A DNA stretch of 64,000 nucleotides from Escherichia coli (GTDB taxonomy: Bacteria > Pseudomonadota > Gammaproteobacteria > Enterobacterales > Enterobacteriaceae). The position numbers and the translations under genes are program-made. Positions 1-64,000 of this stretch are shown one piece after another. Positions within the stretch are counted from its first letter, which is position 1, and every line of letters begins with the position of its first letter. The stretch lies in NCBI RefSeq assembly GCF_041248615.1, contig NZ_CP158426.1; one strand, 5' to 3'. Under the pieces are notes generated by a model. The model worked only from the letters and a program-made list of their open reading frames with translations. It was not told the DNA's origin and did not search any database.

Positions 1-2001
1 CATTGCGAGGATCCGCGCACCGTGAATATCTTCCACAGGTGCTGGTGTTGCCTGCATTTCATCAAAGAAAGGCGATAAGCGAATATAGGTTGAATCCTCC
101 TGCCAACCGTAGGTATCGGATCGTGCGACGTTAATTTCCTTCCACTCTGCTGTGCCTTCAAAAACTTCTGCGTACTCTTTACGGAACATTTCTGTGGAGA
201 CTTGTTCTACCGCACGGGCAATTTCTTGTGCCGAGGGCCAGATATCTTTCAGATATACCGGGTCGCCTTTACGATCGTGACCAATAGGCTCAGAAGCGAG
301 GTTAATATTCATATTTCCCGCCAGCGCATAGGCAACCACCAGCGGCGGCGAGGCCAGCCAGTTAGTTTTAACCAGCGGATGGATACGGCCTTCAAAGTTA
401 CGGTTGCCGGACAGCACCGCACCGACGGTTAAATCGCCTTTTTTGATTGCCGTTTCGATAGGATCGGGCAATGGACCAGAGTTACCAATACAGGTGGTAC
501 AACCGTATCCCACAAGGTTAAATCCCAGTTCATCCAGATACGGTGTCAGTTTCGCTTTTGCCAGATAATCAGAAACGACTTTCGAGCCTGGTGCCAGCGA
601 CGCTTTGACCCACGGTTGCCGCTTGAGGCCCAGAGTTACGGCTTTTTTCGCCAGCAAACCTGCGGCCATCAGCACACTTGGGTTAGAGGTGTTGGTGCAC
701 GACGTTATCGCAGCAATGACCACCGCGCCATCAGGTAACTGATACTGATGTCCGTTCATAACATAATCGACCGGCTGGCGATCTTTATGCGTGGCATTTA
801 CTTCCAGTTCGTTACTGGCGGCAAATGCTTTTGGTACATCGGGCAGTGCAACGCGATCCTGTGGGCGTTTTGGCCCTGCCAGGCTCGCTTCAACGTCATT
901 CATATCCAGTTCTAACGTACTGGTAAAAATCGGTTCATCGCCCGGGTTACGCCACATGCCCTGCGCTTTGGCATATTTTTCGACCAACTCGACCTGATCT
1001 TCGCTGCGCCCGCTTAAACGCATGTAATCGAGGGTGACAGCATCGATTGGGAAGAAGCCACAGGTGGCACCATATTCTGGCGACATATTGGCAATGGTGG
1101 CGCGATCCGCCAGCGGTAGTGAATCCAGCCCATCACCATAAAATTCGACGAATTTCCCCACCACACCATGTTTGCGCAGCATTTGGGTAACGGTGAGAAC
1201 CAGGTCTGTGGCGGTAATACCTTCACGTAATTTTCCGGTGAGTTTAAAGCCCACTACGTCTGGGATAAGCATGGAAACCGGCTGACCTAACATTGCGGCT
1301 TCTGCTTCGATCCCCCCCACGCCCCACCCCAGCACGCCAAGGCCGTTGATCATGGTGGTGTGCGAGTCAGTACCAACGAGTGTATCCGGATAAGCAATCC
1401 ATTCACCGTCCTGCAATTCGCTCCACACTGCTTTGCCGAGATATTCGAGGTTAACCTGATGGCAAATGCCTGTGCCTGGCGGCACGACGCTAAAACGACT
1501 GAACGCCTGCTTTCCCCATTTCAGGAACACATAACGTTCGTGGTTGCGCTCCATTTCCAGGCGCACGTTTTCTTCAAATGCCTCATCATCACCAAAACGA
1601 TCGACGGTCACCGAGTGGTCAATGACCAGGTCGACCGGTGAGAGCGGGTTAACCTTTGCAGTATCGCCACCGAGGCGTTTAACCGCTTCGCGCATTGCCG
1701 CCAGATCAACAACGGCAGGTACGCCGGTAAAGTCCTGCATCAGCACCCTTGCCGGGCGGTAGGCAATTTCACGGTCAGCATGGGCATTTTTCAGCCATCC
1801 CGCCAGCGCGTGGATATCCTCTTCGGTAACCGAGTTACCATCCTGCCAGCGCAGCAGGTTTTCGAGCAAAACTTTGAGTGACTTGGGCAGACGGGTGATA
1901 TTGCCCAGTGATTTGGCAGCAAGCGGCAGGCTGTAGTAGTGGTAAGTTTTATCTTTGGCCTGCAACGTGTCCTTACTGGCTTCTCGTAGGGTTGACGACA
2001 T
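1..2001 (-). CDS. acnA: Aconitate hydratase A, partial (C-terminal end lies beyond the window start)
   Basis: Reverse-strand reading frame runs from an ATG at 2001 (N-terminus MSSTLREAS...) to the window edge with aconitase-like translation; synteny next to cysB. Not in the ORF track because it is truncated by the window. Confidence 0.93.
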
Positions 2002-2164
2002 AGCTCCTCCTTAATGACAGGGTTGCGACGCCCTGATTCTCTTCAGGGTGAATATTAAAGATAACACAAACATCGCGTAACGATTTGATAACAACCCAAA
2101 TTGATAAAAGAGGAGAAACCTTGTGGCAAAGCAAATGAAAACCCCGCCGCAGCGGGGTCAGGTA

Positions 2165-2260
2165 TCAGTGAGTAATGATCCAGAGGAATTCGGCCCAGAA
2201 GAGCATCGACAGAGAAAACGCGCCCATCCAGGACCAATATTTCATATTTGTGTTGATCAT
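2165..2260 (-). CDS. Small hydrophobic protein, 31 aa (MINTNMKYWSWMGAFSLSMLFWAEFLWIITH), about 160 bp upstream of acnA
   Basis: Short reverse-strand ORF with one predicted transmembrane segment, below the 60-aa track cutoff; resembles the small membrane proteins annotated upstream of acnA in K-12 (ymiA/yciX family region), exact name not certain. Confidence 0.4.
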   Translation of the reverse strand: MINTNMKYWSWMGAFSLSMLFWAEFLWIITH

Positions 2261-2373
2261 AGGCTACACCTTTAACGGTTATTACTTTGTGTTGAGATAA
2301 CTCAACCTGTTATTGCTGCGGTGTATTAAAAGCCCTTTAATTCATTAAAAATGGGTAATAAGAATGATGATAA

Positions 2374-2541
2374 TTATTGTTTCGGCTGATCATCTTCAGC
2401 AAACAGTTCTATAAAGGCTTGCTGCTGCGATGTTAGTTGCCAGTCGTCTGGAATAACGACGGAACATTCCCGTTTCGTTTCTGTGTCATTGTCACTATGC
2501 TGGCATAATGGTGACGACTCCAGTTGCTCCTGACCGACCAT
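2374..2541 (-). CDS. yciX: Small acidic protein YciX-like, 55 aa
   Basis: Track ORF 2374..2562; the internal Met at 2541 gives a 55-aa product (MVGQEQLESSPLCQH...) matching the size I recall for YciX; lies upstream of acnA. Confidence 0.5.
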   Translation of the reverse strand: MVGQEQLESSPLCQHSDNDTETKRECSVVIPDDWQLTSQQQAFIELFAEDDQPKQ

Positions 2542-2543
2542 AG

Positions 2544-2672
2544 TTATCCCCACACTTTCCAAATCAGCAGTGCGACAACCACCCAGAAAAGTGCAGAACC
2601 AAGAAAAACCGCCAGCCAGGCTTTACGTTTTAATTCAGGATCGCGGCGGGGTTCCTGATTTCCAGAAGGCAT
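2544..2672 (-). CDS. Small single-pass membrane protein, about 42-46 aa (…KAWLAVFLGSALFWVVVALLIWKVWG)
   Basis: Reverse-strand ORF whose TAA stop (2546..2544) sits 2 nt before the yciX ATG (2541), suggesting translational coupling; GAGG Shine-Dalgarno upstream of the Met at 2672; alternative start at 2684. Confidence 0.4.
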   Translation of the reverse strand: MPSGNQEPRRDPELKRKAWLAVFLGSALFWVVVALLIWKVWG

Positions 2673-2917
2673 TGCTAACCTCATATAATCGCCATCACTT
2701 ATCAGCAAGACGTTGAACGATTGGTGTAATTAATCATACGATGAGACAAATCCTAAAGAAACTTTAGTCAAAAATCCAGCGAATTTACGAATCGTCTCCA
2801 GTGAATAATTCAATCTTTTGACCTGAAATAGATATTTGAAAACTGGAATTTGCGAGGCGGGTAATTAGACACTACTTTACAGGTAATTTACCCTATAAAT
2901 ATGAGGGATAAAAATAT

Positions 2918-2926
2918 TGTGCACGG
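2918..2926. repeat. Left copy of 9-bp target-site duplication TGTGCACGG flanking IS1
   Basis: Exact 9-mer directly abuts the IS1 left end and is repeated at 3695..3703. Confidence 0.9.
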
Positions 2927-2981
2927 GGTGATGCTGCCAACTTACTGATTTAGTGTATGATGGTGTTTTTGAGGTGCTCCA

Positions 2982-3257
2982 GTGGCTTCTGTTTCTATCA
3001 GCTGTCCCTCCTGTTCAGCTACTGACGGGGTGGTGCGTAACGGCAAAAGCACCGCCGGACATCAGCGCTATCTCTGCTCTCACTGCCGTAAAACATGGCA
3101 ACTGCAGTTCACTTACACCGCTTCTCAACCCGGTACGCACCAGAAAATCATTGATATGGCCATGAATGGCGTTGGATGCCGGGCAACCGCCCGCATTATG
3201 GGCGTTGGCCTCAACACGATTTTCCGCCATTTAAAAAACTCAGGCCGCAGTCGGTAA
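2982..3257 (+). CDS. insA: IS1 InsA (transposition repressor / N-terminal part of the transposase)
   Basis: 91-aa [42 protein letters not shown]... characteristic of IS1 InsA. Confidence 0.95.
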
Positions 3258-3679
3258 CCTCGCGCATACAGCCGGGCAGTGACGTCATCGTCTGCGCGGA
3301 AATGGACGAACAGTGGGGATACGTCGGGGCTAAATCGCGCCAGCGCTGGCTGTTTTACGCGTATGACAGGCTCCGGAAGACGGTTGTTGCGCACGTATTC
3401 GGTGAACGCACTATGGCGACGCTGGGGCGTCTTATGAGCCTGCTGTCACCCTTTGACGTGGTGATATGGATGACGGATGGCTGGCCGCTGTATGAATCCC
3501 GCCTGAAGGGAAAGCTGCACGTAATCAGCAAGCGATATACGCAGCGAATTGAGCGGCATAACCTGAATCTGAGGCAGCACCTGGCACGGCTGGGACGGAA
3601 GTCGCTGTCGTTCTCAAAATCGGTGGAGCTGCATGACAAAGTCATCGGGCATTATCTGAACATAAAACACTATCAATAA
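3176..3679 (+). CDS. insB: IS1 InsB (transposase catalytic part, made as InsAB' fusion by -1 frameshift)
   Basis: 167-aa ORF overlapping insA in the -1 frame; characteristic IS1 InsB sequence. Confidence 0.93.
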
Positions 3680-3694
3680 GTTGGAGTCATTACC

Positions 3695-3703
3695 TGTGCA
3701 CGG
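3695..3703. repeat. Right copy of 9-bp target-site duplication TGTGCACGG flanking IS1
   Basis: Exact repeat of 2918..2926 immediately after the IS1 right end. Confidence 0.9.
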
Positions 3704-3721
3704 TATACAAATAAGTAACAA

Positions 3722-3763
3722 AAGAGAATATATTCCGGCACCTTCGCTACATAAAAGGTGCCG
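3722..3763 (-). terminator. Putative intrinsic terminator downstream of cysB
   Basis: Inverted repeat CGGCACCTT...AAGGTGCCG followed by a T-rich stretch on the minus strand, just past the cysB stop. Confidence 0.45.
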
Positions 3764-3779
3764 AAAATAACGCAAGAAA

Positions 3780-4778
<999 letters not shown>

Positions 4779-4906
4779 TCAGAACATCGTTTTTTCGTCA
4801 CACCTGGCGGGTGACTAATACGATTTAATAATAAAAAAGGTGCTAACTATAACCACTATATCATTTATAGCCTTAGTGTATAGGTGTGAAGAAAAAATAA
4901 TATGCA

Positions 4907-4940
4907 ATAAAAAAGGGCCGCTTTCGCGACCCTTTGTTTA
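4907..4940 (-). terminator. Putative intrinsic terminator downstream of topA
   Basis: GC-rich imperfect hairpin (GGGCCGC...GCGACCC) followed by a T-run on the minus strand, 25-55 bp past the topA stop. Confidence 0.55.
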
Positions 4941-4963
4941 TAAAAACCTGACAGAATTAAAGG

Positions 4964-7561
4964 TTATTTTTTCCCTTCAACCCATTTGCCATCAACATAA
5001 AATGCTGACCAGCCAGTCGCCTTTCCGTCTTTTTCCGAAGAGACATATTGCTGTTTGGTTTTACGGCTAAAGCGAACCATGGTCTTATTACCTTCCGGAT
5101 CCTGCTGTGGCGCATCGGCCAGATAACGCAGTTTTTCCGGCAGACGGTCGCGGAAGCGATAAAGCTCTTCCACCAATGGCGCACGTGTTTCACGCGATTT
5201 CGGGAAGGTATTGGCCGCCAGGAACACACCGGCAGCACCGTCACGCAGCACGAAATAGGCATCTGATTTTTCGCACGGCAGCTCAGGTAATGGCACCGGA
5301 TCTTCTTTCGGTGGTGCCACTTCGCCGTTACGTAAAATCTTACGTGTGTTTTTACACTCTTCGTTGGTGCAGGCCATGTATTTACCGAAACGCCCCATTT
5401 TCAGGTGCATTTCAGAGCCACATTTTTCACACTCAACGATCGGGCCGTCATAACCTTTAATGCGGAATTCGCCCTCTTCGATCTCGTAACCGTCGCAGGT
5501 TGGGTTATTACCACAGACATGCAACTTACGTTTCGGATCGATGAGATAGCTGTCCATCGCCGTGCCGCATTTCGGGCAACGACGTTTTGCGCGCAGCGCG
5601 TTGGTTTCAGCGTCTTCACCTTCCAGCACGTTCAGCACTTCGTTTTCCGGCACCAGGTTAATGGTGGTTTTGCAACGCTCTTTTGGCGGCAGCGCATAAC
5701 CAGAACAGCCAAGGAATACCCCGGTGCTCGCTGTGCGAATCCCCATTTTGCGACCACAAGTCGGGCAGTCAATGCTGGTCAGAACCATCTGGTTCGGGCG
5801 CATACCCCCCTCTTCCGGATCTTTTTCAGCTTTATCTAACTGCTGGGTGAAATCCGAGAAGAAGTGATCCAGTACAGCTTTCCACTCTGCTTCGTGATTT
5901 GCCACCTGGTCGAGGCTGTTTTCCATCTGCGCGGTGAAGTCGTAGTTCATTAACTCGCGGAAATTCTCTTCCAGGCGATCGGTGACGATTTCGCCCATTT
6001 TTTCCGCATAGAAACGACGATTTTCTACTCGCACATAGCCACGATCCTGAATGGTCGAAATGATCGATGCATAGGTAGACGGACGACCGATACCGCGTTT
6101 TTCCAGCTCTTTAACCAGCGATGCTTCACTAAAACGGGCTGGCGGCTTGGTAAAGTGCTGGGCTGGTGTCAGTTCAACGAGCGTCAGAGCATCGCCTTTA
6201 TCGACTGCCGGTAAGATACGATCTTCATCGCCTTTACGCAGTGCAGGCATCACTTTTGTCCAGCCATCAAAGCGCAAAATACGACCGCGTGCTTTCAGGC
6301 GGAAATCGCCCGCACCAACGGTCAGCGTCGTGGAGTCATATTTCGCTGGGGTCATCTGGCAGGCAACGAACTGACGCCAGATTAACTGGTACAGTTTCTG
6401 CGCATCTGCTTCCATATCCTTCAGCGATTCCGCCATCACATTGACGTCAGAAGGACGAATCGCTTCGTGCGCTTCCTGTGAGTTTTCTTTGCTGGCGTAC
6501 TGATTCGGACTTTCCGGCAGATATTTCTTACCAAAATTATCGCTGATATAACCGCGAACCATATTTACCGCGTCCTGACTCAGGTTAGTGGAGTCGGTAC
6601 GCATGTAAGTGATATAGCCTGCTTCATACAAACGCTGCGCCATCATCATGGTTTTTTTCACGCCAAAACCAAGACGGGTGCTGGCAGCTTGTTGCAGCGT
6701 AGAGGTAATAAAAGGAGCGCCAGGTTTACTGGTTGTCGGTTTGTCTTCACGTTCCAGCACGCTGTAGCGCGCTTTTTCCAGCAGACTTACCGCAGCCTGA
6801 GTTTGTTCTTTGTTGACCGGGCGGAACGGTTTGTCGTTCTGATGAGTCACCTGCAACGCCAACGCATCACCAGATGGCGTGGTTGTGCTGGCATCGACTT
6901 CCCAGAACTCTTCCGGTACGAACGCTTTAATTTCACGCTCACGCTCGACCACCAGTCGAACCGCCACCGACTGAACACGACCTGCAGACAGACCACGAGC
7001 GATCTTTTTCCACAGCAGCGGCGAAACCATATACCCCACCACGCGGTCCATAAAGCGACGCGCCTGCTGGGCATTAACACGATCAATATTCAGCTCACCT
7101 GGTTTGTTAAATGCCTGGCGGATCGCGTTTTTAGTAATTTCGTTAAACACCACTCGGCTATAGCGCGCATCATCACCACCAATCACTTCCCGCAGGTGCC
7201 ATGCAATGGCTTCCCCTTCGCGGTCAAGGTCGGTTGCGAGATAGATGTGGTCGGCTTTTTCAGCCAGTTGTTTCAGTTCAGAGACGACCTTCTCTTTACC
7301 AGGCAACACTTCATAGTGCGCCTCCCAATTGTGCCACGGGTCAACCCCCATACGGTTGACGAGAGCGCCACGTTCATCCTTTTTAGGCTTTTTAGCCGTC
7401 TTGGTGGAGGTAGAGTCGGCACTCTTTTTGGCAGCTGAGCCACTGGTCGGCAAATCGCGGATGTGACCGACGCTGGATTTCACCACGTAGTCACTACCCA
7501 GATACTTGTTGATCGTTTTGGCTTTTGCCGGGGACTCAACGATGACAAGAGCTTTACCCAT
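4964..7561 (-). CDS. topA: DNA topoisomerase I
   Basis: 865-aa product starting [22 protein letters not shown]... with C-terminal zinc-ribbon repeats; track ORF extends 14 codons upstream to 7603, but the conserved N-terminus starts at the Met at 7561. Confidence 0.96.
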
Positions 7562-7940
7562 ATTCACCTTACCTAATTTGATTCTTCCAGGAATGCGTCG
7601 CACGTTGATAAACCTTCCACTGGCAACGAGTTACCGATATGGACTCGCTCTCTGCGGATATCAACCCCTTGTCGTGACTCTGTTCACGAAAATTCAGGTG
7701 ACTGAGTTAACAGGTCTTGGCCTACAGGCGCTATAGCACGACGGAATTTTGGTCGAATGTCAAGCAAATCTATTGCCAGATTGACGAAAGCGTCACACTG
7801 TACCTGATAAAATCCGATACGCAACTTTATTAGCATGCAAAATCCAAAGTTGCCAGTAAGGCGCTCTTGCCACCAGCGTGGTATATTTGTCTGCAAGCCA
7901 TGCCTGGCGTAGACTAATGTCCTTGTTTAAGGAGTAAATA

Positions 7941-8192
7941 ATGAACAAAGAGACACAACCCATCGACCGCGAGACGCTGTTGAAAGAGGCCAACAAAATC
8001 ATTCGTGAGCATGAGGATACGCTCGCAGGGATTGAAGCCACCGGCGTCACGCAGCGTAATGGCGTGCTGGTATTTACCGGCGACTACTTTTTAGATGAAC
8101 AAGGATTGCCAACAGCCAAAAGCACCGCGGTGTTTAATATGTTCAAACACCTGGCCCATGTGCTTTCAGAAAAATATCATCTGGTTGATTAA
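7941..8192 (+). CDS. yciN: Uncharacterized protein YciN
   Basis: 83-aa [33 protein letters not shown]...; conserved position between topA and sohB. Confidence 0.85.
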
Positions 8193-8202
8193 AAATAAAT
8201 AT

Positions 8203-8227
8203 CCTCCGGCATAGCCGGAGGTTTTTC
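8203..8227 (+). terminator. Intrinsic terminator after yciN
   Basis: Hairpin CCTCCGGC-ATA-GCCGGAGG followed by TTTTTC, 11 bp after the yciN stop. Confidence 0.7.
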
Positions 8228-8900
8228 AAATGCGCCTGTAAGGCTCTGTTACCAGCCGCGCCCTAACAGGCGCATACGATCTGACATTTGCATTCAACTT
8301 CGTTACTTACGGCCCGTAAACGGGCTGCCCGGATAGGGAATCGATAACTGCTCCCCCATTTTATCCTCTTCAAGCTGGTGCTTTATGTAGTCCTGTATCT
8401 TCGCCGTGTTCTTACCCACCGTATCGACATAGTACCCTCGGCACCAGAACTCCCTGTTTCTGTATTTGAATTTCAAATCCCCAAACTGCTCGTAAAGCAT
8501 CAGACTGCTTTTCCCTTTCAGATATCCCATAAAGCCGGATACGCTCATTTTGGGTGGGATTTCCACAAGCATATGGATATGATCTGCGCAGCACTCTGCT
8601 TCCAGAATCCGTACGCTTTTCCACTCACACAGCTTTCTCAAAATACTGCCTATCGCCCTACGCTTCTCTCCGTAAAACGCCAGTCTTCGGTATTTCGGCG
8701 CAAAAACTATGTGATATTTACAGTTCCAGCGGGTGTGCGCTAAGCTCTTTTCGTCCCCCATTGGGACCCCCTTTTGATTTCTTGTTTGACACTTGCAGTT
8801 GCCAGACCGCAAGGTGTTTTAACAAATCAAAAGGGGTTTTAATAACTGGCTCAAAGCTGAAAGCTTTCCGGAACCCCCAGCCTAGCTGGGGGTTTTCTGT
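8228..8900 (-). mobile_element. IS200-like insertion sequence (IS200/IS605 family); boundaries approximate
   Basis: Contains an intact IS200-type tnpA, a structured 5' leader with an RBS-sequestering inverted repeat and a perfect terminal hairpin (8874..8892), plus subterminal palindromes near 8231..8273 and 8307..8330. This family makes no target duplication, so ends cannot be set precisely by eye. Confidence 0.8.
8303..8761 (-). CDS. tnpA: IS200-type Y1 (HuH) transposase TnpA, 152 aa
   Basis: Translation MGDEKSLAHTRWNCKYHIVFAPKYRR...HIHMLVEIPPK...GYYVDTVGKN is near-identical to the IS200 TnpA I recall (HuH motif HIHML, catalytic Tyr region). Track ORF 8303..8812 has an upstream extension; the Met at 8761 has a GGGGG Shine-Dalgarno. 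Confidence 0.9.
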   Translation of the reverse strand: MGDEKSLAHTRWNCKYHIVFAPKYRRLAFYGEKRRAIGSILRKLCEWKSVRILEAECCADHIHMLVEIPPKMSVSGFMGYLKGKSSLMLYEQFGDLKFKYRNREFWCRGYYVDTVGKNTAKIQDYIKHQLEEDKMGEQLSIPYPGSPFTGRK

Positions 8901-8908
8901 GCACAACA

Positions 8909-8935
8909 AAACGCGAGGTCTTAGCCTCGCGTTTG
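8909..8935 (-). terminator. Putative intrinsic terminator downstream of sohB
   Basis: Hairpin AACGCGAGG-TCTTA-GCCTCGCGTT followed by a T-run on the minus strand, directly after the sohB stop at 8940. Confidence 0.6.
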
Positions 8936-8939
8936 TCTT

Positions 8940-9989
8940 TTACATCAATGGTTTTTGCCCCCGCTGCCACCAGCGTAACAACAATCGATCGGCGCTCTCT
9001 GCCGCGCTGCCGGTGAATCGGTCAATGAGTCGTTTACGCTGCATATAGCGTACATTGACCACTTCACGGCCTTCCATCAGGCTAAGAATAACTTCATCAC
9101 TGGTGTTGATTTCATCAACCAGGCCTTTCTCTACCGCCTGTTGTCCGTACCAGTGTTCACCCGTTGCCACCTGATCAATATTCAGAGACGGACGCATACG
9201 CTTCACAAAATCTTTAAATAACTGATGCGTTTCGTTCAGCTCTTCGCGGAATTTCTCCCGCCCTTCTTCGGTGTTTTCACCCAGCAAAGTCAGCGTGCGC
9301 TTATACTGCCCGGCGGTGTGCAGTTCGATATCAATATCTTTGCTTTTCAGGAAGCGGTTAAAGTTGGGCATTTGTGCCACCACGCCAATGGAACCCACAA
9401 TAGCAAACGGTGCGGAAACAATTTTGTCCGCCACACAGGCCATCATGTAACCGCCACTGGCAGCAACTTTGTCTACCGTAACAGTTAAAGGAATGTTTTT
9501 ATCACGCAGACGCTGCAGCTGCGAAGCCGCCAGCCCGTAACCATGCACCATGCCACCAGGGCTTTCCAGACGTAGCACAACCTGATCCTGCGGTTTGAAT
9601 GCTGCGAGTACCGCCGTTATCTCTTCACGTAGCGAGTTCACTTCATGGGCGTCCATGCTGCCTTTAAAATCCAGCACCCAGACGCGAGGTTTACTGTCAG
9701 TTGCCACCTCGCCCAGTTTGGCTTTCGCTTTTGCTGCTTTCGCTTCTTGCTTGTGCTTTTTCTTCTGCGCTTTGTGCCACTGTTTTTGCTGATGTGAGTC
9801 CATCAGCGCCGCGGCCAGTTCTTCTTTCATCTCCTTATACTGTTCGCTGAGATTGTTGACCCGTAACTCGCCACGCTGGCGTTTATTACGTTGAGCAACA
9901 TTGACAATAATGGCGGCAATCGCCGCAATCGCTAGCACAACGGTAACGATTTTCGCCAAAAACAAACCATATTCAGACAACAATTCCAC
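8940..9989 (-). CDS. sohB: Probable periplasmic protease SohB (S49 peptidase family)
   Basis: 349-aa ORF; N-terminal TM segment and ClpP/SppA-like core; conserved position. Confidence 0.93.
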   Translation of the reverse strand: MELLSEYGLFLAKIVTVVLAIAAIAAIIVNVAQRNKRQRGELRVNNLSEQYKEMKEELAAALMDSHQQKQWHKAQKKKHKQEAKAAKAKAKLGEVATDSKPRVWVLDFKGSMDAHEVNSLREEITAVLAAFKPQDQVVLRLESPGGMVHGYGLAASQLQRLRDKNIPLTVTVDKVAASGGYMMACVADKIVSAPFAIVGSIGVVAQMPNFNRFLKSKDIDIELHTAGQYKRTLTLLGENTEEGREKFREELNETHQLFKDFVKRMRPSLNIDQVATGEHWYGQQAVEKGLVDEINTSDEVILSLMEGREVVNVRYMQRKRLIDRFTGSAAESADRLLLRWWQRGQKPLM

Positions 9990-10208
9990 GAGTCCCCACC
10001 TTGGTTAAACAACGCTTTGGCTCACAGTTTACAACAGGCATGTTAAGCCGTCTCGCAGAGATGTTATTGCAGCGAAAGTATGACAAAGTATCCATTTTGC
10101 GGTGTTATCGCCCCAGGCTGATTGAAATGCCCTTCTGTTTCAGGCATAAAGCCCCAAAGTCATAAAGTACACTGGCAGCGCGACAGACAACGTCGTTGAG
10201 GAGTAGCC

Positions 10209-10967
10209 ATGCATTACCAGCCAAAACAAGATTTACTCAATGATCGCATTATCCTGGTGACGGGAGCCAGCGATGGTATTGGCCGTGAAGCCGCGATGAC
10301 GTATGCACGCTATGGTGCGACAGTGATTCTGTTGGGCCGTAATGAAGAAAAATTACGTCAGGTAGCCAGCCACATAAACGAAGAAACTGGACGTCAGCCA
10401 CAGTGGTTTATTCTCGATTTGCTGACCTGCACGTCCGAAGATTGCCAACAACTGGCACAGCGCATTGCCGTTAATTATCCGCGTCTGGATGGTGTTTTGC
10501 ATAATGCCGGATTGCTCGGCGATGTTTGCCCAATGAGCGAACAAAATCCGCAGGTCTGGCAGGACGTCATGCAGGTCAACGTTAATGCCACCTTTATGCT
10601 CACCCAGGCACTGCTTCCTTTATTACTCAAATCGGACGCCGGTTCACTGGTCTTTACTTCATCAAGCGTTGGACGTCAGGGACGAGCCAACTGGGGCGCA
10701 TATGCAGCGTCGAAATTTGCCACCGAAGGGATGATGCAGGTACTGGCCGATGAATATCAGCAGCGCCTGCGCGTCAACTGCATTAACCCAGGCGGTACGC
10801 GCACCGCAATGCGGGCCAGCGCCTTCCCGACCGAAGATCCACAGAAACTTAAAACACCCGCTGATATCATGCCGCTCTACCTCTGGCTGATGGGCGATGA
10901 CAGCCGCCGTAAAACCGGCATGACCTTTGACGCCCAACCGGGCCGTAAACCAGGAATTTCCCAATGA
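10209..10967 (+). CDS. yciK: Short-chain dehydrogenase/reductase YciK
   Basis: 252-aa ORF with Rossmann motif TGASDGIG and SDR catalytic YxxxK (YAASK); overlaps btuR by 4 bp. Confidence 0.93.
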   Translation: MHYQPKQDLLNDRIILVTGASDGIGREAAMTYARYGATVILLGRNEEKLRQVASHINEETGRQPQWFILDLLTCTSEDCQQLAQRIAVNYPRLDGVLHNAGLLGDVCPMSEQNPQVWQDVMQVNVNATFMLTQALLPLLLKSDAGSLVFTSSSVGRQGRANWGAYAASKFATEGMMQVLADEYQQRLRVNCINPGGTRTAMRASAFPTEDPQKLKTPADIMPLYLWLMGDDSRRKTGMTFDAQPGRKPGISQ

Positions 10968-11554
10968 GTGATGAACGCTACCAACAGCGTCAGCAGCGAG
11001 TGAAAGAAAAAGTCGATGCTCGTGTGGCCCAGGCCCAGGATGAACGCGGTATTATCATCGTTTTTACCGGCAATGGAAAAGGCAAAACCACCGCGGCATT
11101 TGGTACGGCAACTCGTGCAGTAGGCCATGGCAAAAAAGTGGGTATCGTGCAGTTTATTAAAGGCACCTGGCCTAATGGCGAGCGCAATCTACTGGAGCCA
11201 CATGGCGTTGAGTTTCAGGTGATGGCAACGGGCTTTACCTGGGATACACAAAATCGCGAATCTGATACCGCGGCCTGCCGTGAAGTCTGGCAACATGCCA
11301 AACGAATGCTGGCCGATCCTTCACTGGATATGGTTTTGCTCGATGAGCTGACTTATATGGTGGCGTATGATTATTTGCCACTTGAAGAAGTGGTGAAGGC
11401 GTTAAATGAACGTCCACATCAGCAAACCGTCATTATTACGGGTCGTGGTTGTCATCGGGATATACTTGAACTGGCGGATACGGTAAGTGAATTACGCCCC
11501 GTGAAACATGCGTTTGATGCCGGTGTAAAAGCGCAGATAGGGATTGACTACTAA
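10964..11554 (+). CDS. btuR: Cob(I)yrinic acid a,c-diamide adenosyltransferase
   Basis: 196-aa ORF with P-loop GNGKGKTTAAFG; matches BtuR/CobA. Confidence 0.93.
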   Translation: MSDERYQQRQQRVKEKVDARVAQAQDERGIIIVFTGNGKGKTTAAFGTATRAVGHGKKVGIVQFIKGTWPNGERNLLEPHGVEFQVMATGFTWDTQNRESDTAACREVWQHAKRMLADPSLDMVLLDELTYMVAYDYLPLEEVVKALNERPHQQTVIITGRGCHRDILELADTVSELRPVKHAFDAGVKAQIGIDY

Positions 11555-11559
11555 GTGAA

Positions 11560-11592
11560 AGCACCTCAAAAGAAGCCTCTTGAGGTGCTTTA
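11560..11592. terminator. Hairpin at btuR 3' end / islet 3' end (possible bidirectional terminator)
   Basis: Inverted repeat AGCACCTCAAAAG / CTCTTGAGGTGCT with a short loop, lying between two convergent gene ends. Confidence 0.5.
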
Positions 11593-11605
11593 ATCATGAT
11601 TATAT

Positions 11606-11914
11606 TCAAGCGGCAATAGCGAAATTCAGAATACGTGTAATCTCATTCAAATGTCCCGGATATGCTTCATGATTCTCAGCGTCAACATCTTCAATAAATA
11701 ATATCAGTTCAGTAATTAACGCATTAGCATCGTCATAATTTATCCCGGCTAACTCTGGCGAAGTTTCAGTACCATAGTTAATCGTCAGGTTGTTCATAAC
11801 TGTGAGGATATGGATAAAATATTTATGACAAACATTACATGTGGTTTTATTACCCAAAGTATTATACAGCATATCAAGTAATGCCAGTATTCTACGGTTT
11901 TGCACATCGTTCAT
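11606..11914 (-). CDS. Hypothetical 102-aa protein (no signal peptide), second gene of the AT-rich islet
   Basis: ORF in AT-rich DNA, 10 bp downstream of the lipoprotein gene on the same strand; contains a Cys-x2-Cys-His motif (CNVCH); no family recognised. Confidence 0.6.
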   Translation of the reverse strand: MNDVQNRRILALLDMLYNTLGNKTTCNVCHKYFIHILTVMNNLTINYGTETSPELAGINYDDANALITELILFIEDVDAENHEAYPGHLNEITRILNFAIAA

Positions 11915-11924
11915 AAAAAGCCTC

Positions 11925-12926
11925 CTATAACATTATTCCGCTGGCAATAAGTAATTTTGCCAGCCCCTCAGACGCCTTTAACCCACTAATGACCTGTGCG
12001 CGTAATATTTCATTTAATCTTTTTTGTTCAGCTGCCGTGCGTGTTTTATTAACGTATAAGCTTTTTAGATAATCACCCTTATCTATAAAGGCATTTAAAG
12101 CCTCAATCGCAGGCATGGCAGGTGCCGATGCCTGTAGTCTGGTTTCATTCACATTGATTACTGAACTTAGAAACTCCTTCCTGTTTTTCAGAGTGTTAAA
12201 CTCTGTATTCTTAGAGTTTTTAGATGCTGTATTATAATAAAACATATTATCATGCACATTCGCAAAGGTATAATTTTCAATCTTATTGCTTTTTGTATAA
12301 ATATCATTGCGCAAAACCGCCATGTTCTTTATAAGTCTTACCCAGTTTTCATCTGCCGTTTTGCCTATTTTTCCAGAATTGACTTTAATTATATATAACT
12401 CATTGAAATAATTTACCAAATCTTTAACCGCTGCTGCAGATTGAACTAAATCTTTGCTATGTGAAACACCAAGTAGTGTTTGTGCGTTGTTTGCGTGATC
12501 CAGAGCCTGTTTAAGTAATGCCACTTGCTGACTTTCCGTAGTTGCCATATCCTTTGTCAGAAGTTCCACATAAGCGCTCATGCTATTAATGACTTCCATT
12601 GAAGCCAGTAATTTTTCTTTCTCGAAAGGGACTAATTGTACTTGTTTTGTATTTGGCCCTGAACGCTGGCATAATTTTCCGCCATTCCCATCACCGCCTA
12701 TATCAATGGTATAATCAGGTCGCAGAGCACAATCCGGATTAGTCGCGTAGAAATTAACAAGGAAGTTTTCACGAGAAGCATAGTATTGTTTAAAGAAACT
12801 TGCATTCGCCGCTACTGCTTTGTTACCCGCAGTAATAACAGTTTCAGCTTGTTCGTTTTTCAATGCTTCAGTTGCACAACCTGAAAGCATTAACAGCGAT
12901 AGAAATATTCCACTATATCTAATCAT
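11925..12926 (-). CDS. Hypothetical 333-aa predicted lipoprotein, first gene of the AT-rich islet
   Basis: N-terminus MIRYSGIFLSLLMLSGC has a hydrophobic core and an LSGC lipobox (signal peptidase II type); the rest is Asn/Lys-rich with no recognisable catalytic motif; codon usage is AT-biased. Confidence 0.7.
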   Translation of the reverse strand: MIRYSGIFLSLLMLSGCATEALKNEQAETVITAGNKAVAANASFFKQYYASRENFLVNFYATNPDCALRPDYTIDIGGDGNGGKLCQRSGPNTKQVQLVPFEKEKLLASMEVINSMSAYVELLTKDMATTESQQVALLKQALDHANNAQTLLGVSHSKDLVQSAAAVKDLVNYFNELYIIKVNSGKIGKTADENWVRLIKNMAVLRNDIYTKSNKIENYTFANVHDNMFYYNTASKNSKNTEFNTLKNRKEFLSSVINVNETRLQASAPAMPAIEALNAFIDKGDYLKSLYVNKTRTAAEQKRLNEILRAQVISGLKASEGLAKLLIASGIML

Positions 12927-13052
12927 AACCCACCTCTTGACGTTGAGTTTATCTCAGATAATTAAATAGTAATGTGGCTATTTCCGGGTATTATTCATAA
13001 GCAAGTATGAAATTAAATTAAAATACTGCGACTATTTATCATGCTTCAAATG

Positions 13053-13080
13053 AAGAAAAGGCCCCGCAGGGCCTTTATTT
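13053..13080 (-). terminator. Intrinsic terminator downstream of rluB
   Basis: Hairpin AAAGGCCC-CGCA-GGGCCTTT flanked by A/T runs, 16 bp after the rluB stop. Confidence 0.65.
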
Positions 13081-13095
13081 TATACTTATCTTAAA

Positions 13096-13971
13096 TTAAC
13101 CGTTATTATTACGTCCGCCAGAACGGCGACCACCGCTCACCTGGCTATGACGTTTCACCGCACGACGAATCTGATTCGCCTTCATGCGACGACGGTCTTT
13201 TTCTACAGCGACTTTAGAGCTGGTTTCTGGCGGCAGCTCCACCAGTTCGCGCAGGTAGTTAGTCTGGGCGAGGTCCAGCTCCGTCCAGCCACCGCGTGGC
13301 AGACCTTTTGGCAGTGGGATATCACCGTAACGAACACGGATCAGGCGGCTTACCTGCACACCAACCGCTTCCCACAGACGACGAACTTCACGGTTACGGC
13401 CTTCGGTCAGAGTTACGTTGTACCACTGGTTGATCCCTTCGCCGCCGCTGAACTTGATGGTTTTAAAGGCTGCCGGACCATCTTCCAGCTGCACACCACG
13501 GCTTAAATCACGCAGTTTCGCGTCGTCAACCTGACCAAATACACGCACGGCATATTCACGTTCAACTTCACGGCTTGGGTGCATTAAACGGTTTGCCAGT
13601 TCACCATCGGTGGTGAACAGCAGCAGACCACAGGTATTAACGTCCAGGCGACCCACGGCAATCCAGCGTGCGCCACGCAGTTTTGGCAGACGGTCAAACA
13701 CCGTTGGACGTCCTTCCGGATCGTTACGGGTACACAACTCACCTTCCGGTTTGTAATAGGCCAGAACGCGACAAATTTGTTCAGCGGACTCACGTACCGA
13801 AATCAGGTGACCATCGATACGGATTTTCAATCCAGGGGTAATTTCAACACGATCGCCGAGTTTAGCAATTTTGCCATCAACACTCACACGACCGGCTTCA
13901 ATAATAGATTCGATTTCACGGCGAGAGCCGTGGCCGGCACGCGCCAGCACTTTCTGTAGCTTTTCGCTCAT
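13096..13971 (-). CDS. rluB: 23S rRNA pseudouridine(2605) synthase
   Basis: 291-aa ORF with S4 domain and RsuA-family pseudouridine synthase core, Arg/Gly-rich C-terminal tail. Confidence 0.94.
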
Positions 13972-14181
13972 AGAGCTTCCTTTTGGTGTCGCCTTCCCAG
14001 GCGTCTGATATGCTTTTGTGCAACAGTGAGTCAGAACTTACATCTGACTCACTGATAGTAAAGTCTGTTTGAACTCTTCAGGCCTTAAGTAAACGACTCG
14101 ACGTTTATCGACCTGGCTTTGAGGCGCAACATACTACACTATCTTTATGGTTAAAGCTTGTTTCGATTAACGTCGATTTGG

Positions 14182-16077
14182 TTACCAACCACCACCGCCT
14201 CCGCCACCCGCACCGCCGCCAGCACCACCACCGGAATAGCTTCGCCCCAACAAACTGGTATAGGCCCCGCAACTCAGGTGCGTCTGCAATGAGAATAAAA
14301 CGCCACTACGGGCAATTTCCGGGGCGCTAACAGCCGCTGTGAGTGATGGGGTGATACGTTCTGCCCATTCTCTGCCAAGGTTTGCCGAGACCGCCCAACC
14401 TAACAATGCGTAATCCAGTTTCCGTGTTTCCCCTTTCCGCCGCCGCCCACTGTGTGTTGCCGCCTCTTTACGCGCAAGATAGTTAACGATAGCTTCACCG
14501 TGGGCATAACGTTGCTGCCCAGTTTGGGTAAACTTTGGCAGAAAAATATACCCTATGCCAGTGAGATAACCGGTCAGAAAAACAGCGCTAAAATAACCCG
14601 CTGGCATATACCAGTAAAAGAATACATCTCCGACATTGATATAGAGAGAATAAAAGGCCACGCCTGAACAAATCAGCGGTAAAAACAAAGTGATGATTAC
14701 ACAATTAACGCAAGGCTTGTCATCATCGCGGGCAAACAAAAGCTCAAGGGAACAAAATAAAAAAGGAAGAAGCCAGCAGATCATAATAAACATATCGCCC
14801 ACCAGACTCATTCCTGCCCAGCCTACGGGACTCAGGTTACCGTAGAGAATGACCGCTAATATCGCCATTCCCCCCCATTGCAAAAACGCATCAGGTCGGT
14901 AAAACGAAGACTTTTTACGCGGCAGATAAAATTTCTGCATCCGTAAAAATGCACTGCGTAAGACTCTGTTGCGTCTCCCCGTAAGAACGACCTTATCGCC
15001 TTTACGAAATAACGCTTCCAGTAATAACTTCTCTGCGGGCAGTAATACCGCATTATTTCTGGTCGCGCCTTCATTAACACGAATCAGGATTTGCTGGTTC
15101 TTGTCATACTGATCTTTCAGATGAATTTTGCCTTTCACAATCAGATTTACGATATCGGCACAAAAACCTTTATCGTCGTAAACCAGTTTCGCATCGAGAC
15201 GTAACATGCCGGGTGTGTAATCTGGCGGAATGACATCGGTTTCAATCACATCTACCGGCGTAAATTGCGGCCTGCGCTTCCAGAGATATAACCATCCACA
15301 CGCCAGGAACAGACACGGAAACCAAATTAACAACGATGACGTAGAGGGTAAAAGAAGATGGCTGAAAATATTCGTCGTTTGTGGTGCCGGGGCATTACCA
15401 AGTAAAGCGTGAGGCCAGCGGTAGAGGACCGTGAAGTCTTCACGATAAAACGGATCGCGGGATTCAATTCTTCCGTCCTCAAGGATGCGGCCATTTCGAT
15501 ATGTGTCGCCCTCTTCTCCAGTAAAGAGATCAATTTCGCTAAATGAATTACCCGCAATATCAGGCAACTGGAGAGAAAATCGGGTCTTATAGATTTCAAA
15601 CGGCCACTTGTTACCGGTCACGTTCCAGATTAACAGATCAGAATCTCCCTCACGCAGGAAAGCATTTTTAACCTGATAATGAATTTGATAATGATAGTCA
15701 CCTTGAGGCAAGAAACGTTGTTTATCGCCCACGACAATACTCATTAAACCGATATGCCAGTCAAGATGCCAGGGTTCAGGAACACCATCACGGGTGACGC
15801 CAACAATATGATAGTTCAGCAGTGCAGCGTCACCATTAGGCTGCATCCATAGTCGTGGTAAATCACGATAAAATCCGTGCTTAATCTGCTGATTTCGCGC
15901 CTGAAAATGAATGTTCTCTTTGATGTCGAGCACCCCATCCAGTTGCAGGGTGGCTTCAACATCAAAGAGCGAGATCCCTTCTTCATAAGAAGGGATCTCC
16001 GTGTTTTCTGCATAACTTAGAGATGATACAAACAGCCCTGCTATCAACAGCAAAATGCAGCGAAACTTCCCTGCCAT
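14182..16077 (-). CDS. yciQ: Membrane protein YciQ (DUF2207 family) with C-terminal poly-Gly tail
   Basis: 631-aa ORF with signal peptide, multiple TM segments and a terminal GGGAGGGAGGGGGGGW tail. Confidence 0.9.
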   Translation of the reverse strand: MAGKFRCILLLIAGLFVSSLSYAENTEIPSYEEGISLFDVEATLQLDGVLDIKENIHFQARNQQIKHGFYRDLPRLWMQPNGDAALLNYHIVGVTRDGVPEPWHLDWHIGLMSIVVGDKQRFLPQGDYHYQIHYQVKNAFLREGDSDLLIWNVTGNKWPFEIYKTRFSLQLPDIAGNSFSEIDLFTGEEGDTYRNGRILEDGRIESRDPFYREDFTVLYRWPHALLGNAPAPQTTNIFSHLLLPSTSSLLIWFPCLFLACGWLYLWKRRPQFTPVDVIETDVIPPDYTPGMLRLDAKLVYDDKGFCADIVNLIVKGKIHLKDQYDKNQQILIRVNEGATRNNAVLLPAEKLLLEALFRKGDKVVLTGRRNRVLRSAFLRMQKFYLPRKKSSFYRPDAFLQWGGMAILAVILYGNLSPVGWAGMSLVGDMFIMICWLLPFLFCSLELLFARDDDKPCVNCVIITLFLPLICSGVAFYSLYINVGDVFFYWYMPAGYFSAVFLTGYLTGIGYIFLPKFTQTGQQRYAHGEAIVNYLARKEAATHSGRRRKGETRKLDYALLGWAVSANLGREWAERITPSLTAAVSAPEIARSGVLFSLQTHLSCGAYTSLLGRSYSGGGAGGGAGGGGGGGW

Positions 16078-16104
16078 AGTCTTCCATCCGTGGAACGCAA
16101 TTTG

Positions 16105-16725
16105 TTATAAGAAAGGCTTCACATCACCTACGCCTTCACGCACCACGACCGGCGTATCATCAGTAAGATCAATAACCGTTGTTGGTTTCTGCCCGAGATA
16201 GCCGCCGTGAATAATCAAATCCACCTGTTTTTCCAGACGGTCTTTAATTTCTTCCGGATCGGATTCGGTAAATTCGCTACCTGGCAGCATCAGTGATGTG
16301 GAAAGCATCGGTTCGCCCAATGCTTCAAGCAGCGCCTGCGCAATCGGGTTAGAAGGCACACGCATACCGATGGTTTTGCGTTTTTCCTGCAACAGACGGC
16401 GTGGCACTTCCTTCGTCCCCTTCAGGATGAAGGTATAGTTGCCCGGCGTGTTGTTTTTCATTAAACGAAACGCAACGTTATCGACAAATGAATAGGTCGA
16501 GAGTTCAGAAAGATCGCGACACATCAGGGTAAAGTTGTGACCGTCCGGCAGCTGGCGAATACGACAAATACGCTCCATCGCGTTTTTATCTTCAATTTTA
16601 CAGCCGAGCGCATAGCCGGAATCAGTTGGATAAACAATCACCCCGCCTTTACGCACGATCTCCACCGCCTGGTTGATCAGACGTTGCTGCGGGTTATCAG
16701 GATGAATATAAAAAAACTGGCTCAT
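16105..16725 (-). CDS. yciO: YrdC/Sua5-family RNA-binding protein YciO
   Basis: 206-aa product starting MSQFFYIHPDNPQQ...; track ORF is extended 12 codons upstream; start overlaps the trpH stop. Confidence 0.9.
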   Translation of the reverse strand: MSQFFYIHPDNPQQRLINQAVEIVRKGGVIVYPTDSGYALGCKIEDKNAMERICRIRQLPDGHNFTLMCRDLSELSTYSFVDNVAFRLMKNNTPGNYTFILKGTKEVPRRLLQEKRKTIGMRVPSNPIAQALLEALGEPMLSTSLMLPGSEFTESDPEEIKDRLEKQVDLIIHGGYLGQKPTTVIDLTDDTPVVVREGVGDVKPFL

Positions 16726-17603
16726 AATTCCCTCTCTGTGGTGTTCTGCGGCTGTTCCCATAGCTGCCAGACGCCTTCAACGCCTGCGGGCAGCCAGAGT
16801 TTACGACCCAGTTCGATCCACGGGCATGGCTGATGAAAATCAGATCCTTGTGATGCCCATAAATGATGCTGACGCGCAAGTGTCGCCAGCTGGGTGCGTT
16901 CATTGGGCGATTGCTGGCACTGCGCGACTTCCATCGCGTCGCCGTGGTGTTCGGCAAAATGCGCAACCAATCTTTTCAGCCATTTAGCACTAAGATTGTA
17001 CCGCCCAGGATGAGCTAGCACCGCCTTACCGCCAGAATGATGAATGACATCAATAGCTTGTTCTATTGTACACCACTGTGGCGGAACGTATCCGGTTTTC
17101 CCGCGCGCCAGATACTTTTTAAAGACATCCGCCATTGAACTGGCTTTGCCGCACTCCACAAGGAAACGCGCAAAATGACCGCGCGTCACCGCACCGCCCT
17201 GCGCCAGTCTTTGCGCGCCTTCCAGTGCCCCAGGTATTTGCGCTTTTTCAAGTCTTTCGGCAATCAGCTGCGCCCGCTGATTGCGCCGTTCTGTCTGCTG
17301 CGCGAGGAACTCACGCATTAGCGGATGAGTAATATCAATATTCAGCCCGACAATATGAATTTCATGATTTTCCCAGACTGTGGAAATTTCCACGCCGGGT
17401 ATAAGATTCAGCGCCAGTCCCGAACGTGAAATTTCCTCTCTTGCTGGCGCGATTGCAGCTGTGGTGTCATGGTCGGTGATCGCCAGGGTGCCGACGCGCA
17501 TCTCGACTGCACGGTGCACCAATGCTTCTGGCGTCAGGCAGCCATCGGAAGCTGTGGTATGGCTGTGCAGGTCGTAAATCACTGCGTAATTCGTGTCGCT
17601 CAA
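16722..17603 (-). CDS. trpH: PHP-domain 5'-3' exoribonuclease TrpH (YciV/Rnm)
   Basis: 293-aa ORF with PHP motifs (HSHTTASDG, HPGRY); located immediately upstream of and divergent from the trp operon. Confidence 0.92.
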   Translation of the reverse strand: MSDTNYAVIYDLHSHTTASDGCLTPEALVHRAVEMRVGTLAITDHDTTAAIAPAREEISRSGLALNLIPGVEISTVWENHEIHIVGLNIDITHPLMREFLAQQTERRNQRAQLIAERLEKAQIPGALEGAQRLAQGGAVTRGHFARFLVECGKASSMADVFKKYLARGKTGYVPPQWCTIEQAIDVIHHSGGKAVLAHPGRYNLSAKWLKRLVAHFAEHHGDAMEVAQCQQSPNERTQLATLARQHHLWASQGSDFHQPCPWIELGRKLWLPAGVEGVWQLWEQPQNTTEREL

Positions 17604-17678
17604 GGCGCACTCCCGTTCTGGATAATGTTTTTTGCGCCGACATCATAACGGTTCTGGCAAATATTCTGAAATGAGCTG

Positions 17679-17713
17679 TTGACAATTAATCATTGAACTA
17701 GTTAACTAGTACG
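17679..17713 (+). promoter_or_regulatory. trp promoter (-35 TTGACA 17679..17684, -10 TTAACT 17702..17707) with overlapping TrpR operator palindrome
   Basis: Classic sequence CTGTTGACAATTAATCAT.GAACTAGTTAACTAGTACGCAAG read directly; 17-bp spacer. Confidence 0.92.
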
Positions 17714-17740
17714 CAAGTTCACGTAAAAAGGGTATCGACA

Positions 17741-17785
17741 ATGAAAGCAATTTTCGTACTGAAAGGTTGGTGGCGCACTTCCTGA
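17741..17785 (+). CDS. trpL: trp operon leader peptide ([14 protein letters not shown])
   Basis: 14-codon ORF with tandem Trp codons TGG TGG at 17768..17773. Confidence 0.95.
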
Positions 17786-17827
17786 AACGGGCAGTGTATT
17801 CACCATGCGTAAAGCAATCAGATACCC

Positions 17828-17856
17828 AGCCCGCCTAATGAGCGGGCTTTTTTTTG
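17828..17856 (+). terminator. trp attenuator (3:4 terminator hairpin plus U-tract)
   Basis: AGCCCGCC-TAAT-GAGCGGGCT followed by TTTTTTTT, between trpL and trpE. Confidence 0.92.
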
Positions 17857-17876
17857 AACAAAATTAGAGAATAACA

Positions 17877-19439
17877 ATGCAAACACAAAAACCGACTCTT
17901 GAACTGCTAACCTGCGAAGGCGCTTATCGCGACAACCCGACTGCGCTTTTTCACCAGTTGTGTGGGAATCGTCCAGCAACGCTGCTGCTGGAATCCGCAG
18001 ATATCGACAGCAAAGATGATTTAAAAAGCCTGCTGCTGGTAGACAGTGCGCTGCGCATTACAGCATTAGGTGACACGGTCACAATTCAGGCACTTTCCGG
18101 CAATGGTGAAGCCCTGCTGGCACTACTGGATAACGCCCTGCCTGCGGGTGTGGAAAATGAACAATCACCAAACTGCCGTGTGCTGCGCTTCCCCCCTGTC
18201 AGTCCACTGCTGGATGAAGACGCCCGCTTATGCTCCCTTTCGGTTTTTGACGCTTTCCGCTTATTACAGAATCTGTTGCATGTACCGAAGGAAGAACGAG
18301 AAGCAATGTTCTTCGGCGGCCTGTTCTCTTATGACCTTGTGGCGGGGTTTGAAGATTTACCGCAACTGTCAGCGGAAAATAACTGCCCTGATTTCTGTTT
18401 TTATCTCGCTGAAACGCTGATGGTGATTGACCATCAGAAAAAAAGCACCCGCATTCAGGCCAGCCTGTTTGCTCCGAATGAAGAAGAAAAACAACGTCTC
18501 ACTGCTCGCCTGAACGATCTTCGCCAGCAACTGACCGAAACCGCGCCACCGCTGCCGGTGGTTTCCGTGCCGCATATGCGTTGTGAATGTAACCAGAGCG
18601 ATGAAGAGTTCGGTGGCGTAGTGCGTTTGTTGCAAAAAGCGATTCGCGCTGGAGAAATTTTCCAGGTGGTGCCATCTCGCCGTTTCTCTCTGCCCTGCCC
18701 GTCACCGCTGGCGGCCTATTACGTGCTGAAAAAGAGTAATCCCAGCCCGTACATGTTTTTTATGCAGGATAATGATTTCACCCTGTTTGGCGCGTCGCCG
18801 GAAAGTTCGCTCAAGTATGACGCCACCAGCCGCCAGATTGAGATCTACCCGATTGCCGGAACACGCCCGCGCGGTCGTCGCGCCGATGGCTCGCTGGACA
18901 GAGACCTCGACAGCCGCATCGAACTGGAAATGCGTACCGATCATAAAGAGCTTTCTGAACATCTGATGCTGGTGGATCTCGCCCGTAATGATCTGGCACG
19001 CATTTGCACCCCCGGTAGTCGCTACGTCGCCGATCTCACCAAAGTTGACCGTTATTCTTATGTGATGCACCTCGTCTCCCGCGTGGTCGGTGAGCTGCGC
19101 CACGATCTCGACGCCCTGCACGCTTACCGCGCCTGTATGAATATGGGGACATTAAGCGGTGCGCCGAAAGTGCGCGCCATGCAGTTAATTGCCGGGGCGG
19201 AAGGTCGTCGCCGCGGCAGCTACGGCGGCGCAGTAGGTTATTTCACCGCGCATGGCGATCTCGACACCTGCATTGTGATCCGCTCGGCGCTGGTGGAAAA
19301 CGGTATCGCCACCGTGCAAGCCGGTGCTGGCGTGGTACTTGATTCTGTTCCGCAGTCGGAAGCCGACGAAACCCGTAATAAAGCCCGCGCTGTACTGCGC
19401 GCTATTGCCACCGCGCATCATGCACAGGAGACGTTCTGA
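17877..19439 (+). CDS. trpE: Anthranilate synthase component I
   Basis: 520-aa [24 protein letters not shown]...; stop overlaps the trpD start (TGATG). Confidence 0.97.
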
Positions 19440-21034
19440 TGGCTGACATTCTGCTGCTCGATAATATCGACTCTTTTACTTACAACCTGGCAGATCAGTT
19501 GCGCAGCAATGGTCATAACGTGGTGATTTACCGCAACCATATTCCGGCGCAGACCTTAATTGAACGCCTGGCGACAATGAGCAATCCGGTGCTGATGCTT
19601 TCTCCTGGCCCCGGTGTGCCAAGCGAAGCCGGTTGTATGCCAGAACTCCTCACCCGCCTGCGCGGCAAGCTGCCAATTATTGGCATTTGCCTCGGTCATC
19701 AGGCGATTGTCGAAGCTTATGGGGGGTATGTCGGTCAGGCGGGCGAAATTCTTCACGGTAAAGCGTCGAGTATTGAACATGACGGTCAGGCGATGTTTGC
19801 CGGATTAACAAACCCATTGCCAGTGGCGCGTTATCACTCGCTGGTTGGCAGTAACATTCCGGCCGGTTTAACCATCAACGCCCATTTTAATGGCATGGTG
19901 ATGGCGGTGCGTCACGATGCAGATCGCGTTTGTGGATTCCAGTTCCATCCGGAATCCATTCTTACTACCCAGGGTGCTCGCCTGCTGGAACAAACGCTGG
20001 CCTGGGCGCAGCAGAAACTGGAACCGACCAACACGCTGCAACCGATTCTGGAAAAACTGTATCAGGCGCAGACCCTTAGCCAGCAGGAAAGTCACCAGCT
20101 GTTTTCAGCGGTGGTACGTGGCGAACTGAAACCGGAACAACTGGCGGCGGCGCTGGTGAGCATGAAAATTCGCGGCGAGCACCCGAACGAGATCGCCGGA
20201 GCAGCAACCGCGCTACTGGAAAATGCCGCGCCGTTCCCGCGCCCGGATTATCTGTTTGCTGATATCGTCGGTACTGGCGGTGACGGCAGTAACAGCATCA
20301 ATATTTCTACCGCCAGTGCGTTTGTCGCCGCGGCCTGTGGGCTGAAAGTGGCGAAACACGGCAACCGTAGCGTCTCCAGTAAATCCGGCTCGTCGGATCT
20401 GCTGGCGGCGTTCGGTATTAATCTTGATATGAACGCCGATAAATCGCGCCAGGCGCTGGATGAGTTAGGCGTCTGTTTCCTCTTTGCGCCGAAATATCAC
20501 ACCGGATTCCGCCACGCGATGCCGGTTCGCCAACAACTGAAAACCCGCACCCTGTTCAATGTGCTGGGGCCATTGATTAACCCGGCGCATCCGCCGCTGG
20601 CGCTAATTGGTGTTTATAGTCCGGAACTGGTGCTGCCGATTGCCGAAACCTTGCGCGTGCTGGGGTATCAACGCGCTGCGGTAGTGCACAGCGGCGGGAT
20701 GGATGAAGTTTCATTACACGCGCCGACAATCGTTGCCGAACTGCATGACGGTGAAATTAAGAGCTATCAGCTAACTGCAGAAGATTTTGGCCTGACACCC
20801 TACCACCAGGAGCAACTGGCAGGCGGAACACCGGAAGAAAACCGTGACATTTTAACACGCTTGTTACAAGGTAAAGGCGACGCCGCCCATGAAGCAGCCG
20901 TCGCGGCGAACGTCGCCATGTTAATGCGCCTGCATGGCCATGAAGATCTGCAAGCCAATGCGCAAACCGTTCTTGAGGTACTGCGCAGTGGTTCCGCTTA
21001 CGACAGAGTCACCGCACTGGCGGCACGAGGGTAA
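19439..21034 (+). CDS. trpD: Bifunctional anthranilate synthase component II / anthranilate phosphoribosyltransferase
   Basis: 531-aa ORF; N-terminal glutamine amidotransferase domain (GICLGHQ) fused to the PRT domain. Confidence 0.97.
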
Positions 21035-22396
21035 ATGATGCAAACCGTTTTAGCGAAAATCGTCGCAGACAAGGCGATTTGGGTAGAAACCCGCAAACAG
21101 CAGCAACCGCTGGCCAGTTTTCAGAATGAGGTTCAGCCGAGCACGCGACATTTTTATGATGCACTTCAGGGCGCACGCACGGCGTTTATTCTGGAGTGTA
21201 AAAAAGCGTCGCCGTCAAAAGGCGTGATCCGTGATGATTTCGATCCGGCACGCATTGCCGCCATTTATAAACATTACGCTTCGGCAATTTCGGTGCTGAC
21301 TGATGAGAAATATTTTCAGGGGAGCTTTGATTTCCTCCCCATCGTCAGCCAAATCGCCCCGCAGCCGATTTTATGTAAAGACTTCATTATCGATCCTTAC
21401 CAGATCTATCTGGCGCGCTATTACCAGGCCGATGCCTGCTTATTAATGCTTTCAGTACTGGATGACGAACAATATCGCCAGCTTGCTGCCGTCGCCCACA
21501 GTCTGGAGATGGGTGTGCTGACCGAAGTCAGTAATGAAGAGGAACTGGAGCGTGCCATTGCATTGGGGGCAAAGGTCGTTGGCATCAACAACCGCGATCT
21601 GCGTGATTTGTCGATTGATCTCAACCGTACCCGCGAGCTTGCGCCGAAACTGGGGCACAACGTGACGGTAATCAGCGAATCCGGCATCAATACTTACGCT
21701 CAGGTGCGCGAGTTAAGCCACTTCGCTAACGGTTTTCTGATTGGTTCGGCGTTGATGGCCCATGACGATTTGAACGCCGCCGTGCGCCGGGTGTTGCTTG
21801 GTGAGAATAAAGTGTGTGGCCTGACGCGTGGGCAAGATGCTAAAGCAGCTTATGACGCGGGCGCGATTTACGGTGGGTTGATTTTTGTTACAACGTCACC
21901 GCGTTGCGTCAGCGTTGAACAGGCGCAGGAAGTGATGGCTGCGGCACCGTTGCAATACGTTGGCGTATTCCGCAATCACGATATTGCCGATGTGGTGGAC
22001 AAAGCTAACGCGTTATCGCTGGCAGCAGTGCAACTGCATGGTAATGAAGATCAGCAATATATCGACGCACTGCGTGACGTGCTGCCCGCAAACGTTGCCA
22101 TCTGGAAAGCATTGAGCGTCGGTGAAACTCTTCCCGCACGCGATTTTCAGCACGTCGATAAATATGTTTTCGACAACGGCCAGGGTGGTAGCGGGCAACG
22201 TTTCGACTGGTCACTGTTAAACGGTCAATCGCTTGGCAACGTTCTGCTGGCGGGTGGCTTAGGCGCAGATAACTGCGTGGAAGCGGCACAAACCGGCTGC
22301 GCCGGACTTGATTTTAATTCTGCTGTAGAGTCACAACCGGGTATAAAAGACGCACATCTTTTGGCCTCGGTTTTCCAGACGCTGCGCGCATATTAA
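21035..22396 (+). CDS. trpC: Bifunctional indole-3-glycerol-phosphate synthase / phosphoribosylanthranilate isomerase
   Basis: 453-aa [21 protein letters not shown]...; start may be the second Met at 21038. Confidence 0.96.
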
Positions 22397-22407
22397 GGAA
22401 AGGAACA

Positions 22408-23601
22408 ATGACAACATTACTTAACCCCTATTTTGGTGAGTTTGGCGGCATGTACGTGCCACAAATCCTGATGCCTGCTCTGCGCCAGCTGGAAGAAGCT
22501 TTTGTCAGCGCGCAAAAAGATCCTGAATTTCAGGCCCAGTTCAACGACCTGTTGAAAAACTATGCCGGGCGTCCAACCGCACTGACCAAATGCCAGAACA
22601 TTACGGCTGGGACGAACACTACGCTGTATCTTAAGCGCGAAGATTTACTGCACGGCGGCGCGCATAAAACTAACCAGGTGCTCGGTCAGGCTTTACTGGC
22701 GAAGCGGATGGGTAAAACCGAAATCATCGCCGAAACCGGTGCCGGTCAGCATGGCGTGGCGTCGGCCCTTGCCAGTGCCCTGCTCGGCCTGAAATGCCGT
22801 ATTTATATGGGTGCCAAAGACGTTGAACGCCAGTCGCCAAACGTTTTTCGTATGCGCTTAATGGGTGCGGAAGTGATCCCGGTACATAGCGGTTCCGCGA
22901 CGCTGAAAGATGCCTGTAACGAGGCGCTACGCGACTGGTCCGGCAGTTATGAAACCGCGCACTATATGCTGGGCACCGCAGCTGGCCCGCATCCTTACCC
23001 GACCATTGTGCGTGAGTTTCAGCGAATGATTGGCGAAGAAACGAAAGCGCAGATTCTGGAAAGAGAAGGTCGCCTGCCGGATGCGGTTATCGCTTGTGTT
23101 GGCGGCGGTTCAAATGCCATCGGCATGTTTGCTGATTTCATCAACGAAACCGACGTCGGCCTGATTGGTGTCGAACCAGGCGGTCACGGTATCGAAACTG
23201 GCGAGCACGGCGCACCGTTAAAACACGGTCGCGTGGGCATCTATTTCGGTATGAAAGCGCCGATGATGCAAACCGAAGACGGGCAGATTGAAGAATCTTA
23301 CTCCATCTCCGCCGGACTGGATTTCCCGTCTGTCGGCCCACAACACGCGTATCTTAACAGCACTGGACGCGCTGATTACGTGTCAATTACCGATGATGAA
23401 GCACTGGAAGCCTTCAAAACGCTGTGCCTGCACGAAGGGATCATCCCGGCGCTGGAATCCTCCCACGCCCTGGCCCATGCGCTGAAAATGATGCGCGAAA
23501 ACCCGGAAAAAGAGCAGCTACTGGTGGTTAACCTTTCCGGTCGCGGCGATAAAGACATCTTCACCGTTCACGATATTTTGAAAGCACGAGGGGAAATCTG
23601 A
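22408..23601 (+). CDS. trpB: Tryptophan synthase beta chain
   Basis: 397-aa [24 protein letters not shown]... with the PLP-binding Lys region (HGGAHKTNQ). Confidence 0.97.
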
Positions 23602-24407
23602 TGCAACGCTACGAATCTCTGTTTGCCCAGTTGAAGGAGCGCAAAGAAGGCGCATTCGTTCCTTTCGTCACCCTCGGTGATCCGGGCATTGAGCAGTCGC
23701 TGAAAATTATCGACACGCTAATTGAAGCCGGTGCTGACGCGCTGGAGTTAGGTATCCCCTTCTCCGACCCACTGGCGGATGGCCCGACGATTCAAAACGC
23801 CACACTGCGTGCCTTTGCGGCAGGTGTGACCCCGGCACAGTGCTTTGAGATGCTGGCACTGATTCGCCAGAAGCACCCGACCATTCCCATCGGCCTTTTG
23901 ATGTATGCCAACCTGGTGTTTAACAAAGGCATTGATGAGTTTTATGCCCAGTGCGAGAAAGTCGGCGTCGATTCGGTGCTGGTTGCCGATGTGCCAGTGG
24001 AAGAGTCCGCTCCCTTCCGCCAGGCCGCGTTGCGTCATAATGTCGCACCTATCTTTATTTGCCCGCCGAATGCCGACGATGATTTGCTGCGCCAGATAGC
24101 CTCCTACGGTCGTGGATACACCTATTTATTGTCACGTGCGGGCGTGACCGGCGCAGAAAACCGCGCCGCGTTACCCCTCAATCATCTGGTCACGAAGCTG
24201 AAAGAGTACAATGCTGCGCCTCCATTGCAGGGCTTTGGTATTTCCGCCCCGGATCAGGTAAAAGCAGCGATTGATGCAGGAGCTGCGGGCGCGATTTCTG
24301 GTTCGGCCATTGTTAAAATCATCGAGCAACATATTAATGAGCCAGAGAAAATGCTGGCGGCACTGAAAGCTTTTGTACAACCGATGAAAGCGGCGACGCG
24401 CAGTTAA
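23601..24407 (+). CDS. trpA: Tryptophan synthase alpha chain
   Basis: 268-aa [31 protein letters not shown]...; start overlaps the trpB stop. Confidence 0.97.
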
Positions 24408-24413
24408 TCCCAC

Positions 24414-24441
24414 AGCCGCCAGTACCGCTGGCGGCATTTTA
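24414..24441 (+). terminator. trp operon terminator (trp t)
   Basis: Hairpin GCCGCCAG-TACCG-CTGGCGGC followed by ATTTT, 7 bp after the trpA stop. Confidence 0.8.
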
Positions 24442-24787
24442 ACTTTCTTTAACGAAGCCGGAAAAATCCTAAATTCATTTTATATTTATCTTTTTACCGT
24501 TTCGCTTACCCCTGTCGAACGTCAACTTACGTTATTTTTCCGCCCAACAGTAATATAATCAAACAAATTAATCCCGCAACATAACACCAGTAAAATAAAT
24601 AATTTTCTCTAAGTCACTTATTCCTCAGGCAATTGTTAATATATCCAGAACGTTCCTCATAATATATTTTCCCACTTTCTTCTCGTTACGCTTAATTTGA
24701 CTAATTCTCATTAGCGACTAATTTTAATGAGTGTCGACACACAACACTCATATTAATCAAACAATGCAACGCAACGGGAGAAATAAC

Positions 24788-24967
24788 ATGGCCGAACATC
24801 GTGGTGGTTCAGGAAATTTCGCCGAAGACCGTGAGAAGGCATCCGACGCAGGCCGTAAAGGCGGTCAGCATAGCGGCGGTAATTTTAAAAATGATCCGCA
24901 ACGCGCATCTGAAGCGGGTAAAAAAGGCGGTCAACAAAGCGGTGGTAATAAATCAGGCAAATCCTGA
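24788..24967 (+). CDS. yciG: Small Gly-rich stress-induced protein YciG (KGG-repeat protein)
   Basis: 59-aa product MAEHRGGSGNFAEDREKASDAGRKGGQHSGG...; track ORF starts 19 codons earlier, but the Met at 24788 has a GGAG Shine-Dalgarno. Confidence 0.85.
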   Translation: MAEHRGGSGNFAEDREKASDAGRKGGQHSGGNFKNDPQRASEAGKKGGQQSGGNKSGKS

Positions 24968-25052
24968 TTCACCGTTAATTATTAATATCAGCTGATAAAG
25001 ATAATTTCATCTGCGGGCCGTATGGCTCGCAGTGATTCCACTGGAGAAAAAT

Positions 25053-25553
25053 ATGAATATGAAGACCATTGAAGATGTATTTATTCACCTGCTTTCAGAT
25101 ACCTACAGCGCAGAAAAACAATTAACCCGTGCACTGGCAAAACTCGCTAGAGCAACATCAAACGAAAAATTAAGTCAGGCTTTTCATGCGCACCTCGAGG
25201 AAACTCATGGACAGATTGAACGAATTGATCAAGTTGTGGAATCTGAATCGAACCTGAAAATTAAGCGCATGAAATGTGTGGCAATGGAAGGTCTCATTGA
25301 AGAAGCTAATGAGGTTATCGAAAGCACCGAGAAAAACGAAGTGCGTGATGCCGCACTGATTGCCGCAGCGCAGAAAGTCGAGCACTATGAGATCGCCAGT
25401 TACGGGACATTAGCGACGCTGGCTGAACAATTAGGTTACCGTAAAGCAGCGAAGCTTCTGAAAGAAACTCTTGAAGAAGAAAAGGCCACCGACATCAAAC
25501 TGACTGATCTGGCACTTAATAACGTAAATAAGAAAGCCGAAAATAAAGCCTGA
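25053..25553 (+). CDS. yciF: DUF892 / ferritin-like stress protein YciF
   Basis: 166-aa product MNMKTIEDVFIHLLSDTYSAEKQ...; in the yciGFE cluster. Confidence 0.88.
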   Translation: MNMKTIEDVFIHLLSDTYSAEKQLTRALAKLARATSNEKLSQAFHAHLEETHGQIERIDQVVESESNLKIKRMKCVAMEGLIEEANEVIESTEKNEVRDAALIAAAQKVEHYEIASYGTLATLAEQLGYRKAAKLLKETLEEEKATDIKLTDLALNNVNKKAENKA

Positions 25554-25598
25554 AATATGAATTTTCACTTTTAGTCATTTTATAAAGAGGACATTTTC

Positions 25599-26105
25599 AT
25601 GAATCGTATTGAACATTATCATGACTGGTTACGTGACGCCCACGCAATGGAAAAGCAAGCCGAATCTATGCTTGAATCCATGGCCAGTCGTATAGATAAT
25701 TATCCTGAACTACGCGCTCGTATTGAACAACATCTTAGTGAAACCAAAAACCAGATTGTTCAACTGGAAACTATTCTTGATCGTAATGACATTTCACGTT
25801 CAGTCATTAAAGATTCCATGAGTAAAATGGCTGCGCTTGGGCAGTCAATCGGTGGTATATTCCCTTCTGATGAAATAGTCAAAGGCTCTATTAGCGGATA
25901 TGTCTTCGAGCAATTTGAAATCGCCTGTTACACCTCACTCTTAGCAGCAGCAAAAAATGCCGGTGATACAGCTTCAATTCCAACCATCGAAGCGATTTTA
26001 AATGAGGAAAAAGAAATGGCCGACTGGCTGATTCAGCATATTCCGCAAACAACTGAGAAATTTTTAATTCGCTCTGAAACTGATGGCGTAGAAGCGAAGA
26101 AATAA
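25599..26105 (+). CDS. yciE: DUF892 / ferritin-like stress protein YciE
   Basis: 168-aa ORF, paralogous to YciF. Confidence 0.88.
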   Translation: MNRIEHYHDWLRDAHAMEKQAESMLESMASRIDNYPELRARIEQHLSETKNQIVQLETILDRNDISRSVIKDSMSKMAALGQSIGGIFPSDEIVKGSISGYVFEQFEIACYTSLLAAAKNAGDTASIPTIEAILNEEKEMADWLIQHIPQTTEKFLIRSETDGVEAKK

Positions 26106-26130
26106 TACCCTTTATACCATGTCCTTATTG

Positions 26131-26157
26131 ACCCCGTATATTACGGGGTCGTTTTTG
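26131..26157. terminator. Bidirectional terminator between convergent yciE and ompW
   Basis: Hairpin ACCCCGTA-TAT-TACGGGGT followed by a T-run. Confidence 0.7.
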
Positions 26158-26164
26158 TGCGGAA

Positions 26165-26803
26165 TTAAAAACGATATCCTGCTGAGAACATAAACACCCA
26201 CGGATCGAGGCGTACGCTATCGTGTTGCTGTGCACCGCCCAGCTTATAATTGGCGGTGGTATCAATATCCATGTACCACACTGACATGTTAACCAACCAG
26301 TCACGGTTAATCAGATAATCAACCCCCACCTGCCCGGCAGCTCCCCAGGAATCTTTCAGACTGAGATCGGAAAGCCCCGCCTCTTTGCCATGATCGTTAA
26401 ATCCATTATCAAAGAAGGTGGTGTAGTTAATACCTGCCCCAACGTAAGGACGGAATTTGCTGCTGGCATCACCAAAATACCACTGCGCCATCAGTGTTGG
26501 CGGCAGATGATGAACGGTTGCAATATCGCCGGTCGCCCGGGTGCCGATTTTATGGCGGAACGGCGTCGCTGCCAGCAATTCCACACCAATGTTATCGGTC
26601 GCCATATAAGTAAACGTCAGGCCCAGTTGCGTGTTATTGGTCACGCTGAATCCACCCAGACTTCCTAACGTACCACCAGCACCTTCTGTTGGACGTACGG
26701 TTGCAGAACCTGCACGCATAAAAAATTCGCCTGCTTCATGCGCAAAGGCACTGCCAGAGAGAAGAGTTGTTACTGCCAAAGCCGCCACTGTTAACTTTTT
26801 CAT
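26165..26803 (-). CDS. ompW: Outer membrane protein W
   Basis: 212-aa ORF with signal peptide MKKLTVAALAVTTLLSGSAFA and C-terminal aromatic residue (…AGYRF) typical of beta-barrel OMPs. Confidence 0.95.
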   Translation of the reverse strand: MKKLTVAALAVTTLLSGSAFAHEAGEFFMRAGSATVRPTEGAGGTLGSLGGFSVTNNTQLGLTFTYMATDNIGVELLAATPFRHKIGTRATGDIATVHHLPPTLMAQWYFGDASSKFRPYVGAGINYTTFFDNGFNDHGKEAGLSDLSLKDSWGAAGQVGVDYLINRDWLVNMSVWYMDIDTTANYKLGGAQQHDSVRLDPWVFMFSAGYRF

Positions 26804-26951
26804 ATCCGCTCCGTCGTTATGGTTATAAAAACGTGACGAATATACCTACATTGGAGTAACAAATGATCCTACATAGATCACATTACATATGATAATTCAC
26901 CCTTTATTGATCTGGATTAATTTAGAAGTTGCATTGAGAATCCTGGTTAAC

Positions 26952-26965
26952 GTGATTTAAATCAA
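26952..26965. promoter_or_regulatory. Candidate FNR box (GTGAT-N4-ATCAA) upstream of ompW
   Basis: Near-consensus FNR palindrome about 150 bp upstream of the ompW start; a second weaker site TTGAT-N4-ATTAA lies at 26907..26920. Confidence 0.45.
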
Positions 26966-27159
26966 TTTTTAAATATTTTCGCTACGCAAATATTAACTCG
27001 TTCGCCACTTGCCGCGGTTTGCCCACGCCTGAAGGCCAGCAATTACCTCCGCTTTACAAAGATATGCTTTTCCATACAAGACCTGATGCTGCCACCCGAG
27101 GCTTAACCAGGGTACAATTGCCCGCTAATTAACACCTGCATAAAACTCAAGGAGAGTGC

Positions 27160-27903
27160 ATGTCTATCACGGCGCAGTCCGTATACCGTGACACCGGAAA
27201 TTTCTTCCGTAATCAATTTATGACCATTCTGTTGGTATCGTTGCTATGTGCGTTTATCACAGTGGTGTTAGGGCATGTTTTCTCACCCAGTGATGCACAG
27301 CTTGCGCAGCTCAATGATGGCGTGCCCGTTAGCGGCAGTAGTGGGTTGTTCGACCTGGTTCAGAATATGTCACCGGAACAGCAACAAATTTTGCTGCAGG
27401 CTTCAGCGGCGTCCACTTTTTCAGGATTAATCGGTAACGCCATTCTCGCCGGAGGCGTAATATTAATTATCCAGCTGGTGTCTGCGGGTCAGAGAGTCAG
27501 TGCGCTGCGAGGTATTGGTGCCAGTGCGCCGATATTGCCAAAGTTATTTATTCTGATTTTTCTGACTACCCTTTTAGTACAGATTGGCATCATGCTGGTG
27601 GTCGTTCCGGGAATTATCATGGCTATTTTACTGGCCCTGGCACCGGTGATGTTGGTACAGGACAAAATGGGCGTTTTTGCCTCGATGCGTAGCAGTATGC
27701 GGCTGACTTGGGCGAATATGCGTCTGGTGGCACCCGCAGTACTGAGCTGGTTGCTGGCAAAAACACTGTTGCTGCTTTTTGCCTCTTCTTTTGCCGCATT
27801 AACCCCGGAAATTGGTGCCGTACTGGCGAACACCTTGAGCAACCTGATTTCAGCCGTACTGCTCATCTATCTGTTCCGCCTGTATATGTTGATTCGCCAA
27901 TAA
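27160..27903 (+). CDS. yciC: UPF0259 inner membrane protein YciC
   Basis: 247-aa multi-TM ORF; conserved position. Confidence 0.9.
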
Positions 27904-27932
27904 CCTTAAGCATTTGATTACGGAATCGTAAA

Positions 27933-28472
27933 ATGAAGCAGTTTCTTGATTTTTTACCGCTGGTTGTCTTTTTCGCGTTTTACAAGATTTATGACATCTA
28001 TGCGGCTACTGCGGCGCTGATCGTCGCCACGGCGATTGTGCTTATATATAGCTGGGTTCGCTTTCGTAAGGTTGAGAAGATGGCCCTGATCACTTTTGTT
28101 CTGGTGGTCGTCTTCGGTGGCTTAACCCTGTTCTTCCACAATGATGAGTTTATTAAATGGAAGGTTACTGTCATTTATGCCCTGTTTGCAGGTGCCCTGT
28201 TAGTCAGCCAATGGGTGATGAAAAAGCCGCTAATTCAGCGGATGCTGGGTAAAGAACTCACGCTGCCGCAACCGGTATGGTCGAAGCTGAATCTGGCCTG
28301 GGCTGTTTTCTTTATCCTTTGCGGTCTGGCAAACATCTACATCGCATTCTGGCTGCCGCAAAATATTTGGGTCAACTTTAAAGTGTTTGGCCTGACCGCT
28401 CTTACCTTAATCTTCACATTGTTAAGCGGTATCTATATCTACCGCCACATGCCGCAGGAAGATAAATCCTAA
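27933..28472 (+). CDS. yciB: Inner membrane-spanning protein YciB (intracellular septation protein A family)
   Basis: 179-aa multi-[23 protein letters not shown]... Confidence 0.9.
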
Positions 28473-28576
28473 CCAGACTGCCAGTCCTTCGGGGCTGGCG
28501 CTGTATCTCCTCTGTTCTCCTCAGGAAAATCATAGTAGCATCGCGCCTGTGATTTTCCTTTTAAGTCGGTTTTACC

Positions 28577-28975
28577 ATGTCTACAACACATAACGTCCCT
28601 CAGGGCGATCTTGTTTTACGTACTTTAGCCATGCCCGCCGATACCAATGCCAATGGTGACATCTTTGGTGGTTGGTTAATGTCACAAATGGATATTGGCG
28701 GCGCTATTCTGGCGAAAGAAATTGCCCACGGTCGCGTAGTGACCGTGCGGGTTGAAGGAATGACTTTCTTACGACCGGTTGCGGTCGGCGATGTAGTGTG
28801 CTGCTATGCACGCGGTGTCCAGAAAGGGACGACATCGGTCAGCATTAATATTGAAGTGTGGGTGAAAAAGGTCGCGTCTGAACCCATCGGGCAACGTTAT
28901 AAAGCGACAGAAGCATTATTTAAGTATGTCGCGGTTGATCCTGAAGGAAAACCTCGCGCCTTACCTGTTGAGTAA
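28577..28975 (+). CDS. yciA: Acyl-CoA thioester hydrolase YciA (hotdog fold)
   Basis: 132-aa ORF; conserved position adjacent to tonB. Confidence 0.92.
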   Translation: MSTTHNVPQGDLVLRTLAMPADTNANGDIFGGWLMSQMDIGGAILAKEIAHGRVVTVRVEGMTFLRPVAVGDVVCCYARGVQKGTTSVSINIEVWVKKVASEPIGQRYKATEALFKYVAVDPEGKPRALPVE

Positions 28976-28980
28976 TAATC

Positions 28981-29004
28981 AAAAGCCTCCGGTCGGAGGC
29001 TTTT
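28981..29004. terminator. Bidirectional tonB / yciA terminator
   Basis: Symmetric AAAAGCCTCCG-GTC-GGAGGCTTTT hairpin with A-run and T-run on either side, between convergent gene ends. Confidence 0.85.
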
Positions 29005-29014
29005 GACTTTCTGC

Positions 29015-29734
29015 TTACTGAATTTCGGTGGTGCCGTTAATTTTAAACAGGATATTCACCACAATCCCACTGCCTGGCTTACCCGGCTCATAACGCCATC
29101 TGCGCATCGCATTTTTCACCTCACGCTCAAACATGTTCGCAGGCTTGGCTGAGAGGATTTGCACGTTATCCACGCGACCATCCGGCGTGACATCAAATTT
29201 AACTTTAACCTGCCCTTCAATGCGCAATGCCTGTGCTCGTGCCGGATACTGCGGCTGATTGCGGCTTAATGCGCGTGGTCCTGAAGCCACACTGGTAACC
29301 GGCTTGCTGGTTGTAGCCGTCGCCGTACTTGATGTCGGGCGCGCGGGCGCCGTATTTTCAAACGGTGATGCCGGACGCGACTCTACGGGTTTGACATCGC
29401 GTTTTGGCTGCTCCTGTACCTTTTTCACCGGCTTCGGTTTTGGCTTAGGTTTCGGCTTCGGCTTTTCAATGACCACCGGTGCTTCTTTTGGCGGTTCGGG
29501 GATCGGCTCAGGTTCCGGTTCTGGCTCTACCACCGGCTCCGGTGGCGGCTGAACGGCTTGTGGCGGTTCGAGATCCGCAGGCGCAACCATCGTGACAGAA
29601 ATTGGCTGCGCAGGCGCAGGTAGTTCAATAACCTGATGTACCGAGGTATAGAGCAGACCCGCCACAACAGCACCATGAATGCAGACCGAAAGTAACGTCG
29701 GCCAGGGGAAGCGGCGAGGTAAATCAAGGGTCAT
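29015..29734 (-). CDS. tonB: Energy transducer TonB
   Basis: 239-aa product starting [17 protein letters not shown]... with (EP)n/(KP)n Pro-rich spacer; track ORF carries a 17-codon upstream extension. Confidence 0.95.
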
Positions 29735-29780
29735 TGAAGTCATAATCATTTCAGTAGAAAAACCAGGCCTCGATTTTAAA

Positions 29781-29800
29781 TGCAAATAGCAATCATATTC
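29781..29800. promoter_or_regulatory. Candidate Fur box in the tonB promoter
   Basis: AAATAGCAATCATATTC resembles the Fur consensus (GATAATGATAATCATTATC) 45-65 bp upstream of the tonB start. Confidence 0.45.
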
Positions 29801-29957
29801 AATAAGGCAAGACGATCAGGATCAGTGAAAATGTCATTTTTGGCGTAATTGACCTTACTTTTTAAATGGTCTTAACAAAGACATCATCTTTCCGTTGCAG
29901 ATCTTCGCCCTTTCAAATAACGTACTTTACAACTTTCCCGAACAAGGAGTTGTGCCC

Positions 29958-30254
29958 GTGTTGTATGTTATTTACGCTCAAGACAAAGCTGATAGCCTCG
30001 AAAAACGCCTTTCCGTTCGTCCGGCACATTTAGCACGTTTACAGTTACTGCATGATGAAGGTCGATTGTTGACCGCCGGTCCAATGCCAGCAGTAGACAG
30101 TAACGATCCAGGGGCTGCGGGATTTACTGGCTCAACCGTTATTGCTGAATTTGAATCGCTGGAAGCAGCTCAGGCCTGGGCCGATGCTGACCCGTACGTA
30201 GCGGCAGGAGTCTATGAATACGTTTCAGTGAAACCATTTAAGAAAGTGTTCTGA
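29958..30254 (+). CDS. yciI: YciI-family protein (Dabb-type fold)
   Basis: 98-aa product from a GTG start at 29958 ([29 protein letters not shown]...) with AAGGAG upstream. Confidence 0.85.
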
Positions 30255-30276
30255 ATAGAGATTCAATATTTAAGGG

Positions 30277-30305
30277 CACGGTTTTTGCAACCGTGTTCTT
30301 GTTTG
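30277..30305 (+). terminator. Intrinsic terminator after yciI
   Basis: Hairpin CACGGTT-TTTGC-AACCGTG followed by a T-rich run. Confidence 0.6.
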
Positions 30306-30554
30306 GCCTTTCCTTATAGGTCGGTCAGTGCATTCACCCCTACAAGCAGATAATAACTTTATCTGTATTTCTTTATATGATGTGAGCATATTCAGGAAAA
30401 ATGCCCTTTCCTGACGCAGAGTTGCTCACTCAAAACCTTTGATTACTGCGGATAAAGTCATCTACTATTGTTTAACACATTCACGCGCTGCATGTATGTT
30501 CAGAAAATGTGCACGCTCAGATAATTAAACAAAATTGTGGTTACAGAGGTATCA

Positions 30555-31808
30555 GTGAGTCACTGGGCTACATTCAAACAAACAGCAACTAATTTATGGG
30601 TGACCCTACGGCACGACATTCTCGCGCTGGCCGTCTTTTTAAATGGATTGCTTATTTTTAAAACAATCTATGGTATGTCGGTCAATTTGCTAGATATTTT
30701 CCATATCAAAGCATTTTCAGAGTTGGATCTCTCCTTGCTGGCAAACGCCCCACTCTTTATGCTCGGCGTCTTTCTTGTCCTGAACTCCATTGGCTTACTG
30801 TTCCGGGCAAAGCTCGCATGGGCAATCAGTATCATTTTGTTGTTGATAGCGCTAATTTACACCCTGCATTTTTATCCCTGGCTGAAATTTAGTATTGGAT
30901 TTTGCATTTTTACGCTGGTGTTTTTGCTGATACTGCGCAAAGACTTCTCCCACAGTAGCGCCGCAGCCGGGACAATTTTCGCATTTATTAGTTTCACGAC
31001 GTTACTGTTTTACTCCACCTACGGTGCGCTTTATTTAAGCGAAGGTTTTAATCCGCGAATAGAAAGTTTGATGACCGCGTTCTATTTTTCGATAGAAACC
31101 ATGTCAACCGTCGGCTATGGCGATATTGTCCCTGTTTCTGAATCAGCACGATTGTTCACTATTTCGGTCATTATTTCCGGCATTACCGTTTTTGCCACCT
31201 CTATGACCTCAATTTTTGGTCCGCTTATCCGCGGGGGATTCAACAAACTTGTAAAAGGAAACAATCATACAATGCATCGTAAAGATCATTTTATTGTTTG
31301 CGGACATTCGATTCTCGCCATCAATACGATCCTGCAACTGAATCAACGCGGACAAAACGTAACGGTTATCAGCAACTTGCCTGAAGATGATATCAAGCAA
31401 CTTGAGCAACGCTTAGGCGATAACGCTGATGTTATCCCCGGTGACAGTAATGACAGTTCAGTCTTAAAGAAAGCGGGAATCGATCGTTGCCGGGCCATTC
31501 TGGCGCTGAGTGATAACGATGCAGATAACGCGTTTGTTGTACTCTCGGCAAAAGATATGAGCAGTGATGTCAAAACAGTTCTCGCCGTCAGTGATAGCAA
31601 AAACCTGAATAAGATTAAGATGGTACATCCGGATATCATTCTCTCGCCGCAACTGTTTGGCAGCGAAATTCTGGCGCGAGTTTTAAATGGTGAAGAGATT
31701 AATAATGATATGCTCGTTTCAATGTTGTTGAACTCCGGTCATGGCATTTTCAGCGATAACGATGAACAAGAAACGAAAGCTGACAGTAAAGAATCGGCGC
31801 AAAAATAG
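30555..31808 (+). CDS. kch: Voltage-gated K+ channel homolog Kch
   Basis: 417-aa product from a GTG start at 30555; pore signature TVGYGD and C-terminal RCK/TrkA domain. Confidence 0.93.
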   Translation: MSHWATFKQTATNLWVTLRHDILALAVFLNGLLIFKTIYGMSVNLLDIFHIKAFSELDLSLLANAPLFMLGVFLVLNSIGLLFRAKLAWAISIILLLIALIYTLHFYPWLKFSIGFCIFTLVFLLILRKDFSHSSAAAGTIFAFISFTTLLFYSTYGALYLSEGFNPRIESLMTAFYFSIETMSTVGYGDIVPVSESARLFTISVIISGITVFATSMTSIFGPLIRGGFNKLVKGNNHTMHRKDHFIVCGHSILAINTILQLNQRGQNVTVISNLPEDDIKQLEQRLGDNADVIPGDSNDSSVLKKAGIDRCRAILALSDNDADNAFVVLSAKDMSSDVKTVLAVSDSKNLNKIKMVHPDIILSPQLFGSEILARVLNGEEINNDMLVSMLLNSGHGIFSDNDEQETKADSKESAQK

Positions 31809-31862
31809 AGTTTAAAGACGGAAGAGTAAACTTATTGGGCACCGCAATGGTGCCCAGTACAT

Positions 31863-32036
31863 TTAGATATTGTAGATCGCAAACAATAACGAGTTACGCT
31901 GTTTGTTTAGAATGCACTTCCTGATGCTGTGGATACGCATATTTCGGCGCGATTGCCCCTCAAGCCAACGCGATTTACGTCGGCTAGCCTGACGCTGCAT
32001 GCGCCAGCGCCCCACTTCCGTTCTACTCCGCTTCAT
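31863..32036 (-). CDS. yciY: Small basic protein, 57 aa (MKRSRTEVGRWRMQRQASRRKSRW...), YciY-like
   Basis: Internal Met of track ORF 31863..32147; size and position between kch and clsA match the small K-12 ORF I recall as yciY; functional status uncertain. Confidence 0.4.
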   Translation of the reverse strand: MKRSRTEVGRWRMQRQASRRKSRWLEGQSRRNMRIHSIRKCILNKQRNSLLFAIYNI

Positions 32037-32178
32037 GTTAACTACTCTATGCAATAACAGAATGGTCATTATACCCCCGCCCCCGACGCTGACCAGTGCT
32101 TTTCCCGCGTTTTTATTTGCCAGATGAATCCATATGCGTAAACTCATAACAATGCGCTTTCAAAAGGATTTCTAATCT

Positions 32179-34003
<1,825 letters not shown>

Positions 34004-34023
34004 ATAATCGCTTTCGGCGTGAA

Positions 34024-34055
34024 AAAGGGCTGACAACTGTCAGCCCTTATTGTGT
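34024..34055. terminator. Bidirectional terminator between convergent yciU and oppF
   Basis: Hairpin AAGGGCTGACA-AC-TGTCAGCCCTT flanked by A-run and T-rich sequence. Confidence 0.7.
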
Positions 34056-35060
34056 TTAAAGCGGATCGACTTTCAGGCAAGAAACGGCGTGTCTGAAACT
34101 CCCCTCCAGAACAGGACGTGTTTTGGCGCACTCCGGACCGGCAATCGGGCAACGGGTACGGAAAACACAACCGGAAGGCGGGTTGATCGGCGACGGTAAT
34201 TCCCCTTCCAGTAACTGGATGGTTTTGTTCTTCTCCAGATCCGGATCAGGTATGGGGACTGCCGACATCAATGCCCTGGTGTAAGGATGTAGTGGATTGT
34301 GGTAGACCTCATCATAGGTCCCCAGTTCTACCGCATGGCCGAGATACATCACCAGCACACGATCGGAAATGTGTTTTACCACGGCAAGGTCGTGAGCGAT
34401 AAAAATTAATGACAATCCCATCTCGCGTTGCAGCTGCTGGAGCAGGTTGACCACCTGCGCCTGAATTGACACGTCCAGCGCCGACACCGGCTCATCACAG
34501 ATAATCAGCTTCGGTTCAAGAATAAGAGCACGAGCAATCCCGATACGCTGGCACTGCCCACCAGAGAACTCATGCGGATAGCGGTTAATCAGGTTAGGCA
34601 ATAACCCGACTTTCAGCATCATCGCCTTCACGCGCTCGCGAACTTCCTGGCGTGACATTTTCGGATGATAGGTACGCAGCGGTTCAGCGATAATCTCGCC
34701 GATGGTCATACGCGGGTTAAGCGATGCCAATGGATCCTGGAAAATCATCTGAATATCACTGCGAACGGCACGCCATTCATCGGGCTTCATGCCCAGCAAC
34801 TCTTTACCTAACCAGGCAACATGACCGTCGGTCGCCTTGACCAAACCGATGATGGCGCGAGCAAAGGTGGACTTACCGCATCCCGATTCCCCTACCACAC
34901 CTAATGTTTCCCCTTCATACAGGCGAAGAGTGACACCATCGACGGCTTTGAGCGTTTTCGGCGGTTGCCAGAACCACTGTTTGCCATCTTTGATTTCAAA
35001 ATGCACTTTCAGATCGGCGATTTCGAGGAGGACTTTTCTTCCTTCGGTTACAGCATTCAT
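34056..35060 (-). CDS. oppF: Oligopeptide ABC transporter ATP-binding protein OppF
   Basis: 334-aa ORF with Walker [10 protein letters not shown] and ABC signature LSGGQ. Confidence 0.96.
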
Positions 35061-36070
35061 AACAGTTCCTCCACCGGTTTAAAGCAAGCACGCAGACGGC
35101 CAGGCGTAAACTCTTCCAGCGGCGGTGCGCTACTACAAATTTCCATCGCATGTGGACAACGTGGCTGGAACGGGCAACCTTTCGGTAATCGCAGCAGGTT
35201 TGGCGGATTACCCGGGATGGTCAACATTGTTTCACCTTCCGCATCGAGACGCGGCACCGCGTTGAGCAAACCGATAGAATAAGGATGAACGGGTTGATAA
35301 AAGACATCGCGCGCATTGCCATATTCCATCGTGCGCCCGGCGTACATTACCAGCACTTTGTCGCAGATCCCCGCAACCACGCCAAGATCGTGGGTGATCA
35401 TAATGATGGCGGTATTAAATTCCCGCTTCAGTTCATTTAATAGCGTCATGATCTGCGCCTGTACGGTGACGTCCAGCGCAGTAGTGGGTTCATCAGCAAT
35501 CAGCAGCTTAGGTCGACATAGCAATGCCATCGCAATCATGACTCGCTGACGCATGCCACCAGAAAATTCGTGCGGGTACATTTTCATGCGTTTACGCGCT
35601 TCCGGCATTTTTACCGCATCTAGCATCCGCACCGACTCTTCAAACGCCTCAGCTTTGCTCATGTTCTTATGCAGCATCAGCACTTCCATCAACTGCTCAC
35701 CGACGCGCATATAGGGATTCAACGAAGTCATTGGGTCCTGAAAAATCATTGAGATTTGTTCAGCGCGCAGTCTATTGAGTTCACGCTCTGGCAAATTGAG
35801 GATTTCACGCCCATTGAAGGTTGCCGATCCGCCAATACGTCCGTTGGCAGCCAGCAGGCCCATCAACGCAAACGCAGTTTGCGATTTACCCGAACCAGAC
35901 TCACCTACAATGCCCAGCGTTTCTCCGGCACGTAGGGAAAAATTCAAATCATTGACCGCCGTGACGTCTCCGTCCGGGGTACTAAAGGTGACACGCAAAT
36001 CTTTCACGTTCAGCAGTGCGTCAGCCTGTTGTTGTGCGAGCGGCACAGTTGCAGTTTCAATTACGCTCAT
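35057..36070 (-). CDS. oppD: Oligopeptide ABC transporter ATP-binding protein OppD
   Basis: 337-aa ORF with Walker [10 protein letters not shown]; overlaps oppF by 4 bp. Confidence 0.96.
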
Positions 36071-36081
36071 GGCTGCACTCC

Positions 36082-36990
36082 TTAACGATCTTTCGGGTCG
36101 AGGGCATCACGCAAGCCATCGCCGATAAAGTTGAAACAAAATAGCGTCACCACGAGGAATCCCGCTGGGAACAACAGTAACCATGGAGAGACTTCCATCG
36201 AGTTCGCGCCATCACTCAGCAATGCGCCCCAGCTGCTTAACGGCTCTTGCGTCCCCAACCCCAGGAAGCTAAGGAAAGATTCAAAGAGGATCATGCTGGG
36301 CACCAGTAGCGATGCGTAGACCACCACCACACCGAGTACGTTCGGTACAATGTGGCGAATAACAATGCCCGGCGTCGATACACCGCCAACTTGTGCCGCC
36401 TCAATAAACTCTTTACGCTTCAGACTCAGGGTTTGCCCACGCACAATACGAGCCATATCCAGCCAGGAAACCATGCCAATCGCCACGAAAATCAGCAGGA
36501 TGTTTTGACCGAAAAAGGTCACCAGCAAAATGACGAAGAACATGAATGGGAAGGAGTTGAGGATTTCCAGCAGACGCATCATTACCGAATCCACTTTACC
36601 GCCCAGATAACCGGAAAGCGAACCATAAAGTGTCCCGACGACCACAGCCACCAGTGCCGCAGCAACACCGACCATGAGTGAGATACGCCCGCCAATCGCA
36701 ACGCGCACAAGCAGGTCGCGACCGGATGAGTCAGTACCAAAGTAGTGACCGGACTCCATATCCGGGGCGCTGGACATCATCGCCCAGTCAGTATCGTCAT
36801 AGGCAAACTGCGAAAGCATCGGTGCCAGGATGACAAATAACGCGATCAGCACCAGCACTATCAGACTGGCAACCGCCGCACGGTTATGCATAAAACGTCG
36901 ACGTGCGTCCTGCCACAAGCTGCGCCCTTCGACCTCCAGCTTTTCACTGAAATTTTCCAGCGTCTCGCTGTTTTTCTTACTTAACATCAT
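36082..36990 (-). CDS. oppC: Oligopeptide ABC transporter permease OppC
   Basis: 302-aa multi-TM permease; operon context. Confidence 0.95.
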
Positions 36991-37004
36991 CGCGAGCTCC
37001 AGTA

Positions 37005-37925
37005 TCAGTAACGGATTTTCGGGTCGATAACCGCATATAGCACATCGACAATGGCATTAAACAAAATGGTTAACGCACCAACCAGGATAGTCAGGCTTAA
37101 CACTAAGGAATAGTCACGGTTCAATGCGCCATTAACGAACAGTTGCCCAATCCCCGGCAAACCATAAATGGTTTCGATAACCATAGAACCGGTAATAATG
37201 CCGACAAATGCGGGGCCCATATAGGAGAGCACGGGTAACAGAGCAGGTTTTAATGCGTGGCGTAAAATGATCCGCCGCATAGGCAACCCTTTCGCCCGGG
37301 CAGTACGAATAAAGTTGGAGTGTAAAACCTCAATCATAGAGCCACGGGTAATACGCGCAATACTGGCGATATAGGCGAGTGACAACGCCACCATTGGCAG
37401 TATCATGAATTTAAGCGCACCACCATTCCAGCCACCGCCCGGCAGCCAATGCAAAATGATCGCAAATATCATGACTAATAATGGCGCAACCACAAAACTG
37501 GGGATAACAACCCCGGTCATTGCCAGCCCCATCACGGTATAGTCCCATTTGGTGTTTTGTTTTAATGCGGCAATAACGCCAGCACTAACACCCAGTATTA
37601 CCGCAAGGAAAAATGCTGCGGCTCCCAGTTTGGCAGAAACGGGAAAACTGGATGCAACCAGGTCGTTGACCGAATAATCTTTATATTTAAACGATGGACC
37701 GAAATCGCCATGCGCCAGTTGTTTCAGGTAGCTGAAATACTGTGTCATGATCGGATCATTAAGATGATATTTCGCTTCGATATTGGCCATCACTTCTGGC
37801 GGTAAAGTACGTTCGCCGGTAAAAGGGCTTCCCGGCGCGAGGCGCATCATAAAGAACGAAATAGTAATAAGAATAAATAGCGTCGGAATCGCTTCCAGAC
37901 AGCGACGTAGAATAAATTTTAACAT
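37005..37925 (-). CDS. oppB: Oligopeptide ABC transporter permease OppB
   Basis: 306-aa multi-TM permease; operon context. Confidence 0.95.
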   Translation of the reverse strand: MLKFILRRCLEAIPTLFILITISFFMMRLAPGSPFTGERTLPPEVMANIEAKYHLNDPIMTQYFSYLKQLAHGDFGPSFKYKDYSVNDLVASSFPVSAKLGAAAFFLAVILGVSAGVIAALKQNTKWDYTVMGLAMTGVVIPSFVVAPLLVMIFAIILHWLPGGGWNGGALKFMILPMVALSLAYIASIARITRGSMIEVLHSNFIRTARAKGLPMRRIILRHALKPALLPVLSYMGPAFVGIITGSMVIETIYGLPGIGQLFVNGALNRDYSLVLSLTILVGALTILFNAIVDVLYAVIDPKIRY

Positions 37926-38010
37926 TGCCCTACCTTCTGGCCTGTGCCTTCTGTAATGCGATAAAAATCAGACACCGTGGAGCAGGACACGCCTGCCCCA
38001 CGTATTGCCA

Positions 38011-39642
38011 TTAGTGCTTCACAATGTACATATTCCGGGTGTAGGTATTATCCAGCGGATCTTTGCCGGTATAGCCACCAACCCACGGTTTCACCAGACG
38101 CGCATTCACGTAGTAATAAACAGGAACAATGGCCGAATCCTTATCCAGCTGTTGTTCTGCTTTAGTGTACAGAGCTGTGCGCTGCGCCTCGTCAGTCGCT
38201 TTCAGCGTTTCCGCCATAATGCTGTCAAAGGCCGGGCTCTTATAATGCGCGGTATTCATCGAGCTGTTCGACAGCATGGTGTTCAGGAAGGAAGTTGGTT
38301 CGTTGTAGTCTGCACACCAGCCTGCACGGGCCACATCAAAAGTGCCCTGGTGACGGGTGTCGAGGAATGTTTTCCACTCCTGGTTAACCAGTTTGACGTT
38401 TACACCAATGTTTTTCTTCCACAATGAAGAGGCAGCAATCGCCAGCTTTTTATGCAGATCGGAGGTGTTATACAACAGGTTGATGGTTAACGGTTTGTCT
38501 GCGGTATAACCCGCTTCAGCCAGCAGTTTTTTCGCTTCTTCGTTACGTTTTTCCTGGCTCCAGCCAAACCATTCCGGCTGAGTCAATTTTGCGCCATCAG
38601 TATACGGTGGAGTGTAACCATAGGCGGGCATGTCGCCCTGCGCTTTCACTTTATTAACAATGATATCGCGGTCCATACCCAGTTTCAGTGCGGTACGCAC
38701 ACGTACATCGTTAAATGGCGGTTTCTGGTTGTTAATTTCGTAATAATAAGTGCACAGGTATGGATCAACGTGAACTTCGTCCGGGATCTCTTTTTTCAGC
38801 TTCTGGAACAATTCGATCGGCATGTTGTTATAAGTCATGTCGATTTCACCACTACGGTAGCGATTGACATCGGTAACTTCAGAAGCAATAGGCAAATAGG
38901 TTACCTGGTTAATAACGGTTTTCGCGTTGTTCCAGTAGGTCGGGCTGCGTTCAAGAACGATTCGTTCGTTTACGACCCAATCTTTTAAGGTATAGGCACC
39001 GTTGGTGACGATATTACCAGGCTGGGTCCATTTTTCGCCGAATTTCTCGATAGCGGCTTTTGGCACCGGTGAAGTTGATGGGTGAACAAGTAATTTATAG
39101 AAGTACGGAACAGGTTCACTTAAGGTGACTTCTAATGTGTGATCATCAATAGCTTTCACGCCGAGATCGGTAATCGGTTTTTTCCCTTCAAGAATTTCAT
39201 CAATACCGGCGATATGCCCATATTGCAGATAACTGGCATACGGAGAAGCGGTGTTCGGATCAACAGAACGTTGCCAGCTATACACAAAGTCTTGGGCTGT
39301 GACTGGCGTGCCATCAGACCATTTCGCATCTTTACGCAAATGGAAGGTCCAGACTTTCGCGTCTTTATTATCCCAGGATTCAGCGACGCCAGGTGCCGGA
39401 TGGCCGTCAAGATCGCTGACCAGTAAGCCTTCAAACAGGTCTCGGCTGATATTAGACTCCGGAACACCTTCAATTTTGTGCGGATCTAATGACTGAACTT
39501 CTGAACCATTGTTACGTACCAGCGTTTGTTTTTCCGCCAGTGTGACGCCTGCGGGTACATCAGCTGCCAGCGCGACATTCCCTGCCATAAGCGCAGCCAG
39601 AACGCCAGCTGCTACTAAACTTCTCTTGGTGATGTTGGTCAT
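38011..39642 (-). CDS. oppA: Periplasmic oligopeptide-binding protein OppA
   Basis: 543-aa product starting MTNITKRSLVAAGVLAALMAGNVALA (signal peptide) with strong GAGGGAG Shine-Dalgarno; track ORF is extended 24 codons upstream. Confidence 0.96.
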   Translation of the reverse strand: MTNITKRSLVAAGVLAALMAGNVALAADVPAGVTLAEKQTLVRNNGSEVQSLDPHKIEGVPESNISRDLFEGLLVSDLDGHPAPGVAESWDNKDAKVWTFHLRKDAKWSDGTPVTAQDFVYSWQRSVDPNTASPYASYLQYGHIAGIDEILEGKKPITDLGVKAIDDHTLEVTLSEPVPYFYKLLVHPSTSPVPKAAIEKFGEKWTQPGNIVTNGAYTLKDWVVNERIVLERSPTYWNNAKTVINQVTYLPIASEVTDVNRYRSGEIDMTYNNMPIELFQKLKKEIPDEVHVDPYLCTYYYEINNQKPPFNDVRVRTALKLGMDRDIIVNKVKAQGDMPAYGYTPPYTDGAKLTQPEWFGWSQEKRNEEAKKLLAEAGYTADKPLTINLLYNTSDLHKKLAIAASSLWKKNIGVNVKLVNQEWKTFLDTRHQGTFDVARAGWCADYNEPTSFLNTMLSNSSMNTAHYKSPAFDSIMAETLKATDEAQRTALYTKAEQQLDKDSAIVPVYYYVNARLVKPWVGGYTGKDPLDNTYTRNMYIVKH

Positions 39643-40379
39643 TGTTTTTTGGACTCCCTCATTATAATTACTGGTATTAACCAGCATGTGTAATCCCGGA
39701 TTGGGACCCTGCACAGGCTCGGAGACTTTCTGCTGTCAGGTTACTTTATCGTTACGTATTACTATCACCGACTTTATTTATTCTGGTGATTCAGACGATC
39801 ACCTTATGTCGATTCGTACTGTGTCTCCCCTGTCGAGACACATTATTCTTTCGCGACGCTCTTTAATTGTTAATTATTCTCATTACCAATAAAGAATCGT
39901 CTGGCGGTTGCCCGAAAAGTACCAAATGCGGTTCTTACTCGCCAATACATTTTGCAAAATTGTTAAGCAATTCTCTTTTATTGACCGTATCAGAATCTAT
40001 AGCTTGCATCCATGTCTTAACAAACATCTTTTAATTCAATTAAATAGAGATTGGTTAAGCATGTCTCTCTTTTCTGATTACAGTTCCAGTAGTGAAATGC
40101 ACAATAATTTAACAATTGATTATTATTTAGCACTTTCCTCTACCAAAGGCAGTGGAATTACTAATATCATTTCAATTATTCTTCAGCAAGCCCAGGATTA
40201 TGATGTGGCGAAAATAACATGATGGTGAGGAGAAGCAGTTAAGGAAATCCTTATAACCAACTGTAATTTGAGAAGAATATTTTCACCCATTCCTTTTGCT
40301 TTTGATAACTGCGCGGGAACAAAGTAAAAATAATGACGAAGTAAACGGAGCATGACAGCTCCGTTTCATTTGAAAGGAA

Positions 40380-41027
40380 TTAATTAAGCAGGCCGGGGAA
40401 AATCCCCTTAATACCAGTAACGATAAATTCAATCCCCAATGCCATCAGCAATAGCCCCATAATACGCGTGATCACGTTGATGCCGGTTTGGCGTAAAACC
40501 CGTACCAGCCACGGTGCCATGCGGAACAATCCCCAGCAACATAAAGCGAACAATGCAATAGCCACAAAGAAACCAAACAGATAGCTAATGCTGTGATAAC
40601 GCGTACCCCAGACGATGGTAGAACTGATCGCCCCTGGCCCCGCCATCAACGGCAACGCCAGTGGCACCACACCAATGCTTTCACGTACCGCGGTTTCTGA
40701 TTTTTCTTGCTTGTTCTGTTTATCCTCGCCAAGCTTGCCGCTGATCATCGACATCGCTATCGTCACCACCAGGATGCCCCCGGCGATACGGAACGAATCA
40801 ATTGATATACCAAAAAGTTGCAGAATCGTGTCGCCGAGAAAAAGCGAGATCCACAAGATAATGGCCACAGACAGGTTGGCTGTAAGGTTAGTTTTGTTTC
40901 GCGCTGCCGCTGTCTGATAACTGGTCATGCTGATAAAGACGGGAATAATCCCTACCGGGTTGACCAGCGCAAATAACCCGATGAAAAATTTGAAGTAAAC
41001 GGGAAAATCAAAAAGGGTCTGAATCAC
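40380..41027 (-). CDS. ychE: MarC-family inner membrane protein YchE
   Basis: 215-aa multi-TM ORF MIQTLFDFPVYFKFFIGLFALVNPVG... Confidence 0.9.
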   Translation of the reverse strand: MIQTLFDFPVYFKFFIGLFALVNPVGIIPVFISMTSYQTAAARNKTNLTANLSVAIILWISLFLGDTILQLFGISIDSFRIAGGILVVTIAMSMISGKLGEDKQNKQEKSETAVRESIGVVPLALPLMAGPGAISSTIVWGTRYHSISYLFGFFVAIALFALCCWGLFRMAPWLVRVLRQTGINVITRIMGLLLMALGIEFIVTGIKGIFPGLLN

Positions 41028-41503
41028 GGTTAGCTCCGAAGCAAAAGCCGGATAATGTTAGCCATAAATAAGGTTAAAAAGACGCGCTGACAATACGCCT
41101 TTTGACAGCATTTTTCACCTCCTAACTACTTAAAATTGCTATCATTCGTTATTGTTATCTGGTTGTGTAAAACATGATAATGTAGCCAACAAATCATACT
41201 ACAATTTATTAACTGTTAGCTATAATGGCGAAAAGCGATGCTGAAAGGTGTCAGCTTTGCAAAAATTTGATTTGGATCACGTAATCAGTACCCAGAAGTG
41301 AGTAATCTTGCTTACGCCACCTGGAAGTGACGCATTAGAGATAATAACTCTAATGTTTAAACTCTTTTAGTAAATCACAGTGAGTGTGAGCGCGAGTAAG
41401 CTTTTGATTTTCATCGGTTAAGCAAATCATCACCGCACTGACTATACTCTCGTATTCGAGCAGATGATTTACTAAAAAAGTTTAACATTATCAGGAGAGC
41501 ATT

Positions 41504-44179
41504 ATGGCTGTTACTAATGTCGCTGAACTTAACGCACTCGTAGAGCGTGTAAAAAAAGCCCAGCGTGAATATGCCAGTTTCACTCAAGAGCAAGTAGACA
41601 AAATCTTCCGCGCCGCCGCTCTGGCTGCTGCAGATGCTCGAATCCCACTCGCGAAAATGGCCGTTGCCGAATCCGGCATGGGTATCGTCGAAGATAAAGT
41701 GATCAAAAACCACTTTGCTTCTGAATATATCTACAACGCCTATAAAGATGAAAAAACCTGTGGTGTTCTGTCTGAAGACGACACTTTTGGTACCATCACT
41801 ATCGCTGAACCAATCGGTATTATTTGCGGTATCGTTCCGACCACTAACCCGACTTCAACTGCTATCTTCAAATCGCTGATCAGCCTGAAGACCCGTAACG
41901 CCATTATCTTCTCCCCGCACCCGCGTGCAAAAGATGCAACCAACAAAGCAGCTGATATCGTTCTGCAGGCTGCTATCGCTGCCGGTGCTCCGAAAGATCT
42001 GATCGGCTGGATCGATCAACCTTCTGTTGAACTGTCTAACGCACTGATGCACCACCCAGACATCAACCTGATCCTCGCGACTGGTGGTCCGGGCATGGTT
42101 AAAGCCGCATACAGCTCCGGTAAACCAGCTATCGGCGTAGGCGCGGGCAACACTCCAGTTGTTATCGATGAAACTGCTGATATCAAACGTGCAGTTGCAT
42201 CTGTACTGATGTCCAAAACCTTCGACAACGGCGTAATCTGTGCTTCTGAACAGTCTGTTGTTGTTGTTGACTCTGTTTATGACGCAGTACGTGAACGTTT
42301 CGCAACCCACGGCGGCTATCTGTTGCAGGGTAAAGAGCTGAAAGCTGTTCAGGACGTTATCCTGAAAAACGGTGCGCTGAACGCGGCTATCGTTGGTCAG
42401 CCAGCCTATAAAATTGCTGAACTGGCAGGCTTCTCTGTACCAGAAAACACCAAGATTCTGATCGGTGAAGTGACCGTTGTTGATGAAAGCGAACCGTTCG
42501 CACATGAAAAACTGTCCCCGACTCTGGCAATGTACCGCGCTAAAGATTTCGAAGACGCGGTAGAAAAAGCAGAGAAACTGGTTGCTATGGGCGGTATCGG
42601 TCATACCTCTTGCCTGTACACTGACCAGGATAACCAACCGGCTCGCGTTTCTTACTTCGGTCAGAAAATGAAAACGGCTCGTATCCTGATTAACACCCCG
42701 GCTTCTCAGGGTGGTATCGGTGACCTGTATAACTTCAAACTCGCACCTTCCCTGACTCTGGGTTGTGGTTCCTGGGGTGGTAACTCCATCTCTGAAAACG
42801 TTGGTCCGAAACACCTGATCAACAAGAAAACCGTTGCTAAGCGAGCTGAAAACATGTTGTGGCACAAACTTCCGAAATCTATCTACTTCCGCCGTGGCTC
42901 CCTGCCAATCGCGCTGGATGAAGTGATTACTGATGGCCACAAACGTGCGCTCATCGTGACTGACCGCTTCCTGTTCAACAATGGTTATGCTGATCAGATC
43001 ACTTCCGTACTGAAAGCAGCAGGCGTTGAAACTGAAGTCTTCTTCGAAGTAGAAGCTGACCCGACCCTGAGCATCGTTCGTAAAGGTGCAGAACTGGCAA
43101 ACTCCTTCAAACCAGACGTGATTATCGCGCTGGGTGGTGGTTCCCCGATGGACGCCGCGAAGATCATGTGGGTTATGTACGAACATCCGGAAACTCACTT
43201 CGAAGAGCTGGCGCTGCGCTTTATGGATATCCGTAAACGTATCTACAAGTTCCCGAAAATGGGCGTGAAAGCGAAAATGATCGCTGTCACCACCACTTCT
43301 GGTACAGGTTCTGAAGTCACTCCGTTTGCGGTTGTAACTGACGACGCTACTGGTCAGAAATATCCGCTGGCAGACTATGCGCTGACCCCGGATATGGCGA
43401 TTGTCGATGCCAACCTGGTTATGGACATGCCGAAGTCCCTGTGTGCTTTCGGTGGTCTGGACGCAGTAACTCACGCCATGGAAGCTTATGTTTCTGTACT
43501 GGCATCTGAGTTCTCTGATGGTCAGGCTCTGCAGGCGCTGAAACTGCTGAAAGAATATCTGCCAGCGTCCTACCACGAAGGATCTAAAAATCCGGTAGCG
43601 CGTGAACGTGTTCACAGTGCAGCAACTATCGCGGGTATCGCGTTTGCGAACGCCTTCCTGGGTGTATGTCACTCAATGGCGCACAAACTGGGTTCCCAGT
43701 TCCATATTCCGCACGGTCTGGCAAACGCCCTGCTGATTTGTAACGTTATTCGCTACAACGCGAACGACAACCCGACCAAGCAGACTGCATTCAGCCAGTA
43801 TGACCGTCCGCAAGCTCGCCGTCGTTATGCTGAAATTGCTGACCACCTGGGTCTGAGCGCACCGGGCGACCGTACTGCTGCTAAGATCGAGAAACTGCTG
43901 GCATGGCTGGAAACGCTGAAAGCTGAACTGGGTATTCCGAAATCTATCCGTGAAGCTGGCGTTCAGGAAGCAGACTTCCTGGCGAATGTGGATAAACTGT
44001 CTGAAGATGCATTCGATGACCAGTGCACCGGCGCTAACCCGCGTTACCCGCTGATCTCCGAGCTGAAACAGATTCTGCTGGATACCTACTACGGTCGTGA
44101 TTATGTAGAAGGTGAAACTGCAGCGAAAAAGGAAGCCGCTCCGGCTAAAGCTGAGAAAAAAGCGAAGAAATCCGCTTAA
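41504..44179 (+). CDS. adhE: Bifunctional aldehyde/alcohol dehydrogenase AdhE
   Basis: 891-aa [57 protein letters not shown]...; ALDH and iron-ADH domains. Confidence 0.97.
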
Positions 44180-44202
44180 TCAGTAGCGCTGTCTGGCAAC
44201 AT

Positions 44203-44234
44203 AAACGGTCCCTTCTGGGGCCGTTTTTTTGTTT
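44203..44234 (+). terminator. Intrinsic terminator after adhE
   Basis: Hairpin AACGGTCCC-TTCT-GGGGCCGTT followed by TTTTTTTGTTTT. Confidence 0.75.
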
Positions 44235-44481
44235 TACCCAAAGCAACTTTCCCATAAACCGACAGCATTTGCCTTCATCATATTTACGGCGATGTATAAC
44301 GCCTACACACAGCGATATTGTACTTTACAGGTCACAAGTCAACGTCACTGTAAAAGCGCTCTGTGAGGGGTATAGTGGCGTTAAAGAACTGTCGAGAAGG
44401 GTATATACACCGGATGAAGTGAGTAAAACGAACTGACAGGATAAAAGCGCCCTGCTCACCCTGTCAGTAAAGAAATTCTTA

Positions 44482-45099
44482 TTAATCGTGGCGATGCCTT
44501 TCCTGAATAGCCGTTAATGAGCCGACTTCTAACGCTTCTTTATAGTGTTTACGGCATACAGAAACGTAGCGTTCATTACCACCAATAACCACCTGCTCAC
44601 CTTCGTTATAAGGTCTGCCTGCTTGATCAAGACGCAGCACCATGCTTGCTTTGCGGCCACAAAAACAGATGGTTTTTAATTCAACCAGTTTGTCGGACCA
44701 TGCCAGTAAGTATTGGCTGCCAATAAATAACTCACCTCGAAAATCGGTACGTAAACCATAACAAAGTACGGGTATATCGAGTTGATCGACAACCTCCGAT
44801 AATTCATATACTTGTTGTCTGGTTAAAAACTGGCATTCATCAACCAGTACGCAATGAATTGCCTGCTGTTCATGTTCCGCACGAATCTCATCAAATAATG
44901 ATGAATTTTGGTTAAATAATTTTGCAGGCGATGACAAACCTATACGCGAACTGACTTTCCCGGCACCAAAGCGATCGTCAATTTCTGCCGTATATACGAC
45001 AGTGCGCATGCCGCGTTCCTGGTAATTGTATGAAGATTGCAACAATGCTGTAGACTTACCCGCATTCATTGCGGAATAGTAGAAATATAGCTGTGCCAT
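44482..45099 (-). CDS. tdk: Thymidine kinase
   Basis: 205-aa [24 protein letters not shown]... (P-loop) with C-terminal zinc-binding cysteines. Confidence 0.95.
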
Positions 45100-45702
45100 C
45101 AGCCACAGGCCCTCAATGATATGAAATAAAGTTGGCTGGAGTTTATCATAATTCGTCAGTTTTTCAGCTCAACAGTATGCACAGAAGTGGTATATGCGTT
45201 CTCCCTTACGAAGCCTTGCATAATCCTTCTGAGCTATCATTACAACTGCCTCGCTTGTTATAAGCGGGTAAATGACTGCTGGTAACTATTCACAATCTTT
45301 AACCTGTTGCGCAAGTAATAGCCCTCTGTTGACCTCCAGGAGATAGTGCAATACTAAGTCCCTGCTCTTATTGCGACTGTTCTACTTTTCATCATTCGCT
45401 TAATAGGGAATTCTCGTAAACACGACTAATACAGAAGACTGAAAGGTCGTCAGCCTACGATAATCTCCCCATAAAATGTGACATGAATCAGGAAGTTTTA
45501 ACCTCACGTGCTGCGAAATCATCGGCGCAAATAGGGCTATATGCCGCGTCTTTTCTGGCTAATTTTATGAAAAGATATTTATTGGCGGCACAAAATAAAG
45601 AACAATTTTGAATTCCTTACATTCCTGGCTATTGCACAACTGAATTTAAGGCTCTATTATTACCTCAACAAACCACCCCAATATAAGTTTGAGATTACTA
45701 CA

Positions 45703-46116
45703 ATGAGCGAAGCACTTAAAATTCTGAACAACATCCGTACTCTTCGTGCGCAGGCAAGAGAATGTACACTTGAAACGCTGGAAGAAATGCTGGAAAAATT
45801 AGAAGTTGTTGTTAACGAACGTCGCGAAGAAGAAAGCGCGGCTGCTGCTGAAGTTGAAGAGCGCACTCGTAAACTGCAGCAATATCGCGAAATGCTGATC
45901 GCTGACGGTATTGACCCGAACGAACTGCTGAATAGCCTTGCTGCCGTTAAATCTGGCACCAAAGCTAAACGTGCTCAGCGTCCGGCAAAATATAGCTACG
46001 TTGACGAAAACGGCGAAACTAAAACCTGGACTGGCCAGGGCCGTACTCCAGCTGTAATCAAAAAAGCAATGGATGAGCAAGGTAAATCCCTCGACGATTT
46101 CCTGATCAAGCAATAA
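45703..46116 (+). CDS. hns: Nucleoid-associated protein H-NS
   Basis: 137-aa [44 protein letters not shown]...TWTGQGRTP. Confidence 0.97.
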
Positions 46117-46140
46117 TCTTTTGTAGATTGCACTTGCTTA

Positions 46141-46169
46141 AAAATCCCGCCATCGGCGGGATTTTTTAT
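46141..46169 (+). terminator. Intrinsic terminator after hns
   Basis: Hairpin AAATCCCGCC-ATC-GGCGGGATTT followed by TTTTTATT. Confidence 0.8.
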
Positions 46170-46204
46170 TGTCCGGTTTAAGACAATTTAATAAGAATAA
46201 GCTA

Positions 46205-46236
46205 TAAAAAAACGGCGTCGATTGCTCAACGCCGTT
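46205..46236 (-). terminator. Intrinsic terminator after galU
   Basis: Hairpin AACGGCGT-(12 nt loop)-ACGCCGTT followed by a T-run on the minus strand. Confidence 0.7.
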
Positions 46237-46260
46237 TCGTGGATAACACCGATACGGATG

Positions 46261-47169
46261 TTACTTCTTAATGCCCATCTCTTCTTCAAGCCAGGCTTTA
46301 AATTCCGTACCAAGGGTGTTATGACGAATACCGTATTCAACGAAGGCCTGCATGTAACCTAATTTATTACCACAGTCATGGCTCTTCCCTTTCATATGAT
46401 AGGCTTCCACCGTTTCTTTTTCGATCAGCATATCAATTGCGTCGGTGAGCTGAATTTCATCACCAGCTCCCGGAGGGGTTTTTGCCAGCAACGGCCAAAT
46501 ATCCGCGCTAAGTACGTAACGACCCACAATAGCGAGATTAGACGGCGCAACATCCGCTTTTGGTTTTTCAACCACGCCAACCATAGGTACGCTTTCACCC
46601 GGCGCTAATTCAACGCCTTTGCAATCCACAACGCCATATGCGGTCACATCAGCAACCGGTTCAACCATGATCTGGCTATGACCCGTTTCATCAAAGCGGC
46701 GGATCATCTCTGCCAGGTTATCCTGTGACAAATCGGATTCATATTCATCCAGAATAACGTCAGGCAAAATAACAGCCACAGGTTCATCACCCACTACCGG
46801 GTGAGCACACAATACCGCATGTCCCAGGCCTTTCGCCAGCCCCTGACGAACTTGCATAATAGTCACGTGCGGCGGACAAATAGACTGCACTTCATCAAGC
46901 AGTTGACGTTTTACACGTTTTTCCAGCATTGCTTCCAGTTCAAAACTGGTATCAAAGTGGTTTTCAATAGAGTTTTTAGATGAGTGAGTAACCAGCACAA
47001 TTTCAGTAATGCCAGCCGCAATACATTCATTCACGACGTATTGAATTAATGGCTTATCGACAAGTGGCAGCATCTCTTTCGGGATGGCTTTCGTCGCCGG
47101 CAACATCCTGGTTCCTAATCCCGCAACGGGGATAACGGCTTTTTTGACTTTCGTATTAATGGCAGCCAT
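46261..47169 (-). CDS. galU: UTP--glucose-1-phosphate uridylyltransferase
   Basis: 302-aa ORF with N-terminal nucleotidyltransferase motif ([26 protein letters not shown]). Confidence 0.96.
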
Positions 47170-47370
47170 TTAAATTCTCCTGGACTGTTCGTGTTTTGAA
47201 CGTGTTCATATTTCTGTATCGCATCCCAGTATATCAGCACCCCGAAGGGGCTAAGTTCTGAAAAGGATGCGAGTTAGCATAATTAAGACAATTACTTATA
47301 CGAATGGCGACGATAGTACCACCAGCCGACATTAGCTGGTAATGCAAATTTAGCCCGCGTTATCGTTTGC

Positions 47371-48384
47371 TCATTCTGCAGACAACATCAAGCGAAGCCG
47401 ACCACCGGTTCCCCATATTTGGCATTGCCAGGCATCGCATCGCTGGCTCAATTGATTCAAATAAGCGTTACCTAAAGTGCCTAACGGAACACCATTACTG
47501 ATTTGCACCTGGTGTTCGCCGGTATTTAACGTCGCATTCAGACCCGCAGAAACCAGAATGAGATTTTTCAGTTCGCGATGATAATAGCCAACTAATAGCG
47601 GAAACTGCCCCGGCAGATTGGCCTGACGGAGTAAATGGTTTACCTGCTTCAATAACGCGCCCAACTCTGGCAACCGTTGATTTTGGTGTGCAAGCTGTTC
47701 CTGTAATAATCCGTTAAACAATGCGCGTAATAACAAGGCAGCAAGTACGCCATTATGTCCAGCTCGGGTGACATCAAGGCAATAAAATGCCAGATCGTTT
47801 TCCGAAAGTGCGGCAATATCAAGCACCAGGCCGGGTTTGTCCGCGGCAACCAATTGACGATAATTAACCCGGCAATGGGAAATCACCTGCTGAACCGGCG
47901 GTTGCAATTCCTGTAATAATTTCGCCGCTGCGGCAGGGTTATCAACCATTGCATCCCAGTCGCGAAAAAGCCTTTCCTCTTCCTCAACGCGGGAATTAAA
48001 CATGCTGGGATAGAGACAGGCAAAAACCATCTCGCGCAAGCGATTCAGATCTTTAACTGGTTTCAGCAAAACATCTTCAACGCCCAGACGTAACGCTTTG
48101 GCAATATCTGCCATATTTTCAGTGGCAGATATCACCAGAACCGGTGTCTGGTCACCTCTGTTGCGTATATGTTCCAGCAGTTTAAGCCCGTTCATTCGTG
48201 GCATCGCGATATCACATATCATCAGGTCTGGAGTGAAACCTCCCAGCAACTCAAGGGCATCCACCCCATCAGCCGCCAGTACCGTTGTCGCTCCCAATGA
48301 GGAAAACCACGAATCCAGAAGCGAGCGAAATACCTGCTCATCTTCAACAATGAGAATCTGTTTTCCGACCAATGGCTGCGTCAT
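47371..48384 (-). CDS. rssB: Response regulator RssB (RpoS proteolysis adaptor)
   Basis: 337-aa ORF with N-terminal receiver domain (phospho-acceptor Asp in LMICDIAMP) and PP2C-like C-terminal domain. Confidence 0.94.
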   Translation of the reverse strand: MTQPLVGKQILIVEDEQVFRSLLDSWFSSLGATTVLAADGVDALELLGGFTPDLMICDIAMPRMNGLKLLEHIRNRGDQTPVLVISATENMADIAKALRLGVEDVLLKPVKDLNRLREMVFACLYPSMFNSRVEEEERLFRDWDAMVDNPAAAAKLLQELQPPVQQVISHCRVNYRQLVAADKPGLVLDIAALSENDLAFYCLDVTRAGHNGVLAALLLRALFNGLLQEQLAHQNQRLPELGALLKQVNHLLRQANLPGQFPLLVGYYHRELKNLILVSAGLNATLNTGEHQVQISNGVPLGTLGNAYLNQLSQRCDAWQCQIWGTGGRLRLMLSAE

Positions 48385-48475
48385 GTTCTCTCCCCTGACT
48401 GGCTTTACTCAATAGTGGCATGCTATTGCCACCTGCGCCTGTCAGAATTAACTTAAGTGTAGATAAAAATTCTGG

Positions 48476-49381
48476 TCAAATGTTGGTGCGTACCAACGGC
48501 AAAAGTTCGTCCATTTTCTTTTCCACTGCCAGCTGCCCAGCCGCAATGGCAGCGTGCGCGCGATGGAAATCAAGCGTAGATATTTGCGGGCAAACAGGTT
48601 GAATCAGAATATCGGGCGGATCACCTGCCATGCGGTTCCTTTTAAGGCGGTTCTCCAGCACCTGGATAGAAGTGGTCATAATCTCTGTTGCCGTTGGCGC
48701 TGTCACCGCCCGACGTGTCGTTATGCTGCCCAACCTTTCTTTCAGACGCGCATGCCACGGCAGAGAATCACCATTCTCGCTATTTTCTTCACTGACATTA
48801 AAGGAGAGCAGATCTTGTTGCATCAAATGAGCATCGTGCTGCAGGTCGACCGCTATCACAATATCAGCACCCAATGCACGCGTGAGCGAAATAGGAATTG
48901 GGTTAACTACAGCGCCATCAACCAGCCAGTAGCCGTTATGCGCAACGGGTGCCATTAGTCCTGGAATACTGCATGATGCACGAATAGCAAGATGGAGATC
49001 GCCTTCAGTAAACCATAATTCGCGCCCAGTACTTAAATTGGTGGCAACAGCCGCGAAGCGACGGGAACAATTTTCGATCTCTGTTTCCGGCATTATTTCG
49101 CGATATTGATTGAAGACACGCTCGCCGCGCAGTAACCCACCGCGCTGCCAGGAGAGATCCATCAGGCGTAAAACATCCCAATAACTGAAAGAGGTCACCC
49201 AATCTTCCAGCGCAGATAGTCGATCGCATGCATAGGCAGCGCCCACCAGCGAACCAATTGAACATCCTGCAACGATATCAATTTCAATACCCACTTTTTT
49301 TAGCGCATTAATAACGCCAATATGCGACCAACCTCTCGCCGCGCCAGATCCCAGCGCCAGCCCTATTTTTATCTTTCTCAT
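48476..49381 (-). CDS. rssA: Patatin-like phospholipase RssA
   Basis: 301-aa ORF with glycine-rich oxyanion motif GSGAARG and the patatin GxSxG lipase motif (GCSIG). Confidence 0.92.
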   Translation of the reverse strand: MRKIKIGLALGSGAARGWSHIGVINALKKVGIEIDIVAGCSIGSLVGAAYACDRLSALEDWVTSFSYWDVLRLMDLSWQRGGLLRGERVFNQYREIMPETEIENCSRRFAAVATNLSTGRELWFTEGDLHLAIRASCSIPGLMAPVAHNGYWLVDGAVVNPIPISLTRALGADIVIAVDLQHDAHLMQQDLLSFNVSEENSENGDSLPWHARLKERLGSITTRRAVTAPTATEIMTTSIQVLENRLKRNRMAGDPPDILIQPVCPQISTLDFHRAHAAIAAGQLAVEKKMDELLPLVRTNI

Positions 49382-49493
49382 TATTCCCGCAAGATTCCCC
49401 TGGAATGCAATCGTAGCAACATCGCTACTGCTCGGTTAACATAGTGCTACTCAGGCGGTTAATACGCCGTTATTGTTTCCAGGGAGATTATTT

Positions 49494-49952
49494 GTGTCTC
49501 AGCTTTGTCCCTGTGGTAGTGCTGTCGAGTATAGCCTATGTTGCCACCCTTATGTGTCTGGTGAAAAGGTTGCACCTGATCCAGAACATCTCATGCGTTC
49601 GCGTTACTGCGCTTTTGTGATGAAAGACGCAGATTATTTAATAAAGACCTGGCATCCATCTTGTGGAGCGGCGGCGTTACGTGCCGAATTGATTGCCGGA
49701 TTTGCGCATACTGAATGGTTGGGATTGACCGTATTTGAACATTGTTGGCAGGACGTCGACAATATCGGATTTGTCAGTTTTGTTGCGCGATTTACCGAAG
49801 GTGGCAAAACAGGTGCAATCATTGAACGTTCGCGATTTTTGAAAGAAAACGGTCAATGGTACTATATTGACGGTACACGTCCGCAGTTTGGCCGCAACGA
49901 TCCCTGCCCTTGTGGTTCAGGTAAAAAATTTAAAAAGTGCTGCGGCCAATAA
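49494..49952 (+). CDS. ychJ: SEC-C motif protein YchJ (UPF0225)
   Basis: 152-aa product from a GTG start at 49494; N- and C-terminal CPCGSG SEC-C-like metal-binding motifs. Confidence 0.85.
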
Positions 49953-50001
49953 TGGTTGACGGTACGGTTTAGCAAACACTCTCAACAAGGTTTTTCCAGC
50001 A

Positions 50002-50844
50002 ATGCATTCACTCCAACGTAAAGTTCTGCGTACTATTTGTCCGGACCAAAAAGGTCTGATCGCACGTATTACCAATATTTGCTACAAGCACGAGTTAAAT
50101 ATCGTACAGAACAATGAATTTGTTGATCACCGTACCGGGCGCTTTTTTATGCGCACGGAACTGGAAGGAATTTTTAATGATTCCACCCTGCTGGCGGATC
50201 TTGACAGCGCATTGCCAGAAGGCTCCGTACGTGAGCTGAATCCTGCTGGTCGTCGCCGGATAGTGATTCTGGTCACTAAAGAGGCGCATTGCCTTGGCGA
50301 TTTGTTGATGAAAGCCAATTACGGTGGCCTGGATGTCGAAATCGCGGCAGTTATTGGTAACCACGATACTTTACGTTCTCTGGTTGAGCGTTTTGATATT
50401 CCGTTTGAACTGGTAAGTCATGAAGGATTAAGCCGCAACGAGCACGATCAAAAGATGGCGGATGCCATTGATGCTTATCAGCCTGACTACGTGGTGCTGG
50501 CGAAGTATATGCGGGTATTAACGCCAGAATTTGTGGCACGCTTCCCGAATAAGATCATCAATATTCACCATTCATTCCTGCCAGCGTTTATCGGCGCACG
50601 TCCTTATCACCAGGCCTATGAACGTGGCGTGAAGATTATTGGCGCAACCGCTCACTATGTGAATGACAATCTGGACGAAGGTCCAATCATCATGCAGGAC
50701 GTTATTCATGTCGATCATACCTACACAGCTGAAGATATGATGCGCGCAGGTCGTGACGTCGAGAAAAACGTCTTAAGTCGCGCACTCTACAAAGTACTGG
50801 CGCAGCGCGTCTTTGTTTACGGTAATCGGACGATTATTCTTTAA
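50002..50844 (+). CDS. purU: Formyltetrahydrofolate deformylase
   Basis: 280-aa ORF with N-terminal ACT domain and formyltransferase core. Confidence 0.95.
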   Translation: MHSLQRKVLRTICPDQKGLIARITNICYKHELNIVQNNEFVDHRTGRFFMRTELEGIFNDSTLLADLDSALPEGSVRELNPAGRRRIVILVTKEAHCLGDLLMKANYGGLDVEIAAVIGNHDTLRSLVERFDIPFELVSHEGLSRNEHDQKMADAIDAYQPDYVVLAKYMRVLTPEFVARFPNKIINIHHSFLPAFIGARPYHQAYERGVKIIGATAHYVNDNLDEGPIIMQDVIHVDHTYTAEDMMRAGRDVEKNVLSRALYKVLAQRVFVYGNRTIIL

Positions 50845-50911
50845 TCGCCAGCAAAAATAACTGGTTACCTTTAATCCGTTACGGATGAAAATTACGCAAC
50901 CAGTTCATTTT

Positions 50912-50960
50912 TCTCAACGTAACACTTTACAGCGGCGCGTCATTTGATATGATGCGCCCC
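50912..50960 (+). promoter_or_regulatory. tyrT promoter (-35 TTTACA 50926..50931, -10 TATGAT 50948..50953, GC-rich discriminator)
   Basis: Classic sequence TCTCAACGTAACACTTTACAGCGGCGCGTCATTTGATATGATGCGCCCCGCTTCCCG read directly upstream of the first tRNA-Tyr. Confidence 0.9.
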
Positions 50961-51003
50961 GCTTCCCGATAAGGGAGCAGGCCAGTAAAAAGCATTACCC
51001 CGT

Positions 51004-51088
<85 letters not shown>

Positions 51089-51122
51089 TCTCAAGCATTA
51101 CCTCAAAATTTGAATTACCCCT

Positions 51123-51207
<85 letters not shown>

Positions 51208-51742
51208 TCACTTTCAAAAGTCCCTGAACTCTCAAACGAATCCGTAATTAAATATTCTGCCCAAGCGGGGAAGGATGAGAAGCTTCGACCAAGGTTCGAC
51301 TTGAGCGCCAGCGAGAGAGCGTGGCCGCAGGCAACGACCCGAAGGGCGAAGCGCGCAGCGCTGAGTAATCCTTCCCCCACCACCATAACTTTCAAAAGCC
51401 CCGGAATTCTCAAACGAATCCGCAATCAAATATTCTGCCCATGCGGGGAAGGATGAGAAGCTTCAACCAAGGTTCGACTTGAGCGCCAGCGAGAGAGCGT
51501 TGCCGCAGGCAACGACCCGAAGGGCGAAGCGCGCAGCGCTGAGTAATCCTTCTCCCACCACCATCACTTTTCAAAAGTCCGTGAACTCTCAAACGAATCC
51601 GCAATTAAATATTCTGCCCATGCGGGGAAGGATGAGAAGCTTCGACCAAGGTGCGACTCGAGCGCCAGCGAGAAAGCGTTGCCGCAGGCAACGACCCGAA
51701 GGGTGAAGCGCGCAGCGCTGAGTAATCCTTCCCCCACCACCA
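51208..51742 (+). repeat. Three tandem 178-bp repeat units distal to tyrV (rtT / tpr region)
   Basis: Units at about 51208..51385, 51386..51563 and 51564..51742, each ending in the tRNA-Tyr 3' terminal sequence AATCCTTCCCCCACCACCA; contains a protamine-like basic ORF. Confidence 0.9.
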
Positions 51743-51807
51743 TCACTTCCTGTAAATACTCAAAACCTGTTACTCCGAGCTAATTCTACCCAATGGCACC
51801 GCGTTTA

Positions 51808-51861
51808 CCGGACCTACAATATCCTCCCCTGTAGGTCGGATAAGCGAAGCGCATCCGACAA
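51808..51861. repeat. REP-like palindromic element
   Basis: CGGACCTACA...TGTAGGTCGGATAAGCGAAGCGCATCCGACA inverted-repeat structure typical of enterobacterial REP units. Confidence 0.5.
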
Positions 51862-51882
51862 CTCACCCCGTACCGTGCCCAT

Positions 51883-51906
51883 AAAAAAACCCCGCCGAAG
51901 CGGGGT
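51883..51906 (-). terminator. Intrinsic terminator after narI
   Basis: Hairpin CCCCGC-CGAA-GCGGGG followed by a T-run on the minus strand. Confidence 0.75.
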
Positions 51907-51926
51907 CTATGCAAACTAAAATTCGC

Positions 51927-52604
51927 TTAGTGACGAGCGCGCACCAGCTGATACTTACGTGTCAGATACTCCACCGGTACGCTCCAGATGTGCACCAGAC
52001 GTGAGAACGGGAACAGCAAGAATAACGTCATCCCCAGCACCAGGTGCAGACGGAAGATAAACGCCACACCATCAAGGTGTTGAGAAGCACCACCGTGGAA
52101 GGTCACTACCGACTGCGCCCAGCCAACCAGTTTCATCATCTCGCTACCGTCCATATGCTGGGCGGAGAACGGAATGGTCAGCAAGCCCAGAGCGCACTGG
52201 ATAACCAGCAGAGACAGGATCAGGATATCCGCTCCGGTAGTCGTTGCACGCACGCGTGGGCTGAACAGACGACGTTTCAGCAACAGCACGCCGCCAATCA
52301 GACACAGCACGCCGCTGGCACCACCAGCAAACATCGCCATTTTCTGTTTCACTTCAATCGGCAGCCAGGCTTCATACATCCAGTGCGGCGTCAGCATACC
52401 AAAGAAGTGACCGACAAAAATCCCCAGAATACCGATATGGAACAGGTTCGACGCCAGGTTCATCCCTTTGCGATCCAGCATCTGGCTGGACGCCGCGCGC
52501 CAGGTGTACTGCCCGTAGTCATAACGCAGCCAGCTACCAATCAGGAAGACCGCCCCGGCTATGTACGGGTAGATATCAAAGAAGAACATATTCAGGAATT
52601 GCAT
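51927..52604 (-). CDS. narI: Respiratory nitrate reductase 1 gamma subunit (cytochrome b)
   Basis: 225-aa multi-[36 protein letters not shown]... Confidence 0.95.
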
Positions 52605-53314
52605 TAGTGCTGTCCTCCGGTGGTGATATTCAGATATTGCGGCGCGACGGCACCGGCAAAGCGACGCTGATGAGCAGTGATTGCTGAATCACCGCAGCCT
52701 TTGTCAGCAAAGAATTTAACCTGCTCTTCTTCCCAGACAGCATCCAGCGCCTGCGGCGTATCGTCGCGCGCTTCGTCGGCAATTTTTTCCGCCACTTTGT
52801 CACTGTCGATAGCGGTATTGGCCAGTTTCAGCAGCAGATCAAACAGCACGGCATAACGGCTTTCACGCTGTTGCAGACGCGCGCTCAGCAATGCCAGAAT
52901 CGGCGCAATATCTTTCAAACCCTCCACGGCTTCGCTTTGCGGCAGCTGCGCCAGATACTCCAGATACAGCGGCAGGTGGTCCGGCAATTCGCGGCTGTTT
53001 AACTGCAAACCGTGCTGCTCGTACTGTGCCAGCAGGTCCACCATCGCCTGACCGCGATCGCGGGATTCCCCGTGAACGTGTTCAAACAGCAACAGCGACG
53101 TGGCGCGACCACGATCGAACAGTTCGCTGTACTGCGCCTGGGCATCGAGCGGATCCATCGTCGTTAAATCGCGCAGGAAAATGCCCAGCGCATGGGCATC
53201 TTCTTTCGACAGATTTTTCGACGCAGCAATTGCCTCAAACATCTCTTGTTGATGCTGCCATAAAGCAGCATCCGGATATTCAAGGAGACGCGATACAATC
53301 ACGAGTTCGATCAT
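52604..53314 (-). CDS. narJ: Nitrate reductase 1 assembly chaperone
   Basis: 236-aa ORF; operon context, overlapping neighbours. Confidence 0.94.
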
Positions 53315-54849
53315 GGGTGCGGCTCCGTTTTGCTGGTTACGTCGATGGCATCGATACGGCGGCTGTTGAACAGATTGAATTTGGTATCTGAACCGTGGCA
53401 GCCATCACCAAAGGTAAAGCCGCAGCCATTTTTCTCCGGGAAGGCTTCCCGCGCCAGTTCACGATGACTGCTCGGCACCACAAAGCGATCTTCGTAGTTA
53501 GCAATCGCCAGATAACGGTACATCTCCTGTGCCTGGGCTTCGGTCAGACCGACCTCTTCCAGCGCACGGGTATCGACTTTACCGTCAACGGTTTCAGCAC
53601 GTTTGTAATGACGCATCGCCAGCATACGTTTCAGCGCGCGCAGTACCGGTTTGGTATCACCGGCGGTCAGCAGATTCGCCAGATACTGTACCGGAATACG
53701 CAGGCTTTCGACGTCTGGCAGAATGCCGTTGCTGCCCAGCTCACCCGCGTCTGCTGCAGACTGAATCGGCGACAGAGGCGGCACGTACCAGACCATCGGC
53801 AGTGTGCGATATTCTGGATGCAGCGGCAGCGCCAGTTTCCATTCCATCGCCATTTTATAAACCGGCGACTGCTGTGCGGCTTCAATAACGCTCAGCGGAA
53901 TACCGTCTTTAATTGCCTGCTCGATGACTTTCGGATCGTTCGGATCGAGGAACACCTCCAGCTGACGCTGGTAGAGATCTTTCTCGTTCTCGGTGCTGGC
54001 TGCACGTTCAATGGCGTCCGCATCGTACAGCAGCACGCCGAGATAACGGATACGACCGACACAGGTTTCAGAGCACACCGTCGGCTGACCCGCTTCAATA
54101 CGCGGATAGCAGAAGATGCACTTCTCAGACTTACCGCTCTTCCAGTTGAAGTAGATTTTTTTGTATGGGCATCCGGTGATGCACATACGCCAGCCACGGC
54201 ATTTATCCTGGTCGATCAGGACGATGCCATCTTCTTCACGCTTGTAAATCGCACCGCTCGGGCAGGTCGCCACACATGCCGGGTTCAGGCAGTGTTCGCA
54301 CAGGCGCGGCAAATACATCATGAAGGTGTTTTCGAACTGGCTATACATCGCCTTCTGGATGTTGTCGAAGTTCTTGTCTTTCGCCAGTTTGTCAAACTCA
54401 CCGCCCAGGTCATCTTCCCAGTTCGGCCCTTTTTCGATTTTCGCCATCCGTTCCCCGGTAATCAGCGAACGCGGACGGGCAATCGGCTGCGATTTGCTGC
54501 CTTCCGGCGCGGTATGCAGGTTCTGATAGTCAAAATCGAACGGCTCGTAATAATCGTCGATCCCCGGCAGATGCGGGTTAGCGAAGATTTTACCCAGCAG
54601 CATGGCACGGTTACCCATGCGCGGCTGCAGTTTGCCGTTGATTTTACGAATCCAGCCGCCTTTGTATTTTTCCTGGTTTTCCCAGTCAGTCGGGAAGCCC
54701 TGGCCCGGCTTGGTTTCCACGTTGTTGAACCACGCGTATTCCACGCCTTCGCGGCTGGTCCAGACGTTTTTACAGGTAACTGAACAGGTGTGGCAGCCGA
54801 TGCACTTATCGAGATTCAGCACCATGCCGACTTGTGAACGAATTTTCAT
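53311..54849 (-). CDS. narH: Respiratory nitrate reductase 1 beta subunit (Fe-S)
   Basis: 512-aa ORF with multiple Cys clusters (CIGCHTC, CEHCLNPACVATCP). Confidence 0.96.
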   Translation of the reverse strand: MKIRSQVGMVLNLDKCIGCHTCSVTCKNVWTSREGVEYAWFNNVETKPGQGFPTDWENQEKYKGGWIRKINGKLQPRMGNRAMLLGKIFANPHLPGIDDYYEPFDFDYQNLHTAPEGSKSQPIARPRSLITGERMAKIEKGPNWEDDLGGEFDKLAKDKNFDNIQKAMYSQFENTFMMYLPRLCEHCLNPACVATCPSGAIYKREEDGIVLIDQDKCRGWRMCITGCPYKKIYFNWKSGKSEKCIFCYPRIEAGQPTVCSETCVGRIRYLGVLLYDADAIERAASTENEKDLYQRQLEVFLDPNDPKVIEQAIKDGIPLSVIEAAQQSPVYKMAMEWKLALPLHPEYRTLPMVWYVPPLSPIQSAADAGELGSNGILPDVESLRIPVQYLANLLTAGDTKPVLRALKRMLAMRHYKRAETVDGKVDTRALEEVGLTEAQAQEMYRYLAIANYEDRFVVPSSHRELAREAFPEKNGCGFTFGDGCHGSDTKFNLFNSRRIDAIDVTSKTEPHP

Positions 54850-57800
54850 TTTACGCTCTCCTGTACCTGGTCATTGCCTTCGCCATCTAACCAGTCAATG
54901 TTCTTCATCTTACGCACCACAACAAACTCATCGCGGTTAGAACCTACGGTGCCGTAGTAGTTAAAGCCGTATGCCAGATGGGCATAGCCGCCAATCATAT
55001 GCGTCGGTTTCGGCGTGATACGGGTGACCGAGTTATGGATACCACCACGCTGTTGGGTAATTTCCGAACCCGGCAGGTTAACGATACGTTCCTGCGCGTG
55101 GTACATCATGGTCATCCCTGCCGGAACACGCTGGCTGACAACCGCACGGGCAGTCAGTGCACCGTTGCTGTTGAAGACTTCAATCCAGTCGTTATCGGCG
55201 ATACCCAGCTCTTTGGCATCGGCTTCACTCAACCAGACCACCGGACCACCGCGACCTAAAGTCAGCATCAGCAGGTTGTCGCTGTAGGTGGAGTGGATAC
55301 CCCACTTCTGGTGCGGCGTCAGGAAGTTGAGCGCTTTTTCCGGGTTACCGTTAGATTTCTGGCCCATCACCTCTTTTACCGAACGGGTGTCGATTGGCGG
55401 GCGATAAACCAGCAGGCTTTCACCGAAATCACGCATCCACTGGTGATCCTGATACAGCTGCTGACGGCCAGAGAGCGTACGCCATGGGATCAGCTCGTGA
55501 ACGTTGGTGTAACCGGCGTTGTAAGAAACGTGTTCATCTTCAAGGCCAGACCAGGTCGGGCTGGAGATGATTTTGCGCGGCTGTGCCTGAATATCGCGGA
55601 AGCGAATCTTCTCGTCTTCTTTATTCAGCGCCAGATGCGTATGGTCACGACCGGTAAACTCGCTCAGGGCAGCCCAGGCTTTCACGGCTACCTGACCGTT
55701 GGTTTCCGGTGCCAGCGTCAGGATCATCTCTGCCGCATCAATTGCGGTGTTCAGCATGGGCTGGCCTTTTGCCGGACCTTCCGCTTTGGTGTAGTTGAGC
55801 TTACGCAGCAGATCCATCTCGCTCTGGGTGTTCCAGGCAATCCCTTTACCGCCGTTACCGATTTTCTCCATCAGCGGGCCGATAGAGGTAAAGCGTTCGT
55901 AAGTTGCCGGATAATCGCGCTCTACGACCATAATGTGCGGTGCAGTTTTACCTGGGATCAGGTCGCATTCGCCTTTTTTCCAGTCTTTCACATCCAGCGG
56001 TTGCGCCAGTTCAGCGGCAGAGTCGTGCTGGATAGGCAGCGTGACGATGTCAGTTTCTTTACCCAGATGACCAACGCACACTTCGGAGAATTTCTTCGCG
56101 ATGGCTTTGTAGATTTCCCAGTCGCTTTTCGCTTCCCAGGCCGGATCGACCGCCGCAGACAGCGGGTGAATAAACGGATGCATATCCGAAGTATTCATGT
56201 CGTCTTTTTCGTACCAGGTCGCCGTCGGCAAAATGATGTCGGAATAGAGACAGGTGCTCGACAGACGGAAGTCCAGCGTCACCACCAGATCCAGCTTGCC
56301 TTCCAGACCGTTGTCCTGCCAGTCCACTTCTTCCGGCTTCACGCCGCCCTGCTGCCCCAGGTCTTTGCCCTGGATACCGTGCTCCGTCCCCAGCAGGTAC
56401 TTGAGCATAAACTCATGACCTTTACCGGAAGAACCGAGCAGGTTAGAACGCCAGATGAACAGGTTACGCGGGTGGTTTTTACCGTTTTCTGGTTGTTCTG
56501 CCGCAAAACGGATAGAACCCTCTTTCAGGGATTTCACGGTGTAATCCACCGGATTCATGCCCGCTTTTTTCGCTTCGCCAGCGATAGTTAGCGGGTTAGT
56601 GCCTAACTGCGGCGCAGACGGCAGCCAGCCCATACGTTCTGCACGGACGTTAAAGTCGATCAGATGTCCGGTATAACGGGATTTATCCGCCATCGGCGAC
56701 AACAACTCTTCTGCGGTCACGGTTTCATAACGCCACTGGCTGGAGTGGTTATAGAAATAAGAGGTGCTGTTCATGTGACGCGCCGGACGCTGCCAGTCAA
56801 GAGCAAACGCCAGCGGCTGCCAGCCGGTTTGCGGACGCAGTTTTTCCTGACCTACATAGTGCGCCCAGCCACCACCGCTCTGACCTACACAGCCGCAGAA
56901 AATCAGCATGTTGATCAGACCACGATAGTTCATATCGAGGTGATACCAGTGGTTCAGCCCCGCACCGACGATAATCATCGAACGACCGTGGGTTTTATCA
57001 GCGTTATCGGCAAATTCACGGGCGATGCGAATAATCTGGCTGCGAGAAACGCCGGTAATCTGCTCGGCCCACGCAGGGGTGTAAGCTTTCACATCGTCGT
57101 AGCTGGTTGCGCAGTTAACGTCGTTCAGGCCACGTTCCAGACCATAGTTTGCCAGCGTCAGATCGTAAACGGTGGTCACCAGAGCGGTGCAGCCATCAGC
57201 CAGTTGCAGGCGTTTCACCGGCAGCTTGTGCAGCAGAATGTTTTCCAGTTCCACTTTGTTGAAGTGTTCAGTGCCGTCGCCACCAAAGTACGGGAAGCCC
57301 ACCTCAGCGATCTCATCCTGGCTACCCAGCAGGCTCAGTTGCAGCTCGGTTTCTTCGCCAGTTTTGCCGTCGCGCTGTTCAAGATTCCATTTGCCCTTCT
57401 CGCCCCAGCGGAAGCCAATAGAACCGTTCGGCGCAACCATTTCGCCATTGGTATTAAAGGCGACAGTTTTCCATTCCGGATTGTTTTCCTGGCCCAGCGC
57501 ATCCACCAGATCAGCAGCGCGCAGCATACGACCTGCGGCGTAGTAACCGTCGCGTTCTTCCAGCATCACCAGCATCGGCATGTCGGTGTAGCGACGCACA
57601 TAGTCGGTGAAATACTGGCTTGGGTTGTCGAGGTGGAATTCACGCAGCATTACGTGGCCCATCGCCAGCGCCATTGCCGCATCGGTGCCCTGTTTCGGTG
57701 CCAGCCACAGATCGCACAGTTTGGCGATTTCAGCGTAGTCTGGCGTGACGGCAACAGTTTTGGTGCCTTTGTAACGCACTTCAGTAAAGAAGTGAGCATC

Positions 57801-58589
57801 CGGGGTACGCGTCTGCGGCACGTTTGAACCCCAGGCGATGATGTAGCTGGAGTTGTACCAGTCAGCAGATTCCGGTACGTCAGTCTGCTCGCCCCAGGTT
57901 TGCGGAGACGCAGGAGGCAGGTCGCAGTACCAGTCGTAGAAGCTTAAGCAAGTACCGCCAAGCAGCGAGAGATAACGCGCGCCGGAAGCGTAAGAAACCA
58001 TCGACATTGCCGGAATTGGCGAGAAGCCAGCGACGCGGTCCGGGCCGTAGTTTTTGATGGTGTAAACGTTAGAGGCGGCGATCAGTTCATTCACTTCCTG
58101 CCAGGAAGAACGAACAAAACCACCGCGTCCACGCGCCTGCTTAAAGCTTTTCGCTTTATCGGCGTCTTCAATGATAGAAGCCCATGCCTCAACTGGATCG
58201 CTATGCAGCGCTTTCGCTTCACGCCACATTTTCATCAGGCGTTTGCGCATCATCGGGTATTTCAGGCGGTTGGCGCTGTAAAGATACCAGGAGTAGCTGG
58301 CACCGCGCGGGCAGCCGCGAGGTTCATGGTTTGGCAGGTCCGGGCGAGTACGCGGATAGTCAGTCTGCTGGGTTTCCCAGGTCACCAGACCGTTTTTGAC
58401 GTAGATTTTCCAGCTGCAGGAGCCGGTGCAGTTTACCCCGTGGGTAGAGCGGACGATTTTGTCATGCTGCCAACGCTGGCGATATCCATCCTCCCAGTCA
58501 CGGTTGGTATTGAGAAGCTGGCCATGCCCATCGGCAAAGGTTTCACCCTTCTGTTTGAAGTAGCGAAACCGGTCCAGGAATTTACTCAT
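54846..58589 (-). CDS. narG: Respiratory nitrate reductase 1 alpha subunit (molybdopterin)
   Basis: 1247-aa ORF MSKFLDRFRYFKQKGETFADGHGQ... Confidence 0.97.
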   Translation of the reverse strand: MSKFLDRFRYFKQKGETFADGHGQLLNTNRDWEDGYRQRWQHDKIVRSTHGVNCTGSCSWKIYVKNGLVTWETQQTDYPRTRPDLPNHEPRGCPRGASYSWYLYSANRLKYPMMRKRLMKMWREAKALHSDPVEAWASIIEDADKAKSFKQARGRGGFVRSSWQEVNELIAASNVYTIKNYGPDRVAGFSPIPAMSMVSYASGARYLSLLGGTCLSFYDWYCDLPPASPQTWGEQTDVPESADWYNSSYIIAWGSNVPQTRTPDAHFFTEVRYKGTKTVAVTPDYAEIAKLCDLWLAPKQGTDAAMALAMGHVMLREFHLDNPSQYFTDYVRRYTDMPMLVMLEERDGYYAAGRMLRAADLVDALGQENNPEWKTVAFNTNGEMVAPNGSIGFRWGEKGKWNLEQRDGKTGEETELQLSLLGSQDEIAEVGFPYFGGDGTEHFNKVELENILLHKLPVKRLQLADGCTALVTTVYDLTLANYGLERGLNDVNCATSYDDVKAYTPAWAEQITGVSRSQIIRIAREFADNADKTHGRSMIIVGAGLNHWYHLDMNYRGLINMLIFCGCVGQSGGGWAHYVGQEKLRPQTGWQPLAFALDWQRPARHMNSTSYFYNHSSQWRYETVTAEELLSPMADKSRYTGHLIDFNVRAERMGWLPSAPQLGTNPLTIAGEAKKAGMNPVDYTVKSLKEGSIRFAAEQPENGKNHPRNLFIWRSNLLGSSGKGHEFMLKYLLGTEHGIQGKDLGQQGGVKPEEVDWQDNGLEGKLDLVVTLDFRLSSTCLYSDIILPTATWYEKDDMNTSDMHPFIHPLSAAVDPAWEAKSDWEIYKAIAKKFSEVCVGHLGKETDIVTLPIQHDSAAELAQPLDVKDWKKGECDLIPGKTAPHIMVVERDYPATYERFTSIGPLMEKIGNGGKGIAWNTQSEMDLLRKLNYTKAEGPAKGQPMLNTAIDAAEMILTLAPETNGQVAVKAWAALSEFTGRDHTHLALNKEDEKIRFRDIQAQPRKIISSPTWSGLEDEHVSYNAGYTNVHELIPWRTLSGRQQLYQDHQWMRDFGESLLVYRPPIDTRSVKEVMGQKSNGNPEKALNFLTPHQKWGIHSTYSDNLLMLTLGRGGPVVWLSEADAKELGIADNDWIEVFNSNGALTARAVVSQRVPAGMTMMYHAQERIVNLPGSEITQQRGGIHNSVTRITPKPTHMIGGYAHLAYGFNYYGTVGSNRDEFVVVRKMKNIDWLDGEGNDQVQESVK

Positions 58590-58680
58590 CGGTTTTCTCC
58601 TGTGGGAGCCTGTCGGCCCTCTGATAAATCGACATTGCTAATGTTTAAGGGCAAGGTAACGCTCTGAAACAGCGTGAGAA

Positions 58681-58694
58681 TTGATAACGATCAA
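58681..58694. promoter_or_regulatory. FNR box (TTGAT-AACG-ATCAA) in the narG promoter
   Basis: Perfect consensus FNR palindrome about 100 bp upstream of the narG ATG; a NarL heptamer-like TACCCCT lies further upstream near 58733..58740. Confidence 0.75.
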
Positions 58695-58983
58695 GAGTGA
58701 TGGGGATGAAAAATAAAGTAAATTCCTAAGATACCCCTTTAGGATAATTAACAGCCACCACATAACAGACTGTAAATTAAGACGTTTTATACCTGTAGTT
58801 ATTTAAACTATTAAGATTTTTATGCAGATGGGTATTAAGGAGTATTCCCCATGGGTAACATATTAATGGCTCTTAATGAAATCCGGCGAAATAAGCCACT
58901 CACACATAAGTATGTTGTAACTAAACGACAGATAAAAAAAAGCGCGACATCATGCCGCGCAAAGGATAATCAAATATTAAGAT

Positions 58984-60375
58984 TTATTTTTTAGAATGCC
59001 GACCATATACCGCCCAGGTAATCACCACGCAGGCGATATAGAAAATCAAAAATACCTTCATTGCGCCGACTGGCGAACCCGTTAATGCCAGCGAGCTACC
59101 AAACGCTTTCGGGATAAAGAAGCCACCAATAGCGCCAATCGCAGAGATGAAACCCAGCGCCGCCGCCGTGTCGGTTGCCGCTTCACGCATCGCTCGTTCG
59201 TCAGAACCCCCTTCTGCTTTCACGCGATCCATTGTCAGTTTACGGAAGATCACGGAAATCATCTGGAAAGTGGAACCACTACCCAGCCCAGCTGTCAGGA
59301 ACAGCGCCAGGAAGACTGCGAAGAACGCCATGAAGCTTCCGCCCTGCCCGTCAGTCGGTAAGGTCAGGAACAGCAGGCCGCTGAAAATCGCCATCAGGAT
59401 AAAGTTCACCAGTGTGACACGAGTTCCGCCCAGACGGTCAGATAATGCACCACCTGCAGAACGCGCCAGCGCACCAATAAACGGCCCGAAGAAAGCGTAT
59501 TGCAGAATCTGAACATCCGGGAACTGCGTTTTTGACAGCATCGCAAAGCCCGCGGAGAAGCCGATGAAGGAGCCGAAGGTTGCCAGATACAGCAGGCTCA
59601 TAATCCACAGATGACCCCGTTTGAGTACCGGCAACTGCTCCTTGATGGAGGCTTTCGAGGTAGCAAGATCGTTCATGCCAAACCACGCCGCAATGGTGAA
59701 GATGGCAAGGAACGGCACCCATACCCAGGACGCATTCGCCAGATACAGCTCAGTCCCATCCGGCTGTTTGACACCCTGGCTACCAAATACTGCGAAAATC
59801 GACAGTGATACCACCAGCGGAGCAACCAACTGCATGACGCTGACGCCCATGTTGCCCAGACCACCATTCAGGCCCAGCGCGCCACCCTGCTTCTGTTTCG
59901 GAAAGAAGAAGCTGATGTTTGCCATACTCGATGCGAAGTTCGCGCCAGCAAAGCCGCACAGCAGAGAGATGATGATGAAGACGCTATAAGGCGTGGAGGT
60001 ATCCTGCACGGCAAAACCCAGCCAGACGCAAGGAATAATCAGAATACCAGTGCTGAACGCCGTCCAGCGACGACCACCGAAGATAGGAACCATAAAGGAG
60101 TATGGAACACGTAATAACGCGCCAGAAACCGAAGGCAGCGCAGTCAACATAAATAGCTGATCGGTCGTAAAATTAAAACCGACTTTCGGTAAGTTCACCG
60201 CAACAGCGCTGAACAACATCCATACGCAAAACGCCAGCAGCAGACAGGGAACGGAAATCCACAGGTTGCGGCTGGCAATACGTTGACCGCGTTGTTGCCA
60301 GAACGCAGGATCTTCCGGTCGCCAATCTGTAATGACAGCTCCAGTAGCCCTTTCGGGGGCGGATGAGTGACTCAT
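58984..60375 (-). CDS. narK: Nitrate/nitrite transporter NarK (MFS)
   Basis: 463-aa product starting MSHSSAPERATGAVITDWRPEDPAFW...; track ORF begins two codons upstream at an alternative start. Confidence 0.95.
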   Translation of the reverse strand: MSHSSAPERATGAVITDWRPEDPAFWQQRGQRIASRNLWISVPCLLLAFCVWMLFSAVAVNLPKVGFNFTTDQLFMLTALPSVSGALLRVPYSFMVPIFGGRRWTAFSTGILIIPCVWLGFAVQDTSTPYSVFIIISLLCGFAGANFASSMANISFFFPKQKQGGALGLNGGLGNMGVSVMQLVAPLVVSLSIFAVFGSQGVKQPDGTELYLANASWVWVPFLAIFTIAAWFGMNDLATSKASIKEQLPVLKRGHLWIMSLLYLATFGSFIGFSAGFAMLSKTQFPDVQILQYAFFGPFIGALARSAGGALSDRLGGTRVTLVNFILMAIFSGLLFLTLPTDGQGGSFMAFFAVFLALFLTAGLGSGSTFQMISVIFRKLTMDRVKAEGGSDERAMREAATDTAAALGFISAIGAIGGFFIPKAFGSSLALTGSPVGAMKVFLIFYIACVVITWAVYGRHSKK

Positions 60376-60434
60376 AGACACCTCTGATACTCGTTTCGAT
60401 GTCTGCCACCTTAGTGTCTATAGCTAAAGGCAAT

Positions 60435-60448
60435 TTGATGTAAATCAA
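60435..60448. promoter_or_regulatory. FNR box (TTGAT-GTAA-ATCAA) in the narK promoter
   Basis: Perfect consensus FNR palindrome 60-75 bp upstream of the narK ATG. Confidence 0.7.
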
Positions 60449-60713
60449 ACGATAAGATAACTTTATCTATCATTGATATTTATCATTACCCATAGTGAGT
60501 ACAGTGATTTCATAAAAATTATGAGATTTTTCACGGTGCTGTAAAATCCCTACCCTTACCGATGTAAAGCGACTAACCACGCGGCAAATAAGGAGTAACT
60601 CTTTCCGGGTATGGGTATACTTCATCCAATAGCCGAGAATACTGCCATTCCAGAATGTATCGTCACATTCATTAAGGTTATTGCTCATTTAAAGCCTGAA
60701 GGAAGAGGTTTAC

Positions 60714-62510
60714 ATGCTTAAACGTTGTCTCTCTCCGCTCACCCTGGTTAATCAGGTTGCGCTTATTGTGTTGCTTTCTACTGCTATTGGACTGGCAGGG
60801 ATGGCAGTTTCTGGCTGGCTAGTGCAAGGCGTTCAGGGCAGCGCCCATGCGATCAACAAAGCGGGATCGCTGCGCATGCAAAGTTACCGTCTGTTGGCAG
60901 CAGTGCCATTAAGCGAGAAAGACAAGCCCTTAATTAAAGAGATGGAACAAACAGCATTTAGCGCCGAATTAACCCGAGCAGCAGAACGAGACGGACAACT
61001 GGCGCAATTACAGGGTTTACAAGATTACTGGCGTAATGAACTGATCCCTACGCTGATGCGTGCACAAAACCGCGAAACGGTGTCAGCGGATGTCAGCCAG
61101 TTTGTTGCCGGGCTTGATCAGCTGGTATCTGGTTTTGACCGCACCACGGAAATGCGCATTGAGACAGTGGTACTGGTCCATCGGGTAATGGCGGTATTTA
61201 TGGCACTTTTACTGGTGTTCACTATTATCTGGTTGCGGGCGCGATTGCTACAACCGTGGCGGCAACTGCTGGCAATGGCGAGTGCCGTCAGCCATCGCGA
61301 TTTTACCCAACGCGCAAACATCAGCGGGCGCAACGAAATGGCGATGCTTGGAACTGCATTGAACAATATGTCTGCAGAACTGGCCGAAAGTTATGCCGTA
61401 CTTGAGCAGCGGGTTCAGGAGAAAACTGCCGGGCTGGAGCATAAAAATCAGATCCTCTCTTTTTTATGGCAGGCTAACCGCCGTTTGCATTCCCGCGCCC
61501 CGCTGTGTGAACGCCTGTCACCTGTACTCAACGGCTTACAGAATTTAACCCTGCTACGTGATATCGAACTGCGGGTGTATGACACTGATGATGAAGAGAA
61601 TCATCAGGAGTTTACCTGCCAGCCAGATATGACTTGTGATGATAAAGGCTGCCAGCTCTGCCCGCGCGGCGTATTACCCGTTGGCGATCGCGGCACAACC
61701 CTGAAGTGGCGGCTGGCTGACTCTCATACGCAGTACGGTATTTTGCTGGCGACCCTGCCGCAGGGGCGTCATCTTAGCCATGATCAACAACAACTGGTGG
61801 ATACCCTGGTTGAACAACTCACCGCCACGCTGGCGTTGGATCGCCATCAGGAACGTCAGCAACAGTTGATCGTGATGGAAGAGCGTGCCACCATTGCGCG
61901 CGAACTGCATGATTCTATTGCCCAATCTCTCTCTTGCATGAAGATGCAGGTGAGTTGTTTACAGATGCAGGGCGATGCGCTGCCAGAAAGCAGCCGCGAA
62001 CTGTTAAGTCAGATCCGTAACGAACTGAATGCATCCTGGGCGCAGTTGCGTGAATTGCTCACCACATTCCGCTTGCAGCTCACCGAGCCTGGATTACGTC
62101 CGGCGCTGGAAGCGAGTTGCGAAGAGTACAGCGCCAAATTTGGCTTCCCGGTGAAGCTGGATTATCAATTGCCGCCTCGTCTGGTGCCCTCGCATCAGGC
62201 AATCCACTTGTTGCAAATTGCCCGTGAGGCATTAAGTAACGCCCTCAAACATTCGCAAGCGAGTGAGGTCGTGGTGACGGTGGCGCAAAACGATAATCAG
62301 GTCAAACTGACCGTCCAGGATAACGGCTGCGGCGTGCCTGAAAATGCCATCCGCAGCAATCACTACGGCATGATAATAATGCGCGACCGTGCGCAAAGTT
62401 TACGAGGCGATTGCCGCGTCCGCCGTCGTGAATCAGGTGGCACCGAAGTGGTGGTCACCTTTATTCCCGAAAAAACTTTCACAGACGTCCAAGGAGATAC
62501 CCATGAGTAA
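60714..62510 (+). CDS. narX: Nitrate/nitrite sensor histidine kinase NarX
   Basis: 598-aa ORF with two TM helices flanking a periplasmic sensor, HAMP, and HisKA_3 / ATPase domains (ELHDSIAQ). Confidence 0.96.
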
Positions 62511-63153
62511 TCAGGAACCGGCTACTATCCTGCTGATCGACGATCACCCGATGCTGCGAACTGGCGTAAAACAGCTTATCAGTATGGCACCAGATATCAC
62601 CGTGGTTGGCGAAGCGAGTAATGGCGAACAGGGTATTGAACTGGCGGAATCTCTTGATCCCGATTTGATCCTGTTAGATCTCAATATGCCCGGCATGAAC
62701 GGTCTGGAAACGCTGGATAAACTGCGCGAAAAGTCCCTCTCCGGGCGCATTGTGGTATTCAGCGTTTCTAACCATGAAGAAGATGTGGTCACCGCACTGA
62801 AACGCGGCGCGGATGGCTATCTGTTAAAAGATATGGAACCGGAAGATCTGCTGAAAGCGTTACATCAGGCAGCTGCTGGCGAAATGGTATTAAGCGAAGC
62901 ATTAACGCCTGTTCTGGCCGCCAGCTTGCGTGCTAACCGTGCCACTACTGAGCGCGATGTTAACCAGTTAACCCCACGCGAGCGCGATATTCTCAAGCTG
63001 ATTGCCCAGGGTTTGCCGAACAAGATGATTGCCCGCCGCCTGGACATCACCGAAAGCACAGTAAAAGTGCACGTCAAACACATGCTGAAGAAAATGAAGC
63101 TCAAGTCTCGCGTGGAAGCAGCGGTATGGGTGCATCAGGAGCGCATTTTCTGA
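62503..63153 (+). CDS. narL: Nitrate/nitrite response regulator NarL
   Basis: 216-aa product starting [22 protein letters not shown]... with LuxR-type HTH C-terminus; GGAG Shine-Dalgarno before the ATG at 62503; overlaps the narX stop. Confidence 0.96.
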
Positions 63154-64000
63154 TTACGGTTCCCAGCGCAGTTCGTCGTTTGACAATGCATCGAACGGTT
63201 CGACAAGCGTTAGCGTGATCTCATTGGAGGAGACACGCTGCCCCTGGTTATCTTCCACCACCACCGACAATCGCCAGTGATTGCTTGCCCCTTCCCCGTT
63301 CTGCCAGTCAGGCATGATCAGCGTCCAGCCCTCCGCGCTGTTGGCTTGTGCGCCCGGCGTCAAACTTAATATCTGCGTATCGCCCTGCCAAATCAGTTGC
63401 CGAATACCGTAACGACTGCGGATTTGTAATTTCAGCGGCACTGTTTCGCCAGGTTTTAGATCCCACGGAGGTGTCGCCAGAAACACCGTTAACGTTTTTC
63501 GCTGTCGGTACTCAAGAGTCGGTAGATTATTTCGCTGCGGATTGTCATAGCGACTACCACGTAACGACTGACTTTCGGCAACCTCGCCCGCAGAAAGTTG
63601 TTTTTTGAGCGGTACACCAAAGCGGTAATTAAGATTCAGCCCGAGGTTATTTTGATTTTCGCCACTTTCACCCTGTTTATGCTGGGCCGTCACAGTGACT
63701 AATGGCACTGGGGTGTAATTTAATCCCAGACTCAACGCGACGGGATTGTGATAACCCGTACCAGAGTTAAACAAATCAACACGATCACCAAAATACTGTT
63801 CTACGCTGACACTGGTATTGAGGTGTTGATAGAACGGCATGCGCATCCGGGCTGTCAGGTCGTACCCGCGCGCCATCCGTTGTTCCTGCGTGGCTGTCTG
63901 TTCGTGCCATGCAGCAAACGGCTGGTAAAAGTTTGCCGATAGTCGCAAATATTCGCCCCACGCTTCGGCACCAAAGCCCGCTCGCTGAAGATTTTCGTCC
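63154..64000 (-). CDS. ychO: Putative invasin-like outer membrane protein YchO, partial (N-terminus beyond the window end)
   Basis: Reverse-strand ORF open to the window edge, convergent with narL; K-12 synteny places ychO here; the track only shows an internal-Met fragment. Confidence 0.7.
   Translation of the reverse strand, partial: DENLQRAGFGAEAWGEYLRLSANFYQPFAAWHEQTATQEQRMARGYDLTARMRMPFYQHLNTSVSVEQYFGDRVDLFNSGTGYHNPVALSLGLNYTPVPLVTVTAQHKQGESGENQNNLGLNLNYRFGVPLKKQLSAGEVAESQSLRGSRYDNPQRNNLPTLEYRQRKTLTVFLATPPWDLKPGETVPLKLQIRSRYGIRQLIWQGDTQILSLTPGAQANSAEGWTLIMPDWQNGEGASNHWRLSVVVEDNQGQRVSSNEITLTLVEPFDALSNDELRWEP

Follow-up and report, generated by a model that had tools for sequence, protein, structure and literature searches.

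The narK-narG intergenic region of an Escherichia coli strain read as three known units: the narGHJI promoter, the narK/NarS end and TerD

The 394-bp interval that separates narK from narG (58590..58983) in the 64,000-nucleotide stretch of Escherichia coli DNA analysed here (NZ_CP158426.1, hereafter the window) very probably consists of three known units: the promoter of narGHJI, the end of narK and its small RNA NarS with their terminator, and the replication terminus site TerD. The first-pass annotation had taken the whole interval for narG control DNA. This holds for the larger part of it, but about one third (58905..58983) is made up of the NarS/3′ untranslated region (3′UTR), the terminator and TerD, none of which had been mentioned, and the first 50 bases past the stop codon of narK do not belong to the control DNA of narG. 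The narG part of this reading is textbook knowledge. Only side points are mildly new, namely a conserved unit formed by the terminator and TerD, an ancestral palindrome at the −89 NarL site, and an invariant narG leader with a hairpin. Identity with K-12, the positions of the elements, their statistics, their conservation between species and the integrity of the genes come from the present analysis; protein binding, the loop mechanism, the processing of NarS and the arrest of replication forks are as published for K-12 and Salmonella.

As narG and narK are both encoded on the minus strand, the interval has to be read on that strand. The order of the genes and their products agree with the narXL-narK-narGHJI locus, and all seven nar genes (narX, narL, narK and narGHJI) are full-length, free of internal stops and 99.4-100% identical to the K-12 proteins. 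Of 5426 complete E. coli genomes, 5415 contain the interval, with identities of 90-100%; its best match is in the uropathogenic E. coli strain 118UI, where the flanks are annotated as narX-narL, narK and narGHJI. Between the terminator of narK and the ATG of narG, the window and K-12 MG1655 differ by a single base, at −31, and by a few substitutions in the window between the terminator and −215. Numbered from the published transcription start, the elements occupy the same positions as in the K-12 narGHJI promoter (narGp). All regulatory sites are unchanged in six diverse E. coli, in which variation clusters between the sites. For comparison beyond the species, we searched with a degenerate pattern built on the N-terminus of NarG, which retrieved 120 species-level loci from Enterobacteriaceae and relatives. 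The coordinates of all features are collected in Table 1.

Table 1. Features of the narK-narG region in the window, listed from narG towards narX (promoter positions are relative to the narG transcription start).
Feature	Coordinates	Strand	Remarks
narG	54846..58589	-	
narG start codon ATG	58587..58589	-	tblastn with K-12 NarG: 1247 aa, 99.4% identity, no internal stops
narG 5′ untranslated leader, 57 nt (as predicted from +1)	58590..58646	-	nearly invariant in ~110 species
narG Shine-Dalgarno AGGAG	58597..58601	-	AGGAGA invariant in 76 aligned species sequences
Leader hairpin GGGCC-GACA-GGCTC	58606..58619	-	GAGCC/GGCTC in most genera
narG transcription start (+1), inferred	58646	-	FNR centre 58687.5 taken as −41.5
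−10 hexamer TACCTT (−12..−7)	58653..58658	-	29 bp from the FNR-site centre
Single promoter difference from K-12, T for C at −31	58677	-	
FNR box TTGATCGTTATCAA (narG strand)	58681..58694	.	−48..−35, centre −41.5
NarL heptamer TACCCCT, centre −89	58732..58738	+	inverted relative to narG
Degenerate partner TTATCCT, centre −98	58741..58747	-	5/7 match to TACYYMT; 2 bp from the −89 heptamer
Putative IHF core TTACAGTCTGTTA, centre −123	58763..58775	-	A-tract ATAAAA at 58790..58785
NarL heptamer TACCCAT, centre −185	58828..58834	-	TACC kept across genera
NarL heptamer TACTCCT, centre −195	58838..58844	-	−195 region footprinted by NarL-P (PMC4549865)
NarL heptamer TACCCAT, centre −208	58851..58857	-	invariant in 6 diverse E. 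coli
TerD (Tus-binding replication terminus site) CATAAGTATGTTGTAACTAAACG	58905..58927	+	K-12 counterpart, core identity
narK intrinsic terminator	58934..58960	-	stem-loop 58960..58942, T-run 58941..58934; terminator scan
Predicted 63-nt NarS-S sRNA (narK 3′ end and 3′UTR)	58934..58996	-	
NarS seed ATTTGATTATCCTTT	58961..58975	-	15-nt perfect complement of K-12 nirC −13..+2
narK	58984..60375	-	
narX and narL	60714..63153		divergent from narK/narG

The narK 3′ end and TerD

The hairpin of the narK terminator appears in both the minimum free energy (MFE) and the centroid folds of the region. In K-12, the non-coding RNA narS (b4813) is annotated at the 3′ end of narK, and the Salmonella NarS has been shown to be processed by RNase E and to bind Hfq (PMC7038943). 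The window shares with Salmonella and K-12 the location at the narK 3′ end, the Rho-independent terminator on which the RNA ends and a perfect seed for nirC. The seed matches the NarS-nirC pairing described in PMC7038943, and its duplex with the target, the ribosome-binding site of K-12 nirC, has a computed energy of −22.7 kcal/mol; the strain's own nirC lies outside the window. The length and 5′ end given for NarS in Table 1 were set by analogy with NarS-S of Salmonella, in which RNase E cuts at UCA/UUC (PMC7038943). On this analogy, the compact, Salmonella-like 3′UTR of the window predicts a NarS of 63 nt, running from 58996 to 58934. The narK 3′UTR would yield an Hfq-dependent NarS whose seed could pair with the nirC ribosome-binding site. 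K-12 differs from the window here, as an ERIC element of ~126 bp follows directly on its narK stop codon (5350..5475 of the K-12 locus, L001) and lengthens its NarS. This insertion contains the ERIC1R and ERIC2 primer sequences. The window lacks it after narK, and no copy of the K-12 ERIC-type insertion was found anywhere else in the window. Since 2457 of the 5426 complete E. coli genomes contain a copy of the insertion at ≥99% identity, both alleles are common.

When 58000..61000 was scanned against Rfam with a permissive threshold, there were only two chance matches, far under the gathering scores; one of these was the narK terminator aligned with the terminator part of the L20 leader, and Rfam holds no family for NarS. 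Small open reading frames of 22-47 aa also occur in the gap; they run across the promoter, Ter or the terminator, are not preceded by a Shine-Dalgarno sequence and were set aside as mechanical.

Six bp past the terminator, the conservation profile contains an almost invariant 16-mer, TTAGTTACAACATACT (58924..58909). Compared by eye with binding motifs, it did not fit ArcA, ModE, NsrR, RstA, GntR, NorR or a sigma-S −10 element. A full-text literature search with the 16-mer as a string led to the Tus-Ter literature, and the 16-mer proved to be part of TerD. The K-12 copy, CATTAGTATGTTGTAACTAAATG, lies at 1279527..1279549, inside the TerD interval 1279446..1279676 (PMC10287960), and the core of TerD is that of TerB, AATAAGTATGTTGTAACTAAAGT (PMC4499146). 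Ter sites are 23 bp long, with a G at position 6 (G6) and a conserved core at positions 8-18 (PMC8347550); the window site has G6, and its positions 8-18 read ATGTTGTAACT, as in both TerD of K-12 and TerB. It is found at the same locus as K-12 TerD, with the same G6 and the same core over positions 8-19, and differs from it by two substitutions at outer positions (4 T>A and 22 T>C). This is within the variation of terD among E. coli strains, for which one to two SNPs per 23 bp have been reported (PMC10331603).

The terD site is described as intergenic, located at 1.28 Mb and able to block forks (PMC10331603), and ChIP-seq has shown Tus at six E. coli Ter sites, TerD among them (PMC8707476). 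It blocks counter-clockwise forks (PMC5638614), and the non-permissive face of a Ter site is the side of G6 (PMC4499146). The orientation of the window site relative to narG and to GC skew is the same as that of K-12 TerD. The plus strand of the window has a GC skew of −0.035; as this value is negative, the normal fork runs towards lower coordinates and meets the permissive, position-23 end first. Read in this way, the window TerD would serve as a Tus-binding fork barrier that passes the normal fork from oriC and, as published for TerD, blocks forks arriving from the terminus, which would meet the G6 side.

The site is not restricted to E. coli. Of 112 species loci, 83 have a Ter in the narK-narG gap in which G6 and positions 8-19 never change. 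Positions 1-4, 7 and 20-23 vary among these 83 loci, a pattern already known for Ter sites (PMC8347550). The gap is without a Ter in other species, among them Hafnia, Enterobacillus, Buttiauxella and some Klebsiella/Raoultella. Ter begins 5-7 bp after the T-run of the narK terminator in 74 of 82 species. We therefore tentatively suggest that TerD may be positionally orthologous across most Enterobacteriaceae and may form a conserved unit with the narK/NarS terminator. Two reasons for such a unit can be imagined: the terminator could stop narK transcription from entering Tus-Ter by its permissive face and dislodging Tus, or Tus could insulate the region upstream of narG. Neither the juxtaposition of terminator and Ter nor the synteny of TerD between genera appears in two Ter surveys (PMC8707476, PMC8347550), although they may be described elsewhere; according to one of the two surveys, it is unclear how the ter sites of Salmonella and Klebsiella relate to the E. 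coli ones.

The proximity of TerD to the narG promoter raises the question of whether the whole 394 bp could be one narG control region, to which Tus-bound TerD and the narK terminator contribute as a roadblock, an insulator or an architectural partner of NarL. TerD lies only ~55 bp upstream of the −208 heptamer, terminator and Ter are closely coupled, as just described, and 64 of 82 motif occurrences have Ter 71-74 bp away from the −195 heptamer (71 bp in 6, 72 in 20, 73 in 33 and 74 in 5), although the sequence between the two (58858..58904) is not conserved. The steady spacing could reflect a low number of indels. However, in Pluralibacter, Ter is only 6 bp away from the −195 heptamer, and the position of Ter follows the narK terminator more tightly than the narG promoter. 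Moreover, a fragment from −223 to +70, which contains neither TerD nor the terminator, serves as a 'full-length' nitrate-regulated reporter promoter (PMC9314961), and neither narG nor narK occurs once in the two Ter surveys cited above. A single control region is thus improbable, and we retain the reading as three units, the third of which is the narGHJI promoter.

The narGHJI promoter

The FNR site of narGHJI in K-12 has been mapped to −41.5, and a ChIP-seq peak (PMC3688515) lies ≤15 bp from the corresponding K-12 position. Because of this published position, we placed the narG transcription start of the window at 58646. An independent anchor is provided by the published fragment narG223, which spans −223 to +70 (PMC9314961 supplement): its primers map to 58869 and 58577 in the window, which is exactly −223/+70 if +1 is 58646. 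The spacing of 29 bp between the centre of the FNR site and the −10 hexamer is the optimal one for class II promoters (PMC9314961), and GTTACCTT, at the −10 region, is kept across genera. The inverted repeat, its centre near −41.5 and its distance of ~29 bp from the −10 are those of a class II FNR promoter. A scan with the sigma-70 consensus missed the narG promoter, as expected for one that depends on an activator, and is hence uninformative.

The first-pass annotation had located the FNR site correctly, in both sequence and coordinates. On the plus strand the 14-mer reads TTGATAACGATCAA, and its reverse complement is the narG-strand box listed in Table 1. Its description as a perfect palindrome is right for the two 5-bp arms but not for the central AACG, which is not self-complementary. 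A perfect TTGAT-N4-ATCAA occurs twice in the window, against 0.07 expected, and none of 100 shuffled sequences reached two. Of 118 informative species loci, 114 also have a perfect box at a distance of 93-127 bp upstream of the ATG of narG, with invariant arms around a 4-bp spacer that varies (CGTT, CGCC, CATC, CCCC and others). Judged from this alignment, the fixed arms and variable spacer are a signature of selection on protein contacts. FNR- and anoxia-dependent transcription is known for K-12 narG (PMC3688515), and from the identity of sequence with K-12 we infer the same dependence for the promoter in the window.

The NarL sites are best judged as a group. TACYYMT is found 44 times in the whole window against 33 expected, and a single match is thus statistically meaningless. 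Five matches are concentrated in the 394 bp, where 0.27 would be expected at the rate of the window (P ~1e-5) and 0.57 from local base composition (P ~3e-4). One of the five, at 58906..58912, falls within TerD and is coincidental; the other four (−89, −185, −195 and −208) fall within 171 bp, against 0.12 expected. The three distal heptamers have the orientation of narG, and that at −89 is inverted. NarL-P footprints have been obtained at the −89 (high-affinity) and −195 regions of K-12 narG (PMC4549865), and through identity with K-12 the heptamers of the window coincide with the footprinted regions. By that identity, TACCCCT is the −89 site, already known to bind NarL with high affinity. This heptamer had been recognized in the first-pass annotation and is real, but it had been placed one base off, at 58733..58740, a stretch of eight bases that reads ACCCCTTT. 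Its distance from the FNR box, estimated there at about 45 bp, agrees with the 47.5 bp that separate the two centres. The upstream cluster at −185, −195 and −208, which the literature holds to be essential, had been overlooked.

E. coli narG has been reported to be without 7-2-7 NarL sites (PMC4549865). In agreement with this, the −89 heptamer of the window does not form a 7-2-7 inverted pair, as its partner TTATCCT matches only five of seven positions, and such a pair is not needed for the activation of narG by NarL. The −89 site is kept across genera as GG.GGTA, but an exact TACYYMT at the −89 spacing is found in only 19 of 110 species, most genera reading TACCACC. In most genera the site is a 7-2-7-like palindrome, as in Klebsiella pneumoniae (ACCACCTTGGTGGTA) and Phytobacter (TCCCCTTTAGGGGTA); in E. 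coli, the consensus right half has been kept and the left half, TTATCCT, is degenerate and largely lost. TACYYMT is found exactly 153.5 bp from the FNR centre (−195) in 82 of 110 species, and the block TAC.CCTTAATACC (−198..−183) is >90% conserved amid diverged flanks. The −208 heptamer is poorly conserved across genera and is not conserved outside Escherichia.

The interval is AT-rich, with a GC content of 0.20-0.40 over 58675..58950, and the first-pass annotation had proposed that IHF might bind near the −89 heptamer. The AT-richness and the involvement of IHF both stand, an IHF site at narG being reported at −125 in a passage of PMC4682653 that cites Schroder et al. (1993), but the putative core lies ~30 bp upstream of that heptamer, in the AT-richest stretch (GC 0.20-0.36). 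It could be placed solely by alignment between species. A scan with the IHF consensus did not discriminate, giving 71 matches in the window against 65 expected; with at most one mismatch allowed, there was no match between −89 and −185, and with two mismatches, several AT-rich matches of no value appeared, none of them at the published position. The E. coli sequence TTACAGTCTGTTA has three mismatches to the IHF core WATCAANNNNTTR and retains the conserved CA and TTA as well as the ATAAAA tract. It aligns with perfect WATCAANNNNTTR cores in Cedecea (TATCAATGAATTA), Siccibacter, Phytobacter and Buttiauxella. The aligned core at −123 is flanked by the upstream activator site on one side and the promoter on the other.

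Across ~110 species of Enterobacteriaceae, the FNR half-sites, the −195/−185 pair, the −89 site and an IHF core are found at the same places, and the peaks of conservation fall exactly on the FNR, NarL and IHF sites, amid diverged flanks. The comparison with the mapped narG elements of K-12 agrees at each point, with FNR at −41.5, the NarL −89 and −195 regions and IHF at about −125 all at their published positions, and an arrangement suited to control by nitrate and anaerobiosis, as the first-pass annotation had proposed, is borne out by near-identity to the K-12 promoter. The promoter (58646..58860) would be of class II, dependent on FNR, with a weak −10 and no −35 element. Under anoxia, FNR would recruit RNA polymerase; in the presence of nitrate, NarX would phosphorylate NarL, and NarL-P would occupy the high-affinity −89 site and the lower-affinity sites at −185, −195 and −208. 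A bend introduced by IHF at about −123/−125 would bring the upstream NarL complex to the promoter, and full induction would require FNR, IHF and both NarL regions.

Allelic variation, the narG leader and the narK promoter

Could the promoter nevertheless differ in function from that of K-12? Its sole difference, T for C at −31, might alter promoter strength or dependence on FNR, in which case the two would not be equivalent. T is indeed the minority allele in E. coli, as the exact 61-mer from −61 to −1 is found in 392 records and 5023 records match it with one or two mismatches. However, −31 belongs neither to the FNR half-sites nor to the −10 hexamer, and both bases are found there in other Enterobacteriaceae with otherwise conserved promoters: T in E. 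albertii, Citrobacter werkmanii and Enterobacter cloacae, C in Salmonella and Kluyvera. This mixture suggests that the position is neutral, and we consider an effect of the allele on narG improbable. As for the idea that the motifs are chance matches in AT-rich intergenic DNA with no regulatory role in this strain, the slight excess of TACYYMT in the window and the stray match in TerD are the most that can be said for it, and it can be dismissed given the rarity of perfect FNR boxes, the near-identity to an experimentally dissected K-12 promoter and the persistence of the sites over ~110 species while their flanks diverged. The narG promoter of the window is best read as that of K-12.

In the search of E. 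coli genomes, thirteen of the narG promoter matches fell on records that carry a plasmid label. In E. coli FDAARGOS_943 (NZ_CP065615.1), an IS1A is inserted in the narG promoter (3249..4169 of its locus, L003). The alignment with the window is interrupted at the equivalent of 58734, within the −89 NarL heptamer, and the insertion should cut narG off from the NarL and IHF sites upstream of it.

The narG leader is also strongly conserved. Within it, the block AGCAATGTCGATTT (58639..58626) stands in an almost invariant context. In the alignment of the leader hairpin, 93.9% of the cells are paired and one-sided changes give wobble pairs; changes on both sides of two pairs, in Hafnia and Enterobacillus, lend the hairpin weak covariation support. 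The MFE of the leader is not unusual (z = −1.2). The 3′ arm of the hairpin, CUCC, is able to pair alternatively with GGAG of the Shine-Dalgarno sequence. Our literature search found no paper on the enterobacterial narG leader.

The second perfect FNR box of the window lies upstream of narK (60435..60448). If this box is set at −41.5, the heptamers at 60487 (plus strand), 60591 (minus) and 60611 (minus) would be located at about −90, −194 and −214. On this numbering, the narK promoter (60435..60617) would mirror the layout of narG, including the inverted heptamer at about −90, although its sequence differs.

Meaning for the strain and for the family

A first-pass claim of wider scope was that the promoter arrangement shows the regulon to be intact. 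For narX, narL, narK and narGHJI this is correct, but it follows from the genes, as a promoter cannot show it, and fnr, ihfA/B and narQ/P lie outside the window. What the strain carries is the standard anaerobic, nitrate-inducible narG promoter together with an intact narXL-narK-narGHJI locus, as do nearly all E. coli. The gap between narK and narG stacks three functions, and annotation or engineering of the region should respect all of them, for instance when a narG expression cassette is built or narK is deleted. Finally, a synteny anchor for TerD that is shared between genera could help to sort orthologous ter sites among enterobacteria.
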